DNA of 64,000 bases from Chitinophagales bacterium (GTDB taxonomy: Bacteria > Bacteroidota > Bacteroidia > Chitinophagales > Chitinophagaceae): NCBI GenBank assembly GCA_030832085.1, contig JAURJU010000030.1:20309-84308 (forward strand), in the 5' to 3' direction. A program made the position numbers and the translations under genes. The stretch's first letter is position 1. The number at the start of each line of letters is the position of its first letter. Shown here piece after piece: positions 1 through 64,000 of this stretch. The notes under the pieces are model-generated. The model had not been told where the DNA came from. It worked only from the letters and a program-made list of their open reading frames with translations, and made no database searches.

Positions 1-474
1 ATCGCCTTGTGCAACAAAAAACTCGCCGGTTGAAATGTCCAAAAAAGAAATCCCGTTGGCCTTTTCGCCAAAATGGATGCCCGCAAGAAAATTATTGCTG
101 TTGTGCTCAAGCAACTTGTCGTGTGTGGCCAATCCAGGCGTAACCATTTCCGTTACCCCCCTTTTCACTATCCCCTTTGCCAACTTGGGATCTTCCAACT
201 GGTCGCAAATGGCAACACGATAACCTGCTTTGACCAGTTTGTGCAGATAAGTATCAAGAGAATGGTGAGGAAACCCGGCAAGTTCTAGTGTTGAAGCAGC
301 CCCGTTGTTCCGTTTGGTCAGGGTGATGCCCAAAACTGAGGAAGATTTTATGGCGTCCTCCCCAAAGGTTTCATAAAAGTCCCCTACCCTGAACAGCAAA
401 ATCGCATCCGGGTATTTCTGTTTGATCGCCCGATGCTGCTGCATCAATGGAGTATCATGGACATTTTTACTCAT
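1..474 (-). CDS. mutS: DNA mismatch repair protein MutS, N-terminal part (runs off the left edge; not in ORF track)
   Basis: Manual translation from ATG at 474: [41 protein letters not shown]...LAGFPHH...[11 protein letters not shown]...[12 protein letters not shown], the MutS domain I signature (TPLMxQ, GDFYE). Confidence 0.95.
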
Positions 475-497
475 GTTTAAAAATTGAAGCCTCGTGA

Positions 498-505
498 CAA
501 AAGTA
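498..505 (-). promoter_or_regulatory. Bacteroidetes sigma-70 -7 element upstream of mutS
   Basis: TACTTTTG on minus strand (TAnnTTTG consensus), 23 nt upstream of the mutS ATG. Confidence 0.55.
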
Positions 506-641
506 CGAAAGCGCACGATGAGATGTAAAATATATTGTAGAAGAAAGGAATCATTGAGGCCCAGGGAGCAATGGTCATGAAAACAGGTAATTGTTCTCAT
601 GTTGCACCGGAGTGAGTTTAGGTAGTTTCATAAAAACTTAC

Positions 642-1823
642 ATGTCTTCGGCCGGCAAAATAAAAACCTCGTTTACATTCCGGAACAAGCCTGTATTGAT
701 AAAAGGCGGAAATATCTATTTTTCCACCCTCGATGAAATGATTGACAATGCAAGGCAAACCATTCAATTGCAAGTCTACATTTTCGAAGAGGACGCAACA
801 GGCAAGCATGTTGCCGAAAAACTGATCAATGCAGCATTGAGAAAAGTACAGGTGCAGGTATTGCTTGACGGGTACGCATCAAGAGGACTATCAAATGGCT
901 TCAAAAATCGCATGCGGGAAAGTGGGATAAAATTAAGGTTCTTTGAGCCCATTCTAAAAGGGGGAAATTTTTATTTTGGCCGAAGGCTGCACCATAAAAT
1001 CATGGTTTGTGACGGCAGAACATCGATGGTAGGCGGTATCAATATTTCGGACCGATACAATGATATCCAAGGCGAACCTGCATGGCTGGATTGGGCCATC
1101 ATGGTTGAGGGAGAGGCTTCTCATGAATTGTTCAAGTTGTGCAATTCTTTCTTTGCCAAAAAACCAGAAGACATGGTTAGACTTAGCACGCAGGAAATTG
1201 CAAATACACCCAAGATCGATGCAGATTGTCCCATCAGGTTAAGAAGAAATGATTGGGTCATGGGGAAAAATCAAATTTCAACCAGCTACCTGGAAATGTT
1301 CAGGAATGCAAAAAATGAGATCATCATCATGTCAAGCTACTTCATTCCAGGCAATATATTTAGAAAAAACATGGTCAAGTCTTTGAAGAAAGGGGTAAAA
1401 ATAAAACTGATTCTTGCGGGAATTTCTGATGTGGGGATTGCAAAATATGCTGAGCGATATCTCTATAGATGGGCAGTAAGACATGGAATAGAGGTGCATG
1501 AATACAGACACAATATCCTTCATGGAAAAGTAGCAGTCAGTGACGGAAGGTTTGTAACCATTGGGTCCTACAACATCAATGACATCAGTGCACTGGCAAG
1601 CATTGAGTTGAACCTTGACGTTGAAAACAGAGCTTTTGCAAGAACAGTACAGGAGCGGCTTGCGGTAATCGTCCAAAATGATTGCACCCGCATTTCTCCC
1701 ATCAGTATCATCAGGACCTACAGGCGTTCTGAAAGATTGTTGCAATGGGTGTCCTATGAAACAATAAGACTTCTTTTCAATCTTTTCACGTTTTACTTTT
1801 CAAAAAACAAAGAGGAAAAATGA
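642..1823 (+). CDS. Cardiolipin synthase / phospholipase D family protein (ClsB-like)
   Basis: Two HKD motifs (HHKIMVCD, HGKVAVSD), followed by GGINI and GSYNI. Start placed at ATG 642 rather than TTG 591. Confidence 0.85.
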   Translation: MSSAGKIKTSFTFRNKPVLIKGGNIYFSTLDEMIDNARQTIQLQVYIFEEDATGKHVAEKLINAALRKVQVQVLLDGYASRGLSNGFKNRMRESGIKLRFFEPILKGGNFYFGRRLHHKIMVCDGRTSMVGGINISDRYNDIQGEPAWLDWAIMVEGEASHELFKLCNSFFAKKPEDMVRLSTQEIANTPKIDADCPIRLRRNDWVMGKNQISTSYLEMFRNAKNEIIIMSSYFIPGNIFRKNMVKSLKKGVKIKLILAGISDVGIAKYAERYLYRWAVRHGIEVHEYRHNILHGKVAVSDGRFVTIGSYNINDISALASIELNLDVENRAFARTVQERLAVIVQNDCTRISPISIIRTYRRSERLLQWVSYETIRLLFNLFTFYFSKNKEEK

Positions 1824-1865
1824 CCAGCAATCAATTGGAATTGGCCACCAGGATCATGAAAAAGG

Positions 1866-1879
1866 GTGATGGTCATCAT
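1866..1879. promoter_or_regulatory. FNR/CRP-like palindrome GTGAT-GGTC-ATCAT
   Basis: Perfect TGAT-N4-ATCA dyad at 1867-1878, 46 nt upstream of the PNPOx-like gene. Confidence 0.4.
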
Positions 1880-1925
1880 AACAATGCAGCAATACGGCCT
1901 TTAATTTCAATACAAAGAAATTGAC

Positions 1926-2381
1926 ATGACAGGGGAACTGAATGAACAACAAATCAATAATCTGCTTACCAGTCAGGCAATTGGAAGAATTGCATGCTGT
2001 GACGGGAAACACCCCTATATTGTTCCATTGACTTATTCATACGATGGCCAATACATTTACGGACAATCAACAGAAGGCCAAAAATTGGAATTGATGAGAC
2101 AAAATCCAAACGTTTGTTTTCAAGTTGACATGTCAACGAATCTTGACAATTGGCAAAGTGCCGTTGTGTTTGGACAGTTTGAAGAACTAAAAGACGAAAA
2201 GGCAGAAACAGCGAGAGAACATCTCTTTTCAAAAGTTGTTCCGCTGACGACAGCATCTGTGATTCATCAACATGAACACTGGGAAGGAAGCGGCCATGAA
2301 TTGTCTGATCAAACACGCATCAAACCCGTCATGTTTCGGATAAAGGTCAATGAAAAAAGTGGGAGATATGAAAAGCGATAA
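1926..2381 (+). CDS. Pyridoxamine 5'-phosphate oxidase-like FMN-binding protein (NimA-like)
   Basis: GRIAC...PYIVPL.Y...G.KLELMRQNPNVCFQVD...WQSAVVFG.FEEL pattern of split-barrel flavin proteins. Confidence 0.85.
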   Translation: MTGELNEQQINNLLTSQAIGRIACCDGKHPYIVPLTYSYDGQYIYGQSTEGQKLELMRQNPNVCFQVDMSTNLDNWQSAVVFGQFEELKDEKAETAREHLFSKVVPLTTASVIHQHEHWEGSGHELSDQTRIKPVMFRIKVNEKSGRYEKR

Positions 2382-2384
2382 ACG

Positions 2385-3053
2385 ATGGAGGACAAATCGA
2401 TATTCTTGGACAGGGAAGATGCCGGACGGCGCTTGGCCCAAAAAATACTGGACCTTCATTTAAAGGGGGACATTGTAGTGGCAATGCCTAGAGGAGGGGT
2501 ACCTATCGGACTTGCGGTTGCAAAAATACTCCAACTGCCCCTCAAACTATACCTTGTCAGAAAAATTGGACATCCTTCAAACAATGAATACGCTGTGGGG
2601 GCAGTCTCTGAAAGCGACCTGCTGTTGAATGCAGATGAAAATCTGGATAAGGGTTATTTAGAGAAAAAGGTCAAAAAGGAAAGACAAAGGATTGCAGAAA
2701 TGAAGAAAATATTTGGGAGGGCTGCATCAGCTGATGATCTCCATGGGAAAAATGCAATCATCGTTGATGATGGAATTGCAACAGGAAGCTGCATGGAGCT
2801 GGCAATCAGGGAAGTCCGCAAAGCTGGGGCAAGGTCCATAATTGTAGCTGTACCTGTTTGCCCTGCAAATACACAGAAAAAAATACAACCCCTGACAGAC
2901 CACACCATTAGTCTGTTGGAGCCACTTCGTTTTACCGGAATAGGGGCTTACTACCAGGATTTTTCCCAACTGACAGATCAGGAAGTCGTGGAAATGCTAA
3001 CAAAAGTCGCTCAGAACGAGATTTCGGTGGTTGAAAAAACTGCAAGTGGGTGA
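2385..3053 (+). CDS. Type I phosphoribosyltransferase (Rv0571c/Rv2143-like family)
   Basis: DREDAGRRLA, PRGGVP, VRKIGHP, PRPP loop IIVDDGIATG, GAYYQDFSQLTDQEV. Confidence 0.85.
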   Translation: MEDKSIFLDREDAGRRLAQKILDLHLKGDIVVAMPRGGVPIGLAVAKILQLPLKLYLVRKIGHPSNNEYAVGAVSESDLLLNADENLDKGYLEKKVKKERQRIAEMKKIFGRAASADDLHGKNAIIVDDGIATGSCMELAIREVRKAGARSIIVAVPVCPANTQKKIQPLTDHTISLLEPLRFTGIGAYYQDFSQLTDQEVVEMLTKVAQNEISVVEKTASG

Positions 3054-3222
3054 TAGAATTGAGCCAATGGTCATGCATTATCATGAATACAGCCTACAAA
3101 AATGATTCTTTTCTTTTTTATCTAATTAAACAAGATTCCTTACAAATAATAAGTATTTTCACTTACTACTAAGTATTTACGCATATTCGTTTATCGTACC
3201 GAAATGCAATATTTGAACCGAA

Positions 3223-3561
3223 ATGGACTTTAAGCGATTGAACAACATGACAGGAAAGGATCCGGTCCTAAACCGCAGGATCGCTTCAATTTTCTTGAAT
3301 GAGTTCGAGTCTTTTAAAAAAATGTTTGCATCACTTCCTTCCATTGAAGCACTTGATCAACTTCAGTTTGCGCTGCACAAAATCAAACCGAGTCTTGTGA
3401 TTTTTGAGTTGGATTCCCTTGTCAAGAAATATGAGGAGTTGTTGGAAATCAAAAAATCAGGCGGAACAATTGCAGATGATGACCAGCTTTTCAAGGATGT
3501 CATTGAACAGACTGATACAAAATTTAAAATGGTAAAAGAATTCCTGAATACCCTTCCCTGA
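3223..3561 (+). CDS. Stand-alone Hpt (histidine phosphotransfer) domain protein
   Basis: 112 aa, helical, with ALHKIKPSL matching the Bacteroidetes Hpt H-K-x-K-P-S motif. Confidence 0.65.
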   Translation: MDFKRLNNMTGKDPVLNRRIASIFLNEFESFKKMFASLPSIEALDQLQFALHKIKPSLVIFELDSLVKKYEELLEIKKSGGTIADDDQLFKDVIEQTDTKFKMVKEFLNTLP

Positions 3562-3566
3562 AAGGA

Positions 3567-4211
3567 TTATTGAGCATTCCCGTAAAATTTGTTATAGGCT
3601 TCTACCCTGTTGTTTACATGAAGTTTCTTGTAAATGTTGTACACATGTTTTCTGACTGTTTCTCCGGAAATGCCCAATGCAACAGCGATTTCCTTGTACA
3701 ATCTTCCCTTGACCAATAATTCCAGGATTTCATACTCTCTCGCAGAAAGGCTTTCCATCAATTCAAGATCCCGGACGCCTTCCTTCCGATTGAAGCTTGC
3801 CACTACCCTGCTTGCAATTTGACTTGTCATTGGTGCACCGCCATCATATAGATCCTGGATGGCTGCTACCAATTCGTCTGGCTTAATCTTTTTAAGAATA
3901 TAGCCACTTGCTCCAGCGGCAAGTGCATCAAAAATCTTTTCATCATCTTCATGAACAGTACACATCATGAAACGGATACTGGGGCATTTTTGTTTTAAAT
4001 AACGCACAGCCTCAATACCAGACATTTTTCCCATATTGATGTCCATCAAGACAATATCCGGAACATTCGCTGGTATTTTTTCAACGGCTTCTTCTCCTGA
4101 ACCATAAAGGGCCAAAACCTTATACCCTTCGGTGTTGAGCAGAATTTGTTCAAAAGCAATTCTGATAAAATGATTGTCTTCGACAATGCTCACTGCAATT
4201 TGCTTACTCAT
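3567..4211 (-). CDS. NarL/FixJ (LuxR) family response regulator
   Basis: REC domain (IVEDN, VLMDINM, GASGYILK) plus LuxR HTH (LSAREYEIL...YKEIA...ISGETVRKHVYNIYKKLHV). Confidence 0.93.
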   Translation of the reverse strand: MSKQIAVSIVEDNHFIRIAFEQILLNTEGYKVLALYGSGEEAVEKIPANVPDIVLMDINMGKMSGIEAVRYLKQKCPSIRFMMCTVHEDDEKIFDALAAGASGYILKKIKPDELVAAIQDLYDGGAPMTSQIASRVVASFNRKEGVRDLELMESLSAREYEILELLVKGRLYKEIAVALGISGETVRKHVYNIYKKLHVNNRVEAYNKFYGNAQ

Positions 4212-4288
4212 ACTTTATAAAGTTAAATAACCAAAGGATCTCAAAGCTGCAAACAACAGGCGAATTCCTAAAAACTATATTTCCGTAT

Positions 4289-4915
4289 TTACAAAGGAAC
4301 GTACAAAATGTACTTTTCATCAAAAAAGGGCTCTTCAAAAAAATGATTGACAGCATGAAGATGGGGGCGTGTTTGCGACAGTGCAATTTCATCCGTGAGG
4401 TCCCCGCCCTTTAGGCAGATTAATCCATTTTTCAGTTCCTCCATTTTTCTTTCCTTGCGCAACAAGGGCCGGGTCCACCGCCACAAATCCCCAAGGGGCG
4501 CAACTGCCCTTGATACAGCAAAGTCGAATTTTCGTCCCTTGATGTTCTCGGCACGGGTATGCTCAACTGTGATGTTTGAAATTTCAAGCGCATCGGCCAC
4601 AGCCTCAACAACCTTCAACTTTTTAGCAATGGAGTCTACCAAATGAAACTGCACATCTGGGAAAAAGATGGCCAATGGAATTCCGGGAAACCCACCTCCC
4701 GTTCCAATGTCAATCACTTCCAGGCCATTGGCCAATGGATACTTTGCTGCAATGCAAAGGGAATGCAATACGTGTCGCTCATAGAGTGCATCTATATCCT
4801 TTCTGGATACCACATTGATCTTTTCATTCCACTCACTGTACACTTCGCCCAACCGACCAAACTGATTTGCTTGTTTTGATGAAAATTCACTGAAATATTT
4901 CGATATCAGTTCCAT
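4289..4915 (-). CDS. rsmG: 16S rRNA m7G527 methyltransferase RsmG
   Basis: WNEKINVVSR, HVLHSL, DIGTGGGFPGIPLAI, VSRAVA, LKGGDL. Start set at ATG 4915, overlapping the GT2 stop. Confidence 0.93.
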   Translation of the reverse strand: MELISKYFSEFSSKQANQFGRLGEVYSEWNEKINVVSRKDIDALYERHVLHSLCIAAKYPLANGLEVIDIGTGGGFPGIPLAIFFPDVQFHLVDSIAKKLKVVEAVADALEISNITVEHTRAENIKGRKFDFAVSRAVAPLGDLWRWTRPLLRKERKMEELKNGLICLKGGDLTDEIALSQTRPHLHAVNHFFEEPFFDEKYILYVPL

Positions 4916-6021
4916 TGGTTTCTTGGCTTTTTCCATAAAGAAGAAATGAAAATCAGGTAATAGAAAAACATCCAAATGTCCCAAAGCCAATAAAAAACAA
5001 AAAGGTCTGTTTCGCCCAATTTTTTCATGGATTTGAAAAAAACAAGGCCTTGAATGATGAACCGTGTTCCCCAAACACCCAAAACCCACCTCCAATCAAA
5101 AGTAAACAATGCAGCAACCATCAGTGGGTAGAACAAGAAATGAGATGAAAGATAAAATCCCAACAACCACCTGTGTCTGCTTTTATAATATTTTCCGGTT
5201 GCATTGTGCCGCTCTTTCTGTCCAATCCACTCACTCCATGAACTTGCCGGCGTTGAATAGGTAAACGCCTCCTTGTCTATGACGACTGCTGTGTTCGCTG
5301 CTGTTGCACATGCATTGACAAAAAGATCATCGTCTCCGCCAGGCAAATGGTGGTGGGAAGCAAATCCCTTTTGCCTGAAAAACAACTGGCGTTTGTATGC
5401 CAAATTTCGTCCAACACCCATATAGGGTTGGCCACCCAATGCACAGGATAAATATTGTAAGGCCGTATGAAAGGTATCGTAACGAATGATTTTGTTGAGC
5501 AGGCCTTTCTTGCGCTTGTAAGCTCCATATCCCAAGACAATTTCAATCCCATCCTGGAATGCATTCTGCATCTTCAATATCCAATGTTCTGAAGCTGGAA
5601 TACAGTCAGCGTCCGTCATCAAGAGCAATTCATGCTTTGCAGATTTTATGCCTACAGAAAGTGGAAATTTTTTGCCGGGAATATGCAGAGCTTCCTGTTT
5701 CAATTCAACCAGGTGCAGCTGCTTGAAATCCTTGTATAAACCTTCGAGCAGGTACTTTGTATCGTCCTGGGAATTGTCATTGACCACGACAATCTCATGT
5801 GTGCTTCTGTAAGTTTGGGCCAGAACTCCTGGAAGGTTTGATTCAATTTCATCTGCCTCATCCCTTGCGCAGACAATTACGCTTACAGCCTGCTCCCTGA
5901 AAGAAGACTTTTCCTTTTCCTTGTAAAAAGCAAGCAGGCGGAAATAACGCAAGTAATAAAAAACCTGGACTGAAGTCACCAGAAAAAAAGCCAGCATGGG
6001 CATCCACATTAACATACTCAT
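4906..6021 (-). CDS. Glycosyltransferase family 2, membrane-bound
   Basis: SVIVCARDE, VVNDNSQD, LLMTDADC, GDDDLFV, C-terminal TM helices. Several possible start Met residues. Confidence 0.85.
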   Translation of the reverse strand: MSMLMWMPMLAFFLVTSVQVFYYLRYFRLLAFYKEKEKSSFREQAVSVIVCARDEADEIESNLPGVLAQTYRSTHEIVVVNDNSQDDTKYLLEGLYKDFKQLHLVELKQEALHIPGKKFPLSVGIKSAKHELLLMTDADCIPASEHWILKMQNAFQDGIEIVLGYGAYKRKKGLLNKIIRYDTFHTALQYLSCALGGQPYMGVGRNLAYKRQLFFRQKGFASHHHLPGGDDDLFVNACATAANTAVVIDKEAFTYSTPASSWSEWIGQKERHNATGKYYKSRHRWLLGFYLSSHFLFYPLMVAALFTFDWRWVLGVWGTRFIIQGLVFFKSMKKLGETDLFVFYWLWDIWMFFYYLIFISSLWKKPRNQWN

Positions 6022-6026
6022 GCTTG

Positions 6027-6034
6027 CAAAGATA
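6027..6034 (-). promoter_or_regulatory. -7 element for the GT2-rsmG unit
   Basis: TATCTTTG on minus strand in the GT2/folC divergent gap. Confidence 0.5.
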
Positions 6035-6049
6035 CAATATCTTTACACC

Positions 6050-7354
6050 ATGGACTATCAATCATGCATTGATTACCTCTATACAAAACTGCCCATGTTC
6101 AGCAGAACAGGTGCCGCTGCCCTTAAAATGGACCTCTCCAATACAATTTCCCTTTGTGAGGCATTGGGCAACCCGCAAAAGAAGTTCAAAACCATTCATG
6201 TGGCAGGAACAAATGGCAAAGGTTCTGTAAGCCACCTTATCGCATCCATCCTGCAGGAAGCGGGATACAAAACCGGGCTCTACACTTCGCCCCACCTGAT
6301 GGATTTCAGGGAAAGGATCAGGATCAACGGCAACATGATTTCCAAAGAAAATGTTGTTGACTTTACCGAAAAAATCAGCCATTTGATTGAAGCAATAGAA
6401 CCTTCGTTTTTTGAGGTGACCGTTGCCATGGCGTTCAATCATTTTGCAGAGGAATGTGTTGAAGTGGCGGTTATCGAAACAGGACTTGGCGGAAGGCTAG
6501 ACAGCACCAATATCATCAACCCCGAAATTTCCATCATCACCAACATTGGGCTGGACCATGTGCAATTGCTCGGCAATACCTTCAAATTGATTGCCACCGA
6601 AAAGGCGGGCATCATCAAAGGGAAAACCCCGGTAGTCATTGGTCAGACAATGCCTGAAACAGCTGAAGTTTTCAAGCAAAAGGCACTTGAAATGCAAGCA
6701 CCCATTGTATTCTCAGACGCGCTATGGGAAGCAATTCCCTTGCCAAGTCTCTCCGGAACAATCGCTGTGGAGTTGGTCAACCCCTTAAACAGGGAGAAGA
6801 AAGTATACCATTCCGACCTTGCCGGCATCTACCAATCAGAAAACATACGGACTGTTGTCACTGCAGTGGAAATCTTGGTCAACACAGGATGGAAGATTGA
6901 TGCGTTATCCATTGCATCCGGGATAGCCCATGCAAAAAAAAATACTGGACTTCAGGGAAGATGGGAAACCATCCACAAAAATCCATACCTCATATTGGAT
7001 GTAGCCCACAATACAGAAGGAATGAGACAGGTCATTCACCAAATCAATGCATCAGGATTTGATAACCTGTACATTGTCCTGGGCATGTCAAAAGACAAGG
7101 ACATTGGTGCTGTTCTTGAAATGCTTCCCCTTACTGCGCAATATGGCTATACCAAGGCGGATATACCAAGGGCATTGGAAGTGGAAACACTGTCATCAAT
7201 GGCCAACGCTATCGGTCTGAATGGAGAATGTTTCGGGGATGTGAACACTGCAATTGAACATTTCAGTAAAAAAGCAGGAAGCAATGATCTCATCCTTGTT
7301 TGCGGAAGTGTTTTCGTTGTAGGAGAGGTTGATCGCGGAAGATGGGTTCAATAA
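6050..7354 (+). CDS. folC: Bifunctional folylpolyglutamate synthase/dihydrofolate synthase
   Basis: HVAGTNGKGS, YTSPHL, ETGLGGRLDSTN, GRWE, DVAHN, CGSVFVVG. Start set at ATG 6050. Confidence 0.95.
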   Translation: MDYQSCIDYLYTKLPMFSRTGAAALKMDLSNTISLCEALGNPQKKFKTIHVAGTNGKGSVSHLIASILQEAGYKTGLYTSPHLMDFRERIRINGNMISKENVVDFTEKISHLIEAIEPSFFEVTVAMAFNHFAEECVEVAVIETGLGGRLDSTNIINPEISIITNIGLDHVQLLGNTFKLIATEKAGIIKGKTPVVIGQTMPETAEVFKQKALEMQAPIVFSDALWEAIPLPSLSGTIAVELVNPLNREKKVYHSDLAGIYQSENIRTVVTAVEILVNTGWKIDALSIASGIAHAKKNTGLQGRWETIHKNPYLILDVAHNTEGMRQVIHQINASGFDNLYIVLGMSKDKDIGAVLEMLPLTAQYGYTKADIPRALEVETLSSMANAIGLNGECFGDVNTAIEHFSKKAGSNDLILVCGSVFVVGEVDRGRWVQ

Positions 7355-7899
7355 TGCAACTCTCCCAATGTTGACAAAGCATAAAACAATGCAGTAACAT
7401 GCATGCTTTGCAAGATCTCATTGTTTTTCAGCATAGATTTCACTTCATCAATGGTCAGCAGGTGAATTTCAATTTCCTCGTTTGCGTCCAGTTGTTGATT
7501 GCCTGTTTTTTCTCCACCGGTGGCCAGGTAAAAATGCATCCAGTTGTTGTGGGTTGAAGGGTTTGCTGATGTTTTTCCAAGATATTCAATTGCCTTGAAT
7601 TCATAGCCGGTCTCTTCCCTCAGTTCCCTTGCTATGGCTGTTTTCGGGTCTTTGTCATCGTCATCAATACAGCCTCCAGGTATTTCCATAAGGGTCATGC
7701 CACTGGCATGCCTGTACTGCCTTTCGAAAATAAATTTGCCATCATGGGTTATTGCTACTGCAGTTACCCAATCGGGAAATTCGTAGACATAATAAGGATC
7801 AACAATTTTTCCGTCTTTGCGGGAACAGGTATCCTTCCTCACCGTAAACCAAAGGTCCTTGAAAAGATAGTCAGACTTGATCAGCTTCCACTCCATCAC
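7348..7899 (-). CDS. NUDIX hydrolase (ADP-ribose pyrophosphatase-like)
   Basis: Nudix box EIPGGCID...AIARELREETGY; QYRHA; LDANEEIEI. Confidence 0.88.
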   Translation of the reverse strand: MMEWKLIKSDYLFKDLWFTVRKDTCSRKDGKIVDPYYVYEFPDWVTAVAITHDGKFIFERQYRHASGMTLMEIPGGCIDDDDKDPKTAIARELREETGYEFKAIEYLGKTSANPSTHNNWMHFYLATGGEKTGNQQLDANEEIEIHLLTIDEVKSMLKNNEILQSMHVTALFYALSTLGELHY

Positions 7900-8789
7900 C
7901 CATTTTTTTTGGCCCTGATCAATGCTCTTCTGATATAAGGGGCTTTCAATTTCTTGTCATAATAAAATATCATGTACCCCTTTGATGGCTTCACTGCGTA
8001 GCCCGCCGACTGAAGCAAGTTTGTGAATTCTGCCTCGTCATCGTGCTGATGATATGTGCACAAAGCAATTTTGATGTTCGTCGCATTGCAAATGGTATCC
8101 TTAAAGCCTTGTAGCAATTTTCGCTCACCACCATCAACATCAATTTTCAGAAAGGTCAATTCCTTGTCATAAAAGAATTTGTCTCCTGAACAGTTTTTTT
8201 CATCATTCTTGTCTGAAACAAATTTGGGAACAATTTCAACCTTGTCCTTCCATGGCAAAAAAGTCATTTCCAGTGCTTCCTTCCATTCGGGATCAGATTC
8301 AAACAAATAAACTTTTTTGATTCTTTCAATCACTGAGAGTGAAAAGTTTCCTTCCGCAGCTCCAAAATCAGCCAAAACATCTTCCTGACCAAGGTCGAAA
8401 TCTGCTGACAAATAGCGGTGAGGACTTTCAGGGTCCTGTTCAAGGGATAAATCGTGAAAGGACTTTTGGATCCTGTTGGCCGACCACCTTCGTTTGAAGT
8501 AGAGCCGCTTTCCGTCCATCATCACATACTTCAATCCACAGGATGAATCCTCATGAACAGCAATAGAGGATGCATCATATTTTTCAGTGAAATCGTAAGG
8601 AAAAATTTGCACCCCCTTTCTCTTGATATAATCCATGACAGCCTTGCGCTCAGGATCGTTCGAACAATCGTTGATCCTTGAATGAAAATCGGGAATACGT
8701 TTGGCCAAAGATGATAACAACAATCTTGTTCTAATCGGCTTGGGCACAAGCATCCTGTAAAGTTGGAACATTAGCGACATCTTCGGCAT
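7896..8789 (-). CDS. FkbM-like SAM-dependent methyltransferase
   Basis: LADFGAAEGNF (motif I), LFES, FLKIDVDGGE, IALCTYH. Confidence 0.7.
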   Translation of the reverse strand: MPKMSLMFQLYRMLVPKPIRTRLLLSSLAKRIPDFHSRINDCSNDPERKAVMDYIKRKGVQIFPYDFTEKYDASSIAVHEDSSCGLKYVMMDGKRLYFKRRWSANRIQKSFHDLSLEQDPESPHRYLSADFDLGQEDVLADFGAAEGNFSLSVIERIKKVYLFESDPEWKEALEMTFLPWKDKVEIVPKFVSDKNDEKNCSGDKFFYDKELTFLKIDVDGGERKLLQGFKDTICNATNIKIALCTYHQHDDEAEFTNLLQSAGYAVKPSKGYMIFYYDKKLKAPYIRRALIRAKKNG

Positions 8790-8842
8790 TTAATGAAATG
8801 AGCCCAAATGTATTGAAACAAGTTCAACATTTAACATGTTCA

Positions 8843-10417
8843 TCACATCTTGACAACAGACTTCACCTGCTGCATGACCTGATTCTGGAACCGGATATAG
8901 TAAAGTCCGGCAGGAAGATGCTCCCCGTCAAAATCAATCCTGAAAGTGCCAGGATCAAACTCGCGATCGATCAAAATCTTGACCAGCCGCCCGGAAGCGT
9001 CCATGACCTGGATCATGATATGGCCTCCTGCAGATTTGAACTGAATGGTGATTTTCTTGTGGAATGGATTGGGATAGAGCACAATCAACTGATCAGGATT
9101 TCCTACGGGCTTCATGATGGAACAGGTTCCCAGCTTGGTCAAAGGAAGTTCCTGGAAGTTTTTCAACATCACATTGTTGAGCATTGTTGAATCCACACAC
9201 AGCCAATTTGACAGAATGCTTGCATACACACTCCTGAAATCATATTGATAAGGCACATTGTCGCCAACTGTTGCATTGGCTGGCAAGATGGGGGTAGTTC
9301 CGGATACCCCTGCCTGTACTCTTGCCCCAAATACAAATAGCGGTGCTGCTGCACCATGGTCAGTTCCACTTGAACCATTGCTGAGAATGCGCCTGCCAAA
9401 CTCAGAATAGGTCATGCCAATCACCCTATCTTCAACACCCTGGAATTTCAAATCATCCATGAAAGCCTTGATGGCATTGCTTACATTTCCCAACAATGTG
9501 GCATGGTATCCAATTGAAGTATCCCCGGCAACCGTTTGATTGGAATGGGTATCAAAACCACCATAATTGACCATGTAAATTTTCGTCTTCAAACCGCCCT
9601 TGATCAGCCTTGAAACAATCTTGAGCTGATCAGCCAAAGAGTTGCCTGTTGGATAAGGCGATTGGGTCGTCACTTTTGAATTGGCCAATTTGATGACATC
9701 CCCAAACTTCTGTGTTTGTTTGGCCATCTCCCTGACAAAGGTCAGTTCCTTTCCAGCATAGGTATTGGGAGCCGTATCAATCTGGTTGTTGACAAAGCTG
9801 TAGAATGAACTTGGGTTGGAAATGCTCATTCCCATTGGCTGAGCAGGACCCTGAAGCGTCAGTGAAGTTACCGAACCAATCTGAATGGCAAGCGGATCGG
9901 TCATGTTGCTGTTGGGATAACCAATGGGAAATCCAGGGTACATTTCATCAAGGAAACGCCCCAGCCAACCTGTGTTCAACACCTGTTTGCTATCGGATGC
10001 ACTCATCCAAATATCAGTAGCCCTGAAATGGGAAAAATTGGGTTGTGCATATCCCACAGACTGCACAACATGCAACTTGCCGTCATTGTACAGCTGCTGC
10101 AATCCTGTCATTGCGGGATGTAAACCTACATTTTCAATTCCGTTCAACCGCAATACCTTGGATTCTTCAATAAAGATGTTTTTCCTTGCATTGGCATATT
10201 TTCCAAACTGATCCAACGGAATCACGGTGTTCAAACCATCATTACCGCCATTCAATTGAATGACAACAAATACCCTGTCATTGTCTCCTCCCGGCAACAG
10301 CAAGTTGTTCAGGAATGTATGGCCGGATTCAAATGCCTTGAAACCCATCCCGTTGACAAAGGATGGCACCATTACACCTGCAGGCAGGTATCCATTTAAG
10401 AATTTTCTTCTGTTCAT
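8843..10417 (-). CDS. DUF1501 family protein with Tat-like N-terminus and C-terminal T9SS type A sorting domain
   Basis: MNRRKFL; QLNGGNDGLNT, PNFSHFRA, GGFDTH, SEFGRR, GTDHG; C-terminal LYPNPF...MDASGRLV...LPAGLYYIRF...VVKM. Confidence 0.85.
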   Translation of the reverse strand: MNRRKFLNGYLPAGVMVPSFVNGMGFKAFESGHTFLNNLLLPGGDNDRVFVVIQLNGGNDGLNTVIPLDQFGKYANARKNIFIEESKVLRLNGIENVGLHPAMTGLQQLYNDGKLHVVQSVGYAQPNFSHFRATDIWMSASDSKQVLNTGWLGRFLDEMYPGFPIGYPNSNMTDPLAIQIGSVTSLTLQGPAQPMGMSISNPSSFYSFVNNQIDTAPNTYAGKELTFVREMAKQTQKFGDVIKLANSKVTTQSPYPTGNSLADQLKIVSRLIKGGLKTKIYMVNYGGFDTHSNQTVAGDTSIGYHATLLGNVSNAIKAFMDDLKFQGVEDRVIGMTYSEFGRRILSNGSSGTDHGAAAPLFVFGARVQAGVSGTTPILPANATVGDNVPYQYDFRSVYASILSNWLCVDSTMLNNVMLKNFQELPLTKLGTCSIMKPVGNPDQLIVLYPNPFHKKITIQFKSAGGHIMIQVMDASGRLVKILIDREFDPGTFRIDFDGEHLPAGLYYIRFQNQVMQQVKSVVKM

Positions 10418-10427
10418 GTTGTTCGGA

Positions 10428-12044
10428 TTAACACAGTTGATACTCTGGGAGATCAACCATGTATTTGATCAAATTGGTGATGGCAGTTGTAACATATTTT
10501 GTGTTGGCTGCATTGGTTGGTGTGGAAATAAACAGGTCCCACGCAGCAGCCCAATACAGGTCATCCGACTGACCTGACAACAGGATATCCTTTTTCAATT
10601 GGGCCTTGTGTGAAGCTGAAATCGGAATACCCAAAATATGGGCGGACAAGTCGTCAATCAATTTGTTGGGATCATTGGGTGCTGCCATCTTTTTCACATA
10701 TGCCAATCCATCAACCACCACCTTGAATCCACTTATAGTGTAACCACTGGTGACCAGTGCATCCAGGTATTGGATTCTCTTGGGCAAGGTGTCCGTATTG
10801 ATCCAATATTCATAATACCCTGGTTCCTGGTAATATGCCTTCCATCCGCTGACATCAGGAGGATCCCCAAGGTTTTGCTGGAGATTCGTAAAATAACTGA
10901 GCATTTGGTTCCAAAGGCCATAATTGGTGGCGTACATGTCCTCAGTTGGAAACTTCACGTCAAACTCCCGCAACAAGCCAATCATCATTGTAACCGGGCT
11001 TTTGATCTGACAGCCCCTGTTCATCGCATCAAAAAAATGATCGCTTCCCAGCAAGGCATTCAAAACAGGCTTGACATCAAAATTGTTATCCCGCATGATT
11101 TTGGCCAGTGGAACAATGATGTTGGATTCCACTTCTGGAGTAATCTTGTAATAGACAAACCAGATGTATAACTTTCTGCAAAGAAATAGCGCTGCCTCGC
11201 TATTGGCAAACAGCATGTTTATAAATTCATCCAATTCGATATCACCGCCTGTTGCACCTGTTTTGCCTGCAATCACTTTGTTGCCATAAAAAGCAGAAAA
11301 TTGCTTGTTGGTAACATCGTGTCGAGTTGCATCAAAATAGGACTCCATCTTGTTCGAATCGTTTCTCCATCCGGTCAGCAATTTTGCAGCGGCCTTTACA
11401 TCGGCCTCTGAAAAATCGGCACCCACACCTTTCCCGATAACAAACAGTTCTTGAATTTCACGAGCATAGTTCTCGTCAGGAGCAAATTTATTGTTGTTCT
11501 GTCCATTGAGGTAGACCAACATGGAAGGATCAACTGATATGGCCCTGACCAAAGATTTGATGTTGCCAAGTGCATTGGCCCTTATGAGCGCATGGTGCTT
11601 ATAAACAAATTGGGCATTGCCAATGTCATTTGTTTCTGTAGAGAAATGGTTGTGCCAAAAAATGCACATGTTTTCTCGAATTGTACGGTCCTGGTTGATC
11701 AGGTTTCCTACCCACCATTTCTTGAAAGATGCCCTTCGGTATGAAGCTATTGTTCCATCGTTGTTGGGATCGTTCACCCAGGTTTCTCCCGGACCAATCA
11801 AAGTATCTGGCATCGCGGCATTGCCAACAGCATATTCTTTTACGGGAGGGGCTGGCAGCGGAAGACTGGTGTCCAAGATCTGGTCAATGGCCTTTGCCCT
11901 GCCCAAGCCTGCAAAGTAGCTGATGTCATCTTTTTTTGCACCAAACATGGTTCGGCGCAAAAGATGCTTGACCACTTCATTGTCCCATGGCCCGGTGTAA
12001 GGATTCAGGCTCGGAGGTGCTTGAAATTTCCTTTCTGTAGACAT
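10428..12044 (-). CDS. DUF1800 family protein
   Basis: HLLRRTMFG, FWHNHFS, PDENYAREIQELF, AAKLLTGW, QIKSP, PPDVSGWKAY. Directly upstream of DUF1501, the usual pairing. Confidence 0.85.
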   Translation of the reverse strand: MSTERKFQAPPSLNPYTGPWDNEVVKHLLRRTMFGAKKDDISYFAGLGRAKAIDQILDTSLPLPAPPVKEYAVGNAAMPDTLIGPGETWVNDPNNDGTIASYRRASFKKWWVGNLINQDRTIRENMCIFWHNHFSTETNDIGNAQFVYKHHALIRANALGNIKSLVRAISVDPSMLVYLNGQNNNKFAPDENYAREIQELFVIGKGVGADFSEADVKAAAKLLTGWRNDSNKMESYFDATRHDVTNKQFSAFYGNKVIAGKTGATGGDIELDEFINMLFANSEAALFLCRKLYIWFVYYKITPEVESNIIVPLAKIMRDNNFDVKPVLNALLGSDHFFDAMNRGCQIKSPVTMMIGLLREFDVKFPTEDMYATNYGLWNQMLSYFTNLQQNLGDPPDVSGWKAYYQEPGYYEYWINTDTLPKRIQYLDALVTSGYTISGFKVVVDGLAYVKKMAAPNDPNKLIDDLSAHILGIPISASHKAQLKKDILLSGQSDDLYWAAAWDLFISTPTNAANTKYVTTAITNLIKYMVDLPEYQLC

Positions 12045-12065
12045 TATATTGTTTGTATTCGGTAT

Positions 12066-13103
12066 CTAGTTGTACCACACAAGGTCCACATCACTTCCAT
12101 TTTCCGCTGCTCCCAATGCTGAAACAGTTGCATTGCTCATCCTAAGAGCAAGGCCCTCACTCTCCTTCCCTGGAGGCACTGCCCCCAGGACTTTTGCAAA
12201 AATTTCTTTCCTGGTTGACTTTATGATCAACTTTACGACAGTACCAGGAACCACATTGTTCATCAAAACGTAGTATTTTCCATCTTTCCAGCCACTGGTA
12301 CTCTTAAAAACTCCATATGCGGAATTTTCCAGCTTTTGTTGCTGTCCTTCTTTGGATTGCTGGTCAAACAAGGAAGCAAAATATCCCTTGGGATGCATTC
12401 CCTCAGCAGGTTGTTGCGTTTGCGGCCTTGTTTTGGTCTCCGTCGAAACAACTGACTGCTGTTCCTCTACCACCTTGACTGGTGCAGCAGAAGGTTTGAG
12501 AACGGGTATATCGGCTGCTGCAACCGTCACTGCTGGAGTTGCAGGCTTTGATTGCTTGGGTTTTTCTGTATCCGCAAACTCCTTTTGTGAATTGTTTGTG
12601 GCAACGGCTATTGAAGCAACTGCTTTTTCGTTTGGCTGAACGGGTATTGCTGTTGCTACAGGTGATTTGGGCAACAGGAATCCAACAGTCAACGAAGCAC
12701 CAACATTGATCTGATCGGTTTTGAGGCCATTCCATTTTTTCAACAGTTCCTTGTCTACACGATAAAGGTTTGAAACTTTGAGCAAACCTTCTTTTTGCTG
12801 CACCACATGAATCACCCGGGCCCCTGCATTGGGCACATTGGCCACTTGTGAGAAATTTTCATCTTTCAGTGGAATCTTCAACACCTGACCTATTCCCAAG
12901 CCTTTGTCCATGGACAGCTGATTAAAAGCAGCTATATCCTTTGGGCTGATAAAATAAATTCTTCCCACACTGTACCAGTTTTCCTTGGGGGCAACCTTGT
13001 GGTCCACATAAAGTTGATTGTCAGACTGGTGAACAATCAGTTTTTGTTGCGCATGGCTGTTTGTTATAAGAAATGCTAAAAATGCGATGATGACTGGTTT
13101 CAT
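12066..13103 (-). CDS. Secreted LysM-domain protein with C-terminal RlpA/DPBB-like domain
   Basis: Signal peptide, two LysM repeats (HKVAPKENWYSVGR...LGIGQVLKIP; HVVQQKEGLLKVS...INVGASL), Ala/Pro linker, C-terminal PGTVVK...FAKVLG...LRMSNAT..ALG. Confidence 0.75.
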   Translation of the reverse strand: MKPVIIAFLAFLITNSHAQQKLIVHQSDNQLYVDHKVAPKENWYSVGRIYFISPKDIAAFNQLSMDKGLGIGQVLKIPLKDENFSQVANVPNAGARVIHVVQQKEGLLKVSNLYRVDKELLKKWNGLKTDQINVGASLTVGFLLPKSPVATAIPVQPNEKAVASIAVATNNSQKEFADTEKPKQSKPATPAVTVAAADIPVLKPSAAPVKVVEEQQSVVSTETKTRPQTQQPAEGMHPKGYFASLFDQQSKEGQQQKLENSAYGVFKSTSGWKDGKYYVLMNNVVPGTVVKLIIKSTRKEIFAKVLGAVPPGKESEGLALRMSNATVSALGAAENGSDVDLVWYN

Positions 13104-13197
13104 GCCAATTGGTTACACTACAAATTAAAATTATATTTCCTAAAACTGCAAGCAGGACCTGTGGAAATTGAATGTAAACTGAAATTTTAACATTTGA

Positions 13198-14562
13198 TCA
13201 ATTGCGCATCATGATTCTCCATGACATGGGGTAATGGTTTTTAACCCTCCCCTGAACAATCTTTGCCCAACCCAAACCAATTGCGTTATAGGTGACCAAG
13301 CGCCAACCATTGCCTAGCCCATCAACCTCAACATTGTCTCTTCTTAAAAACGAAATGGCGTCTTGCATGTCAAGCACCAGGGTTGGAATGTTTTCAGAAA
13401 GAATAAAAGACATGGCAAGCTCGTGGTCTGGAACAAGATCAGTCCGGATTTCTGCGCCCAGTCTTAGGCCGGACTTTCTCATCCTCAATGCATCCTTTAG
13501 TTGAATCAATGATGAAATGTTTATTTCATCTACAGCAAAAAGCTCATTTTCCTTTTTAAAAAACTGCAAATTATTTGAGGGAATGATCCAATCTTGCAAT
13601 ACCATTGGCGCTTTGATCAATTCCAACTTGCCCAATCCAGCATTGTGCAGCCCTGTTGTCTCTCCGGTTTTTCTGAGCAGTGCACAAAAAAATCCTTCGC
13701 CAAGGAGCTTATCTGGATAAAAGCGGTATCCATTTGCCTTGCCAACACCAGAAACACTATGGACAATATTCCAATCTGCCGGTATATGGATGGAGACAGA
13801 CTCAAACATGCCGGACTGGAGGATATAATCCAAATTGTCCTCATTTTCTTCCTTCGAATAAGAACAGGTAGAATACAAGAGGTACCCGCCCTCTTTGACA
13901 GATTGCATTGCACTTGCAAGAATTCTTTTTTGCCTGGCGGCACAAAAGCTTACCAATCCTGGATTCCACTCGTCCATTGCGTCACTGTCTTTTCTGAACA
14001 ACCCACTTCCGCTGCAGGGGGCATCTACCAAAACCAGGTCAAAAAAACCAGCCAATTTTTCAAAGTCCACAGGATCGTTGTTCGAGACAAACACATGGTC
14101 AGCGCCCCACTTGATGACATTTTCCTGCAATACCGGGGTGCGTGTTTGTATGATTTCATTTGCCAGCACCATTCTGAACTGAGGCATTGATGACAAGAGG
14201 GTTGTCTTGCCACCAGGTGCGGCGCATAGATCCAGTGCCAATAAGCCTTCTGCATCCTTCATCAGATCCGAAATCGCATGATGAATGAACATGCTGGATG
14301 CTTCCTGCACATAATAGGCACCTGCATGAAAAAGCGGATCCAATGTGAATTTGGGACGGCTTTTAAGATAGTATGCATTTTCGCACCAAGGCACTGCATC
14401 GCTTAGAATTCCACCCGGAAAAATATCCAATGGGCTTGTCTTTTTTTTGGGATTGAGCCGAACAGAAACTGGGGAACCCTGTTGGTGGGCTGCAACCATT
14501 TCTTCCCTGAGAAATCCCGGACATCCTTCCAACGCCTGTAAAAATTCCTCCTTGAGTAACAT
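13198..14562 (-). CDS. RsmB/NOP (RsmF-like) RNA m5C methyltransferase
   Basis: YYVQEASSM, LDLCAAPGGKT, LVDAPCSGSG, YSTCS, C-terminal PUA-like region (KNHYP..WR). Confidence 0.88.
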   Translation of the reverse strand: MLLKEEFLQALEGCPGFLREEMVAAHQQGSPVSVRLNPKKKTSPLDIFPGGILSDAVPWCENAYYLKSRPKFTLDPLFHAGAYYVQEASSMFIHHAISDLMKDAEGLLALDLCAAPGGKTTLLSSMPQFRMVLANEIIQTRTPVLQENVIKWGADHVFVSNNDPVDFEKLAGFFDLVLVDAPCSGSGLFRKDSDAMDEWNPGLVSFCAARQKRILASAMQSVKEGGYLLYSTCSYSKEENEDNLDYILQSGMFESVSIHIPADWNIVHSVSGVGKANGYRFYPDKLLGEGFFCALLRKTGETTGLHNAGLGKLELIKAPMVLQDWIIPSNNLQFFKKENELFAVDEINISSLIQLKDALRMRKSGLRLGAEIRTDLVPDHELAMSFILSENIPTLVLDMQDAISFLRRDNVEVDGLGNGWRLVTYNAIGLGWAKIVQGRVKNHYPMSWRIMMRN

Positions 14563-16787
14563 CAGTTGAAAATGGCCAGTGCGGCCTTTATGGTTGCATC
14601 AAACTCCATCAGTGTATTGGCAAGTATGACGATTCGATCTTGTGCTTCTTTCCAATTGGATTCTTCAATTCCCTCCCTGATTCCAGGAAGTGTTTTGACG
14701 CCATAGCCTGTGTAAAAACCGGGAGCGTAAATCTGGTGCTTGTACCAGGGTCTTCGGGGCAGCCCTTTTTCATACAGCAACTTTTGCTCGGCCTTGTACA
14801 GCATCCCATTCAGGCTTGCCAATTTTGATGCATCCAAAACTGCTGCACCAGATAAAGCCATCTTGAGCGATGCTGTATTTTTTTTGAGTAAAGCCATGGC
14901 GTTTTCAACGGAACTGAAGTCCAGGAAAGGCACTACAGGCTTTATTTTGGGAAAAGCAAACCCCAGTACAGGATCAGCAGCCAACTGGTAGACCTTATCA
15001 TTGATCAGCTTGTTTTCCATTTCTGCATCGCTGCGGAGCTGTTCCAACACCTGTTTCAATTCTGCTAGATAATCTGAGATGGTATTTGTCAGGATGTTGT
15101 AATCAAACGGCAGAACATCGGCATTTGCAAGCCTCAGCATCGAGCGTCCTGCAGTTTTTGCCAGTGCAGTACCATACTTGAAGCCTGGATCCTTGAAGCG
15201 GGTAAAATGATCGTATGAGTCATAGACTGAATGGTATTCGCCGCCACTACCCTCACCTCCAAAACCAATGTTGGCAGAAGGAATACCCAGGTGCTGGAAA
15301 AAGGGTGAGTAATCTGACCCCGCACCCAGAGCGCTGATTTTCATATAACGGCTCCCCAATATTTTTGCTTTTGCACTCCTGTCTGCAGTGGCAAGCGTCT
15401 TGGCATATTTTCTTTCCAAGACACTCACACCTGTCTGGGGATCTTTAACATCTGCTGCTACTTCATTGAAAAAATTTTCCAATGCATGCGATCCGCCAAT
15501 CCCTAAAAAACCGCGGCTGTTTCCGTCTGAGTTGAGATAAGCAACAGTCTTTTGCTGCAACTCCTCCGCATGGTCTTCCACCCATTCGGTAGAACCCAAC
15601 AATGCTGGCTCCTCGCCATCCCAGGCACAGAAAACAAGCGTGCGTCTGGGTCGGAATCCTTTTTGGGCCAAAGCTCCAATAACCCTTGCTTCTTCCATTT
15701 CTGCCACCATCCCACTGAGCGGGTCGGCTGCACCCATGTTCCATCCGTCATGGTGGTTGCCGCGAATCACCCATTGGTCAGGAAAATCTGTTCCCCTCAT
15801 TTTTGCTATGACATTGTAAAGTGGCTTGATGTCCCAGTTGAATTCAAGATGCAGCCTGACCTTGGCAGCACTGGGTCCAGTATGGTAGGTAAGCGGCAAA
15901 CCACCTCTCCAGCCTTCAGGAACGACTGGCCCCTGGAGCGATTGCAGCAAGGGCAATGCATCCTCATATGAAATCGGCAATACGGGAATTTTCATGATGG
16001 TGATGATGTTCTCCCGGCTCAACCTTTTCGCATCGGCCTTTGAACCATAGCCAGGTGTTGTTGGATCACCAGGATAAACCGGCATATCCATCACAGAACC
16101 CCTCTGCACACCCTGGCCAGGACGGTATGGACCTTTGGGATAGACATCTCCAGCGACATATCCATCGTCCATGGGATCTGAATAAATAATGCAGCCAATG
16201 GCCCCATGCTCCGCAGCTACCTTTGGCTTGATTCCTCTCCATGATCCGCCATATTTTGCCAGTACGATTTTACCCTTTACACTGACCCCCATCCGCTCCA
16301 GCTCATCATAGTCTGCCGGGATGCCCCTGTTCACAAAAACAAGTTCAGCAGTAACATCGCCGTCGGCAGAATAAGCATTGTAGGTGGGAAGTTGCTCATT
16401 TTTTATTCCTGAAGTCTTGTCCTCTGCCATGGCAGGCTCTTCGAGTTTTGCTTTGTACGGTTTGTTGCCCAAAAGTTCCAGGGAACGAAATTTTGGTGTT
16501 GGAAAAAGAACATGGTATTCGGCGAGTTCGGTTTCATATCCCCATTGGCGAAACAAAGCAGCCATGTAATCGGCATTGGCCTTGCCCTTTGCGGAACCGA
16601 TATGATGTGGACCGGAAGAAAGAAACTTCAGCCACTGGTCTTGGTTGGACTCACTGATCATGGCATCTAATTGTTTTTCCATGTCCAACTGCCTTGCAGC
16701 ATTGGCACTGAAAAAACCCGTAATCTTTTGCTGGGAAAAGGATAAATGCGTGGACAACAAGAGCCACAAAAGGAAACTAAAACGCAT
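14562..16787 (-). CDS. M28 family peptidase, glutamate carboxypeptidase II-like (PA and TfR dimerisation domains)
   Basis: Signal peptide, GNHHDGW, GAADPLSG, WDGEE, GAGSDY, YHSVYD, PWYKHQIYAPG. Confidence 0.88.
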   Translation of the reverse strand: MRFSFLLWLLLSTHLSFSQQKITGFFSANAARQLDMEKQLDAMISESNQDQWLKFLSSGPHHIGSAKGKANADYMAALFRQWGYETELAEYHVLFPTPKFRSLELLGNKPYKAKLEEPAMAEDKTSGIKNEQLPTYNAYSADGDVTAELVFVNRGIPADYDELERMGVSVKGKIVLAKYGGSWRGIKPKVAAEHGAIGCIIYSDPMDDGYVAGDVYPKGPYRPGQGVQRGSVMDMPVYPGDPTTPGYGSKADAKRLSRENIITIMKIPVLPISYEDALPLLQSLQGPVVPEGWRGGLPLTYHTGPSAAKVRLHLEFNWDIKPLYNVIAKMRGTDFPDQWVIRGNHHDGWNMGAADPLSGMVAEMEEARVIGALAQKGFRPRRTLVFCAWDGEEPALLGSTEWVEDHAEELQQKTVAYLNSDGNSRGFLGIGGSHALENFFNEVAADVKDPQTGVSVLERKYAKTLATADRSAKAKILGSRYMKISALGAGSDYSPFFQHLGIPSANIGFGGEGSGGEYHSVYDSYDHFTRFKDPGFKYGTALAKTAGRSMLRLANADVLPFDYNILTNTISDYLAELKQVLEQLRSDAEMENKLINDKVYQLAADPVLGFAFPKIKPVVPFLDFSSVENAMALLKKNTASLKMALSGAAVLDASKLASLNGMLYKAEQKLLYEKGLPRRPWYKHQIYAPGFYTGYGVKTLPGIREGIEESNWKEAQDRIVILANTLMEFDATIKAALAIFN

Positions 16788-16849
16788 AGCAGAATTTTTA
16801 TTGCATGAAATTAAGCAATCAATTCCTGATATTGTGGCGTTAAAAAAGA

Positions 16850-18289
16850 TCAGATGCTGCGTATTTCAGCAAGCAGGTCTTGCAGGGCTTTTTTCGCATC
16901 ACCGAAGAGCATCGATGTCTTTGGTTGAAAGAAGAGCTGGTTTTCAATACCTGCATATCCTGGCTTCATGCTGCGCTTGTTCACTATAACATGTTTGGCC
17001 TGTTCAACCTCAAGAATGGGCATTCCATAAATAGGTGATGATGGATCTGATTTTGCTGCAGGATTGACAACGTCGTTGGCGCCCAAAATCAATACTACGT
17101 CGGAAGTCTTGAATTCTTCATTGGCCACCTCCATTTCAAGCAGTTTTTCATAACTCACATCAGCCTCGGCCAGCAATACGTTCATGTGCCCTGGCATTCT
17201 TCCTGCTACAGGATGAATCGCATACTTGACTTCAACGCCTTTGGCTTCCAATGCCTTTTCCAACTCATGACAAATGTGTTGTGCCTGGGCAACGGCAAGC
17301 CCATAACCCGGTACAATCATGACCTTGTTGGCATAACCCATTACAACAGCTGCATCACTGAGTGAAATTTCTTTATATGTTCCGCCCTGTGGACCGGCAC
17401 CAGCTGCAGCGTTACCACCACCAAAAGAGCCAATCAACACATTGCTCAAAGACCTGTTCATTGCTTTGCACATCAACATTGTCAATAGGGTGCCTGCTGC
17501 TCCTACCAGAATTCCACCCGTCAGCATTACTTTGTTGTCGTACAAGAAACCGCCACAGGCAGCAGCCACGCCAGTAAAGGAGTTGAGCAGGGATATCACC
17601 ACAGGCATGTCTGCGCCACCAATGGGTAACACAAAAAACAGACCATACAGCAACGAGAGTACAATGATGGCATAAAAGAAGAGGGGGGTTTCTTCAGGCC
17701 TTGCTACAATGACAAATGTCGCTATGGCCAAATTGAGCACAAGGATAACCAGGTTGATGATGTGTTGGCCTGGGAATGCAAAATCCTTCAGCTTTCCATT
17801 CAACTTGCCCCATGCAACCATGCTTCCAGAAAACGAAACTGATCCAATGATCAATCCAAGGAAGATGATGAGCATTGTGGTTCCGTCAAGGCTTGAGAAA
17901 TAGGATGACCCATTGCTGGCATACGTAGCAGCGTCATATCCATGCATCAAATGCCTGAATTCTATGACGGAGATCAACGCGGCACAGGCACCTCCCATTC
18001 CATTGAAAAGGCTTACCATTTCTGGCATGGCAGTCATCTGCACCCGCTTTGCCATCAATGTTCCAATCACGGATCCAATAACAAGGGCGGAGAAGATCCA
18101 GCCATAGTTGCCCAACTTCACTCCACCTTCCTCATAGAGAAAAATCGTACCCAGGATGGCAATCGCCATACCGGCTGCAGCAACAAGATTTCCCTTTCTT
18201 GCAGTTGCGGGATTGGAAAGCATTTTCAAACCGAGAATGAATGTTACGGAGCCAATCAAATAGCAAAACACCAATATATTGAATTCCAT
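16850..18289 (-). CDS. pntB: NAD(P) transhydrogenase beta subunit
   Basis: MTAMPEMVSLFNGMGG, GGADMPVVISLLNS, VPGYGLAVAQAQH, HPVAGRMPGHMNVLLAEA, GANDVVNPAA. Confidence 0.96.
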   Translation of the reverse strand: MEFNILVFCYLIGSVTFILGLKMLSNPATARKGNLVAAAGMAIAILGTIFLYEEGGVKLGNYGWIFSALVIGSVIGTLMAKRVQMTAMPEMVSLFNGMGGACAALISVIEFRHLMHGYDAATYASNGSSYFSSLDGTTMLIIFLGLIIGSVSFSGSMVAWGKLNGKLKDFAFPGQHIINLVILVLNLAIATFVIVARPEETPLFFYAIIVLSLLYGLFFVLPIGGADMPVVISLLNSFTGVAAACGGFLYDNKVMLTGGILVGAAGTLLTMLMCKAMNRSLSNVLIGSFGGGNAAAGAGPQGGTYKEISLSDAAVVMGYANKVMIVPGYGLAVAQAQHICHELEKALEAKGVEVKYAIHPVAGRMPGHMNVLLAEADVSYEKLLEMEVANEEFKTSDVVLILGANDVVNPAAKSDPSSPIYGMPILEVEQAKHVIVNKRSMKPGYAGIENQLFFQPKTSMLFGDAKKALQDLLAEIRSI

Positions 18290-18310
18290 CAGTACCTGAT
18301 TTATGCGTAA

Positions 18311-18619
18311 TTATTTTTTCTTTTTAAACATTTCGAGCATTCTGTCTGTGACGACAAATCCACCAACTACATTCAAAGTGCCAAGGATGACAGCCAGGAA
18401 ACCAAGTACCAACGCGGGAACATTTCCCTCTTCGGCTTTTCCCATTACAATGATGGCCCCGATGATGACAACACCATGAATGGCGTTGGCACCACTCATG
18501 AGTGGAGTATGCAGCACACTGGGCACTTTGCCGATGATCTCAATTCCGACAAAGATCATCAGGACAACGATGTAAGCCATTTCTTGGTGTGCAGCAATCC
18601 AATGCAAGATCTGATCCAT
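18311..18619 (-). CDS. pntA: NAD(P) transhydrogenase alpha subunit part 2 (membrane)
   Basis: VPSVLHTPLMSGANAIHG, NVVGGFVVTDRMLEMF. Confidence 0.93.
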   Translation of the reverse strand: MDQILHWIAAHQEMAYIVVLMIFVGIEIIGKVPSVLHTPLMSGANAIHGVVIIGAIIVMGKAEEGNVPALVLGFLAVILGTLNVVGGFVVTDRMLEMFKKKK

Positions 18620-18643
18620 TTTGAAGTGATTTTATGTTAAGTA

Positions 18644-19717
18644 TTATTGTATTGTCGCCCTTGCCCCTATGACCAGATCATCCTCAACATTGGTTGCCAA
18701 CTGGCCATCCTTGTTGGTGATGAGCTGAAGAAAGTTGAGGATATTTTTTCCGTAGAGCTTGCTGGCATCTGAAGGCATGGTTGCAGGCAGGTTGCTGTCT
18801 CCAATGATGGTCAGTCCATCATAATGAATGGTTTCCCTGTCCTTGGTCACGGGCGTATTGCCTCCCGTTGATGCAGCAAGGTCAACAATCACACTTCCCC
18901 TGCGCATGGCAGTCATCATTTCCTCAGTGATGAGGATTGGGGCTTTTTTGCCTGGAATCTGTGCAGTGGTGATGATGATGTCCGCCTTTGCAACACTTTC
19001 GGCAATTTTGGCCTGTTGGTTTCTTTTGTATTCTTCTGATTGTTCAACCGCATATCCACCAGCAGCAGAAGCATCTGCAGCACCGGGTACTTCGATGAAT
19101 TTGGCACCCAAACTTTGTACTTCTTCCTTCACGGCAGGCCTTGTGTCAAACACCTCGACCACAGCACCCAATCGCTTGGATGTTGCGATGGCCTGAAGAC
19201 CTGCAACACCTGCACCCAGGATCAATACTTTTGCTGGAGCAACGCTTCCTGCAGCAGTCATGAACATTGGAAAATACCGCCCATACGCATTTGCGGCAGT
19301 AAGAACAGCTTTGTACCCGGCAATATTGGCCTGACTGGAAAGGATGTCCATGCTCTGTGCCCTGGTTGTACGTGGCAACAGCTCCATGCTGAACACAACA
19401 GCACCCTTGCTGGTCCAATCCTTGATGCGATCGGTTTGAAACCTGGCCTGGTACATGCCAATCAATACTACACCATTCCGTATTTCAATGGATGGGGCGT
19501 GAATAGAAAGGATGACGTCCGCCTTAGCAGCGATCTCTTCAGCAGATTTGATTGCTGCACCTGCGGATCGATAATCGTCATCTGAGCAGAATGCGTTCAA
19601 TCCAGCTCCGCTTTCGATCCAAACAGTTGTATTCTTCTTTATGAGTTGCGCAGCGCCTTCTGCAATAAGGGAGACCCTTGTTTCGGGGGCAGCTTCTTTT
19701 AAAACACCAACGATCAT
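18644..19717 (-). CDS. pntA: NAD(P) transhydrogenase alpha subunit part 1 (NAD-binding dI)
   Basis: LPRTTRAQSMDILSSQANIAGYKAV, GAGVAGLQAI, GGYA, TTAQIPGKKAP. Start set at ATG 19717. Confidence 0.93.
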   Translation of the reverse strand: MIVGVLKEAAPETRVSLIAEGAAQLIKKNTTVWIESGAGLNAFCSDDDYRSAGAAIKSAEEIAAKADVILSIHAPSIEIRNGVVLIGMYQARFQTDRIKDWTSKGAVVFSMELLPRTTRAQSMDILSSQANIAGYKAVLTAANAYGRYFPMFMTAAGSVAPAKVLILGAGVAGLQAIATSKRLGAVVEVFDTRPAVKEEVQSLGAKFIEVPGAADASAAGGYAVEQSEEYKRNQQAKIAESVAKADIIITTAQIPGKKAPILITEEMMTAMRRGSVIVDLAASTGGNTPVTKDRETIHYDGLTIIGDSNLPATMPSDASKLYGKNILNFLQLITNKDGQLATNVEDDLVIGARATIQ

Positions 19718-19775
19718 GGGGATAGTTTGAGTGAGCAAAGCTAATCAAATATCTGATGCGCCATGTGCCCACAAA

Positions 19776-20573
19776 TTAGAAGCGAATGGCAAAATCGAGC
19801 TTTTCCTTGAATTCTTTTCTAAAAAAAACGATGCCGATAAAAAATAAATCTATGGTGCAGGCCACTTGTTCATTTTTTTTAATTTCTGACCAAGCCTTTT
19901 CCATTTCAGGACTCCAGTGCACATCGTCAAAAATGAGGATGTCATCGTTGGACATTATCTTCAACGCAGTATAGAAATAGTCCATCGTTGGCTGATATTG
20001 GTGATTGCCATCAAAAAACACAAGTTTTTTCCCACGCATGGATGCCAGGGCGCCAGACAGAAGATCCTTGAAATCTCCGGTTTGCAACGAAACATTTTGA
20101 ACGCCCTCCTCTTCCAGGCATTGTTTTGTAAACGCTGCAATTCCAGGAGCCCCTTCGATGGTAACAATACCATCGCTTGGGGCAGCGAGTGACAGGTACC
20201 TTGTTGTAAGGCCGAGTGAGGTGCCCAGTTCCAGCACCGAATCGATTCGATAATAACGGACCATCCTGAACAGCAGTTTGGCAAATTTGGCAGGTTTTGC
20301 TGCACTGCGGGCAATGGAAGAAACCGATCTCTGCTTGCTGTTGCCCGAAACGGAGCCAGCCCCAAGATCAAGCACATCAAGCATTTGCTGCGATGTTGAA
20401 AGGAATGCCCGCTTTGCCTCTATGCGGGAAAATCCGGCATCAACTTGCTTCCCATGCAAGACATTGGTGATGAAATCAAATACAAAGGGCGAGTGAACCC
20501 CATGGCCTTTTCCACTGGAAGATTTAACCAGGTAAACGCAGTATTTCCAGGCCAGTTGTGCTGAATTGTACAT
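19776..20573 (-). CDS. Class I SAM-dependent methyltransferase (Methyltransf_24-like)
   Basis: GHGVHSPFVF, LELGTSLG, FFDGNH, IFDDVHWS, TIDLFFIGIVF. Start moved to ATG 20573 to avoid overlap with folA. Confidence 0.8.
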   Translation of the reverse strand: MYNSAQLAWKYCVYLVKSSSGKGHGVHSPFVFDFITNVLHGKQVDAGFSRIEAKRAFLSTSQQMLDVLDLGAGSVSGNSKQRSVSSIARSAAKPAKFAKLLFRMVRYYRIDSVLELGTSLGLTTRYLSLAAPSDGIVTIEGAPGIAAFTKQCLEEEGVQNVSLQTGDFKDLLSGALASMRGKKLVFFDGNHQYQPTMDYFYTALKIMSNDDILIFDDVHWSPEMEKAWSEIKKNEQVACTIDLFFIGIVFFRKEFKEKLDFAIRF

Positions 20574-20580
20574 GGTAATG

Positions 20581-21099
20581 TTAGAGGGCTGCCCTGTCAA
20601 CCCTTTCCCAGGTTTCAAACGTATAGGCATGGACATGTTTTTCATCAGCAGGCATGTCAACTGCATCGGCCAATTTGAATTCGGAATTGCTGAACGATGG
20701 GAAAAATGTATCAGCGGTTGGGAATTTACCATGCACCCTGGTCATGTAAATGCGGTCTGTAAGGGCCATGCTTTGCCGGTAAATGTCACCCCCTCCAATG
20801 ATAAATGCTTCATTGCAATCTGTTGTCTTTGCCAATGTAATCGCATCCTCAAGTCCTGAAGCTGCCCAAAGGTTGTCCATTACAGGCAATGACGATGGAT
20901 TCCTGCTGATGACAATATTGATCCTTCCAGGCAAAATCCTTGAAGCCATGGACTCGAAAGTCTTTCTTCCCATGATGACGGGCATACCCCAGGTGAGGTT
21001 CTTGAAAAACCGCATATCATTGGGAAGTTTCCAAAGCAGTGCGTTGCCGTCGCCGATGGCATTTTCTGCAGAGGCTGCTACAACTATTGAGATGATCAT
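20581..21099 (-). CDS. folA: Dihydrofolate reductase
   Basis: IG.GNALLWKLPNDMRFFK, MGRKTFES, LPGRINIV, IIGGG.IY, DTFFP. Confidence 0.95.
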   Translation of the reverse strand: MIISIVVAASAENAIGDGNALLWKLPNDMRFFKNLTWGMPVIMGRKTFESMASRILPGRINIVISRNPSSLPVMDNLWAASGLEDAITLAKTTDCNEAFIIGGGDIYRQSMALTDRIYMTRVHGKFPTADTFFPSFSNSEFKLADAVDMPADEKHVHAYTFETWERVDRAAL

Positions 21100-21117
21100 C
21101 TATTAGTTTTTCAATTG

Positions 21118-21912
21118 TTAAACCGCAACTGGCGCCTTGATGCCGGGATGCGACTGGTACCCCTCCAGTGTAAAGTCATCAAAATGAAATCCAAAAATAT
21201 CTTTAACGGATGGGTTGATTTTCATGGTTGGCAATGGAAAAGGCGTTCTCGTCAACTGCAGTTGCGCCTGCTCGAAATGATTGTTGTAGAGATGCACATC
21301 TCCAAAACTGTGGACAAAGTCACCAGGTTCAAGCCCGCAGACCTGTGCAATCATCATCGTCAGCAATGCATATGAGGCGATGTTGAATGGTACACCCAAA
21401 AAAACATCTGCAGATCGCTGATACAGCTGACAGGAAAGTTTTCCATTGGCTACATAAAATTGAAAAAGGGTATGACAGGGCATCAATGCCATCTGCGACA
21501 GCTCAGCCACGTTCCACGCACTTACAATCAGCCTTCTGCTGTCTGGATTGCTTTTGATCTGTGCGATCAAATCAGTAATCTGGTCATACACTTTACCATC
21601 TACTCCTTCCCATGATCGCCATTGTTTGCCGTAAACAGGTCCAAGCTCCCCATGTTCATCTGCCCACTCATCCCAAATGCCTACCCCATTGTCCTTGAGG
21701 TATCTGATGTTGGTTTCTCCTTTGAGAAACCAGAGCAACTCATGGATGATGCTCCTGAGGTGCAACTTCTTGGTGGTCACCATTGGAAAACCATCCTGAA
21801 GGTCAAAACGCATCTGATAACCGAAAACGCTTCGGGTTCCAGTGCCGGTTCTGTCGCTTTTATCAGTTCCCTTCTCGAGAATATGCTTTATCAGGTCCAA
21901 ATATTGTTGCAT
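21118..21912 (-). CDS. thyA: Thymidylate synthase
   Basis: [44 protein letters not shown]. Confidence 0.97.
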
Positions 21913-21925
21913 GCCTATCGCTTTT

Positions 21926-23536
21926 TTATTTGATCAGTTCCTGAATTGCACTGCCTACGTTGCCACTGGGCATTTGTACCTTCAAGAGTGCCGCCAAGGT
22001 AGCGGCAATGTCACTCATGAACACCTTCCTGTTGGTCAGGCCTTGTTTCACGCCCCAGCCCATCCAAAGCAAGGGTATATGGGAATCATAGGGAAACATG
22101 GATCCATGTGTGGTTCCAGTGCTGCTGTTGCTGAAAAAATACCCAGGTTTGTATACCACCTGGATATCACCTCCCAATTTGTGGTTGAACCCCTTGATGA
22201 ACATTTCCTTGAATTCAGCAGGAAGATTGGCTGCATTGATGTGTTCATTGTCAAAAGCCAACAATACATCCTCGTCTCTGTTCAGTTCGGCAATGAGGTG
22301 AGACTTTACTGTCCAAAAATCCAAGCCTGCAGAATCAATGGATTTCCTGTTCAGGTACAATTGATAATTGGCAGATGCCTCCACCAGTTTTTTCAAACCA
22401 AATTTCTTCATGGTGGCCTCTTCAGGCTTCTTGTTGCTCTTCATTGTTTTTCCAGGGATTTGGTGCTGCTGAAGAAAAGCAGGCACGTGCGCAACAGCGT
22501 GGTCTGCGGTCATGAAGAAGAGATAATTACCCTTGCCGACTTTCATGTCCAGGTAGTTGAAAAACAATTCCAGTTCCTTGTCGAGCTTGATGTAATTGTC
22601 TTCAATTTCCACAGCATTGGGACCAAAAGCATGACCAATATAGTCTGGAGAAGATAAACTGATGGCCAAAAAATCGGGTATGCTGTCCATTCCCATAGAC
22701 TCCGCTTCCACAGCAGCCCTGGAGAAAGCCAGGGTCAGTGTATTCCCCCATGGTGTAGAGGATATGGCACCGTAGTTCTTGCCAATGTTGGATGCAAGGC
22801 TGCGGGGAAATGGGTTTTTGAAATACGAAGGATTGGTCACATCACTCTGCGCATAGGTTTCCATGGAATGGCTTAGGCTCCAAGGTTGGGCATACAAGGA
22901 ATCCACTACCTTTCTGCTGTTGAATGCAGCGGCCCATGGAGACAAGGCTTTCATGTACCAGGTGCTTGACACAAAATTACCAGAACTGGGCTCATACCAA
23001 TAGGCTCCATCTGCAGCATGCCCAGCAGGCAAAATGCTTCCCCGGTCTTTGATGGCAACACCAATGACCTTTGACCTGAAATTCGTTGCCAATTCAAGCT
23101 CATCAGTAATGGTGGTTGCGATGAGGTTTTTGGGTGACATGGGCTCGCCCTTGCCTGTTCCACCTACAATTTTGACTGAATCATCCTCAACACAATATAC
23201 ATCCCGGCCAAGCGCCCTGTTGTACCACTCATTTCCCATGATGCCATTGATGGCAGGAACTGAACCGGTATACACACTGGCATGGCCTGCTGCTGTTACG
23301 GTCTGCGCGTAAGAAATTTGTGTATTCTCACATGAAAAACCTTCACGCAGGATTCTTTTGAATCCATTGGCCCCATAGCGGTGCTGAAACCGGTAAAGGT
23401 AATCCCAGCGCATCTGATCCACCATTACTCCTACAATCAATTTGGGCGCTGGAGATGAAGCTGGTTTTTTTTGCGCGAATCCAACAGCACAGCCCAACAG
23501 CATCATTCCTGCGAGGAAAAGTTTATTTCTTGACAT
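21926..23536 (-). CDS. pafA: Alkaline phosphatase PafA
   Basis: Signal peptide, VDQMRWDY, Thr nucleophile [11 protein letters not shown] motif, [23 protein letters not shown]. Confidence 0.88.
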
Positions 23537-23554
23537 GATTTCAATTTTGCCTTA

Positions 23555-23578
23555 CAAAGGTAGGGTAATGCAAAGCTA
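23555..23578 (-). promoter_or_regulatory. Tandem candidate -7 elements for pafA-thyA-folA
   Basis: TACCTTTG (23555-23562) and TAGCTTTG (23571-23578) on minus strand. Confidence 0.45.
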
Positions 23579-23632
23579 TGCATATCCGCATTTTATGAAC
23601 ATCCTCACGGAGAATGGTATTTTTAAAATTTT

Positions 23633-23640
23633 TATATTTG
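23633..23640 (+). promoter_or_regulatory. -7 element for the SulA/CapB-like gene
   Basis: TATATTTG 30 nt upstream of ATG 23671. Confidence 0.55.
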
Positions 23641-23670
23641 CAGGAATACAAGAACCAAAATTTCTAGACA

Positions 23671-24927
23671 ATGGGAGATATTTTTGAAAGACTGATCAAG
23701 AACTACGGGCCGCTTGGTCAACACCGTGAACGGGCACATGGATATTTTGCATTCCCAAAGCTGGAAGGAGAAATTGGCACCAGGATGAATTTCAGGGGGA
23801 AAGAAAAAATTGTCTGGAGCCTGAACAATTACCTGGGCCTGGCCAATCACCCTGAAGTAAGGAAAGCGGATGCAGATGCTGCTGCAGCATATGGACTTGC
23901 TTCACCCATGGGAGCCAGAATGATGAGCGGCAACACCAATCACCATGAGGAGTTGGAGCGGCAACTTGCCGCATTTGAGATGAAAGAGGACTCCATCCTG
24001 CTCAATTTTGGATACCAGGGAATCCTGAGCCTGATTGACACCCTTTGCTCCCGACACGACGTCATTGTATACGATGCCGAATGCCATGCCTGTATCATCG
24101 ATGGCCTGAGGCTGCACCAGGGTCACCGTTTTGTTTTCAAGCACAACGAAATCGATGACTGCGAAAAACAACTTCAGCGGGCTACCGCCTTGATTGAAAA
24201 ACAAAATGCAGGGGGGATTTTGCTCATTACCGAAGGTGTATTTGGGATGGCGGGAGACCAGGGTAAATTGAAGGAGATTGCTGCGCTCAGGCCCAAATAT
24301 TCATTCAGGCTTTTGGTAGACGATGCCCATGGTTTTGGCACCTTGGGGGAAACCGGTGCAGGAGCTGGTGAAGCGCAAGGCGTTCAGGATGAAATCGATC
24401 TCTACTTTTCAACCTTTGCCAAATCAATGGCTTCCATTGGCGCTTTCGTTGCAGGCCCCAAACAAATCATTGATTATGTTCGCTACAACATCAGAAGCCA
24501 GATTTTTGCCAAATCCCTTCCGATGCCATTGGTCATTGGTAACCTCAAAAGACTAGAACTGCTCAAAACACAGCCAGCCCTCAAAGCAAAACTGTGGGAA
24601 AATGCACTGAAACTTCAAAATGGACTGAAAGAAAAGGGGTTCGATATTGGGAAAACGGATTCCGTGGTTACTCCTGTTTACATGAAGGGTGGTGTTGAAG
24701 AGGCTACCCATATGGTTACAGACCTGAGAGAGAATTACAACATTTTTTGCTCTATTGTAGTGTACCCGGTTATTCCCAAAGGGCATATTATTTATCGGTT
24801 GATACCCACTGCAGTTCATACTGACCTGGAAATCCAATTGACACTGACAGCTTTTGAGGAAACCAAAAAGAAGTTGGATGAAGGGCTCTATAAAAATGAG
24901 GCTATTGCACAAATGGCTGAAATTTAA
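23671..24927 (+). CDS. PLP alpha-oxoamine synthase, cysteate acyltransferase (SulA/CapB/Fjoh_2419-like; sulfonolipid biosynthesis)
   Basis: HGYFAFPKLEGEIG, WSLNNYLGLANHPEVRKAD, PMGARMMSG, LLNFGYQG, DDAHG, PLP Lys in TFAKS, second Lys in RSQIFAKSLPMP. From recollection this matches Alistipes SulA far better than BioF, Kbl or SPT. Confidence 0.8.
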   Translation: MGDIFERLIKNYGPLGQHRERAHGYFAFPKLEGEIGTRMNFRGKEKIVWSLNNYLGLANHPEVRKADADAAAAYGLASPMGARMMSGNTNHHEELERQLAAFEMKEDSILLNFGYQGILSLIDTLCSRHDVIVYDAECHACIIDGLRLHQGHRFVFKHNEIDDCEKQLQRATALIEKQNAGGILLITEGVFGMAGDQGKLKEIAALRPKYSFRLLVDDAHGFGTLGETGAGAGEAQGVQDEIDLYFSTFAKSMASIGAFVAGPKQIIDYVRYNIRSQIFAKSLPMPLVIGNLKRLELLKTQPALKAKLWENALKLQNGLKEKGFDIGKTDSVVTPVYMKGGVEEATHMVTDLRENYNIFCSIVVYPVIPKGHIIYRLIPTAVHTDLEIQLTLTAFEETKKKLDEGLYKNEAIAQMAEI

Positions 24928-24933
24928 ATCATC

Positions 24934-24959
24934 ATCCCTGCCTCGGCAGGGATTTTTTT
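24934..24959 (+). terminator. Intrinsic terminator after the SulA-like gene
   Basis: ATCCCTGC-CTCG-GCAGGGAT stem-loop followed by a T run. Confidence 0.85.
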
Positions 24960-25188
24960 GCCAAGGCATTTCGCTCGCTGGCAAAAAAGGACCGGATAGA
25001 AATCCAGCCCCTTTTTAAATCCAATTTCCTTTGAAAGACCAAGACAATAACGCGTTGCAGTACTGGGATATTGCCCAGTTCGGGGAATCAATGTTTAATT
25101 TTTTAAAACTTCCACAAACCTCCAAATAAATGTCTCCATATCTAACCTTTGCATTGTTTTGTTGTTAATCAAGTAAATAGGCCATTAC

Positions 25189-25746
25189 ATGAGAAAAGTT
25201 GTCGTTGCAGTAACCGGAGCCAGCGGATCAATTTATGCCGATCTGTTGATCAAGAAAATGAAAGCCATCAAGGAGCAATGGACCGACTTGTCAATAATTT
25301 TAACCGACAATGCAAAGGAGGTATGGCGCACAGAGCTTGGCAACGACAGTTTTACAATGCTGGATCTTCCTGTATTCGGAAAAAAGGATTTCAATGCACC
25401 TTTTGCATCAGGATCAGGCCAATATGATACCATGATCATCATTCCCTGTTCAATGGGTACACTGGGCAGAATCGCAGCAGGTGTTTCAAACGACCTGATA
25501 TCAAGAGCGGCAGATGTTGTATTGAAGGAAAGAAGAAAACTCATTTGTGTTGCCAGGGAAACCCCTTACAACCTTGTTCATCTCAGGAACATGGAGACCA
25601 TCACACTTGCTGGAGGAATCATTTGTCCTGCAACCCCTTCTTTTTACAGCAACCCCAAAACCGTTGAGGAAACAGTAATGACCGTTGTGGACCGTGTACT
25701 CGATCTTGCGGGATTTGATATCAAGGCTTACCGGTGGGGAGCATAA
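25189..25746 (+). CDS. ubiX: Flavin prenyltransferase UbiX
   Basis: VAVTGASGSIY, APFASGS, IPCSMGTLGRIA, RAADVVLKERRKL, RETP, PATPSFY. Confidence 0.93.
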   Translation: MRKVVVAVTGASGSIYADLLIKKMKAIKEQWTDLSIILTDNAKEVWRTELGNDSFTMLDLPVFGKKDFNAPFASGSGQYDTMIIIPCSMGTLGRIAAGVSNDLISRAADVVLKERRKLICVARETPYNLVHLRNMETITLAGGIICPATPSFYSNPKTVEETVMTVVDRVLDLAGFDIKAYRWGA

Positions 25747-25753
25747 AATTGCA

Positions 25754-26425
25754 TCAACGCAGGTCTATCACCTCGACACCAGGATATTTCTTCAGGTTGA
25801 ACACAAAGCTGTCATCCGGTATTACGGTTGTCGTGGCCATTGTATTGATGGCATAGAGATAGCGGTTGCCATTCTTTTCAAAAATACGCGTGGACATGAT
25901 CACTTTTGTCAGCTTGTCCACTTCAAGGATGACCTTGAAAAATGGTTTGGTCTTGTCGATTGGCGTCAATTCAATGACCTGATATGTTTTGCCAGCCTTT
26001 TTTACTTCAGGATTGAGCATGTAGAGAAAGTCCTTGTCATAAAAATTGGTAAACAACTTCTGTGGGGTGATGGCCCCGCTGCTGTTGTCCAAAGCTGAAA
26101 CCTGCACTTCTTTTGCAGCCATGTCGTAGGTCCAGATGGTTGTACCATCACAAAATATTTCCTGCCCCGTGATGGAAACCCTGTATTTTATGCCTTTCAT
26201 CATGATGGTCCCTGCCTTGGTGCCCTGAACTTTACCCGCAGCATTTTCAATTTTCAACGCAAAGGAGGCTTTTACAGTTTTGAAAGTTTTGAATTTTGCA
26301 CTGACTGCATCAAGCACTTTTTTGGCCTCTGGATCGCTCTTGCCCATTGATTTTGGGGCTTGTGCATGGGTGCAAAAACAAGCAACCGTTATGGAGAAAA
26401 ATACTGACAACAAACGTTTAAACAT
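25754..26425 (-). CDS. lolA: Outer-membrane lipoprotein carrier LolA family protein
   Basis: Signal peptide, KGIKYRV...QEIFCDGTTIWTYD...EVQV, TPQKLF, F.FN.KKYPGVEVIDLR. Downstream of ftsK, the usual synteny. Confidence 0.8.
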   Translation of the reverse strand: MFKRLLSVFFSITVACFCTHAQAPKSMGKSDPEAKKVLDAVSAKFKTFKTVKASFALKIENAAGKVQGTKAGTIMMKGIKYRVSITGQEIFCDGTTIWTYDMAAKEVQVSALDNSSGAITPQKLFTNFYDKDFLYMLNPEVKKAGKTYQVIELTPIDKTKPFFKVILEVDKLTKVIMSTRIFEKNGNRYLYAINTMATTTVIPDDSFVFNLKKYPGVEVIDLR

Positions 26426-26481
26426 GATCATTATTGTTTGAGTAAGCCATCGGCAAATTGGAGACCGGTGCAAAGAAAAGA

Positions 26482-28956
26482 CTATTCCATTGATTTTAAA
26501 AACTGTTCGAGCTCATATTCAGTTTTGAAAAGCACTTCCCGAACCTTACTTCCCTTGCTGGGTCCTACAACTCCAGCGGCTTCGAGCTGGTCCATCAACC
26601 TTCCGGCGCGGTTGTATCCCAGTTTAAGTCTTCGCTGAATAAGTGACGTTGAGCCCATTCCACTTTGAACAATCAGGGACGCCGCCTCGTTGAACAAAGG
26701 ATCCCTGCTCAGCAAATCAATCTCCCTGTCATCCATATCCTTCTCATCCACCACTTCAGGAAGTTCAAATGCGGATGGATATCCTTGCTGACCGCCAATA
26801 AAGTCTGCCACCTTCTCCACTTCAGGAGTGTCTACAAACACGCACTGCACCCGTGTAACTTCTCCCTGATAGGAAACCAGCATGTCTCCCCTTCCTATCA
26901 ACTGCTCTGCACCGCCAACATCCAAAATGGTTCTGCTGTCTATTTTTGAGGATACTTTAAAGGCGATCCGGGCCGGGAAGTTCGCCTTGATGGTTCCTGT
27001 AATAATGTTTACAGAGGGCCTCTGTGTGGCCACAATCAGATGAATGCCAATGGCCCTTGCCAATTGCGCAAGACGGGCTATGGGTGTCTCAATTTCCTTG
27101 CCGGCAGTCATGATCAAATCTGCAAACTCATCAATAACCAGCACGATAAACGGCAAAAACTTGTGTCCTTTCTCGGGATTGAGTTTTCTGTCGGCAAATT
27201 TTTCATTGTACTCCCTGATGTTTCTGCAACCGGCTTCCTTCAAGAGATCGTAGCGCTCATCCATTTCTATGCACAATGCATTCAGGGTATTCACCACCTT
27301 TCTTGTATCGGTGATGATGGCATCATCCTCGCCTGGAAGCTTGGCAAGAAAATGTTTCTCGATGGTGCGGTAAATGCTCAGCTCAACCTTCTTGGGGTCA
27401 ACAAGTACAAACTTCAACTGGGAAGGATGCTTCTTGTAAAGGAGGGAAACCAATATCGCGTTCAAACCCACCGACTTTCCTTGTCCGGTAGCACCTGCCA
27501 TCAACAAGTGCGGCATGGTGGCCAGGTCAACAATGAAATTCTCGTTGTCGATTTTTTTACCCAATGCAATGGGCAATGCAAAGTCATTTTTTTGGAATTT
27601 GTCTGAGGCCAGAAGGGATCTCATGCCCACAATGCTTTTCTTGACATTGGGAACTTCTATACCGATGGTTCCCTTTCCGGGTATTGGAGCAATGATGCGG
27701 ATACCCAATGCTGACAAGCTCAAAGCAATGTCATCCTCAAGGTTCTTGATCCGAGAAATTCTGACACCGGCAGCGGGAACGATTTCATAGAGCGTTACTG
27801 TTGGACCAACGGTTGCAAATATTTTTTGGATTTCGATGTCATAGTTGCGCAGGGTACTCATGATCTGGGTCTTGTTGGCTTCCAGCTCATGTTGATCCAT
27901 CACTATTTTTTCTCCCGTATGCTGTGCCAGCAAATCCAAGGAAGGATACTTGTATCCTTTAAGGTCAGCAATCGGATCATACTTTGGAGAAGCCAATACT
28001 GCAGCAGCTTTGGCAGAAAGGTTTTTTTCCGGGACAACGGGCTTGATTTCCAATGGAGGATCTTCATCCGCACTTTCATCGAGCAGGTCCACCGCTTGTT
28101 CCCATGGAGCGTCCTCAACAGACAGCGTCTCATTTTCAAGATCTTCATTTTTTTCCACCAACTCCAATGGGGCAGCTGCTGCTGCAACTTCCAAAGGGGC
28201 AACAATTTCACTGGGTTGCTTTAAGCTGTTTCCTTCGGTCAGGTCAAGCCTTGGTTGGATCACTTCAGGCGCAACGATTGGAGCAGTATCCTCGGCATCA
28301 AAGGCATGGTCTTGGTCATCTTTTTTCAGAGAGGTAGAAAAAACAGGCCACTTGAAGATTGGATTGAAACGCCAAATTCCATAAGACAACAATGCAAGTG
28401 AAATCAATGCGAAAGTGCCGGTCCATCCGATAACAGCAGTCAGCCAAAAGGCAGCATACTTGCCCAATGCGCCTCCCCAGTTGAATGCAGTGTTCGGTGT
28501 AAAAAAGGAAGCCCCGACACTGAGTACCACCAGGCCTGCAATAAGATAGCGGAGATTTCGAGCTATGGAGAAAATTGGCTTGTCAACCAAAAGGTTGATT
28601 CCCAAAACAAAGAACAAGGAACAAAACAGATAGGAGGCAATTCCAAAACCAAACTCAAAAAACACAAAGGCTGTATAGGCCCCCAGACTGCCCAACAGGT
28701 TGCTGATTTCCAGCTCATTGGGCATGAGTATTTTGGCGCCCATATCCCTTACCATGTCCTGGTCTTCTGTCCAAGTAAATAAGTAGGACGTAAAAGCAGC
28801 GAAAAGAAAAAAACAAAAAAACAACAGTGTGAACCCAAGTATCTTGTGGGTTCGCTCATCATGAACAAGTGATTTGATTTCAACCGTTTCCTCTTTTTCT
28901 TCAATCAGAACTTCAGGATCAGCTGTGTTTTTAGGAGATTTTAAACGGTTACCCAT
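26482..28956 (-). CDS. ftsK: DNA translocase FtsK
   Basis: N-terminal TM region, GPTVTLYE, Walker A GATGQGKS, DPKKVEL, IDEFAD, LARAIGIHLIVATQRPS, gamma domain LGYNRAGRLMDQLE. Start set at ATG 28956. Confidence 0.96.
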   Translation of the reverse strand: MGNRLKSPKNTADPEVLIEEKEETVEIKSLVHDERTHKILGFTLLFFCFFLFAAFTSYLFTWTEDQDMVRDMGAKILMPNELEISNLLGSLGAYTAFVFFEFGFGIASYLFCSLFFVLGINLLVDKPIFSIARNLRYLIAGLVVLSVGASFFTPNTAFNWGGALGKYAAFWLTAVIGWTGTFALISLALLSYGIWRFNPIFKWPVFSTSLKKDDQDHAFDAEDTAPIVAPEVIQPRLDLTEGNSLKQPSEIVAPLEVAAAAAPLELVEKNEDLENETLSVEDAPWEQAVDLLDESADEDPPLEIKPVVPEKNLSAKAAAVLASPKYDPIADLKGYKYPSLDLLAQHTGEKIVMDQHELEANKTQIMSTLRNYDIEIQKIFATVGPTVTLYEIVPAAGVRISRIKNLEDDIALSLSALGIRIIAPIPGKGTIGIEVPNVKKSIVGMRSLLASDKFQKNDFALPIALGKKIDNENFIVDLATMPHLLMAGATGQGKSVGLNAILVSLLYKKHPSQLKFVLVDPKKVELSIYRTIEKHFLAKLPGEDDAIITDTRKVVNTLNALCIEMDERYDLLKEAGCRNIREYNEKFADRKLNPEKGHKFLPFIVLVIDEFADLIMTAGKEIETPIARLAQLARAIGIHLIVATQRPSVNIITGTIKANFPARIAFKVSSKIDSRTILDVGGAEQLIGRGDMLVSYQGEVTRVQCVFVDTPEVEKVADFIGGQQGYPSAFELPEVVDEKDMDDREIDLLSRDPLFNEAASLIVQSGMGSTSLIQRRLKLGYNRAGRLMDQLEAAGVVGPSKGSKVREVLFKTEYELEQFLKSME

Positions 28957-29001
28957 TTGGCATTGAACGGTTTGATGACAGGTGTTGATTGTAATACCCT
29001 T

Positions 29002-29009
29002 CAAAAATA
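29002..29009 (-). promoter_or_regulatory. -7 element for ftsK-lolA
   Basis: TATTTTTG on minus strand in the DUF423-ftsK gap. Confidence 0.45.
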
Positions 29010-29018
29010 CAATTTATT

Positions 29019-29438
29019 TCAGTCATCATCTTTGGGATGCTTTTCAGCATTCTCCTTTGGTGAGATGGATAAAAACACAAAGAGCCATCCAAGGATGAAC
29101 ATCAATCCCCCCAGGGGCGTCACAAGTGCAACAATAGCGGTTTTTTCAAACCCCAAAAAGAGCAGCAGCTGTCTTAAATAAATGGATCCCGAGAAGAGGA
29201 TGATACCCGTGATGAATAAATTACCCGCCCAAACCATTGTCTTCTTTTTGTAGTGCCTGTGCAATATTCCCACAATAAAAATGGCAATGGCATGTGTCAT
29301 CATGTATGTTGTCGCCGTCTGGAAGCCAGCCATTGACTGCTCCGAAAGATAGGCCTTCAAGGCATGGGCGCCAAAAGCCCCAAGCACGACTGCCAGCATC
29401 GCAAACAAGGAGGCCAGCCTAAAAAATGTTCTTTGCAT
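29019..29438 (-). CDS. DUF423 family membrane protein (YgdD/TMEM256-like)
   Basis: AVVLGAFGAHAL, FQTA..Y...HA, GIILFSGSIY, TPLGG..FILGW. Confidence 0.88.
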   Translation of the reverse strand: MQRTFFRLASLFAMLAVVLGAFGAHALKAYLSEQSMAGFQTATTYMMTHAIAIFIVGILHRHYKKKTMVWAGNLFITGIILFSGSIYLRQLLLFLGFEKTAIVALVTPLGGLMFILGWLFVFLSISPKENAEKHPKDDD

Positions 29439-29973
29439 TTTGTATTGCATTTAAGAATTCTTCCATGGAAATATGCGGGTCGGTGATGGTGGTAGATGCC
29501 ATTGCATAAAACGGAATCCTGTCCGCCATCCTTTCGCGTATAAAATCAGTCAAGGCTGCTTCATCAAGATTTGCCAGTAGGGGTCTGGTTGCAGCCTCTT
29601 TTTTCAAGCGTTCACTGATCACCGCTTCGGGAGGATTTATCCAAACGGTCATTCCATGGTGGTTCATCCATTCCATGTTTTCATTGAAACATGGGGTTCC
29701 TCCCCCACAGGAAACGATCCCTACAATCCTGTTCTGATCCTTATTTTGGGGCATTTTGTTCAGCATCTCACTGTATACCTCCTTCAATGCCAAAGATTCC
29801 ATGTCCCTGAAGGACTGCTCTCCAAATTTTTCAAATATTCCCGAGATGGTAATGCCTTGCTTCTTTTCCAGATAGTTGTCGAGGTCTACCATTGGAACAT
29901 GAAGGTGGTTTGCGAGTCCTTTCGCATAAAAAGACTTTCCCGATCCCATGAAACCAACCAGAAAAACAATCAT
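29419..29973 (-). CDS. aroK: Shikimate kinase
   Basis: LVGFMGSGKS, DLD, FRDME, SCGGGTPCF, TRPLL, R.PFY. Confidence 0.92.
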   Translation of the reverse strand: MIVFLVGFMGSGKSFYAKGLANHLHVPMVDLDNYLEKKQGITISGIFEKFGEQSFRDMESLALKEVYSEMLNKMPQNKDQNRIVGIVSCGGGTPCFNENMEWMNHHGMTVWINPPEAVISERLKKEAATRPLLANLDEAALTDFIRERMADRIPFYAMASTTITDPHISMEEFLNAIQNAKNIF

Positions 29974-30071
29974 TCGTTTTTGATTTGGTACTAATGTATG
30001 CATTTAAAAACACTTTTAAAGCAAGCGCCATTTAAACGCTCCAATGGGCAAGAAACCAAACGAACTTAATA

Positions 30072-30101
30072 TTGCGGGCTAGAAAACTATGTTTAAATTT
30101 G
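30072..30101 (+). promoter_or_regulatory. Complete sigma-70 promoter for mgtE
   Basis: TTG (30072-74), 19 nt spacer, TAAATTTG (30094-30101). Confidence 0.7.
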
Positions 30102-30120
30102 CAGAAATCGGTATTCAGGC

Positions 30121-31512
30121 ATGATTCAGGTCGACACGCATATGGATCTTCAGGAGCAGTACGAATTCTTCCTCAGGGAAGAAAACCGCGTGCACATGAC
30201 TGAATTTCTGAATGAACTGAACATCAGTGATGTCGCCCAACTGATTGAGGACAACAAGGAACATGCCACCGAAATCATGGCCGACTTGTCCATTCACAGG
30301 GCAGCAAGCACCTTCAAGATCATTGAGCTCGGTGTGCAGAAAGACATCATACAAGAGCTGAATCCCCTCAAAACTGCTGCTTTACTGAACGAACTCCCTG
30401 CGGATGACCGTACTTCATTTCTTGAGGAGTTGTCTACCAATGCAGTAAGGGAACTGATCAAACTGCTGAATCCGGAGGAAAGAAAAATCACACTTTCCTT
30501 GCTGGGTTACCCAGAGGGCAGCGTTGGGCGTCTGATGACCCCAGATTATATTGCGGTACAGGCCGACTGGACCATTTCAGAAGTTTTGGACCATATCAGG
30601 GAAGTTGGACAGGAATCTGAAACCATAGATGTCATTTATGTCATCAACGACCAGGGACAATTGTTGGATGACGTAAGAATCAAGGAGTTTTTGCTTTCAC
30701 CTCCTGAAAGATTGGTGAGCGAGCTGACAGACGGAAGGTACATCGAACTCAATGTGTATGACGACCAGGAAAAGGCCAACCAAGTATTCAAGATGAACAA
30801 CAGGGTTGCATTGCCTGTAGTGGACAACAACAATATCCTATTGGGCATTGTAACCATCGATGACGTGCTTTGGGTGGCCAATGAAGAATTCAGTGAGGAC
30901 ATGCAAAAAATGGGAGGTACTGAAGCCCTGGAAGAACCCTATCTGGAAATTTCGATTTTCAGGCTCTTCAAAAAAAGGGTTGGATGGCTGATTGTACTGT
31001 TTCTGGGTGAAATGCTTACGGCAACTGCCATGGCGAGTTATGAACATGCCCTGGACCAGGCGCTCATTCTTTCCCTTTTCATCCCTTTGATCATATCGAG
31101 TGGAGGAAATACAGGATCTCAGGCATCTTCACTGATCATCCAGGCGCTCACCGTGGGGGAAGTTACCCTGGCTGACTGGTGGAAGGTCATGCGGAGGGAA
31201 ATTGTCTCAGGCCTGATGCTGGGAACCGTTTTGGGGATCATCGGCTTTTCCAGGGTGATGGTTTGGTCACAGATATTTCCTGAAGTATATGGTATCCACT
31301 ATTTTCTTGTGGCCATGGTAGTGGGGGTATCGCTGATTGGTGTCGTCATGTTTGGAACCATTACCGGATCTATGCTCCCCATTGTACTCAAGAAACTGGG
31401 AGCTGACCCCGCTGTGTCTTCCGCACCTTTCGTTGCCACCCTGGTGGATGTAACGGGTGTTATCATTTATTTCAATTGCGCCTATCTCTTCCTCAAGGGT
31501 ACGATGCTTTGA
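30121..31512 (+). CDS. mgtE: Magnesium transporter MgtE
   Basis: MgtE_N, CBS pair (SVGRLMTPDY, GIVTIDD), TM region ISSGGNTGSQ, DPAVSSAPFVATLVD. Confidence 0.95.
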   Translation: MIQVDTHMDLQEQYEFFLREENRVHMTEFLNELNISDVAQLIEDNKEHATEIMADLSIHRAASTFKIIELGVQKDIIQELNPLKTAALLNELPADDRTSFLEELSTNAVRELIKLLNPEERKITLSLLGYPEGSVGRLMTPDYIAVQADWTISEVLDHIREVGQESETIDVIYVINDQGQLLDDVRIKEFLLSPPERLVSELTDGRYIELNVYDDQEKANQVFKMNNRVALPVVDNNNILLGIVTIDDVLWVANEEFSEDMQKMGGTEALEEPYLEISIFRLFKKRVGWLIVLFLGEMLTATAMASYEHALDQALILSLFIPLIISSGGNTGSQASSLIIQALTVGEVTLADWWKVMRREIVSGLMLGTVLGIIGFSRVMVWSQIFPEVYGIHYFLVAMVVGVSLIGVVMFGTITGSMLPIVLKKLGADPAVSSAPFVATLVDVTGVIIYFNCAYLFLKGTML

Positions 31513-32229
31513 TCAAATGGCCTGGTGGTTGAACGGCTGCAAAACCATTTCACTGACCACTCCACTTGCTGGCTGTTGGCATAAAAACCAAATTGACCTT
31601 GCAGCCTCTTCCTCTCTGATCATTTTTTCTTTTTGAACCTTCAGGTCAATGTTATCCCAAAAAGGTGAGTCCACTCCCCCCAAAAACAGGTTCGTAATCC
31701 TTATCTCTGTGCGCTTCAGCTCTTCCCTTATGCTCTGCATCATTCCCACTATCCCATATTTGCTTGCAGAATAAGCTGCAGCACCTGCCATGGGTACTTT
31801 TCCAAGTACGCCCGGAATATTGATGATCAGTCCCTTTTTTACTTCTTTCATCGCAGGTAGAAAAGATTTGACGAAAAGGAATGTACCCACAAGGTTGGAT
31901 TGGAGGGATTGATTGAAGTCATCAATGGACAACTGCTCCAGGGGCTTGATGATTCCAATGCCTGCTGCATTGATCAGGATGTCCGGCGTACCCAGGTTTG
32001 TTAAAACCGCAGAAGCCAAGCCTTCCATCTGTGATGCGCTTCCAAGGTCTACTGCAACAACATGCGACGAGGGGATGGACAATTTTTCTGCCAAGGCCAT
32101 CAATTTGTTTTCATTTCTTCCAGTAATAAAAACCTCTGCCCCACTTTGAACCAGCAACTTCACCAATTGATTGCCTATGCCACCGGAGGCACCTGCCACC
32201 ACTATTTTTTTACCATTGAGTTTTTCCAT
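31513..32229 (-). CDS. SDR family oxidoreductase
   Basis: GASGGIG, INAAG, YSASKYG catalytic YxxxK. Confidence 0.88.
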   Translation of the reverse strand: MEKLNGKKIVVAGASGGIGNQLVKLLVQSGAEVFITGRNENKLMALAEKLSIPSSHVVAVDLGSASQMEGLASAVLTNLGTPDILINAAGIGIIKPLEQLSIDDFNQSLQSNLVGTFLFVKSFLPAMKEVKKGLIINIPGVLGKVPMAGAAAYSASKYGIVGMMQSIREELKRTEIRITNLFLGGVDSPFWDNIDLKVQKEKMIREEEAARSIWFLCQQPASGVVSEMVLQPFNHQAI

Positions 32230-32307
32230 AAATCGATTTCAATGTAAACACAATAGATCTGATTTTGTTTGATCAACAGGAATTGCAACCAAGAGCATTG
32301 GAAACTT

Positions 32308-32315
32308 TACCTTTG
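32308..32315 (+). promoter_or_regulatory. -7 element for the epimerase-thioesterase unit
   Basis: TACCTTTG 27 nt upstream of ATG 32343. Confidence 0.5.
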
Positions 32316-32342
32316 AAGGGGATAAGGGCAGTTAAATCAACC

Positions 32343-33443
32343 ATGATGAAGATCAGTTCAATTGAAATCAGCAGGCTTACCATTCCAATGGAACCATTTG
32401 TAATTGCAACTGAAACCTGCTATGCGGCGAACAACATTTACCTGAAAATCAATACTGATGAGGGACTTTGCGGTGTAGGTGAGTGCAGCCCCTTTCCGAT
32501 GCTGGTGGGAGAAACCCAAGATACCTGCTTCCATGTAGGAAAAGAACTTGCCCGCATCATCAAGGGAAAGAATCCTATTTCTATTGCAGAAAGAATGAGG
32601 GAGTTGCACGCCCATATTGCGTTCAACAGCACAATTAAAAGTGCCTTTGACATGGCATTGCATGACATTGCTGCAAAAGCAAAGAACATGCCTTTGTATG
32701 CCTTTTTGGGAGGCAAAAAGAAACCCATACAGACAGACCTCACCATAGGCATAGACAGCCCAGAAAACATGGCCAACAAAGCCCGTAGATTTGTTCAAAA
32801 TGGCGTAAAAATCATCAAGGTAAAACTTGGAAAGAACGGAAAGGATGACATCCAAAGGATTCGTCTGATACGGGCAGCAGTGGGCAACGAAATACAATTG
32901 CGGGCAGATGCCAACCAGGGATGGAGCTATGAAACTGCATTGCATGTATTGAATGCAATTGAACAATACAATATCGATTTTTGTGAACAGCCGATGCACC
33001 ATCATCTTGACCCTATGCTGCCTGCATTGAAAAGAAATGTTTCTATTCCACTGATGGCTGATGAAAGTGTATTCAATCATTTTGATGCAGAAAGACTCAT
33101 CACCAGTGACAGCTGCAGCTGTATCAACATCAAACTCGCAAAATCGGGTGGAATTCTTGAAGCCATTGAAATTGCCAATACAGCCGCACGGTACAACATC
33201 CCCTGCATGCTTGGAGGGATGGTAGAAAGCAGGCTTGCCCTGACGGCAAAGGTCCACCTTGCGATGGCACATGAAAATATCCATTTTTACGACCTCGACA
33301 CCTGCCTCCTGGGCCACCTGACAGATCCTGTGCTGCAAGGTGCGCGTTACAACAACTATTTTCTTGAGCTGGATGAATTGCCAGGCATAGGTGCAGACAT
33401 TTCACCCGCTTTTTTAGAGAATGCCGAAACAACAACCATCTAA
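32343..33443 (+). CDS. Dipeptide epimerase (L-Ala-D/L-Glu epimerase, enolase superfamily)
   Basis: GVGEC, IKVKLG (KxK), DANQG, CEQP, ADES, INIKLAK, DLD. Start set at ATG 32343. Confidence 0.88.
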   Translation: MMKISSIEISRLTIPMEPFVIATETCYAANNIYLKINTDEGLCGVGECSPFPMLVGETQDTCFHVGKELARIIKGKNPISIAERMRELHAHIAFNSTIKSAFDMALHDIAAKAKNMPLYAFLGGKKKPIQTDLTIGIDSPENMANKARRFVQNGVKIIKVKLGKNGKDDIQRIRLIRAAVGNEIQLRADANQGWSYETALHVLNAIEQYNIDFCEQPMHHHLDPMLPALKRNVSIPLMADESVFNHFDAERLITSDSCSCINIKLAKSGGILEAIEIANTAARYNIPCMLGGMVESRLALTAKVHLAMAHENIHFYDLDTCLLGHLTDPVLQGARYNNYFLELDELPGIGADISPAFLENAETTTI

Positions 33444-33455
33444 ATTGAATCACAG

Positions 33456-33971
33456 ATGAAACCTAAAAATGCCTTAGCATCAAAAGTCATCATGACTGAG
33501 CTGGTGTTTCCAAACGACACCAACTTTTATGGAAACCTCATGGGCGGAAGACTTATGTATTGGATGGATACAGCAGCAGCAATGTCTGCAGGTAAACATT
33601 GTAATGCTCCATGCGTGACCGTTTCCGTAGACAACATTTCGTTCGATGCATCCATAAAACTTGGACAGGTTGTGCACATAGAGGCACAAATATCAAGAGC
33701 ATTCAAGTCGTCTATGGAAGTACACATTTCGGTTTGGGGAGAAGACCTGACCCAGCAATACAAATACAAAAGCAATGAAGCCTATTTTACTTTTGTTGCA
33801 ATAGATCCCAACGGGAAACCCAGGGCAGTGCCGGAACTGATTCCTGAGACAGAGGAAGAAAAAAAAGTCTTTGATGGCGCATTAAGAAGAAGGCAACTCA
33901 GGTTGGTGCTGGCGAAGAAGATGAAACCAGAGGAGGCAACAGAATTGAAAGCCCTTTTCACGAACAGTTGA
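33456..33971 (+). CDS. Acyl-CoA thioesterase (hotdog fold, YciA-like)
   Basis: VFPNDTN..GNLMGG.LM.WMD, VTVSVDNISF, AYFTFVA.D. Confidence 0.9.
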   Translation: MKPKNALASKVIMTELVFPNDTNFYGNLMGGRLMYWMDTAAAMSAGKHCNAPCVTVSVDNISFDASIKLGQVVHIEAQISRAFKSSMEVHISVWGEDLTQQYKYKSNEAYFTFVAIDPNGKPRAVPELIPETEEEKKVFDGALRRRQLRLVLAKKMKPEEATELKALFTNS

Positions 33972-33972
33972 A

Positions 33973-34731
33973 TCAACCGCGAACTGTTTCATGGTGATGT
34001 CCGCCCTTCAGCATGAAAGTCTTGCTTTGCTCAATGGCATTCATCACCTGTTCAAGTATTTCTTCAACGGATTGTTCATAATCAATGTTGAGTGGCTCTT
34101 TGAAACTCACGGACAATGTTGTTCCCCTTTTTTTAAACCTCAATCCCTTGCGGTTGAAGGCCCGCCAAAAACCATTGATTACTACCGGTACAACAACCGG
34201 CCGCATTGATTTGATGATGTGTGCAGTGCCCTTTCTGCCTGGAGCAAATGGTTTTGTAGTTCCCTGGGGGAAAGTAATGACCCAGCGCTTGGCCAAGGCC
34301 TCATTGATTTTAGAGGCATCATTGACATCCACATCGCGCTTGACATCCTTACCTGCCGCCCTCCAGGTACGCTTGATCGTTATCGCGCCCGCCAACGTGA
34401 AGAGCCGGGTCAGGAGGTTGTCTCTCATTGTTTCCTCAGCAGCAACAATATTCACATCCACAAAAGGGTTCAGAAAATAGAAAGGAAGGCCAAGCCTATT
34501 CTTTTTGCCCCATTTTACGGCACAAAAAATGTGAAGAAAAGCAATGACATCTGCAAAATAGGTTTGGTGATTGCTGACAAACAAGACGTTTTGCTTCGGG
34601 AGGGATTTGAGGTTTTCCGTGCCGCTGATCTTGAGCTTGTTGACAATTGCAAGTCCTGGATAGGTAAATAAACCAACCAGGGCATATACCAATTTCCTTA
34701 CAAGCTTGATGTCCTTGAGTTTGTCAATCAT
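33973..34731 (-). CDS. Lysophospholipid acyltransferase (PlsC-like)
   Basis: VSNHQTYFAD (HX4D), TFPQGTT, RPVVVPV. Confidence 0.85.
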   Translation of the reverse strand: MIDKLKDIKLVRKLVYALVGLFTYPGLAIVNKLKISGTENLKSLPKQNVLFVSNHQTYFADVIAFLHIFCAVKWGKKNRLGLPFYFLNPFVDVNIVAAEETMRDNLLTRLFTLAGAITIKRTWRAAGKDVKRDVDVNDASKINEALAKRWVITFPQGTTKPFAPGRKGTAHIIKSMRPVVVPVVINGFWRAFNRKGLRFKKRGTTLSVSFKEPLNIDYEQSVEEILEQVMNAIEQSKTFMLKGGHHHETVRG

Positions 34732-34850
34732 GAGGCTGTCAAGATAAGGAATAATCCATAAAGCAGATTACTCTGTTGAGCCACAAATGAACTGTTCTGC
34801 AAACAACCGTTGTGCTGAAATGCACTAATTTTATCGAAAGACCTGCACAC

Positions 34851-35513
34851 ATGAAAACTACAACTGCGATATTTGACATGGATGGGCTGCTCATTGATTC
34901 TGAACCACTTTGGCATGCTGCTGCGCAGCAATGCCTCACAAGATTCAACGTTGTGATTGAGGCGCAGGAATATGCAAAAACAACCGGATTGAGAACGAAG
35001 GAATTCCTTCAACATTGGTTCAATGTTTTTGCAATTGACCCTTCAAACATACCTCAGGCTGAAAAAGACATTACTGAAACAGTAATATCCATGGTCGTTG
35101 AAAAAGGTGAAATGATGGATGGGGTGGCCAATGTCCTTGAAATCGTAACACAATCCTCTCTGAAAATTGGGCTGGCCAGTTCATCTCCCCTATCACTCAT
35201 CAATGCAGTTCTTCAAAAAATGAAAATGGTCGGTATGTTTTCAGCTGTTGCATCTGCTGAGCACCTCCCATTCGGAAAACCGCATCCGCAGGTATTCATC
35301 AATTGTGCGATAGCGCTGGGAAGTCACCCAACAGAATGCATTTGTTTTGAAGACTCTTTCAATGGGCTTCTTGCTGCAAAAGCTGCAAGAATGAAGTGCG
35401 TTGTGGTTCCGCATCCTGACGATTTTCATCATCGCCATTGGTCAATTGCCGAGCTCAAGCTTGATTCGTTGCTTTCCCTGCAGGCACACGAATTCCATCA
35501 CCTGATAGCATAA
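34851..35513 (+). CDS. HAD phosphatase, HxpB/YniC-like
   Basis: IFDMDGLLIDSEPLW, LASSSP, GKPHPQVF, FEDSFNG. Start set at ATG 34851. Confidence 0.85.
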   Translation: MKTTTAIFDMDGLLIDSEPLWHAAAQQCLTRFNVVIEAQEYAKTTGLRTKEFLQHWFNVFAIDPSNIPQAEKDITETVISMVVEKGEMMDGVANVLEIVTQSSLKIGLASSSPLSLINAVLQKMKMVGMFSAVASAEHLPFGKPHPQVFINCAIALGSHPTECICFEDSFNGLLAAKAARMKCVVVPHPDDFHHRHWSIAELKLDSLLSLQAHEFHHLIA

Positions 35514-35540
35514 AAAAAGTCCTGTGCATGTGCACAGGAC
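35512..35540 (-). terminator. Intrinsic terminator of rpsA
   Basis: GTCCTGTGC-N4-GCACAGGAC perfect 9-bp stem followed by T7 on the minus strand, between the converging rpsA and HAD genes. Confidence 0.85.
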
Positions 35541-35575
35541 CCTTATCGTTAGGAGTAAGCAGTGAACAAGTTTCC

Positions 35576-37387
35576 TTATTCTCCGCCTTCCATTTTCTTT
35601 TTGAGTTCAGCAAGAACACCAAGGTCGCCCAATGTTGATTTCTCAACCTTGTTCTGAATGTCCTTAACAGCCTTCTTTGTTTTGGCTGCATCGGCCTTCT
35701 TTTCCTTGACAACTGCTTCTTTCTCGTCAGCTGCAACCTGCTCCCAGATGCGGGCATGGCTCAACACAATTCTCTTTTCGTTGCGATCGAATTCGATCAC
35801 TACAAATTGAGCGGTTTCGTCAGCACCAACTGTTTTTCCGTCTTCTTTTGCAAGATGACGTGCAGGCGCGAATCCTTCAAGACCATAAGGAAGCTGAACA
35901 ACAGCACCTTTATCATCCTTCTTTACAACAGTTCCTTCATGGATAGAACCAATTGCGAAGGTTTCCTGAAGGGCATTCCAAGGATCTTCCTCAAGTTGCT
36001 TGTGGCCAAGCTGAAGCTTCCTGTTTTCCTTGTCGATGTTCAGGATCATGATGTCAATTTGACTTCCTGATTTGGTGAACTCGGTAGGATGGTTGTAACG
36101 CTTCAGCCAGCTGAGATCGCTGATGTGGATCATACCACCGATACCTGGCTCAAGTTCAACAAACACACCGTAAGGAGTGATGTTCTTTACAAGCCCAGTG
36201 TGGCGGCTGCCTACAGGATATTTCTCCTCGATGATGTTCCATGGGTCTGAAGTGAGCTGCTTGATAGAAAGGCTCATCTTCCTGCTGTCCTTGTCAAGTG
36301 TCACCACTTTTGCTTCGTACTCATCTCCCAGCTTGAAGAACTCTTTTGCATTCACCGGAGTGTTTGCCCAAGTGATCTCGCTGACGTGAACAAGTCCTTC
36401 AACACCAGGGGTGATTTCAAGGAATGCACCATAATCTTCAATGTTCACTACCCTTCCCTTGACATTTGCACCTTCAACAATTTCAGTTGACAATGTATCC
36501 CAAGGATGAGGTGTCAATTGCTTAAGACCAAGGCTGATCCTGCGTTTCTCGTCATCGAAGTCAAGAACAACGACATTGAGTTTTTGATCCAGTTTGAGCA
36601 CCTCAGAAGGATGGTTGATACGTCCCCAACTGATGTCTGTAATATAAAGAAGGCCATCTACGCCACCAAGATCAAGGAATGCTCCGAAATCAGTGATGTT
36701 TTTGATGGTTCCCTCAAGAACCTGACCTTTTTCAAGTTTACCCATGATCTCGGCACGTTGTGCTTCGATATCACTTTCAATGAGTGCCTTGTGTGAAACA
36801 ACTGCATTCTTGATGGTTTCGTTGATCTTAACCACCTTGAAGTCCATTGTCTTGCCGACAAACTGATCGTAGTCGGTAACGGGTTTAACGTCGATTTGTG
36901 ATCCGGGAAGGAATGTTTCCATGCCCATGATGTCAACGATAAGACCTCCCTTGGTTTTGCTGGTAACAAAGCCAGAGACAACTTCACCTGATTTGTGCAT
37001 TTCCACAATACGCTCCCAGGCACGCGTGATACGCGCTTGCTTGCGGCTGAGGTGCAGGTGACCTTCCCTGTCTTCCTTCTCAACTACCATAACTTCAACT
37101 ACATCACCGGTTTTCAATCCGTGCAGGTCCCTGAATTCGTTCAACGAAACAAGACCATCACTTTTAAAGCCGATGTTGATTACCACGTCGGTTTTGGTAA
37201 GGCCCACTACGATGCCTTGAACCATTTCACCATCTGTGATTTGTTTGAATGTGCCCTCATAAACGGCATCATACTTGAGTTGCTCCTCGTTGTTGTAACG
37301 GGCAACGTTGCGCTTGTCAATGCTCCAATCGAAATCATCGTGTGCGGAGACTGTTGACGGATTTGCTAGTGTGTTGTTTTCTTCCAC
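35576..37387 (-). CDS. rpsA: 30S ribosomal protein S1
   Basis: GFKSDG, FLPGSQID, repeated FGAF/YGAF/YGVF S1 domains, SLG.KQL..PW. GTG start. Confidence 0.97.
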   Translation of the reverse strand: MEENNTLANPSTVSAHDDFDWSIDKRNVARYNNEEQLKYDAVYEGTFKQITDGEMVQGIVVGLTKTDVVINIGFKSDGLVSLNEFRDLHGLKTGDVVEVMVVEKEDREGHLHLSRKQARITRAWERIVEMHKSGEVVSGFVTSKTKGGLIVDIMGMETFLPGSQIDVKPVTDYDQFVGKTMDFKVVKINETIKNAVVSHKALIESDIEAQRAEIMGKLEKGQVLEGTIKNITDFGAFLDLGGVDGLLYITDISWGRINHPSEVLKLDQKLNVVVLDFDDEKRRISLGLKQLTPHPWDTLSTEIVEGANVKGRVVNIEDYGAFLEITPGVEGLVHVSEITWANTPVNAKEFFKLGDEYEAKVVTLDKDSRKMSLSIKQLTSDPWNIIEEKYPVGSRHTGLVKNITPYGVFVELEPGIGGMIHISDLSWLKRYNHPTEFTKSGSQIDIMILNIDKENRKLQLGHKQLEEDPWNALQETFAIGSIHEGTVVKKDDKGAVVQLPYGLEGFAPARHLAKEDGKTVGADETAQFVVIEFDRNEKRIVLSHARIWEQVAADEKEAVVKEKKADAAKTKKAVKDIQNKVEKSTLGDLGVLAELKKKMEGGE

Positions 37388-37396
37388 TATTAAGTT

Positions 37397-37404
37397 CCTC
37401 CTTT
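37397..37404 (-). promoter_or_regulatory. Strong Shine-Dalgarno sequence of rpsA (AAAGGAGG)
   Basis: AAAGGAGG ends 9 nt upstream of the GTG start. Confidence 0.7.
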
Positions 37405-37447
37405 TGTTTGAATTTCAAGCTGTTTTGTCAGCCTGATTTGGGGACGG

Positions 37448-37455
37448 CAAAGGTA
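37448..37455 (-). promoter_or_regulatory. -7 element for rpsA
   Basis: TACCTTTG followed by CCGTCCC on minus strand. Confidence 0.65.
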
Positions 37456-37544
37456 ATAGAAATCCTGGTTCTTTCAGCAAAAAACCATGTTTTTTGATCG
37501 TTTTTTTCAGATCAAACCCTACTTGGCAATGATTTTCAATGGAT

Positions 37545-38831
37545 TTATGCTCCGGCTATCCTCCTGACTGCTTCCGCAAGCTTGTCAAGGTCCTTGAGCG
37601 ATGTGTAGACATTGGGGGTTACCCTTACCCCATGGATGTTTTCCCAGTTGATGGCCACCGTATGAATCTTGTATTTGGAAAAGAGCTCCCCTGCAACTTC
37701 CTCAGGTTTTTTCCCTTCGATGGCAATACTGGCGATGGCACAAGAAAGATGCTTGGATTTGGGCTGATTGAAGGATACCCGCGAGAGGTCTTTGACCTGG
37801 CTCACCCAATGGTCCTTGAGTTGACGCAACCTTGCCTCTTTGCGCTTGCTTCCGATCACATCATGAAAATCCACCGCCGCGCCGATGGCCATTTCGGAAG
37901 CAAATGATCGGGTTCCCAGGGATTCAAACTTGCGAATATCCTTCCCATCGGGTTCGTTGTTGGAAAGCAGGGCCCAGACATGCTTGATTTTTTCCTTCCT
38001 GATATAGAGCATTCCGCTCCCAAATGGCGCACTCAACCATTTGTGCAGCGATGTTGCAAAGTAATCGCATCCAAGATCAGGAATCTTGAAATCAAAATGA
38101 GCAAAGCTGTGTGCCCCGTCAGCAATCACCTCAATTCCCATCGCATGTGCGGCATCCGCTACTTTTTTTACCGGCATGATCTGGCCACACCAATTGATCA
38201 GATGGGTGACCATTACCACTTTTGTGCGCGGCGTAAAAGCAGCAATGTACTGCGCGGCCAAAACCTCTTCATTTTCCTCGGGTAGCTTGAGGTCTATCCA
38301 AATCAGCTTTATGCCATCCCTTTTCTCTCTTTGCTTCCACGCGTTGATCATGTTTGGATAATCCTGCCTTGTCAACACAACTTCATCGCCGGGCTTGAGG
38401 TTAAGGCCAAATATTACCGTATTGAGCCCCTCAGTTGCATTGCGGTTGATGGCAATTTCTTCCTTGTCACAACCTGCAAGAAGGGATAGCTTTTCACGCA
38501 AGGGCTCTCTGCCCTGATCCAGGATCTGCCACATGTAATAAGAGGGCGCTTCATTGGCATACTGGTAATAGCGGATATGTGCGTCTTGAACAACTTTGGG
38601 TTGTGGAGCAACACCACCATTGTTCAAATTCATGATATTGGGACTTACCGTGTACGCTTCCCGTACCCATCCCCAAAAATCCTCATCCCCCAGGGCAATG
38701 CCCGATTGATTTGCATGTGTCGTTTTTCTGTAAGCATTTGCCGCTTCAGCAAATACTGGATCAACGGCTGAAATGAAAGGCAACACGGCGGCAGACCTTA
38801 AAAAATTTCTGCGGGAAGAGGGATATGGCAT
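37545..38831 (-). CDS. Tat-exported class V PLP enzyme (isopenicillin N epimerase-like)
   Basis: SSRRNFLRSA Tat motif, LNNGG, RNATE, DGAH, PLP Lys in ATSLHKW, GVRVTP. Confidence 0.82.
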   Translation of the reverse strand: MPYPSSRRNFLRSAAVLPFISAVDPVFAEAANAYRKTTHANQSGIALGDEDFWGWVREAYTVSPNIMNLNNGGVAPQPKVVQDAHIRYYQYANEAPSYYMWQILDQGREPLREKLSLLAGCDKEEIAINRNATEGLNTVIFGLNLKPGDEVVLTRQDYPNMINAWKQREKRDGIKLIWIDLKLPEENEEVLAAQYIAAFTPRTKVVMVTHLINWCGQIMPVKKVADAAHAMGIEVIADGAHSFAHFDFKIPDLGCDYFATSLHKWLSAPFGSGMLYIRKEKIKHVWALLSNNEPDGKDIRKFESLGTRSFASEMAIGAAVDFHDVIGSKRKEARLRQLKDHWVSQVKDLSRVSFNQPKSKHLSCAIASIAIEGKKPEEVAGELFSKYKIHTVAINWENIHGVRVTPNVYTSLKDLDKLAEAVRRIAGA

Positions 38832-38903
38832 GGGAATAAAATTGTGGAATTGCTAAGGGTTCTCAATCTTCATCTCCTCCAAGATACACTTGCTTTGCGA
38901 CAT

Positions 38904-40181
38904 TTAAAGGGCCGGTGTTGCGGTTTCTCCTTTCAGATCAACCATTGCATCAGAGATTGCAGATGCTGCAATCCATCCACTTGACCAGGCATGTTGAAAA
39001 TTATAACCGCCGGTTATGCCATCGACATTCATCACTTCGCCGCAAAAATACAAACCCTTCAGTTTTTTACTTTCCATCGTTTGGGGATTGATCTCCTCCA
39101 GCTTGACACCACCTGCAGTGACAAATTCCTCTTTGAATGTTGTTTTCCCGCGCACCATGTAGCTGTCTCCACACAATGTGCGGGCCAGGCTCACCAGGGA
39201 TTGGTGTGGCACATCGGGCCAAATGGTTTCAGGCTTGATGGAGCATTTCAGCAAAAGATATTGCCACAATCTCGTACTAAGGTTGAAATTGTTTTTGGCG
39301 CCAATGGACTGACGTGCGACAGATTTGGTTTGCTTCAATGCCTCAAACATAGCACTCTCATGAAACGCTGTAATCCAATGCACTTTCACTTCAAAAGCAT
39401 ATTGCACAGCATGAAGCGCTCGGGCTGCCCTGGATGAAAGTTTGAGCACTGCAGGACCGCTAAGACCCCAATGTGTTATGAGCAAAGGGCCTGTTTCCTG
39501 CAACTTGAGTGATGGAATTCTTACTATTGCAGAAGTTGAGGAAACCCCCATCAATTCATGAAGATGCTTGTCAGGAATGTTAAAAGTGAACAATGAAGGC
39601 ACAGGCAGCTCTATGGAATGTCCGGTATTGGCCAGCCAATCGAATCCCGAAATTTTGGGATGTCCGCCTGCTGCGATGCAGATGAAATCAGCGGTTTCCA
39701 TGCTGGGCAATTGCCCATTGTGAGAAACTGCAACATTGAATCCTGCATGGTCTTTTTCAATTGAAACAACTTCCGCCTGCATGATGACCTCAACATTGTA
39801 ACGATCAGCCTCCGAGATGAGACAGTTGATGATGGTTTGGGACTGATCGGATACTGGAAACATTCTACCGTCGTCCTCTGTCTTCAACCCAACGCCACGC
39901 GCTTCAAACCAGTTTATGGTATCGTTGGAAGAAAATTGGTGCAATGTTTTTCGGACAAAATTTCTTCCCCGCGGATAGGCCTCCAGCATATCATCCACCT
40001 CATCCGATGCGTGGGTGACATTGCACCTTCCCCCTCCGCTGATGCGAACCTTCGCAAGAACCTTGGATGTTTTTTCAAGCACCACAACTTGCAGGTTTTG
40101 ATTGTTTCTTGCTGCATTCACTGCACAAAAAAAACCTGAAGCTCCTCCACCAACAACCATCAGTTTTTTTCTGCTGCTCAT
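38904..40181 (-). CDS. HI0933/YhiN (BaiN-like) NAD(P)/FAD-dependent oxidoreductase
   Basis: VVGGGASG, ISGGGRCNVT, GRMFP, THWGLSGPAVL, VTAGGV, GITGGYNFQHAW. Start set at ATG 40181 (ATGA overlap). Confidence 0.9.
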   Translation of the reverse strand: MSSRKKLMVVGGGASGFFCAVNAARNNQNLQVVVLEKTSKVLAKVRISGGGRCNVTHASDEVDDMLEAYPRGRNFVRKTLHQFSSNDTINWFEARGVGLKTEDDGRMFPVSDQSQTIINCLISEADRYNVEVIMQAEVVSIEKDHAGFNVAVSHNGQLPSMETADFICIAAGGHPKISGFDWLANTGHSIELPVPSLFTFNIPDKHLHELMGVSSTSAIVRIPSLKLQETGPLLITHWGLSGPAVLKLSSRAARALHAVQYAFEVKVHWITAFHESAMFEALKQTKSVARQSIGAKNNFNLSTRLWQYLLLKCSIKPETIWPDVPHQSLVSLARTLCGDSYMVRGKTTFKEEFVTAGGVKLEEINPQTMESKKLKGLYFCGEVMNVDGITGGYNFQHAWSSGWIAASAISDAMVDLKGETATPAL

Positions 40182-41698
40182 TTTGTCATTATCATGATGG
40201 ATGCAAACATTTCCAACCCATCCCAAAGGTTTTTAATGCGGATGTTTTCATTTTCTGCATGTTGGTTGTTGTCATGGTTGGCAATGGGAACGGTTACTGG
40301 CTTGGTGTTCAGCATTTCTTCAAAAATAAACAGAGGCAAACTTCCTCCCAGGGTTGGCAACATCAGTGGAGATTGAGGCAAGGCAGCAGAAACAGCCTTG
40401 ACAATGCTTTGGGCCATGGCATTGTCCATTGGTGTTTTCTGGGCATTGTACCCATCGGAACGAACAACCATACAGAGTTTATCATGTGCAGCCCTTTCTT
40501 CAGCAGAAGGCTCTTTTTCGGTAACATGATAACCCATGCTTTTTATATGATCAATGACTTTTTGCTGCTGTTTTTTCCAATCATTGCCTGCAACCAGCCT
40601 GAGGTCTATTGAAGCTATGGCTTTTGTAGGAATGACATTCGCTGATAATTTTCCCACGCCCGCGCTCTGCAAGCCGTTGATATTGAGTGAGGGGAGATTA
40701 AGGTTCTCATTGAGTGTTCCTGGACGTTCAGCTTTGCTGAATCCCAATTCTTTTTGAAGCGCTTGCTCAACCGGTGGCAGGCGTGACAGGGCTTTTTTTT
40801 CAGCTGATGAAAGCGGTATGACATCTTCGTAAAAGCCCCTGATCGTAACTTCCCCCTGGGCATTTTTCATGCTGGCCAGCAATTGAGCCAAGGCCATTGC
40901 AGGATTGGGTGCCCAATTTCCATAATGTCCTGAATGCAAGGGCCTTGATGAACCAAAGACAGTAAGCTCAAGATGTGTATCGCCCCTAACACCAAACACA
41001 ACTTGTTTTTGACCAGATTGGTGAACAGGGCCGTCACAAATAACCCAAATGTCACTTTTCAACAAATCGCGGTTTTGGTTGAAAATTTCATGCAGGTGTG
41101 TTGAGCCTGCTTCCTCCTCGCCCTCAAAAAAAAATTTAATGTTGACACTGGGAGATATCTTTAGCTTGGCCAACGCAGCGTATGCGTTGATGATGGTAAA
41201 AACTCCGGCCTTGTCATCCGAACTACCCCTTCCATAAATTCTCCATTCTGGATCAAATGGTGTTGCCTTGGATGGCCATTTGATCAATGATGCGCCACTT
41301 GCAAGAGAACCGTTGGCAAGTTGAGGTTTGAAAGGATGCAAACCATTGGCCCATTTGGTTGAATCAACAGGCTGACCATCATAATGTGCGTAAAAAATGA
41401 TTGTTTTTGTTGCCCCTGGCACAATGACTTCACCGTACACTGCTGGAGGAGTGTCATTTGTTTTGGAGGAAAGCAACTGAACATTGGAGATCCCCTTGGA
41501 TTTCATGTGATCTGCTATCCAAAAAGCATTCTTCCGGATATTGGGAAGATCGGCAGCAATGTTTGGAATGCGTAAAAAATCAAAATAGACATTCAGCAAT
41601 TCGTGTTCATTGGACATCCTGTACTTCCTGACCTCATTTACAGGATTGGACTGGCCCAGAACAAACATGGGAAAAATCAGAAATAGAAAATGCTTCAT
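40178..41698 (-). CDS. M20/M25/M40 family metallopeptidase, secreted
   Basis: Signal peptide, YAHYDGQP, GRGSSDDK, EGEEE, LHSGHYGN, NHDNNQHAENE. Confidence 0.88.
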   Translation of the reverse strand: MKHFLFLIFPMFVLGQSNPVNEVRKYRMSNEHELLNVYFDFLRIPNIAADLPNIRKNAFWIADHMKSKGISNVQLLSSKTNDTPPAVYGEVIVPGATKTIIFYAHYDGQPVDSTKWANGLHPFKPQLANGSLASGASLIKWPSKATPFDPEWRIYGRGSSDDKAGVFTIINAYAALAKLKISPSVNIKFFFEGEEEAGSTHLHEIFNQNRDLLKSDIWVICDGPVHQSGQKQVVFGVRGDTHLELTVFGSSRPLHSGHYGNWAPNPAMALAQLLASMKNAQGEVTIRGFYEDVIPLSSAEKKALSRLPPVEQALQKELGFSKAERPGTLNENLNLPSLNINGLQSAGVGKLSANVIPTKAIASIDLRLVAGNDWKKQQQKVIDHIKSMGYHVTEKEPSAEERAAHDKLCMVVRSDGYNAQKTPMDNAMAQSIVKAVSAALPQSPLMLPTLGGSLPLFIFEEMLNTKPVTVPIANHDNNQHAENENIRIKNLWDGLEMFASIMIMTK

Positions 41699-41736
41699 GG
41701 GGTAAAGTTAGCATATCCCCTTGAAGAATAATTGGA

Positions 41737-42537
41737 TCAGTATCCGCTGAAAAGGAAGGAGTTCAGGTTCTCATGCTCAATAATTTGCCCAAAGCTTGAA
41801 AGCACATCAACCCTTCCTCTTTTGATGCAAACCGTATGTTCATAATGCGCAGAAAACTTACCATCTTTTGTCCTAACGGTCCACCCATCTGAATCATACA
41901 TTACATCACGGGTGCCCAGATTGATCATTGGCTCTATGGCGATAACCATGTTCTCGCGCAACTTGGGACCTGTGCCCTTTTTCCCGTAATTGGGAACCTG
42001 GGGATCCTCATGCAATTGTTTTCCTAAACCATGCCCGACCAATTCCCTGACCACACCATAGTGGTGCAATCGCTCTGTATAATCCTGAATGGCAAAAGAA
42101 ATATCACCAACACGGTTGCCCGCAATGGCTTTTTCTACTCCCAGCAACAATGATGCGCGGGTTACCTGCATGAGTTGCTGGTGTTCAACGGCAACTGGTG
42201 CCAAGCCAAATGTGTAGGCACTGTCTCCATGAAAACCATTTTTGTACACCCCGACGTCTATTGAAACAAGATCGCCTTCCTTGAGTAGGTTTTTGTTTGG
42301 AAAGCCATGTACCACAGCATCATTTACTGAAATGCATGTAGCAAATGGATAACCCCTGTAATTTTTGAAAGATGGAACCGCTTGGTGATCAAGGATGAAT
42401 TCCTCTGCTCGTTTGTCCAGCATTTCGGTAGTAATGCCAGGCTTGAGCATAGAGGCGAGTTCAGCCAAAGTGCTGCTTACCAAAAGTGAACTTTCACGAA
42501 TCAGTTCAACTTCTGGATTGGTTTTGATTCTGATCAT
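41737..42537 (-). CDS. map: Methionine aminopeptidase type I
   Basis: VVHG.P, SIDVG, GDSA, GHGLG..LHEDP, AIEPMIN, SAHYEHT. Confidence 0.96.
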   Translation of the reverse strand: MIRIKTNPEVELIRESSLLVSSTLAELASMLKPGITTEMLDKRAEEFILDHQAVPSFKNYRGYPFATCISVNDAVVHGFPNKNLLKEGDLVSIDVGVYKNGFHGDSAYTFGLAPVAVEHQQLMQVTRASLLLGVEKAIAGNRVGDISFAIQDYTERLHHYGVVRELVGHGLGKQLHEDPQVPNYGKKGTGPKLRENMVIAIEPMINLGTRDVMYDSDGWTVRTKDGKFSAHYEHTVCIKRGRVDVLSSFGQIIEHENLNSFLFSGY

Positions 42538-42538
42538 A

Positions 42539-43873
42539 TCAGATGGAGGTAGTTGTTGCAGGCTGTCTTCCCTGGATCCTGCCGCCGGACATCAAGCCAT
42601 CGTACTGACGCATGAGCAAATGTGTTTCAATTTGCTGCAGCGTATCAAGAATAACACCTACCATGATCAACAATGATGTGCCACCGAAGAAGGAAGCAAA
42701 AGATTGTGTAACACCCAATTGCTGTGCAATACCGGGAAGGATTCCTATCAAAGCAAGGAAAATCGCTCCTGGCAAAGTGATCCTGTCCATGACCTGGCCA
42801 ATATAATCTGCAGTGGGTTGTCCTGGCTTTACACCAGGTATGAAGCCATTGTTTTGCTTCAGGTTGTCTGCCATCTGCTTGGGGTTGAAGATAAGTGCCG
42901 TATAAAGAAAAGTGAAGGCAATCACCATTACAACGTAGATCAACATGTACCAAATATTGCTTGGATCATTGAAAATTCTTGCCAATCCTTTACCGGATTC
43001 CAGGTTGGTGAAAGATGCCAACGTTGGAAGAAACATGATGGCCTGTGCGAAAATGATTGGCATTACACCAGATGCATTGACTTTCAATGGAAGAAATTGA
43101 CGTGCACCGGACAGGGACTTGCTGCCAACCAGTTGCTTTGCATAGCTTATTGGAACCTTGCGGACACCCTGCACCAGCAATATCAAACCAAGAATGATTG
43201 CAATGAGAAAAGCAATTTCAATCAAGAACAACAATAGACCACCACCGCCGCGTGTTTGCTTTGCCCCCAATTCACCTATGAAAGACTGTGGAAGACGGGC
43301 AAGGATACCTACCATGATGATGATGGAAGTACCATTTCCAAGACCCTTGTCCTGGATTTTTTCACCAAGCCACATAACGAAAAGCGTACCTGCGGTCAGG
43401 ACAATGATGGTTGAAAGCCAGAAATAAGGTTGGTATGCATCAATCAGGGCTTCACGGTTAACATTTTTGAGATAGGCCACGTAAGCTGCTGCCTGGAACA
43501 AGGTAACAAGTGCAGTAAGGTAACGGGTCCACTGGTTGATTTTTTTTCTTCCACTGTCTCCCTCCTTTTGAACTTTCTGCATTTGAGGAACCAAAATGGT
43601 CATCAATTGCATGAAAATGGAGGCTGATATGTAAGGCATGATTCCCAATGCAAAAATTGATGCACTGGAAAAAGATCCACCCGCAAATGTATCAAATAAA
43701 CCGAGCAAGCCCTTTTTGGCAGTTTGCAAATCCAATTTGTTGGGATCTATACCTGGTAGGGCAACATGAGATCCGAAACGATAAATAAGGATAAGCAGAA
43801 TGGTTACCGTGATCTTGCTGCGAAGATCGTCGATGCTCCATATATTCTTGAATGTTTGGATGAATTTCTTCAC
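42539..43873 (-). CDS. secY: Preprotein translocase SecY
   Basis: FALGIMPYISASI, WLGEKI..KGLGNG.S, FIPGVKPG, GGTSLLIMVGV. GTG start. Confidence 0.97.
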   Translation of the reverse strand: MKKFIQTFKNIWSIDDLRSKITVTILLILIYRFGSHVALPGIDPNKLDLQTAKKGLLGLFDTFAGGSFSSASIFALGIMPYISASIFMQLMTILVPQMQKVQKEGDSGRKKINQWTRYLTALVTLFQAAAYVAYLKNVNREALIDAYQPYFWLSTIIVLTAGTLFVMWLGEKIQDKGLGNGTSIIIMVGILARLPQSFIGELGAKQTRGGGGLLLFLIEIAFLIAIILGLILLVQGVRKVPISYAKQLVGSKSLSGARQFLPLKVNASGVMPIIFAQAIMFLPTLASFTNLESGKGLARIFNDPSNIWYMLIYVVMVIAFTFLYTALIFNPKQMADNLKQNNGFIPGVKPGQPTADYIGQVMDRITLPGAIFLALIGILPGIAQQLGVTQSFASFFGGTSLLIMVGVILDTLQQIETHLLMRQYDGLMSGGRIQGRQPATTTSI

Positions 43874-43930
43874 TGGAAAATATTTTGTCCGTTTTGGGAT
43901 TTAATGGCCATGGCCATTAAATATCGGAAA

Positions 43931-44380
43931 TTATTTGATGATTTCAACAGTGCCGCCGGCAGCTTCAATTACAGATTTGGCTTTTTCGCTGATGGCATTC
44001 ACCTTAAAGTCAACTTTGCCAGTAATTGCACCATTTCCCAAGATCTTGACCTTATCGGTGCGGTTGATGAGCCCGTTGATGTACAGATTTTCCATGCTAA
44101 AGGAAGCCAATGCATATTTCTCCACGAGGGTTTCTACTTGACCAAGGTTAAAGACCTTGTATTCAACCCTATCGCGGTTCTTGAAGCCAATTTTTGGAAT
44201 ACGGCGCTGGATTGGCATCTGGCCACCTTCATGTCCTCTTTTTGATTTGTAACCAGCACGGCTTTGTGCACCCTTGTTACCCTTGGTAGAGGTTCCACCA
44301 TGTCCTGATGCTTCACCACGACCTATTCTCTTTTCCTTTTTTGTTGCTCCTTTTGCGGGTCTTAAAGTATGTAATTTCAT
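43931..44380 (-). CDS. rplO: 50S ribosomal protein L15
   Basis: RIGRGEASG.GGT..KG.KG, EGGQMP..RR.PK, KILG.G. Confidence 0.96.
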   Translation of the reverse strand: MKLHTLRPAKGATKKEKRIGRGEASGHGGTSTKGNKGAQSRAGYKSKRGHEGGQMPIQRRIPKIGFKNRDRVEYKVFNLGQVETLVEKYALASFSMENLYINGLINRTDKVKILGNGAITGKVDFKVNAISEKAKSVIEAAGGTVEIIK

Positions 44381-44456
44381 GATGCTTGTTTTACTCAACG
44401 CAGTTCTATCAGAACCACTCGTATTAAAAAATAAGATTGATGAAGGGTCGAAGAAC

Positions 44457-44636
44457 CTAGATTTCTTCTACCTTGACCAGGTGTGTGACTTTTCTAACCA
44501 TGCCAAGAATCTGTGGAGTTGCATCCAACTCTACTGATGCATTCATCTTGCCGAGGCCCAAGGCTTCCATGGTGCGCTTTTGACGCTCAGGCCTGTCGAT
44601 GACACTTTTTACTTTTGTTATTTTTAGCTTCTTCAT
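44457..44636 (-). CDS. rpmD: 50S ribosomal protein L30 (59 aa; below ORF-track cutoff)
   Basis: Manual translation: MKKLKITKVKSVIDRPERQKRTMEALGLGKMNASVELDATPQILGMVRKVTHLVKVEEI; canonical position between rpsE and rplO. Confidence 0.95.
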   Translation of the reverse strand: MKKLKITKVKSVIDRPERQKRTMEALGLGKMNASVELDATPQILGMVRKVTHLVKVEEI

Positions 44637-44684
44637 ATTGAAACCCCTTGGGGAATTAGCGTGTTATCAAATGTATTGAAGGAA

Positions 44685-45203
44685 TTATCCGTTGAAAACC
44701 CTTTTCAGGGCAATAGATCTTGTTTTTGATACATGAATTGGCTCACGCAACATACCAAGTGCCTTGAATGTTGCCTTAACCACATTGTGTGGATTGGCAG
44801 ATCCGAGCGATTTGGCAAGAACGTCAGTTACCCCAACACTTTCCAAAACAGCACGCATGCTGCCCCCTGCGATAACACCAGTACCATGTGCGGCTGGTTT
44901 TATCAATACTATGGCGGCACCTTCCTTTGCAAGCTGGTCATGGGGTATGGTACCTTTCATGACAGGAACTTTTATCAGGTTTTTCTTTGCATCTTCTATT
45001 CCTTTGGTAATGGCTTCCTGAACCTCTTTTGCTTTACCCAGGCCATGTCCTACGACACCTTCTTCGTTACCAACAACTACGAGTGCAGAGAAACTGAATG
45101 CCCTTCCACCCTTTGTTGTCTTGACAACGCGGTTGATGGCTACAACTTTCTCCTTCAACTCAAGGTCTCCGGCTTTGACTCTGCTGTAATTTACTTTTGA
45201 CAT
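44685..45203 (-). CDS. rpsE: 30S ribosomal protein S5
   Basis: [30 protein letters not shown]. Confidence 0.97.
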
Positions 45204-45235
45204 CTATTGTAATATTGATTTGAACAAAATAATGA

Positions 45236-45589
45236 TTAGAACTTCAGACCACCTTCGCGTGCACCTTCAGCAACTGCCTTGACCCTGCCATGGTAAAGGA
45301 AACCACCGCGGTCAAAAACACATCCAGCCAGGCCTACTTCCAAAGCCTTTTTGGCTATGGCTTGACCAACCAACTTGCTTTTTTCGGTTTTGGTGACCTT
45401 TTGCGCCTTGATATCCTTATCACGGGATGAAGCCGATGCCAGGGTTACACCATTGACATCATCGATCATTTGTGCATAGATATCGGCATTGCTTCTGAAG
45501 ACACTCAGCCTGGGCAATGCTGCAGTTCCTGAAATCTTCTTGCGGATCGTGTACTTGATCCTTTGTCTTCTTAATGATTTTACGTTCAT
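45236..45589 (-). CDS. rplR: 50S ribosomal protein L18
   Basis: [23 protein letters not shown]. Confidence 0.97.
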
Positions 45590-45633
45590 CTTTTATTGTT
45601 TTTCCTGATGCTGCCAGGATCGTTAACGATTAA

Positions 45634-46188
45634 TTATTTACCAGCTGCTTTACCTGCTTTGCGGCGGATGAATTCACCCTTGTACTTCACACCTTTTCCT
45701 TTGTATGGTTCAGGTTTCCTCAAGCCCCTGATTTTCGCGGCCACTTGACCAAGAAGTTGCTTGTCAGCACCCTCCAGAAAAATACGGGGATTGTCTCCCT
45801 TTTCTTGGGTGGTTGTCACCTTCAGCTCTTTGGGGATCTCGAAAATGATGTTGTGTGAATAACCCAAGGAAAGATCCAATAAATTTCCCTGGCTAGAGGC
45901 TTTATAACCCACACCGACCAGTTCAAGTTCCTTTTTAAACCCTGTGGTTACACCAACAACCAGGTTGCTGACCAAAGCCCTGTAAAGACCATGAAGTGCC
46001 CTGTGCCTGATTTGATCAGTTGGTCGCTTCAACTCAACTGTGCTCCCATTGATTTCAACGGTGATATCACGGTCCACTTCCTGCTTCAACTCACCTTTTG
46101 GTCCTTTCACAGTTACTACGTTATCCGTTCCAACGGCAAGAGTAACACCAGCAGGAAGTTCAATAAGTTTTTTTCCTATACGAGACAT
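45634..46188 (-). CDS. rplF: 50S ribosomal protein L6
   Basis: MSRIGKK, GVGYKA, RKPEPYKGKG. Confidence 0.97.
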   Translation of the reverse strand: MSRIGKKLIELPAGVTLAVGTDNVVTVKGPKGELKQEVDRDITVEINGSTVELKRPTDQIRHRALHGLYRALVSNLVVGVTTGFKKELELVGVGYKASSQGNLLDLSLGYSHNIIFEIPKELKVTTTQEKGDNPRIFLEGADKQLLGQVAAKIRGLRKPEPYKGKGVKYKGEFIRRKAGKAAGK

Positions 46189-46290
46189 GTCATTTCAGTT
46201 TTAAATGCTTGAGGTATTGTTCAGATGGTTTCAGTTCCGTATAGAAAACTTAGTGCGCAATCCGAACCTATCGTCAAGCAATGGTTTTGA

Positions 46291-46689
46291 TTAGTATATA
46301 TAACAAAGCACTTCACCACCAACATTCTGTGATTTGGCATCCTTGTCGGTCATTACACCTTTTGAAGTGGAAAGGATGGCAACACCCAATCCATTTTTTA
46401 CCCTTTTGAATTCTACAGGTTTGGCATACTGCCTAAGGCCTGGACGTGACACACGCTCAAGGGTCCTAATGGCAGGTTCTTTGCTGATTGCATCGTATTT
46501 CAATGCAATTTTGATTACTCCCTGCTTGGAATCATCTTCAAATTTGTATTTGAGAATATACCCCTGGTTGTACAGGATCTCAGTGATACGTTTTTTAAGA
46601 TTGGAAGCTGGAATCTCAACGATTCTGTGCCCCGCCATCTGTGCATTTCTGACCCTCGTCAGAAAGTCTGCAATTGGATCTGTTGTCAT
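46291..46689 (-). CDS. rpsH: 30S ribosomal protein S8
   Basis: DPIADFLTRVRNA, SRPGLRQY, STSKGVMTD. Confidence 0.97.
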   Translation of the reverse strand: MTTDPIADFLTRVRNAQMAGHRIVEIPASNLKKRITEILYNQGYILKYKFEDDSKQGVIKIALKYDAISKEPAIRTLERVSRPGLRQYAKPVEFKRVKNGLGVAILSTSKGVMTDKDAKSQNVGGEVLCYIY

Positions 46690-46697
46690 ATTTTGTT

Positions 46698-46704
46698 CCT
46701 CCTT
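46698..46704 (-). promoter_or_regulatory. Strong Shine-Dalgarno sequence of rpsH (AAGGAGG)
   Basis: AAGGAGG ends 8 nt upstream of ATG 46689. Confidence 0.7.
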
Positions 46705-46765
46705 AGTCCCTTGTTAAGGGATTATTTCGGTTTAAGTGATTTGTTCTAGTTCTGTTTTCTTCGGA

Positions 46766-47035
46766 TTACCAGCTGGCTTTTGTAACTCCTGGAATCTTAC
46801 CTGATAATGCCATGTCGCGGAACATTACCCTTGAAAGACCAAAGAATCTCATGTAGCCCTTGGGACGACCAGTAATTTGGCACCTGTTCTTTAAGCGTAC
46901 TTTTGATGAATTTTTTGGAAGTTGATCCAAAGCCTGCCATTCACCTGCAGCCTTAAGGGCAGCACGCTTTTCTGCAAACTTTTCAACCATTTTCTCTCTT
47001 TTTCTTTGTCTGGCTTTTACCGATTCTTTTGCCAT
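46766..47035 (-). CDS. rpsN: 30S ribosomal protein S14 (89 aa, Zn-independent type)
   Basis: [30 protein letters not shown]. Confidence 0.97.
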
Positions 47036-47084
47036 ATTTTCTTGATTGTGTTGAAACAGGGCTACTGCCCAAATTTTATATCAG

Positions 47085-47654
47085 TTAATCCTTTTTGATG
47101 TTTTTGAAAGGCATTCCCATTTCCTTGAGAAGCTCATAAGCTTCTTCATTGTTCTTGGCGGTGGTTACAAAAGTAATATCCATTCCTGTAATTTTGGTTA
47201 CCTTATCGATATCAATTTCAGGGAAAATGATCTGTTCTGTTACGCCAAGTGTATAGTTACCACGACCATCAAAAGCTTTTTCACTGATTCCTTTGAAATC
47301 ACGAACACGCGGAAGTGATGCTGATATCAACCTGTCTAGGAATTCAAACATCTTGACTCCACGAAGGGTTACACGCGCACCAATGGGCATGTGCTTTCTC
47401 AATTTGAAATTGGAAATATCCTTTTTTGATTTTGTGGCAACCGCTTTCTGTCCAGTTACTGTAGTCAACTCATCAATTGCAATGTCGATGAGCTTTTTAT
47501 CAGCAACGGCTCCATTTACACCCCTGTTGAGACAGATTTTGGTAAGCTTAGGAACTTGCATGACAGAAGTATAGCTGAATTTTTTCATCAGTGCAGGTAT
47601 CACTTCTTTTTGATACTTGGACTGTAACCTTGGTTTGTACGTTGCTGTGCTCAT
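47085..47654 (-). CDS. rplE: 50S ribosomal protein L5
   Basis: [39 protein letters not shown]. Confidence 0.97.
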
Positions 47655-47992
47655 TATTTGATTACCTCCCCTGACTTTTTAGATATTCTTACTAATTTAC
47701 CATTCTCCCTGGTTCTCTTGATTTTGGTAGCTGCTTCTGTCTTGGAATCCCAAAGCATCACATTGCTGATGTGAACCGAAGCTTCCTTTTTAATCAATCC
47801 ACCTTTGGTGTTTTGGGCTGAAGGCTTTGTATGGCGTGTTACAATGTTTACCCCCTCGATCAGTACACGTGATTTTTCCGGGAAAACTTCGAGGATCTTG
47901 CGTGGCTTCTTGAGATCCTTGTCATCACCAGCGATTACCACAACGGTATCGCCCTTTTTAATATTGAACTTGGCCTTGAATCTAGTATTCAT
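47654..47992 (-). CDS. rplX: 50S ribosomal protein L24
   Basis: [38 protein letters not shown]. Confidence 0.96.
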
Positions 47993-48032
47993 CTTCTTTA
48001 TTTTAAGCGTTGGTAACGCAGTTTATACTCAA

Positions 48033-48401
48033 TTAGAGAACTTCTGGTGCAAGTGAAATAATTTTCATATATCCCTTGTCCCTGAGCTCGCGGGCCACTG
48101 GTCCAAAAATACGTGTTCCCCTGGGTTCATCGGAAGCATTGAGGATAACTACTGCGTTATCATCAAAACGAATGTAAGAACCGTCTTTTCTGCGGAGCTT
48201 ATTCTTCGTACGAACAATGACAGCCTTGGCAACGGTACCTTTCTTGATACCACCTGCGGGAATAGCATCTTTGATGGTGACAACAATCTTGTCTCCAATG
48301 CGGGCATAATCCTGTCCACTGTTACCCAATACACGGATACAAAGGACTTCTTTGGCGCCACTGTTGTCTGCTACATTCAATCTGGATTCTTGCTGAATCA
48401 T
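48033..48401 (-). CDS. rplN: 50S ribosomal protein L14
   Basis: [37 protein letters not shown]. Confidence 0.98.
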
Positions 48402-48467
48402 TTTATTATATTTTATTCGGCTTTTGCCGTTTGGTTAAACGATCTGTCTTTTGACTTTCGTGAAGAC

Positions 48468-48725
48468 CTATTTGGCTTTTTCAATAATTTCTACAAGTCT
48501 CCAGCGTTTGGTTTTGCTCAGAGGCCTGGTTTCCATGATCCTGACCACATCACCGGGTTTTGCCTCGTTGGTTTCATCATGTGCATGGAACTTGGTCGTT
48601 TTTTTAACGAACCTTCCATAGATCGGGTGCTTTACTTTTCTCTCAACAGCAACTGTGATGGTCTTGTCCATCTTGTCGCTGGTAACTGAACCCGTTTTGG
48701 TTTTGCGAAGCTTTCTTTCAACCAT
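48468..48725 (-). CDS. rpsQ: 30S ribosomal protein S17
   Basis: [29 protein letters not shown]. Confidence 0.97.
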
Positions 48726-48782
48726 TTCTTTTTATTTTAGGTCCCGGCCCTTGTCCGGATTTATTTTTAAAATTTACCTTGA

Positions 48783-48989
48783 TTAGGCAAGTGCCCTTTT
48801 TTTAATTTCAGATTTAAGCCTGGCAATGTCCTTTCGCAAATCCCTGATACTCATTGGATTTTCCAAGGGAGTAATTGCATGAGCGAAACGCATTTTTTTC
48901 AAACGCAATTCATCTTCAGTGATCTTTGCCTTGATGTCTGAATCACTCAGCGCAGTGAGGCTTTTTAGAAAATCAATCTTTTTTGACAT
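48783..48989 (-). CDS. rpmC: 50S ribosomal protein L29
   Basis: LENPMSIRDLRKDIAR; canonical position. Confidence 0.92.
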   Translation of the reverse strand: MSKKIDFLKSLTALSDSDIKAKITEDELRLKKMRFAHAITPLENPMSIRDLRKDIARLKSEIKKRALA

Positions 48990-49016
48990 GTTTCAGTAGT
49001 TTATCTTTCTAATTGC

Positions 49017-49436
49017 TTATGCCGCAAAATCCCTGCGTACAATAAACTTTGTTTTGATTGGCAATTTTGCTGCTGCAAGGTGCATTGCTTCTTGTGCAAC
49101 TTCCATTGTGACACCTTCAACTTCAAAAAGGATCCTTCCTGGCTCAACAACAGCCGCCCAAAATTCAGGATTACCTTTACCCTTACCCATCCTTACTTCT
49201 TGTGGCTTGCGGGTGATTGGCTTATCCGGGAAAATCCTGATCCATACATTTCCTTCCCTTTTCATGGCACGTGTCATTGCCTGACGAGCAGCCTCGATTT
49301 GTCTGTTTGTCATCCAAACAGGTTCCATGGCCTTAAGACCAAATGATCCGAAGGCAAGGGTGGTACCCCTCTTGGCCTCTTCCCTGATTCTGCCTTTCTG
49401 CGCCTTCCTGTGTTTCGTTCTTTTCGGTTGTAACAT
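49017..49436 (-). CDS. rplP: 50S ribosomal protein L16
   Basis: [27 protein letters not shown]. Confidence 0.97.
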
Positions 49437-49475
49437 GTTGAAGTATTTTTAGTGAATACCCTTTTTAAAATAAAA

Positions 49476-50261
49476 TTATCCCCTGCGATCTCTTCCGCCG
49501 CCGCCACGACGATCATCACGACCACCGCCACCGCCGCGTCTGTCATCACGTCCACCAGACGGACGGGAATCCCTTCTCTCAGGACCATCAGCCTTGGTAC
49601 CGCTCACAAAATTTGGATTCAGGTCACGCTTTGCCAATACCTCACCTTTACAAATCCAGATCTTCAAACCGATCTTTCCGTAAACAGTTTGTGCAAAAAC
49701 AGAAGCGTAATCAATATCCATCCTGAATGTATGCAGCGGAACGCGACCTTGCTTGATTTCTTCAGAACGGGCAATTTCAGCGCCGCCCAGACGACCACTC
49801 GCCTTTATTTTGATTCCTTCAGCACCCAAGCGCATTGTTGAAGCAATGGCCATTTTAATGGCACGCTTGAAGTTGATGCGGTTTTCAATTTGCTTGGCGA
49901 TGGTTTCACCAACAATTTGGGCATCCAACTCCGGCCTGCGGATTTCAAGGATGTTGATCTGAACATCTTCCTTGCCGGTGAGCTTCTTCAACTCCTCCTT
50001 GATCCTGTCCACTTCTCCACCACCTTTACCAATGATGATACCAGGCTTGGAAGTGTGGATGGTGATGATCAGTTTATTGAGGGTTCTCTCAATAACAATT
50101 TTTGCAATTCCACCCTTGTTGATACGGGCATTCAGATAACCACGGATCTTGGTATCCTCGATCAGCTTGTGAGCATAATCTTTTTTGCTACCATACCAGT
50201 TACTCTCCCAGCCGCGGATGATGCCTAACCTATTGCCAATTGGATTCGTTTTTTGACCCAT
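49476..50261 (-). CDS. rpsC: 30S ribosomal protein S3, with Gly/Arg/Asp-rich C-terminal tail
   Basis: [40 protein letters not shown]. Confidence 0.98.
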
Positions 50262-50282
50262 TATGATTCAGTTTGAAAGTTC

Positions 50283-50621
50283 TTAATTTTTTACGTCAAC
50301 AATAACTGTTACGTGATTGCTGCGCTTGCGCATGCGATAAGCTCTACCTTGAGGTGCTGGAAGCATTCTTTTGATGCTGCGTGCTCCGTCAACAAAGATT
50401 GTTTTTACAACCAATGCCTCAACGTTGCCACCTTCATTCTTTTGCTTCCAGTTGCTCACTGCGGACATCACCAATTTGCGGAGTGGTGTGGCACTGTGTT
50501 GCGGATGATGCTCGAGGATCGCTACGGCTTGCTCTACCTTCATCCCGCGAATATGATCCGCCAAAAGGCGCATCTTACGGGGGGATGTTGGGTGATTTCT
50601 CAATTTTGCTATTGCTTCCAT
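50283..50621 (-). CDS. rplV: 50S ribosomal protein L22
   Basis: SPRKMRL.AD.IRG, PQGRA..RKRSNH.T. Confidence 0.96.
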   Translation of the reverse strand: MEAIAKLRNHPTSPRKMRLLADHIRGMKVEQAVAILEHHPQHSATPLRKLVMSAVSNWKQKNEGGNVEALVVKTIFVDGARSIKRMLPAPQGRAYRMRKRSNHVTVIVDVKN

Positions 50622-50664
50622 AATATATTTTTTCTGTTTTCGGGTTTATCGGTCCGAAAAATGA

Positions 50665-50934
50665 TTAAACTTTCTTGCTTGAATGTCCTCTGAAATTCCT
50701 GGTTGGGGAAAATTCGCCCAATTTGTGACCTACCATGAATTCAGTAACGTAGACAGGTATGAATTTGTTTCCGTTGTGAACCGCGAAAGTATGACCAACG
50801 AAATCAGGTGTAATGGTGCTTCTGCGGCTCCACGTTTTTACAACTGCTCTTTTGGATTTACCATCATTCATCGCTTCAACCTTCTTCTCTAGCTTGGCCG
50901 CTACATACGGACCTTTTCTTATTGAACGAGCCAT
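50665..50934 (-). CDS. rpsS: 30S ribosomal protein S19
   Basis: [31 protein letters not shown]. Confidence 0.98.
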
Positions 50935-50970
50935 AATATTGGTTTCTTGTTGTGAGTTCTTTTCTTGTGA

Positions 50971-51810
50971 TTATTTAGCGAGCTTTTTGCCATTCTTGCG
51001 TTGGATGATCAGTTTATCACTTCCTTTTCCGCGTGTCCTGGTTTTTTCGCCTTTTGCATATTTACCAGTACGGCTGCGGGGATGACCACCTGAAGACCTG
51101 CCTTCACCACCACCCATTGGGTGATCAACAGGATTCATCGCAACACCACGTGTGCGTGGACGAATACCTTTCCAGCGGTTTCTTCCTGCCTTACCCATGC
51201 TTTCGAGGCTATGGTCAGAGTTTGAAAGAACACCAACTGTCGCGAAACAATTGATCAAGACTTTTCTCAACTCGCCAGAAGGCATTTTTAATACTGCATA
51301 TTTCTCTTCCTTGTTGGTCAATTGGGCTGAAGTACCAGCGCTTCTGGCAATCTTTCCACCCTGACCAGGCTGCATTTCAATGTTGTGAACATTGGTACCC
51401 AATGGCATGTTTTTCATCATCAGGGCATTTCCAATTTCTGGAGCTACCGCATTTCCACTGATAACAGTCATTCCCACTTCCAAGCCTTGTGGAGCAAGCA
51501 TGTAACGCTTTTCACCATCAGCATAATTGAGAAGGGCTATGAAAGCAGTCCTGTTTGGATCATACTCAATGGAAGCAACCTTTGCAGGCACCTCATGCTT
51601 GTTGCGCTTGAAGTCGATGATGCGGTACATTTTTTTGTTTCCGCCTCCGATATAGCGCATTGAGCGGTGACCTTGAGCATTTCTACCACCGGTTTTCTTG
51701 ACTGTCTCCAGAAGAGATTTCTCAGGAGTTGATGTGGTAACTTCAGCATAAGCGTTGCCGATCCTCCACCTGGTTCCCGCTGTAATGGGTTTGTACTTCT
51801 TTAATGGCAT
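50971..51810 (-). CDS. rplB: 50S ribosomal protein L2
   Basis: [28 protein letters not shown]. Confidence 0.98.
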
Positions 51811-51846
51811 GTTTTTATTTTTTTACCCTTAGGGCTACTTTTTCAA

Positions 51847-52146
51847 TTAAATGTTTGCGTAGAGGTCAATGGTTTCCCCTTGTCCAACAGTTACATAAGC
51901 TTTCTTGAAAGAAGGCTTTCTACCGCTGATTACACCTGCTTTTGTAAAACGGCTTTTGCTCTTGGCAGGAGCAACTGCAGTCCTTACATCATCAACTGTC
52001 ACACCATAGAAATCTTCAACCGCTTTCTTGATCTCCAATTTGTTGGCCGAACGGGCAACCTTGAAAGAATAAACACGGTTTTTTTCTGAAAGCTGGTTTG
52101 CCTTCTCAGAAAGAATGGGCTTTACCAGAACATCAGCAAGTTTCAT
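51847..52146 (-). CDS. rplW: 50S ribosomal protein L23
   Basis: KPILSEKA, ANKLEIK.AVE, KKAYVT. Confidence 0.96.
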   Translation of the reverse strand: MKLADVLVKPILSEKANQLSEKNRVYSFKVARSANKLEIKKAVEDFYGVTVDDVRTAVAPAKSKSRFTKAGVISGRKPSFKKAYVTVGQGETIDLYANI

Positions 52147-52175
52147 ATCTCTTGTTTAAATTTTTAAAAAATCAA

Positions 52176-52814
52176 TTAAGCTTCAGCACCCTCTTCCATT
52201 TCTGCAAACAATTTTGCTGCAGACTCAGTGAGAACAAGGACATCCGCATTCATCACATCATATGTGTTGATGTCGGAAAGAACTGAAGTAAGCACAGAAG
52301 GAATGTTCCTTGCACTTACAAAAACATTCTCATTGAGATCGGGCATTACATACAGCGATTTCTTGTTGGTCAGGTTGAGTCCTTTCAACATAGATGCAAA
52401 GCTGCTTGTCTTTGGCGCTTCCAACTGAAGGTCTTCGACAACAACGATTGCGTTGGCCTTGTTCTTGTGGCTCAAGGCACTGATTTTTGCCAGATCTTTC
52501 ACCCTGCGGTTCAGTTTGATGTCATAGCTGTGTGGCTTTGGTCCGAAAATGGTACCACCACCTTTGTACAAAGGGTTGCGGATATTGCCTTTACGGGCAC
52601 CACCGGTTCCTTTTTGCTTGTGGAGTTTTCTGCTCGCACCCTGAACCTCTGCACGTGTTTTAACCTTGTGTGTACCTTGGCGTTGTGCAGCCAGATACTG
52701 CTTTACAGCAAGGTAAATCACATGGTTGTTTGGCTCTGCGCCAAATATATCTTCCGGCAAATCTACTGTCCTGCCGGTCTTGCTTCCTGATATTGATAAT
52801 ACGTCTACTTGCAT
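52176..52814 (-). CDS. rplD: 50S ribosomal protein L4
   Basis: RQGTHKVKTRAEV.G, QKGTGGAR.G, GGG.IFGPKP. Confidence 0.97.
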   Translation of the reverse strand: MQVDVLSISGSKTGRTVDLPEDIFGAEPNNHVIYLAVKQYLAAQRQGTHKVKTRAEVQGASRKLHKQKGTGGARKGNIRNPLYKGGGTIFGPKPHSYDIKLNRRVKDLAKISALSHKNKANAIVVVEDLQLEAPKTSSFASMLKGLNLTNKKSLYVMPDLNENVFVSARNIPSVLTSVLSDINTYDVMNADVLVLTESAAKLFAEMEEGAEA

Positions 52815-52829
52815 GATCACTGCGTTGAA

Positions 52830-53447
52830 TTAGTTCTGAATATAAACGATGGAGCCATTGTGTCCTGGTACGCAACCACTGATGAGAACATAGTTCTTTT
52901 CAGCAAAGATTTTTACAACCTTCAGACCCTTGACCTTTACACGATCACCGCCCATACGGCCAGCCATGCGCATTCCCTTGAATACCCTTGAGGCATCAGA
53001 GGAGTTACCGATGGAACCTGGTGCACGCTGACGGTCATGTTGACCATGAGACTGTTGACCAACACCACTGAAACCATGGCGCTTTACAACACCCTGAAAA
53101 CCCTTACCCTTGGAAGTACCAACCACATCAACTTTTTCACCTTCAGCGAAAATTTCACATGTGATGGATTCACCAAGGGACTTTTCAAGACTGTAATCCC
53201 TGAATTCTTTTACAAAACTTTTTGGAGTGGATGAGGCCTTAGCGAAATGGCCTTTTTCTGATGCAATTGCTCTTTTTTCTGATTTCTCACCGTAGGAGAG
53301 CTGGAGAGCAGTGTAACCGTCGCTTTCTTGCGTTTTGACTTGGGTAACAACACATGGACCTGCTTCGATGACAGTGCAGGAGATCTGCTTCCCGTCGGGA
53401 CCGAAGATGCTTGTCATCCCGATTTTTTTTCCGATAATTCCTTTCAT
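52830..53447 (-). CDS. rplC: 50S ribosomal protein L3
   Basis: [38 protein letters not shown]. Start set at ATG 53447. Confidence 0.97.
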
Positions 53448-53715
53448 TGTACTTTGTTTATACCCTTTTCGGTTAAATGGACAGCATGTTGTTAACACAC
53501 TTCAATCCCAGTTTGCCATCGACCTTTTCCTTTTCCCCAAATCTTCAGGAGGGAAGTACCGACAGTAAACAAACCTCGAAGGGCCTGTTTATATTTCAAC
53601 TCTCTTTTGAGAGACAAAATTGATTTCAGCGCTCCTTTTTCTCATGCCAACGGCAATCAATTGGGAGATGAATAATAAAGAACTGTGGTGCCGCTTTTAG
53701 GAGCACCTGACCTCA
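53448..53715 (-). other. Long structured rpsJ-rplC intercistronic region (candidate cis-regulatory RNA)
   Basis: 268-nt spacer with several stems whose G-U pairs work only on the mRNA (minus) strand. Confidence 0.35.
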
Positions 53716-54021
53716 TCAGGCCTTGATCTCAACATCAACACCACTTGGAAGATCGAGCTTGCTCAATGCATCTACCGTGCGTGAAGAAGAGGTATAAATA
53801 TCAAGCAAACGCTTGTGCGTGCAAAGTTGGAACTGCTCACGTGCCTTCTTGTTGACGTGTGGGGATTTCAAAACGGTGAAAATCCTTTTCTGTGTAGGCA
53901 AGGGAATTGGGCCAGTAATGACTGCTCCTGTACTGCGTACAGTTTTCACAATCTTCTCTGCTGATTTGTCAACCAGATTGTGGTCGTACGACTGTAATTT
54001 TATTCTGATTCGCTGTGACAT
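53716..54021 (-). CDS. rpsJ: 30S ribosomal protein S10
   Basis: [39 protein letters not shown]. Confidence 0.98.
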
Positions 54022-54050
54022 AGTTAAATGGCCATTTTTTAAATGGGATG

Positions 54051-54081
54051 CAAAAGTATGGATTTGTTTTATACTTACAAA
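54051..54081 (-). promoter_or_regulatory. Complete sigma-70 promoter for rpsJ (S10-spc operon)
   Basis: TTTG, 19 nt spacer, TACTTTTG, then CATCCC. Confidence 0.8.
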
Positions 54082-54121
54082 AGAAAATTGCTGATTTTTC
54101 GACAGAATCGGAGCTATTTTT

Positions 54122-54155
54122 AAAAATAAAAAGGCCCCGGTAAAAACCAGGGCCT
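54122..54155 (-). terminator. Intrinsic terminator after fusA
   Basis: AGGCCCTGG-TTTTA-CCGGGGCCT followed by TTTTATTTTT. Confidence 0.85.
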
Positions 54156-54181
54156 AATATTCTGCAGATCAATCACTTATG

Positions 54182-56326
54182 TTACTCTTTTGATTTGCCC
54201 TTGACCCTTGCTATCACTTCTTCTGCGATGTTGTTGGGGGCTGGATTGTAGTGAGAGAACTCCATGGTTGAGGAAGCGCGACCTGATGACAGGGAGCGAA
54301 GCTGGGTAACGTACCCGAACATTTCGCTCAACGGAACCTTGGCCTTGATGACCTGGGCTCCTGCCCTGCTGTCCATGCCTTCAAGCATACCCCTTCTCCT
54401 GTTCAGATCCCCGGTAACGTCTCCCATGTATTGTTCTGGGGTGATTACCTCTATTTTCATGATGGGTTCAAGCAATACTGGCTTGGCCTTGCGGGCTGCC
54501 TCGCGGAAACCACCTTTTGCACAAAGTTCAAATGACATTGAATCAGAGTCAACCTGGTGGAAGCTGCCATCAAAAATCCTGACTTTCATGCTTTCCACGG
54601 GATAGTTGGCAAGTACGCCGGTAGACATGGATTGCTCGAAACCTTTTTGTATGGCCGGAATAAATTCCCTTGGAATGGAGCCACCAAAGATATCGTTGAC
54701 GAACTGCATTGATTTTCCTGGATTTTCAGTCAGCCATTCTGCGTCTGCAGGACCAAATTCGAAGACAATGTCTGCGAACTTACCGCGTCCACCCGTTTGC
54801 TTTTTCAGGGTTTCACGGTGTTGTACTGTAGCATGGAAGGCCTCCTTGTACGCAACCTGGGGTGCACCTTGGTTGACTTCAACCTTGAATTCCCTGCGCA
54901 TACGGTCTACGATGATTTCAAGGTGCAATTCACCCATACCACTGAGGATGGTCTGCCCGGTTTCTTCATCGGTTCTAACACGCAAGGTAGGATCTTCCTC
55001 AACAAGCTTTGCGATGGCCATACCCATCTTGTCTACATCAGCTTGTGCCTTTGGCTCGACGGCAACAGAGATTACAGGTTCAGGAATGAACATGTTCTCA
55101 AGCACTATTGGGTGATCTTCGTCACAAAGTGTATCTCCTGTTTTGATTTCCTTGAATCCAACTGCAGCACCAATGTCTCCAGCTTCAATGAAATCAATTG
55201 GATTTTGCTTGTTGGCAAACATCTTCATGATACGGCTGATGCGCTCTTTCTTGCCGCTTCGCACGTTCAATACATATGAACCTGCATCAAGATGGCCAGA
55301 GTAAACCCTGAAGAATGCGAGACGTCCTACAAAAGGATCGGTCATAATCTTGAAGGCGAGTGCAGCAAATGGTTCAGAAGCCAAAGGCTTGCGGACCACG
55401 GTCTCGCCACTGTCAGGGTTGATTCCCTCTACAGCATCAATGTCTACTGGAGCAGGCAGGTAACGACAAACCGCATCCAGTGCTGTTTGAACACCCTTGT
55501 TCTTGAAGGAAGATCCACACATCATTGGAACAATACTGAGATCAATTGCCGCTTTGCGGATGGCCTCATGCACTTCATCTTCAGAGATGGTGGTTGGATC
55601 ATCAAAGAATTTCTCCAACAATTTATCATCGTATTCAGCAACAGCCTCAATGAGGTTTTGCCTCCATTCATTGGCTTCTTCCACCATATCAGCAGGAACA
55701 GGAATCTCGTCAAAAGTCATTCCCTCAGTCTCCATGTGCCAAATGATTCCTTTCATCTTGATCAAATCAACCACACCGGTAAAGTTGTCTTCGGCTCCAA
55801 TGGGAAGTTGCAATGGTACTGCTTTGGCTCCAAGCATTTCCTTCACCTGGCGGACAACCATCAGGAAGTCTGCACCGCTACGGTCCATCTTGTTGACAAA
55901 TCCAATGCGTGGCACCTTGTAACGGTTGGCTTGGCGCCAAACGGTCTCTGACTGAGGTTCAACCCCGTCAACAGCAGAGAACAGTGCAATCAAGCCGTCC
56001 AGAACGCGCATGGAACGCTCAACCTCAACTGTGAAGTCAACGTGACCTGGAGTATCAATGATGTTGAAATAATACTTTTGGGTATCAGGTGTTGCCTTAC
56101 CCAAGACAGTCGGGAAATTCCACTGACAGCTAACCGCAGCAGAAGTAATGGTAATTCCACGCTCTTTTTCCTGCTCCATCCAGTCTGTGGTGGCTGCACC
56201 ATCATGCACTTCCCCGATTTTATGGATCATTCCTGTGTAGCGCAGGATACGCTCTGTTGTAGTGGTTTTACCAGCATCGATGTGTGCCGCAATACCGAAA
56301 TTCCGTTGAAATTTTAAGTCTGCCAT
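54182..56326 (-). CDS. fusA: Elongation factor G
   Basis: [48 protein letters not shown]. Confidence 0.99.
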
Positions 56327-56406
56327 GACTGTGCTTATTGTTTAAAAAGTTTTGTTTTTAAGGCAATCGATTGCCCCCCCCTTGGGGAGACCTGCTTTTG
56401 CGGGTG

Positions 56407-56414
56407 CAAAGTTA
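56407..56414 (-). promoter_or_regulatory. -7 element of an internal fusA promoter
   Basis: TAACTTTG followed by CACCCGC, immediately downstream of the rpsG terminator. Confidence 0.65.
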
Positions 56415-56435
56415 TGAAATGCCCCGCATAAACCG

Positions 56436-56468
56436 AAATAAAAAAGGGTTGCCAAACGACAACCCTTT
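56436..56468 (-). terminator. Intrinsic terminator after rpsG
   Basis: AAAGGGTTGTC-GTTT-GGCAACCCTTT followed by a T run. Confidence 0.8.
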
Positions 56469-56488
56469 CCATTGAATATTCTCTTGTG

Positions 56489-56956
56489 TTAGACACGGAA
56501 ATGCGCAAAAGCCTTGTTTGCCTCAGCCATGCGGTGTGTGTCCTCTTTCTTTTTGAATGCTCCACCTTCACCCTTGCTTGCAGCTACGATTTCATTGGCA
56601 AGCTTATCCGCCATGCTGCGACCGTTGCGCTCTCTTGCAAAACGAACCATCCATTTGATGCTGAGTGAAATTTTCCTGTCAGGGCGTACTTCAGAAGGAA
56701 TCTGAAAGGTTGCCCCACCGATACGACGGCTTCTTACCTCAACAGCTGGAGTAACATTGTTCAAAGCTTTTCTCCAAACTTCATATCCATCTTCGCCGGT
56801 CATTTTGGCTACTTTGTCGATGGCATCATAAAAAATAATCAATGATGCATCTTTCTTTCCCTGCCACATTACATTGTTGATGAAACGTGTCACCAAGGTA
56901 TCGTTGAACTTTGGATCTGGCGCAAGGGGTAATTTTTTAGCTCTGGACTTCCTCAT
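56489..56956 (-). CDS. rpsG: 30S ribosomal protein S7
   Basis: [31 protein letters not shown]. Confidence 0.98.
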
Positions 56957-56981
56957 CTATGTGGATTTCGATGTTTAGATA

Positions 56982-57362
56982 TTATTTTTTGACTTTTACG
57001 CGCTTGGTACCATATTTGGAACGGCTCTTCTTGCGGTCTTTTACACCGGCAGTATCCAAGCTACCCCTTACAATGTGGTAACGAACACCGGGAAGATCCT
57101 TCACACGACCACCCCTGATCAAAACGATGGAGTGTTCCTGCAGGTTGTGGCCTTCACCAGGAATGTATGCGATAACCTCGATTTTGTTGGTCAAACGAAC
57201 TTTCGCAACCTTTCTCAAGGCTGAGTTTGGTTTCTTTGGAGTGGTGGTATATACACGGGTACATACTCCGCGGCGCTGCGGACAAGCATCGAGGGCCCTA
57301 GATTTGCTCTTGGCCTTGATGATTTCTCTTCCTTTTCTTACGAGCTGTTGAATTGTAGGCAT
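56982..57362 (-). CDS. rpsL: 30S ribosomal protein S12
   Basis: [32 protein letters not shown]. Confidence 0.99.
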
Positions 57363-57386
57363 TCTACCCTTTTTTTAACGGGACGG

Positions 57387-57417
57387 CAAAAGTATGAATT
57401 AATTTTCAAAAACCAAA
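57387..57417 (-). promoter_or_regulatory. Complete sigma-70 promoter for rpsL-rpsG
   Basis: TTTG, 19 nt spacer, TACTTTTG, then CCGTCCC. Confidence 0.8.
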
Positions 57418-57448
57418 CGCCAATCCCAAATTTTTATACAAACCGCTA

Positions 57449-58519
57449 CTACCCTTGGATAGAAAGCATCCAGCCACGGGGATCTGGGGCATTTCCGTCA
57501 CGTATTGAAGTCAAAATTGATTTCAGCTGGTCGGCCAGGTGCATGCTGGAAGGATCAAAATTCATGACAAAATCCTTGTACCGCAATTCCGCTATTTTGG
57601 CGATTGTCGCTGCGGTGCCGGCCCCAAAAGCCTCTGTAAGCGTTCCCGCTTTGTAAGCATCCACCAATTCATCAATGGAAATCTCACGCTCCTCAACAGT
57701 TTTTCCAAGGTCCCTGGCCACAGCTATAACGCTGTCCCGTGTTACCCCTTCCAAAATGGTTCCGGAATCCAAACCAGGTGTTACAATCACATCCCCAATC
57801 ACAAAAAAAACATTCATGGTGCCACATTCCTGAACATACTTGTGCGCGTGGGCATCCGTCCATAAAATTTGATCATACCCCCTCTGCTTGGCCACCGCAG
57901 CTGGATGAAGTGAAGCGGCATAATTGCCGGCAGTCTTCGCATAACCAACGCCGCCGGGAACTGCACGAACAAATTGCTCCTCCACATAAATCCTCATCGG
58001 AGCGGCATAATAGGGACCAACAGGGCTTAAGATAATCATGAATTTATAGGATGCCGAAGGATTGACCCCTATGATTTCATCGGTTGCAAACATGAATGGC
58101 CTGATGTAGAGGGAATGGTCATATTCTTCCGGAATCCAAGCGGCATCCACCTGAAGCAAGCGTTTCATTCCTCCTATGAATATCTCTTCTGGCACTTCGG
58201 GCATTTCCATGCGTGATGCAGAGCGGTTGAACCGTTTGAAATTGTCATAGGGCCTGAAAACAGCCTCTGTACCTGATTTCAGCCGGTAAGCCTTGATGCC
58301 TTCAAAGATAGACTGCCCGTAATGGATGGTTGCCAATGATGGGTCAAAACAGATGGGGCCGTACGGCAAGATCTCTGGCAATCCCCAAATTCCATTTCTG
58401 TATTCTGCAACAAGCATGTGGTCTGTAAAATGTTTTCCAAAGCCCAGGTTTTTGAAATCTACCGATGACATTTTGGATGTCGTGGCTTTTGTTATCTTTA
58501 TGTCTCCCATTGTCTGCAT
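57449..58519 (-). CDS. ilvE: Branched-chain amino acid aminotransferase
   Basis: HYGQSIFEGIKAY, LYIRPFM, AKTAGNYAA, ECGTMNVF, ILEGVTRDS, GTAA. Start may be ATG 58510. Confidence 0.93.
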   Translation of the reverse strand: MQTMGDIKITKATTSKMSSVDFKNLGFGKHFTDHMLVAEYRNGIWGLPEILPYGPICFDPSLATIHYGQSIFEGIKAYRLKSGTEAVFRPYDNFKRFNRSASRMEMPEVPEEIFIGGMKRLLQVDAAWIPEEYDHSLYIRPFMFATDEIIGVNPSASYKFMIILSPVGPYYAAPMRIYVEEQFVRAVPGGVGYAKTAGNYAASLHPAAVAKQRGYDQILWTDAHAHKYVQECGTMNVFFVIGDVIVTPGLDSGTILEGVTRDSVIAVARDLGKTVEEREISIDELVDAYKAGTLTEAFGAGTAATIAKIAELRYKDFVMNFDPSSMHLADQLKSILTSIRDGNAPDPRGWMLSIQG

Positions 58520-58562
58520 GAAGGAAATTTTTACAAAGTAACAAAATCAATGGGCAAGAACA

Positions 58563-59078
58563 ATGGAAAGCGTGAACATGGACCAAGAACAAAAAATCAA
58601 ATTGCCTGTTTCAGTGCTTTCTGGCCTCTTCAGCAACAGCCTGGTCGATGTTTCAACAGGAAAATCCATCGCTCAACAACCTTTGGCCCAAGAGGATTCC
58701 GTTAACGAAATCATAGCTGTTGGCACCTTGGTTGTAGCTGATGCAAATGGAAAACAACTGGCTCAACAACAACATGATTTTCTGGATGCCATCATGAAAG
58801 CCTGCAAACTGGAAAAGAAAAACTATCGGGTCTTGACCAACAATGAGCCGCAGTGCAGTGACTTTCAATCCATGCACAACCAATTCAAACATGCGGAATT
58901 GTTGCTTTTTGGCGTGGAGCCTTCTTCAATTGGCCTGCCCATCCATTTTCCGCACTTCCAGGTGCAATCCTTCCAAAAAGTGAAGTATCTATCTGCGCCC
59001 GCACTGGAAAAAATTGAAGCCGATAAGGGGTTGAAGATGCAACTTTGGCAATGTCTAAAACAACTGTTTCCAGGATGA
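58563..59078 (+). CDS. Conserved Bacteroidetes hypothetical protein (often labelled DNA Pol III psi-like)
   Basis: FLDAIMKACKL, LLLFG, K..LW..LKQLF C-terminus; ATGA overlap with rdgB. Confidence 0.55.
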   Translation: MESVNMDQEQKIKLPVSVLSGLFSNSLVDVSTGKSIAQQPLAQEDSVNEIIAVGTLVVADANGKQLAQQQHDFLDAIMKACKLEKKNYRVLTNNEPQCSDFQSMHNQFKHAELLLFGVEPSSIGLPIHFPHFQVQSFQKVKYLSAPALEKIEADKGLKMQLWQCLKQLFPG

Positions 59079-59665
59079 GAAAAATCATTTTTGCGTCAAA
59101 CAACCAACACAAGGCTGATGAAATCAGAAAGGTGATGGGAGAAGGTTTCGATATCATCACCCTTAAAGAGGCGGGCATTGAAATCGATATCCCTGAACCG
59201 CACAACACCCTTGAGGAAAATGCCCGTGAAAAATCAATGGTCATCCACAAAATGACAGGACTTGACTGTTTTTCTGAAGACACTGGACTTGAGGTGGATG
59301 CATTGTTTGGTGCGCCAGGCGTAAGGTCAGCAAGGTATGCGGGTGATCTGGCCTCTGCTGAAGACAACATCCGGAAGTTGCTCATGGAAATGAGGGGAAT
59401 GACCAACAGGGCAGCCCGCTTCAGGACTGTCATTTCACTGGTACTTGATGGGCAGGAGTTTCTTTTTGAGGGCAGCTGCGAAGGAGCCATATGCGAAGTC
59501 GCCTCCGGGACTGATGGTTTCGGTTACGACCCCGTATTCGTGCCGGAGCATCATGACAAAACCTTCGCCTCTTTGGGGCTTGAAGTAAAATCAGCCATCA
59601 GTCACCGTAAAATTGCGGTTGATAAAATGGTCCATTTTTTGAAGCACATTGAAAACAATCATTAG
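59075..59665 (+). CDS. rdgB: RdgB/HAM1 non-canonical purine NTP pyrophosphatase
   Basis: FASNNQHK, LEENA..K, SEDTGL.V.AL.GAPGV.SARY, GFGYDP.F, SHR..A. Confidence 0.93.
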   Translation: MRKIIFASNNQHKADEIRKVMGEGFDIITLKEAGIEIDIPEPHNTLEENAREKSMVIHKMTGLDCFSEDTGLEVDALFGAPGVRSARYAGDLASAEDNIRKLLMEMRGMTNRAARFRTVISLVLDGQEFLFEGSCEGAICEVASGTDGFGYDPVFVPEHHDKTFASLGLEVKSAISHRKIAVDKMVHFLKHIENNH

Positions 59666-59666
59666 C

Positions 59667-60221
59667 ATGTCAAGCAACCATTTGCCCAGCGATCACGACA
59701 TAAGGGAAGGCTGTTTGCTTGGCAATCCAGCCATGCAGAAAATGCTGTACGACAGGCATGCACCAAAAATGTATGGAATTTGCCTTCGCTACGCAGCGAA
59801 CAGTGAGGATGCAAGGGATATTCTTCAGGATGGATTCATAAAGGTATTCAGCAACCTGGGAAAATTCATGGGGACTGGTTCTTTTGAAGGATGGATGAGA
59901 AGAATATTTGTCAACACTGCCATTGAGCATTACAGGAAGAAAAACAACCTGTTTGCGATCAGTGAACACCAGGAGGAGAACATTGCAGATAAAGAAGTTT
60001 CTGCATTGGACGAACTGGAGGCAGGTGACATTATCAAGTTGATCAGCGAACTTCCCAACGGGTACAGGACCGTATTCAATCTTTTTGCTGTTGAAGGTTA
60101 CACCCACAAGGAGATTGCCGAAATGATGAACATCAGTGAAGGAACGAGCAAGTCACAATATGCGAGGGCCAAGGCCTGGCTGCAGGAAAAAATTGGCAAG
60201 AGAAACCTTGATAAAAACTGA
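59667..60221 (+). CDS. ECF RNA polymerase sigma factor
   Basis: DILQDGFIKVF, SFEGWMRRI.VNTAI, LP.GYRTVFNL, HKEIA..MNISEGTSKSQ..RAK. Confidence 0.92.
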   Translation: MSSNHLPSDHDIREGCLLGNPAMQKMLYDRHAPKMYGICLRYAANSEDARDILQDGFIKVFSNLGKFMGTGSFEGWMRRIFVNTAIEHYRKKNNLFAISEHQEENIADKEVSALDELEAGDIIKLISELPNGYRTVFNLFAVEGYTHKEIAEMMNISEGTSKSQYARAKAWLQEKIGKRNLDKN

Positions 60222-60224
60222 TCC

Positions 60225-60617
60225 ATGGAATGGAAGAACAAAATAAACCAATTTGAACCGGACCCGCCGCCGTTGGCCTGGAAAACAATTGAAAATGAAC
60301 TCCACCTGGATGAAGGCCGCTTGTACAATTATGCAGCGTGCCCCCCTGAAGGCGTCTGGGATGAAATTTCAGCGCATCTCTTACCGATTGGTCCCCAAAA
60401 AACCAGTGTATTTCGAGGGGGTTGGCATCTGCTTCGCTATGCTGCCATGGTTGCATTTCTGGTGTTGATGGGTACAACAATCCTCAACAAGCCATTCAGG
60501 AATGCCTTGTTTGAAACGGTTCAGGGTCCTGGCATGAAGGCATCGCTGAATGATACCCCACATGCGGTGAAAAACGATACCAGTACCAATAAAAAACACC
60601 ACTCCCATTTGCCCTGA
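60225..60617 (+). CDS. Putative short membrane anti-sigma factor
   Basis: Two PP..xW..I...L motifs, one TM helix (YAAMVAFLVLMGTTIL), short tail; directly after the ECF sigma gene. Confidence 0.5.
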   Translation: MEWKNKINQFEPDPPPLAWKTIENELHLDEGRLYNYAACPPEGVWDEISAHLLPIGPQKTSVFRGGWHLLRYAAMVAFLVLMGTTILNKPFRNALFETVQGPGMKASLNDTPHAVKNDTSTNKKHHSHLP

Positions 60618-60626
60618 TTCCATCAC

Positions 60627-61100
60627 ATGAGAAACAGAAAAATTCAAATACCGTCTCCGTTTTGCTTTAGCACAAACCTTATTGTCCAGGTGTCAGACAT
60701 CAACTATGGAGGACATGTGGGCAACGACCGTTATCTTCTCTTTGCGCAGGAAACAAGGATGCGGTTTCTAGAAAGCATCGGATGCTCCGAGATGCACTTC
60801 GGGCCATATGGCCTTGTTCTTACTGAAGCGCATGTTGAATATTTTCATGAACTTTTCCGAGGAAATGCCATCAAGATTTCGATGGCGGTTGGGCACCCAT
60901 CCAGGGCCTCTTTTGACTGCTTCTATGCAATCAAAACAGTGAAAAATGAAACCGAAATTGAATCAGCTGTCATCAAAACAAGTATGGTCTGCTTTGATTA
61001 CAAGATGAGGAAAGTAAGGTCGATCCCTGATGACCTGAAGGAGATTCTTGAAGATTGCGCCAATGGCAAGAGCAGGTTACCTGTTCCAAATGTCCCATGA
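60627..61100 (+). CDS. 4HBT-like thioesterase
   Basis: VQVSDINYGGHVGND.Y...QE.R, FDYKMRKV. Confidence 0.85.
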   Translation: MRNRKIQIPSPFCFSTNLIVQVSDINYGGHVGNDRYLLFAQETRMRFLESIGCSEMHFGPYGLVLTEAHVEYFHELFRGNAIKISMAVGHPSRASFDCFYAIKTVKNETEIESAVIKTSMVCFDYKMRKVRSIPDDLKEILEDCANGKSRLPVPNVP

Positions 61101-61808
61101 TGCTTCTGCCTGTATCACAAGCATGTCGGCCCCGTTCTCCACTGCAGCGCCTCTCAAAGCACCCTCCTGTAAGAATCGGGTACGATGGGGGTTGTAGACC
61201 AAGTCAAAAAGATAGTGATTGGGCCCTATGCAATCATAAGGAATTGCAGGAGCGCTTTCAAGATCGGGATGCATGCCCAAAGGGGTGGTATTGATTAAAA
61301 GTGTATGCGTTTCAAGCACTTGCCTGTCCACATCGGTATAGGAAATCATCCCCTCCCCAGGCGTTCGACTGACCTGAACAAAAGGTATTTTCAATTCCTT
61401 CAGCACATAAAGAACAGCTTTTGCTGACCCTCCCGAGCCAAACACCAAGGCACGCTGGTGATGGGCGTTCAATTTGGGCAAAAGAGACCTGGAAAAGCCT
61501 ATGACATCCGTATTGTGCCCGATGAGGAGGCCCTGGTCAATCTTGATACAGTTGCAAGCCCCAATTTCACTTACTACCGGAGACATCTCATCCAGATAAG
61601 CCAAAACCTTTTCTTTGTAGGGTATGGTAACATTCAATCCTGCAAGCCCAGGAGTGGACTCCAACAAAGCTTCAATTTGATCAATCTGCTCCAATGGGTA
61701 TAGCGCATAAGCATTCCCTGAAATTTTTTCTCGCTCAAACTTTTCAGAAAAATATTTTTTCGAAAATGAATGACCCAAAGGATACCCAATAAGCCCGAAC
61801 TGCCTCAT
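61077..61808 (-). CDS. aroE: Shikimate dehydrogenase
   Basis: LIGYPLGHSFS, GLNVTIPYK, IGACNC, NTDVIGF, GSGGSA, INTTPLGM, DLVYNP. Start set at ATG 61808. Confidence 0.92.
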   Translation of the reverse strand: MRQFGLIGYPLGHSFSKKYFSEKFEREKISGNAYALYPLEQIDQIEALLESTPGLAGLNVTIPYKEKVLAYLDEMSPVVSEIGACNCIKIDQGLLIGHNTDVIGFSRSLLPKLNAHHQRALVFGSGGSAKAVLYVLKELKIPFVQVSRTPGEGMISYTDVDRQVLETHTLLINTTPLGMHPDLESAPAIPYDCIGPNHYLFDLVYNPHRTRFLQEGALRGAAVENGADMLVIQAEASWDIWNR

Positions 61809-61815
61809 TTTAGTC

Positions 61816-62577
61816 CTATTTATCAAGGAACAATTCAAAAGTATCCCCCCTCAGGCCAACCCGCATGGCTTCCAGAGCGATGATTTCATTGGGAGCAATA
61901 TTTCCCAGGTTTACATTCGTGCCCAGAAGTTCGATGAAGTAAAGTTGTTGCGCTTTTTGGGGTGCTTCCCACAAAATTTTTTCTCCAGGTATTTGTGTAA
62001 GAATTTCCTGAACCAGGCCTTCCCTCACTTCACCACTGCCCCGGTAAATTCCAACATTGCCCGCCTCCCTTGCTTCTGCGATCACATATGTTGCACCCGC
62101 CTTCAATTCTGCACTCATCAGCTCAATCCATTTGTAGGGAGGGATGATATGGGCTGCGTCCTTGCTTCCAACTTCACTCAAAACCGTTCCTATTGCACTC
62201 AACTTTTCAATATACCCGCATTTTTCAGTATGTGGAATGGTGATGGATCCGTCACTGACTTCCATGTAAGAAATTCCATAATCCTTGCAAAGGCTGATAT
62301 AATCATTGAACTGGTTTCTTATCAAAAAAGCTTCCATGAGGGTGCCGCCAAAATAAACAGGAATACCTGCAGACTGGTACAATTCAATTTTCTCGCGAAG
62401 CTTTGGTGTTACGTAAGCAGTTCCAAAGCCCAACTTGACCATGTCAACATGGGGAACTGCATTTTCAATGAATTGTTTTGACTGGTCCAGGGTAAGCCCC
62501 TTGTCCATGACCATTGTTATCCCCTCTTTTCTTGGCTTTGAAAACCGATCCGGCATTTGTGACAAGCTAAAATTCAT
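61816..62577 (-). CDS. comA: Phosphosulfolactate synthase (ComA family)
   Basis: KPRKEGITMVMDKGL, VKLGFGT, GGTLME, EVSDG, SEVGSK, AEAREAG, WEAP.K.QQ, NLGNI, E..R.GLRGDT. Confidence 0.9.
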   Translation of the reverse strand: MNFSLSQMPDRFSKPRKEGITMVMDKGLTLDQSKQFIENAVPHVDMVKLGFGTAYVTPKLREKIELYQSAGIPVYFGGTLMEAFLIRNQFNDYISLCKDYGISYMEVSDGSITIPHTEKCGYIEKLSAIGTVLSEVGSKDAAHIIPPYKWIELMSAELKAGATYVIAEAREAGNVGIYRGSGEVREGLVQEILTQIPGEKILWEAPQKAQQLYFIELLGTNVNLGNIAPNEIIALEAMRVGLRGDTFELFLDK

Positions 62578-62595
62578 CGTCGTTCAATATTTTGA

Positions 62596-62625
62596 CAAAA
62601 ATAAGAAACAGGCAGGTAAGTGCAA
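62596..62625 (-). promoter_or_regulatory. Complete sigma-70 promoter for comA-aroE
   Basis: TTG (62623-25), 19 nt spacer, TATTTTTG (62596-62603). Confidence 0.65.
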
Positions 62626-62646
62626 GAGTTCTATTGAAACAGAAAG

Positions 62647-63999
62647 TCAGATTCGCTTCCTTCGCTTGTTTTTCAAGATCAGCTCTACCACCTGAGGGAA
62701 TTTCACGGAAGAAGGGAAAAGCTTCAGGAACTTCTTGAGCAACCGTGGATAGGCTTCAATTGAAGATTCCAGCAGTTCAAGTCCGGCTTTGACCTTGCCG
62801 ATAGACAACATCACTGCACTTTCATAATACTTGAACATGGGCTTGTCTCCCGCCTTGGCCCTTGCCATTTCCACATGCTTTTGGGCCTCCTTGAACTGAT
62901 CGCTCAAGAACAATGTAGAAATCAACGCTTCCCACGATTTTATGTTTTTAGGCCTGGCTTGTACAGCTGCAATAAAATAGTGAACCGCTTCCTTTGGTTT
63001 CCCCACCTTTACCAGGCACTCACCCATGATCAGGTTGAAATCGGGATCAAGCCGCTTGATGTGCAGGGCAGTGTCAAGGTACCTGATGGCCTGTGCATGT
63101 TTGGACTCTTTGATATAGGTCCCTGCAACCTTCAGGTATATTTTTGCATCGTCGGGATTAAGGTGAGAGGCTTTTCTGTAATAATACCTGGCCTGTCCGT
63201 AGTTTTTTATTTTCTCATAGCAATAGCCAATGGCCTGGTAAATCAGGTCCTCAGGCCTTGCCAATTCTATGACTTTCTCAAGGCTTTCTATGGCTTCTTT
63301 ATAGCGGTGAAGGCGCATCATGGCGTCTGCCATGTTGCGGTAGGCGAAGTCAAACTTTTCGTTTATGGCAATGGCGTACTGATAAGCATCAATTGATTTT
63401 TCAAAAAGCCGCAATCCTTGATATGCCGCTGCCAAGTTGAACCAGGCAAGGTCATTGTATGGAAATTGCTCAATGATTTTCAGGTGAAGCCGAATGCTCT
63501 CTTCACTTCTTCCTGTAAAATCAGTCCAAAAACAGATCTTGTATAAAGCCTCCTCGTTGTTGGGGTCATATTCAAGAACCAGCTTCAAACAATCAAATAT
63601 CTTTTCAAAGGCCTCATAGTCGTCATATACATCGGCCAGTTCAAAAAGCAACTCAATCCGTTCATACCCCTCAAATTGGTGAATGGCATCCTCTAGCAAC
63701 GCTACAGCACGGTCTTGCATGTCCAAGGCCAAATAGGCATCGGTCCTCAAGATGCAGATGTCCATGTCATTGCGGTCAAGTATTTCAGCCTTGTCAAGAA
63801 GGGATAAGGCCTTTTTGTACTGCCTGCTGGCAATCAGAAGGTCTGCCTTTTTTACCAATAAAACAGAGGAATAAGGAAATTGAAGGATCCCCATTTCCGC
63901 AGCCTCCAGCGCCTTGGGGAGTGCATTTTGATCATCAAAATGATCAATAATGCGCTCAAAAGATTCTTCACTGAGAAAACCACTGCCCCTTCCGGCACG
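62647..63999 (-). CDS. Tetratricopeptide repeat protein (5' end beyond the window)
   Basis: Multiple TPR motifs (AWFNLAAAY, AYRNMADA, YQAIGYCY). The frame stays open upstream of ATG 63894 to the window edge (RAGRGSGFLSEESFERIIDHFDD...). Confidence 0.88.
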   Translation of the reverse strand, partial: RAGRGSGFLSEESFERIIDHFDDQNALPKALEAAEMGILQFPYSSVLLVKKADLLIASRQYKKALSLLDKAEILDRNDMDICILRTDAYLALDMQDRAVALLEDAIHQFEGYERIELLFELADVYDDYEAFEKIFDCLKLVLEYDPNNEEALYKICFWTDFTGRSEESIRLHLKIIEQFPYNDLAWFNLAAAYQGLRLFEKSIDAYQYAIAINEKFDFAYRNMADAMMRLHRYKEAIESLEKVIELARPEDLIYQAIGYCYEKIKNYGQARYYYRKASHLNPDDAKIYLKVAGTYIKESKHAQAIRYLDTALHIKRLDPDFNLIMGECLVKVGKPKEAVHYFIAAVQARPKNIKSWEALISTLFLSDQFKEAQKHVEMARAKAGDKPMFKYYESAVMLSIGKVKAGLELLESSIEAYPRLLKKFLKLFPSSVKFPQVVELILKNKRRKRI

Positions 64000-64000
64000 C

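Follow-up and report, generated by a model that had tools for sequence, protein, structure and literature searches.

A DUF1800-DUF1501 gene pair of a freshwater Chitinophagaceae genome with a predicted Tat-to-T9SS export route

A DUF1501 protein that carries both a twin-arginine signal at its N-terminus and a type A T9SS sorting domain (CTD) at its C-terminus was found next to a DUF1800 protein without an export signal in a freshwater Chitinophagaceae genome, in the 64,000-nt stretch of DNA analyzed here (the window). The best explanation, to which we give moderate confidence as a whole, is that the pair is a self-contained operon, and that DUF1501 is exported by Tat and then by T9SS, with DUF1800 riding across at least the inner membrane. 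In this scheme DUF1501 would acquire its fold, and probably a metal center, while still in the cytoplasm, and DUF1800 would most likely bind it there. TatABC would export DUF1501 via its twin-arginine signal, DUF1800 would cross the inner membrane as its passenger (Tat hitchhiking), and the type A CTD would hand DUF1501 to T9SS (PorV/SprA), by which it would reach the cell surface or medium. The domains, the signals and their conservation are observed here; the route, the complex of the two proteins, their joint export, the need for metal and the hydrolase chemistry of DUF1501 are inferred.

Organization and distribution of the gene pair

DUF1800 is the first gene of the pair, with DUF1501 downstream on the same strand (Table 1). 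The first-pass annotation of this DNA had placed DUF1800 10 nt upstream of DUF1501, and the coordinates and spacer agree. The spacing in relatives is typically 2-13 nt, and in a few phylum-wide pairs the two genes overlap by 1-4 nt. A longer DUF1501 starting from a TTG at 10456 was rejected, because DUF1501s of relatives begin at the M-x-RR methionine, 2-13 nt past the DUF1800 stop. Fragments of both genes are present in a freshwater metatranscriptome at an identity of at least 99%, and a scan of the locus for sigma-70 promoters and terminators was uninformative. No flanking families recur phylum-wide, except for an FtsE-like ATPase near a subfamily in which DUF1800 has a Sec signal; LysM, FkbM, Nudix, RsmB-like and M28 neighbors are common to the closest relatives only. 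No functional hints were gained from the conserved neighbors of the pair.

Table 1. Coordinates in the window of the two genes and of the features predicted in their products.
Feature	Position	Strand	Basis or remark
DUF1800 gene, all-alpha protein, without export signal	10428..12044	(-)	538 aa, PF08811 match
DUF1800 residues 1-26, MSTERKFQAPPSLNPYTGPWDNEVVK, ahead of conserved HLLRRTMFG motif; without h-region	11967..12044	(-)	
Spacer from DUF1800 stop to DUF1501 start, 10-nt	10418..10427	(-)	
DUF1501 gene	8843..10417	(-)	524 aa plus stop; ATG at 10417, stop at 8843
Predicted Tat signal, DUF1501 residues 1-30, MNRRKFLNGYLPAGVMVPSFVNGMGFKAFE	10328..10417	(-)	RRxF[LI] conservation, hydrophobicity
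Putative catalytic domain, DUF1501 residues 51-382, alkaline-phosphatase-superfamily fold	9272..10267	(-)	Pfam, invariant columns, Foldseek
Type A T9SS C-terminal sorting domain, DUF1501 residues 447-521	8855..9079	(-)	PF18962, TIGR04183, Foldseek

DUF1800 was found in 126 of the 301 Bacteroidota genomes that were sampled. A Tat signal together with a tail of CTD length is seen in 73 of 107 DUF1800-DUF1501 pairs. PF18962 matched 8/10 divergent DUF1501 tails, and nearly all of the 120 best DUF1501 relatives (58-88% identity) combine PF07394 with PF18962. The DUF1800 partners of CTD-bearing DUF1501s make up a single clade (85 rows, SH-like support 96). The gene pair has been described previously, with a Tat motif noted in proteobacterial DUF1501 (PMC5122149). 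The two Pfam families and the operon order are the same there, whereas in the Bacteroidota clade DUF1501 has a T9SS CTD in addition. DUF1501 of Planctomycetes-Verrucomicrobia pairs instead with PSCyt/DUF1549/DUF1553, and a comparison of profiles showed no resemblance of DUF1800 to PSCyt/DUF1553; homology of DUF1800 to the PSCyt/DUF1549/DUF1553 proteins that pair with other DUF1501 paralogues in the genome was rejected (hhalign probability 0.5%).

The twin-arginine signal of DUF1501

The twin-arginine start of DUF1501 (MNRRKFL) reported at first pass was borne out, and the motif is nearly invariant among relatives. RRxF[LI] is found in 101 of 120 of these, the remainder being mostly N-terminally truncated, and the phylum-wide consensus of 63 members is R (60/63), R (63/63), x, F (60/63), L/I (59/63). 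The (S/T)-R-R-x-F-L-K consensus at the n/h boundary is recognizable in the window DUF1501 as N-R-R-K-F-L-N. This twin-arginine n-region is followed by a weakly hydrophobic, Pro/Gly-containing h-region, and then by K27 in the c-region, where relatives have K/R. A basic c-region residue is a Sec-avoidance feature. Signal peptidase may cut at V-N-G (residues 21-23).

It had been feared at first pass that the h-region was too weak for a functional Tat signal. However, its moderate hydrophobicity of 1.43 is within the range of the genome's 35 other RR signals (1.62 ± 0.28), and far below the 2.57 of the Sec signals found on other CTD proteins in the genome. In all, the genome holds about 38 RRxF[LIV] N-termini. 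The Tat signal HMMs PF10518 and TIGR01409 did not match the window DUF1501 N-terminus at E up to 10. This miss is uninformative because PF10518 proved insensitive in controls: it missed two clear ones, and scored above cut-off for only one DUF1501 family member. The non-CTD subfamilies and the five further DUF1501 paralogues in the genome share the twin-arginine consensus, so that Tat dependence looks like a trait of the whole DUF1501 family. The conservation of the signal region (P12, P18, G23 and A28 at 90% or more) is unusual in a signal peptide and could reflect another role, such as chaperone binding.

The C-terminal sorting domain and the secretion machinery

DUF1501 had also been read as ending in a type A T9SS CTD. 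Both the Pfam profile (Por_Secre_tail, PF18962: 38.8 bits, cut-off 27, residues 447-521) and the NCBIfam profile that the first-pass annotation had proposed as a check (TIGR04183: 27.1 bits, cut-off 23) score above threshold, and the fold agrees. The domain lies at the extreme C-terminus (residues 447-521/522 of 524), and its model (pLDDT 85-92) has the beta-sandwich fold of solved CTDs, with Foldseek matches to the CTD of mirolase (8qb1_A, TMt 0.61) and to that of NucA bound in a T9SS complex (8glk_D, TMt 0.64). Among the genome's 10 CTD matches it ranks third, and DUF1501 is the only one of them with an RR N-terminus. The six other CTD proteins with an unambiguous start all have strongly hydrophobic Sec-type N-termini. 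[quoted passage not shown]

TatC (200.5 bits), SprA (2480 bits) and PorV (370 bits, cut at a contig start) were found in the genome. Searches of the draft assembly with NF033707 and PF01364 did not recover PorU, although PF01364 matched no control genome either. As PorV is cut at the contig start and PorU is present in 12/13 relatives, the missing PorU is likely to be an assembly gap.

The predicted hydrolase fold of DUF1501

DUF1501 is a divergent member of PF07394 (69.6 bits, cut-off 27, residues 51-382), the genome's five paralogues scoring 244-530 bits. Its structure model is moderately confident (pLDDT 69.6) and poor over residues 126-232. With this model, Foldseek recovered an alkaline-phosphatase-like alpha/beta core, with E-values of 1e-6 to 1e-4 and a probability of about 1, but a TM of only about 0.3, for the matches to LtaS, S1 sulfatases, YejM/PbgA and phosphonate monoester hydrolase, in support of the fold relationship to the alkaline-phosphatase/sulfatase superfamily suspected at first pass. 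Searches of PDB sequences with DUF1501, as a single sequence and as profiles, returned nothing. The motifs GGNDG, FDTH, SEFGR and DHG listed at first pass are present, and are invariant in 61 aligned relatives. The invariant residues D60 (GGNDG), S129-H130 (SHF), D289/H291 (FDTH), E339 (SEFGR) and D353-H354 (TDHG) are candidates only for the active site, with putative roles.

DUF1800 and its missing signal

DUF1800 belongs to PF08811, which it matches over the full model length (298.1 bits, cut-off 26.1). Its AlphaFold model is all-alpha (pLDDT 88.7, pTM 0.89) and well ordered from residue 10 onward. There was no match to it in a fold search against the PDB (best E 0.65), nor in PDB sequence searches with the single sequence and with profiles. 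A CTD was found in 0/190 DUF1800 frames. As the first-pass annotation had it, the protein has no obvious signal peptide: a hydrophobic N-terminal stretch is absent, and no longer N-terminus is possible because a TAG at 12066-12068, the stop of the upstream gene, lies directly upstream and in frame with the DUF1800 ATG, which excludes a hidden longer signal. Over 120 relatives, the most hydrophobic 12-residue segment among the first 50 residues has an average Kyte-Doolittle mean of 0.57.

One DUF1800 clade (10 members) carries its own Sec-type signal and adjoins Tat-DUF1501, suggesting that DUF1800 homologues act outside the cytoplasm. A few DUF1800s carry RR with a hydrophobic stretch (L175, with L173 borderline), and about a third of those in the CTD clade start with MDRRxFL without a hydrophobic core. 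Such RR-only N-termini are found at 26/110 phylum-wide loci, and in 42/125 classifiable independent representatives versus 8/1363 background ORFs; they point to Tat-exported ancestors. In the window DUF1800, ERKF may be what is left of a decayed RRxF motif like that of relatives. Judging from the Sec-signal homologues together with the RR remnants, DUF1800 appears to be extracytoplasmic.

Discussion

A twin-arginine signal on one subunit and none on the other, with adjacent genes, is the arrangement seen in Tat hitchhiker complexes such as E. coli hydrogenase-2 HybO/HybC and DmsAB. However, these stay periplasmic or in the inner membrane and have redox cofactors, whereas the signal-bearing DUF1501 also has an outer-membrane secretion tag. 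Many DUF1800 homologues, in addition, keep RR without a hydrophobic core, of which no description was found for known hitchhikers.

The closest analogue of the predicted route is PlcHR2 of Pseudomonas aeruginosa, a folded heterodimer of haemolytic phospholipase C and PlcR2 that is exported by Tat and then by Xcp type II secretion (PMC3601568). A phosphoesterase-type enzyme with a Tat signal and an operon partner is common to both (known for PlcHR2, predicted for DUF1501), as is a second system that accepts folded cargo and takes the complex across the outer membrane, which is a prediction for DUF1501/DUF1800. The outer-membrane step differs, being T2SS for PlcHR2 and, as predicted, T9SS via the C-terminal sorting domain for DUF1501. 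The partner also differs, being a 17-kDa protein encoded downstream in PlcHR2, but a 538-aa all-alpha protein encoded upstream in the case of DUF1800. The two systems have no sequence relationship. The DUF1501/DUF1800 case would be two-step secretion of a known type, in which the combination of Tat and T9SS is new.

DUF1501 resembles type A CTD cargo (gingipains, ChiA, mirolase, NucA) in its C-terminal beta-sandwich, which matches PF18962/TIGR04183 and solved CTDs, and in the presence of SprA and PorV in its genome. It differs in that the described cargo are on Sec signals and DUF1501 on a twin-arginine signal. T9SS cargo are Sec-dependent according to reviews (PMC9127263, PMC9251779), as stated at first pass, and folded proteins are named as substrates of T9SS transport (PMC9251779). 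In the literature searched, we found no Tat-dependent T9SS cargo, no function for DUF1501 or DUF1800, and no description of the predicted Tat-to-T9SS route, perhaps with a passenger. From the first-pass reading of the locus, the RR signal and CTD on one DUF1501 chain, the superfamily fold, the signal-less partner and the Sec rule for T9SS cargo all stood; the 'surface enzyme system' is still to be read as a prediction.

We hold it highly improbable that DUF1501 is an ordinary Sec-dependent T9SS cargo with two chance arginines that Tat does not use, and that DUF1800 is unrelated to export. The miss by the Tat HMMs would fit such a cargo, as would the T9GPred compilation, in which the 102 T9SS cargo proteins known from experiment all have Sec signals. 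However, the full RRxF[LI] is kept phylum-wide and in every DUF1501 subfamily, the h-region is far less hydrophobic than the genome's Sec signals, and the c-region has its basic residue. It is also very unlikely that DUF1800 is cytoplasmic, as a maturation factor or signal-binding proofreading chaperone (like TorD/DmsD, or a sulfatase maturase), with DUF1501 exported alone. This would agree with the lack of a signal on DUF1800, the tight coupling of both genes and the unusual conservation of the DUF1501 signal region, a trait of chaperone-bound Tat signals. However, known Tat proofreading chaperones are far smaller than 538 aa, and a maturation role would leave aside the whole Sec-signal DUF1800 clade, the few members with RR plus a hydrophobic stretch, and the RR-only N-termini with their suggestion of Tat-exported ancestors. 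The comparison favors hitchhiking over a cytoplasmic DUF1800, though indirectly, in that some homologues have a Sec-type signal of their own or a remnant twin-arginine motif.

How far DUF1800 would travel is a separate matter. It may hitchhike across the inner membrane only, or be otherwise periplasmic, with the pair parting in the periplasm and T9SS taking DUF1501 alone. In line with this, the CTD is absent from all DUF1800s, both proteins are presumably periplasmic in two non-CTD architectures, and no CTD-less passenger on T9SS cargo was found in the literature searched. On the other hand, the partners of CTD-bearing DUF1501s are a clade of their own that co-diverges with them, which is explained more easily if the two stay together, and PlcHR2 is a precedent for a heterodimer that is carried by Tat and then also by a secretion system of the outer membrane (PMC3601568). 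We regard a parting in the periplasm as rather unlikely. A more far-reaching form of the preferred Tat-to-T9SS route, which seems quite unlikely, would take DUF1800-DUF1501, assembled in the cytoplasm, through both translocons as a folded heterodimer, with the single Tat signal and single CTD of DUF1501 serving both chains. In the many relatives with a coreless MDRRxFL start on DUF1800, this motif would act as a 'half signal' that docks the passenger on TatC beside the full signal of its partner. If true, the half signal would represent bipartite Tat targeting, and DUF1800 would be the first known T9SS passenger.

T9GPred is the one dedicated cargo predictor in the literature searched, and because its pipeline discards any protein with a Tat signal, the whole family of Tat+CTD DUF1501s is hidden from current cargo lists. 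The family is large, with DUF1800 in about 40% of sampled Bacteroidota genomes and two thirds of the DUF1501 partners having Tat plus CTD. DUF1800 has a confident predicted fold and no solved relative, and the coreless twin-arginine motif on many DUF1800s is an oddity that bears on Tat recognition. If the Tat-to-T9SS route is true, T9SS would accept cargo that has already folded, and probably taken up its cofactor, in the cytoplasm, and might also carry a passenger subunit. This would be a first lead on what two large, uncharacterized domains do.

The DUF1800-DUF1501 gene pair and its distribution

The DUF1800 and DUF1501 genes are co-oriented and separated by 10 nt. The pair itself, the MNRRKFL start of DUF1501 and its type A T9SS C-terminal sorting domain (CTD), all proposed in the first-pass annotation, are confirmed by the ORFs and by Pfam/NCBIfam matches, among them the TIGR04183 match that had been suggested as a check on the CTD. 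The DUF1501 motifs quoted there were all found, and are invariant across 61 aligned relatives. DUF1800 had been described as lacking a signal peptide, and this holds: there is no hydrophobic stretch in residues 1-26, and a longer N-terminus is impossible because the LysM gene upstream ends in a TAG that shares the reading frame of the DUF1800 ATG. The N-termini of 120 relatives (58-87% identity) likewise lack a hydrophobic stretch, and in the AlphaFold model residues from ~10 onward are ordered and part of the fold.

Features of the DUF1800-DUF1501 pair, its surroundings and related genes. Coordinates are window positions, residues of DUF1501, or positions on other contigs (C) of the same genome.
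Feature	Location	Strand	Description
DUF1800	10428-12044	minus	538 aa; PF08811 298 bits, above curated cut-off
DUF1501	8843-10417	minus	524 aa counted from the ATG giving MNRRKFL
DUF1501 domain PF07394	residues 51-382	minus	69.6 bits, above curated cut-off
DUF1501 T9SS sorting domain	residues 447-521	minus	PF18962 38.8 bits; TIGR04183 27.1 bits; both above curated cut-offs
TAG of LysM gene	12066-12068		in-frame stop before DUF1800 ATG
FkbM-like gene	7896-8789		downstream of the pair
Further ORF	37545-38831	minus	typical RR signal, MPYPSSRRNFLRSAAVLPFISAVDPVFAEA
DUF1501 paralogue locus	C45:1575-6285		
DUF1501 paralogue locus	C79:41095-44890		
DUF1501 paralogue locus	C22:310450-315141		
DUF1501 paralogue locus	C107:51555-55807		
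DUF1501 paralogue locus	C79:20290-24252		
PorV	C103:2-925		broken by contig start

In the neighbourhood comparison, genes around the pair are conserved only among close relatives, and thus the pair is a self-contained module. DUF1501, DUF1800 and the preceding LysM gene are matched at 99% identity or more by contig pieces from a freshwater metatranscriptome (X7), with DNA carry-over possible; within the compared positions 7800-13200, none covers the downstream part (7800-8885) that holds the FkbM-like gene.

Of 301 Bacteroidota genomes, sampled evenly, 126 have DUF1800; they span 81 of 144 genera. Loci were read from 110 phylum-wide and 80 closely related occurrences. DUF1501 comes after DUF1800 in 107 of the 110 phylum-wide loci and is Tat-like in 99 of these 107 pairs by a rule-based classifier, the other calls arising mostly from start-site problems or from long His-rich n-regions. 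The pairs fall into three architectures: a DUF1800 of ~660 aa with its own Sec-type signal beside a Tat-DUF1501 of ~420 aa without a CTD; a signal-less DUF1800 of 460-500 aa beside a Tat-DUF1501 of ~400 aa, also without a CTD; and, as in the window, a signal-less DUF1800 beside a Tat-DUF1501 with a CTD. The last accounts for 73/107 pairs (56 through a custom CTD HMM, plus 17 with long divergent tails; ten of these tails were tested and 8 match PF18962). In a FastTree analysis of DUF1800 with presequence columns left out, partners of CTD-bearing DUF1501s group in a single clade (85 rows, SH-like support 96) and Sec-signal DUF1800s a separate one (10 rows, support 100). No CTD was found on the DUF1800s examined.

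Predicted Tat signal and T9SS targeting of DUF1501

RRxF[LI] is present at residues 2-8 in 101 of the 120 best DUF1501 relatives, and most of the remaining 19 are N-terminally truncated calls. Aligned on the motif, 63 phylum-wide members give the consensus [K/S/N]-R(60)-R(63)-x-F(60)-[L/I](59)-[K/Q/R]. Twin-arginine (RR) signals are also carried by non-CTD DUF1501 subfamilies. The Tat signal HMMs PF10518 and TIGR01409 do not match the N-terminus of the window's DUF1501; this carries little weight, since PF10518 also missed two clear controls and just one family member passed its cut-off. A weak h-region had been feared, and the concern is not borne out: its hydrophobicity (1.43) falls within the range seen for 35 further RR N-termini in the genome (1.62 +/- 0.28), and well under that of the Sec signals of the genome's other CTD proteins (2.57). 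The c-region has a basic K27 (K/R in relatives). The genome encodes TatC and, with ~38 RRxF[LIV] N-termini, has a predicted Tat-rich proteome for its 2.9 Mb.

One DUF1501 subfamily (L126, L128, L131, L132, L134, L137, L138, L145, L153, L163, L188 and L198) has a His-rich extension of 20-35 residues ahead of the RR motif (e.g. MCDHSPKTRKGARLQDGAAHSEDHSRWSRRQFL). This putative metal-binding region might fit cytoplasmic metal loading.

The CTD of DUF1501 is the third best among ten PF18962 matches in the genome, is modelled at pLDDT 85-92 and matches the solved CTDs 8qb1_A and 8glk_D, one of them bound in a T9SS complex. Among the ten, only DUF1501 has an RR N-terminus; six others with an unambiguous start have strongly hydrophobic Sec-type N-termini. 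SprA and PorV are encoded in the genome. PorU, normally beside PorV, was not found in the assembly, likely through an assembly gap, as PorV is broken by a contig start and PorU is present in 12/13 relatives. Taken from these sequence features, a route of DUF1501 through Tat and then T9SS is well supported.

All five DUF1501 paralogues found elsewhere in the genome carry an RR signal and lack a CTD. Each adjoins a large protein with CxxCH near the N-terminus and a hydrophobic N-terminal segment; we take these partners to resemble Planctomycete-type PSCyt/DUF1549/DUF1553 cytochrome-like proteins. DUF1800 has no profile similarity to them.

Possible export of DUF1800

A signal-less DUF1800 could be a cytoplasmic chaperone of DUF1501 or its passenger through Tat. 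Judged from its presequences, at least one DUF1800 subfamily, the Sec-signal clade, acts outside the cytoplasm. In the CTD clade, a twin-arginine consensus (MDRRxFL...) stands at the N-terminus of many DUF1800s, with polar or charged residues after it in place of a hydrophobic core (e.g. MDRRDFLTAKRSKRDK, MNRRSFLTTSWRKPDR and MDRRAFLELAAHPQ; loci L168, L146, L152, L136, L196, L047 and L068, library proteins P0241, P0257 and P0269). Such RR-only N-termini occur in 26/110 phylum-wide loci and 10/79 close relatives, against a background of 8/1363 ORFs of at least 300 aa in the genome. In an independent sample, the best 150 representatives in a library of 1.84 billion proteins (34-52% identical to the DUF1800 of the window), they occur in 42 of the 125 that were classifiable, with RK variants in further members. 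The window's DUF1800 (MSTERKFQ...) appears to have lost the RR motif; its nearest RR-only relatives belong to the 10-row subclade (support 98) that also contains it.

The motif is dispersed across the CTD clade, with at least 12 changes on the tree, a pattern that fits an ancestral DUF1800 Tat signal which lost its hydrophobic part and, in many lineages, retained the motif. The motif may be a vestige of that signal, or a functional "half signal". Nested in the same clade, the DUF1800s of L175 (clear) and L173 (borderline) have an RR motif with their own hydrophobic stretch, and their DUF1501 partners (419-426 aa) have no CTD, which looks like secondary loss of T9SS targeting. Together, the Sec-signal clade and RR-only motifs are indirect evidence for export of DUF1800 rather than for a role as a cytoplasmic chaperone. 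Co-export across the inner membrane is plausible, with the balance tipping slightly towards it; passage of the DUF1800-DUF1501 complex across the outer membrane is less likely.

Folds and candidate chemistry

The likeness of DUF1501 to phosphatases and sulfatases, noted from its motifs, is upheld by the model, whose core matches the alkaline-phosphatase-superfamily structures LtaS, S1 sulfatases, YejM/PbgA and phosphonate monoester hydrolase. The model is moderate (pLDDT 69.6) and poor over residues 126-232. By analogy with the superfamily, the residues invariant in the 61 relatives (D60, S129/H130, D289/H291, E339 and D353/H354) are plausible candidates for metal ligands and the serine nucleophile. 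DUF1800 is all-alpha (pLDDT 88.7, pTM 0.89), with no solved sequence relative and no structural one in a Foldseek search of the PDB (best E 0.65); as modelled, it may be an unsolved fold.

Relationship to known secretion routes

In the literature searched, no function is assigned to DUF1501 or DUF1800; the DUF1800-DUF1501 operon, and a Tat motif on proteobacterial DUF1501, were already recorded (PMC5122149). T9SS substrates bear a Sec signal according to reviews (PMC9127263, PMC9251779), the T9GPred pipeline, built from 102 experimental cargo proteins, demands "no Tat signal", and the searched literature yielded no Tat-dependent T9SS cargo. The closest mechanistic precedent for Tat export followed by outer-membrane secretion is PlcHR2 of P. 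aeruginosa, a folded heterodimer that Tat exports and the Xcp type II system then secretes (PMC3601568). If DUF1501 does pass through Tat and then T9SS, it would be the T9SS counterpart of the already known PlcHR2-type two-step secretion.

Follow-up and report, generated by a model that had tools for sequence, protein, structure and literature searches.

Sulfonolipids are important for gliding motility, they trigger or inhibit multicellularity in choanoflagellates (the RIFs and IORs of Algoriphagus) and they modulate TLR4 signalling in the gut. Two sources of the cysteate that enters these lipids are named in the literature, CapA and an archaeal-type cysteate synthase (PMC10191378, PMC13692747). 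The capnine pathway consisting of CapA, CapB and CapC is described for Capnocytophaga ochracea and Ornithobacterium (Liu et al. 2022, as relayed in PMC10191378 and PMC13692747). The CBS-derived CapA route is found in Flavobacteriaceae and Weeksellaceae, and the archaeal-type synthase in Alistipes-like lineages. The single reactions of ComA, ComB and ComC are established in methanogens (PMC9457059). Interconversion of cysteate and sulfopyruvate is known from coenzyme M (CoM) synthesis in Methanosarcina and from bacterial cysteate degradation, and this transamination is reversible and carried out by ordinary aspartate-type aminotransferases (PMC9457059, PMC11193023).

Here we describe a comA gene in a stretch of 64,000 nucleotides (the window, meaning the whole stretch that was analysed), which also carries a capB/sulA gene. 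Comparison of the sequences makes it reasonably probable that a dispersed cysteate pathway, based on phosphoenolpyruvate (PEP), starts with comA and feeds sulfonolipid (capnine) synthesis in this organism and in most families of its class. In the text below, contigs of the assembly, sampled genomes and sampled families carry our own C, G and f labels, respectively.

The comA gene and its neighbours

The comA gene lies on the minus strand close to the end of the window, together with the following features.

61816–62577, minus strand: comA, phosphosulfolactate synthase homologue, 253 aa, with an ATG start and a TAG stop (61816–61818)
62596–62625, minus strand: promoter-like motif TTG-N19-TAttTTTG of the Bacteroidetes −33/−7 pattern, from the sequence and a pattern search
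62647–64000, minus strand, running past the window end: gene for a TPR-repeat protein upstream of comA, matching many TPR Pfam families
61077–61808, minus strand: aroE-like shikimate dehydrogenase gene (PF08501, 61 bits; TIGR00507, 167.7 bits, below the cut-off of 200.2)

The comA reading frame is uninterrupted over its 253 codons in the window sequence, and the product matches PF02679 from end to end (model positions 2–243 of 243) with 299.3 bits against a gathering score of 25.2. An intact ComA-family gene had been claimed at this place in an earlier reading of the DNA (the sequence-only reading), and this is borne out. The score of 262.5 bits against TIGR03849 (arch_ComA) is just short of the cut-off of 280, a small shortfall that is expected for a bacterial member since the model was built on archaeal sequences. 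The closest solved ComA is the B. subtilis YitD structure (1u83, 179.5 bits), and the M. jannaschii ComA structure (1qwg) is matched with 148.5 bits. In an alignment of 12 sequences the protein is 53–71% identical to ComA from other Bacteroidota families, with 83 invariant columns. Residue K139 aligns with K137 of 1qwg (SEVGSK/TEVGKK block) and is invariant in 12/12 Bacteroidota ComA sequences; K137 of the M. jannaschii enzyme was reportedly proposed as the general acid by Wise et al. in 2003. The gene is single-copy in the 2.89-Mb assembly, which is 98.4% complete. Among the best 80 of 584 matches, the nearest ComA loci in named genomes all belong to Chitinophagaceae, mostly lake and soil MAGs, and the top locus is 97% identical, which identifies the organism as a member of the Chitinophagaceae from freshwater. 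Judged by these matches, the comA product is a member of the ComA family, for which PEP-sulfite activity is predicted.

The 69 nt that separate the TPR gene from comA contain the promoter-like motif, with 18 nt from the end of the motif to the ATG. The same pattern has four matches in the window as compared to 1.26 expected, and four or more were obtained in 6/100 shuffles. The pattern therefore exceeds chance to a modest degree only; of the consensus promoter claimed earlier for comA, the motif is present, while its function as a promoter finds modest support from this 4 versus 1.26 excess. We read it as a motif only, marking a putative promoter.

The comA gene is not isolated, as the TPR gene ends 69 nt upstream and aroE begins 7 nt downstream. 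The frame of the TPR gene measures 485 aa from stop to stop in the contig, and the true ATG of aroE is at 61808, 7 nt past the comA stop. A metatranscriptome contig of 202 nt from freshwater (61752–61953, at least 99% identical) crosses the comA/aroE junction, suggesting that the two genes are co-transcribed in nature, at low depth and with DNA carry-over possible. Homologues of the TPR gene are found directly upstream of comA in 92 of the 110 ComA loci compared. They hold this position in f6, f12 and f14 at 24–30% identity, and in f1, f6 and f12 the distance from comA to a downstream aroE is at most 1.5 kb, so that a block of the TPR gene, comA, in some cases a DUF368 gene, and aroE is conserved in f1, f6, f12 and f14. 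In another class, comA is flanked by malQ and a glgA-like gene. The neighbourhoods of the 110 loci held no partner phosphatase, dehydrogenase or aminotransferase, and in this genome no gene cluster joins comA with comB, comC or capB. The neighbourhood therefore carries no pathway information, being a housekeeping block free of partner enzyme genes. The adjoining TPR protein may be a partner or a regulator. We also considered whether aroE could be a hidden sulfolactate dehydrogenase and rejected this, since the gene is an aroE of the type usual in Bacteroidota, its housekeeping position is conserved, and the genome encodes a ComC-type enzyme at another place.

CapB, candidate partner enzymes and cysteate synthases in the genome

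The other genes that bear on the proposed pathway are located in the window and on three further contigs.

23671–24927 of the window, plus strand: capB/sulA, cysteate-C-fatty acyltransferase (CFAT) orthologue of 418 aa, judged by structure-sequence matches and pocket residues
C36:40334–41125: comB, directly behind gcvT (PF04029, 209.6 bits against a gathering score of 26.4, at C36:40358–41026)
C94:18513–19604: ComC-type Ldh_2 dehydrogenase, before the aspartate kinase gene (PF02615, 407.6 bits)
C48:176788–177807: CBS/CysK-like protein, 327 aa (NF053679, 430.6 bits; cystathionine beta-synthase, 419.8 bits)

The four contigs carrying comA and capB, comB, comC and the CBS-like gene share their composition, with a GC content of 44–45% and tetranucleotide correlations of at least 0.99.

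The closest solved relative of the CapB protein is SulA of A. finegoldii (7u7h, 592 bits), and it matches the C. ochracea CFAT (28eh) with 577 bits at about 64% identity, whereas the best serine palmitoyltransferase (SPT) reaches only 223 bits. It is thus closer to the characterised CFATs than to SPT, KBL or BioF. The first shell of residues around the PLP-cysteate adduct is known from the C. ochracea CFAT complex (PMC13692747), and our protein keeps N52, G81, A82, F113, G114, Y115, H139 and C141 as well as D216, H219, T247, K250, F278 and K280, the only first-shell change being the conservative M277I. By these matches and its pocket, the SulA/CapB-like gene noted earlier at this position is a true SulA/CapB orthologue and the proposed consumer of cysteate.

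ComB falls below the cut-offs of all NCBIfam equivalogs; its top score is 158.9 bits of 330 (NF002054), and it comes nearest to a cut-off with 154.1 of 235 (NF002057). The best NCBIfam match of the Ldh_2 protein is the L-sulfolactate dehydrogenase NF040650 (251.7 bits, cut-off 500), and it matches M. jannaschii ComC (2x06) with 211 bits and 1v9n with 255 bits. It is therefore regarded as ComC-type and as a candidate sulfolactate dehydrogenase. The sequence-only reading had expected a phosphatase and a dehydrogenase recruited from elsewhere; instead, the search for comB in the genome gave a PF04029 ComB at 209.6 bits, and canonical ComB and ComC-type enzymes are both present on other contigs. 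For the transamination step, a strict motif scan for class-I aminotransferases gave one candidate, at C4:3117–4382, with no tie to the pathway.

A weak motif scan, run without a positive control, gave no signature of Sat, CysC, CysD, CysN, CysH or sulfite reductase in the genome, and the sulfur motif scans returned only one single-domain rhodanese. The problem of the sulfite source would equally burden a CapA route.

The archaeal-type cysteate synthase (TIGR03844) has no match in the genome at E ≤ 0.001. As a proxy for CapA this model was rejected, since it represents the wrong family, CapA being CBS-like, and a scan with NF053679 (CysteaSynCapA, cut-off 600 bits) was used instead. Among the five PALP-fold proteins of the genome (one CBS/CysK-like, TrpB, two ThrC and one ACC-deaminase-like), the best match to NF053679 is the CBS/CysK-like protein, whose 430.6 bits lie under the cut-off. 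Its gene on C48 is not adjacent to capB, which is on C110. All 22 sampled genomes of the same family likewise show a single NF053679 match of about 430–485 bits, so the absence of CapA is not an assembly gap.

Across the 401 genomes sampled from the phylum, 28 exceed the NF053679 cut-off (616–663 bits), all of them in f5, and TIGR03844 is above its cut-off in only three. We take f5 to be Flavobacteriaceae, as CapB of its member G055 matches the C. ochracea CFAT with 716 bits. Two or three matches at E ≤ 1e-60 are present in 24 of these 28 genomes and one in the other four; the additional matches, where scores are listed, are CBS-like paralogues of about 455–485 bits. A maximum-likelihood tree resolves a CapA clade (support 99/96) of the f5 CapAs, the f7 genes adjoining capB and the G395 gene, and a housekeeping clade (100/100) that unites the CBS-like protein of this genome with those of f1, f6, f12 and f31 and with the second paralogues of f5. 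By score and tree position, the genome has a relative of CapA and no CapA orthologue, in line with the earlier supposition of a lineage lacking CapA.

Phyletic pattern and competing explanations

Two samples of the class were compared. The first consists of 100 genomes within the 401-genome draw of the phylum, and the second adds 66 genomes, drawn from 46 families of which 45 are absent from the first. In sample 1, ComA and CapB occur together in 48 genomes, ComA without CapB in none, CapB without ComA in 39, and neither in 13; the corresponding numbers in sample 2 are 59, 1, 0 and 6. ComB accompanies ComA in all 108 ComA-positive genomes of the class (48 in sample 1, 60 in sample 2) and is present in only 2 of the 52 ComA-negative genomes tested (2/46 and 0/6). 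The Ldh_2 dehydrogenase was found at 390–420 bits in 37 of 43 ComA-positive genomes tested in sample 1, and in 3 of 37 ComA-negative ones at 310–343 bits, corresponding to a lower-scoring subfamily. Six ComA-positive genomes (those of f10, f11 and f17, and G083) are without this dehydrogenase.

The sequence-only reading had named mutual exclusion of comA and capA among capB carriers as a pattern that would support its proposal, and this is what we observe. None of the class genomes sampled combines ComA with CapA above cut-off; among the 87 CapB carriers of sample 1, ComA is present in 48 and none of these has such a CapA, and all 28 genomes with CapA above cut-off are without ComA. The 39 genomes with CapB and without ComA comprise the 28 Flavobacteriaceae with CapA, in which CapA often adjoins capB (e.g. 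G279, G091, G163, G219 and G055), and 11 others. In three f7 genomes a CapA-clade gene of 545 bits adjoins capB, in G067 a CapA-like gene of 508 bits does so, and G351 has a paralogue belonging to the small clade of this G067 gene. The CapA-clade gene of G395 lies at a distance of 1 kb from capB, and an archaeal-type cysteate synthase scoring 492 bits is present in G243. The remaining four CapB carriers, all from f2, lack both ComA and a CapA-type paralogue and possess only the housekeeping CBS-like enzyme.

Independent events were also observed. G227 (f6) is without ComA, ComB, Ldh_2 and CapB and keeps its CBS-like gene, whereas all four are present in every one of the remaining six f6 genomes. 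The whole ComABC-CapB set is missing from the large free-living genomes of f3, f4, f92 and f102. Within the order of the window, ComABC goes with CapB in f1, CapB is accompanied by a CapA-like gene in some f2 genomes, and f3 and f4 possess none of these. A rare physical link is seen in G323, a member of the same family as the window genome, where capB and a comC-like gene diverge from each other across a gap of 155 bp. By Fisher tests, which ignore phylogeny, the p values lie between 1e-4 and 1e-24; the weight of the argument therefore falls on the replacements and co-losses that recur independently, and not on these values. This comparative profile supports the earlier proposal that ComA may supply cysteate for capnine in lineages without CapA.

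It could be argued that the sulfolactate or sulfopyruvate formed by ComA, ComB and ComC serves a use outside sulfonolipids, such as a sulfonate solute or another metabolite, and that the link to CapB reflects shared ancestry and lifestyle. ComA does occur outside the class without a CapB match at E ≤ 1e-80, in f21, f50, f44, f36 and f57 of the same phylum, and in our controls also in Bacillus subtilis and Corynebacterium, so that it must have other uses too. Within the class, G437 has ComA and ComB without CapB, and comA and capB share no operon in the window. Against such a use, CapB is present in 107 of the 108 ComA-positive genomes of the class, and ComABC is gone exactly where CapA or the archaeal-type synthase appears or CapB is lost, the latter including the large free-living f3, f4, f92 and f102 genomes and the co-loss in G227. 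It would also leave CapB in 107 genomes without a source of cysteate. We consider this explanation unlikely.

A resident CBS/CysK-like PLP enzyme could instead be the cysteate synthase, acting on O-phosphoserine or O-acetylserine with sulfite, in which case ComABC would be unrelated to lipids. Every ComA-positive genome keeps one CBS-like protein scoring 430–485 bits on the CapA model, CapA itself arose inside the CBS-like family, and the four f2 genomes mentioned above have CapB and only this enzyme; a housekeeping CBS-like enzyme could thus have a cysteate synthase side activity. However, its clade (100/100) coexists with true CapA in Flavobacteriaceae, and it is retained where CapB is lost (G227, f3 and f4), so that its presence does not track sulfonolipid capacity. 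Its gene, unlike that of CapA, is not beside capB, and as the sole CysK/CBS homologue in the genome the enzyme is probably needed for cysteine metabolism. This makes it quite improbable as the cysteate source.

A role of the genes in CoM biosynthesis, which in the PEP-dependent pathway of methanogens opens with the ComA, ComB and ComC steps (PMC9457059), or in the catabolism of cysteate or sulfolactate, since ComC-type enzymes and cysteate aminotransferases also act in cysteate degradation (PMC11193023), is highly implausible. In a crude test, the ORFs of the genome with a TPP motif comprised only DXS, transketolase, acetolactate synthase, PDH E1 and OFOR-type proteins, with no ComDE-like thiamine-diphosphate protein. 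Bacterial XcbE is matched with 53.8 bits at best (cut-off 450), and neither ComA nor the ComB phosphatase, both of them biosynthetic, takes part in known degradative routes.

The proposed route and known systems

In the PEP-based route that we favour, ComA would join sulfite to PEP to give (2R)-phosphosulfolactate, from which ComB (C36:40334–41125) would take off the phosphate to leave sulfolactate. The ComC-type Ldh_2 enzyme (C94:18513–19604) would oxidise (R)-sulfolactate to 3-sulfopyruvate, and a general, putative aminotransferase of the aspartate type would turn the latter into L-cysteate, which would then be used by CapB. The direction of the steps in this organism, the passage of the product to CapB, the acting aminotransferase and the origin of the sulfite are what we infer here. 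This route is the simplest means of providing the 107 CapB-carrying genomes with cysteate, and it would also explain why a genome is without ComA, ComB and ComC once it has gained another cysteate synthase or lost CapB. The new element is the series of four steps from PEP to cysteate feeding CapB, which would supply the head group of sulfonolipids by an undescribed path. A full-text literature search, with several key subscription papers outside its coverage, found nothing that links ComA or sulfolactate to sulfonolipids.

The phyletic pattern suggests that most environmental Bacteroidia use neither CapA nor the archaeal-type synthase but the PEP-based route, whose enzymes have so far been assigned to methanogen CoM synthesis. 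It seems an even call whether ComA, ComB and ComC with a transaminase are the ancestral source of cysteate for sulfonolipids in Bacteroidia, and by a wide margin the commonest, CapA and the archaeal-type synthase being later replacements; this ancestral reading is based on the presence of ComA in 60 of the 66 sample 2 genomes, drawn from 46 families. If the route is true, gene surveys of sulfonolipid capacity would overlook most producers when they demand a cysteate synthase, PEP and not serine would supply the carbon of the head group, and the synthesis of an outer-membrane lipid would be tied to the availability of sulfite. The many 'orphan' homologues of ComA, ComB and ComC in bacteria, widely annotated but unexplained, would moreover acquire a physiological role.

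Among the known systems, the B. subtilis YitD/YitC pair is an example of bacterial ComA and ComB outside methanogenesis. Its end product is sulfolactate, in spores, and that organism has no CapB and no sulfonolipid. The CoM pathway of methanogens (ComA-ComB-ComC-ComDE, M. jannaschii) has the same three families in the same order, leading from PEP and sulfite to sulfopyruvate (PMC9457059). Here, in contrast, the setting is bacterial and aerobic, ComDE was not found in the crude TPP-motif scan, the genes are scattered over three contigs, and the proposed fate of sulfopyruvate is transamination to cysteate, not decarboxylation. All three proteins stay below the archaeal equivalog cut-offs (ComA 262.5 of 280, ComC 251.7 of 500 and ComB 154.1 of 235 for NF002057). 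The XcbABCDE pathway of CoM synthesis in Xanthobacter autotrophicus also opens with a ComA homologue, XcbB, but continues with phosphate elimination by XcbC and not with ComB and ComC (PMC9457059); a profile search gave no credible Xcb homologue in our genome.

The CapA-CapB-CapC pathway of Capnocytophaga ochracea and Ornithobacterium shares the committed CapB step, with a matching cysteate pocket save for M277I. It differs in the supply of cysteate, which CapA forms from O-phosphoserine and sulfite in one PLP-dependent step as compared to the four-step PEP route proposed here. The pathway of Alistipes and Odoribacter combines SulA, the closest solved relative of our CapB, with the archaeal-type cysteate synthase (TIGR03844), which is absent from this genome (PMC9304779, PMC10191378). 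That pathway provides a precedent for the non-orthologous replacement of the cysteate-forming step.

Genes flanking comA

The gene directly upstream of comA in the window encodes a TPR protein, while the other side of the TPR-comA-aroE block is occupied by a sigma factor, its probable anti-sigma partner and a thioesterase.

Genes on either side of the comA/aroE block (window positions)
62647-64000, (-) strand: TPR protein gene, about 470 amino acids, directly upstream of comA
60627-61100: 4HBT_2 thioesterase, converging on aroE and following the sigma/anti-sigma pair
60225-60617: probable anti-sigma partner of the ECF-type sigma factor
59649-60221: ECF-type sigma factor

Such an upstream TPR gene is widespread, being present directly next to comA in 92 of the 110 ComA loci. 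Among loci L002-L031, those of families f6, f12 and f14 have it directly 5' of comA, with 24-30% identity to the window copy. The TPR protein could be a partner of ComA, or its position could merely reflect old synteny. The 4HBT_2 thioesterase adjoins the block in 53 of the 110 loci.

No TPR gene adjoins comA in families f31 and f49, which belong to another class of the phylum. The gene order in three of their loci (L005, L014 and L026) is malQ, comA, a short glgA-like gene and a DUF4270-like gene. The CapB-like protein of these genomes shares only about 50% identity with the window CapB, and a second, divergent ComA copy is present in five genomes of f31 and in one of f49 (G248).

Physical linkage of comB and ComC-type genes

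Outside the window, comB of the same genome follows gcvT, and an equivalent arrangement was localized in a genome of family f74.

Pairs involving comB or a ComC-type gene
C36:40334-42189, both genes on one strand: gcvT-comB pair of the window genome, comB after gcvT, overlapping
L159:6623-8489, both genes on one strand: gcvT-comB pair of G457 (f74), comB after gcvT, 4 nt apart
L150 (G323:C22:126000-129600), ORF 601-1848, (-) strand: capB of G323 (Chitinophagaceae), divergent neighbour of the ComC-type gene
L150, ORF 2004-3089, (+) strand: ComC-type dehydrogenase gene of G323, 155 bp from capB

The gcvT-comB pair occurs in both genomes and is therefore conserved across families. The divergent pair in G323, a single genome, is the only direct physical link that we observed between the two modules.

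Sulfur metabolism, contig C108 and environmental sequence runs

Whole-genome motif scans of the window genome gave no signature of ATP sulfurylase, APS kinase, CysD, CysN, CysH or sulfite reductase. Only a single CBS/CysK-like gene and a single-domain rhodanese (C48:105081-105398) were detected. The organism may rely on sulfur in reduced or organic form.

The reported contamination of this genome is 4.8%. Threonine synthase genes were located at two places.

Threonine synthase genes of the window genome
C4:21645-22994: threonine synthase
C108:573-1886: further copy

Because the tetranucleotide correlation of contig C108 (9 kb) to the genome is lower (0.966 versus a median of 0.987), this contig may come from a variant strain or from contamination during binning.

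Two short contigs from a freshwater metatranscriptome run (X9) cover the 3' end of comA and the 5' end of aroE (window 61752-61953) with at least 99% identity. The entire stretch is present, at a depth of 11.6, in X1, a run from 2018 that carries the label 'marine metagenome'.

Genomes with unusual gene sets

Four genomes of family f2, from the same order as the window (G071, G143, G327 and G331), contain CapB but lack ComA and ComB; a lower-scoring Ldh_2 is present in the last three. The three that the CBS-like tree covered show no CapA-type paralogue; G071 has a second CBS-like match that the tree does not include. Neither ComA nor Ldh_2 was found in G243 (family f15, L032), where CapB is accompanied by ComB and an archaeal-type cysteate synthase (491.9 bits). 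This genome may represent an intermediate or mixed state between the two cysteate routes.
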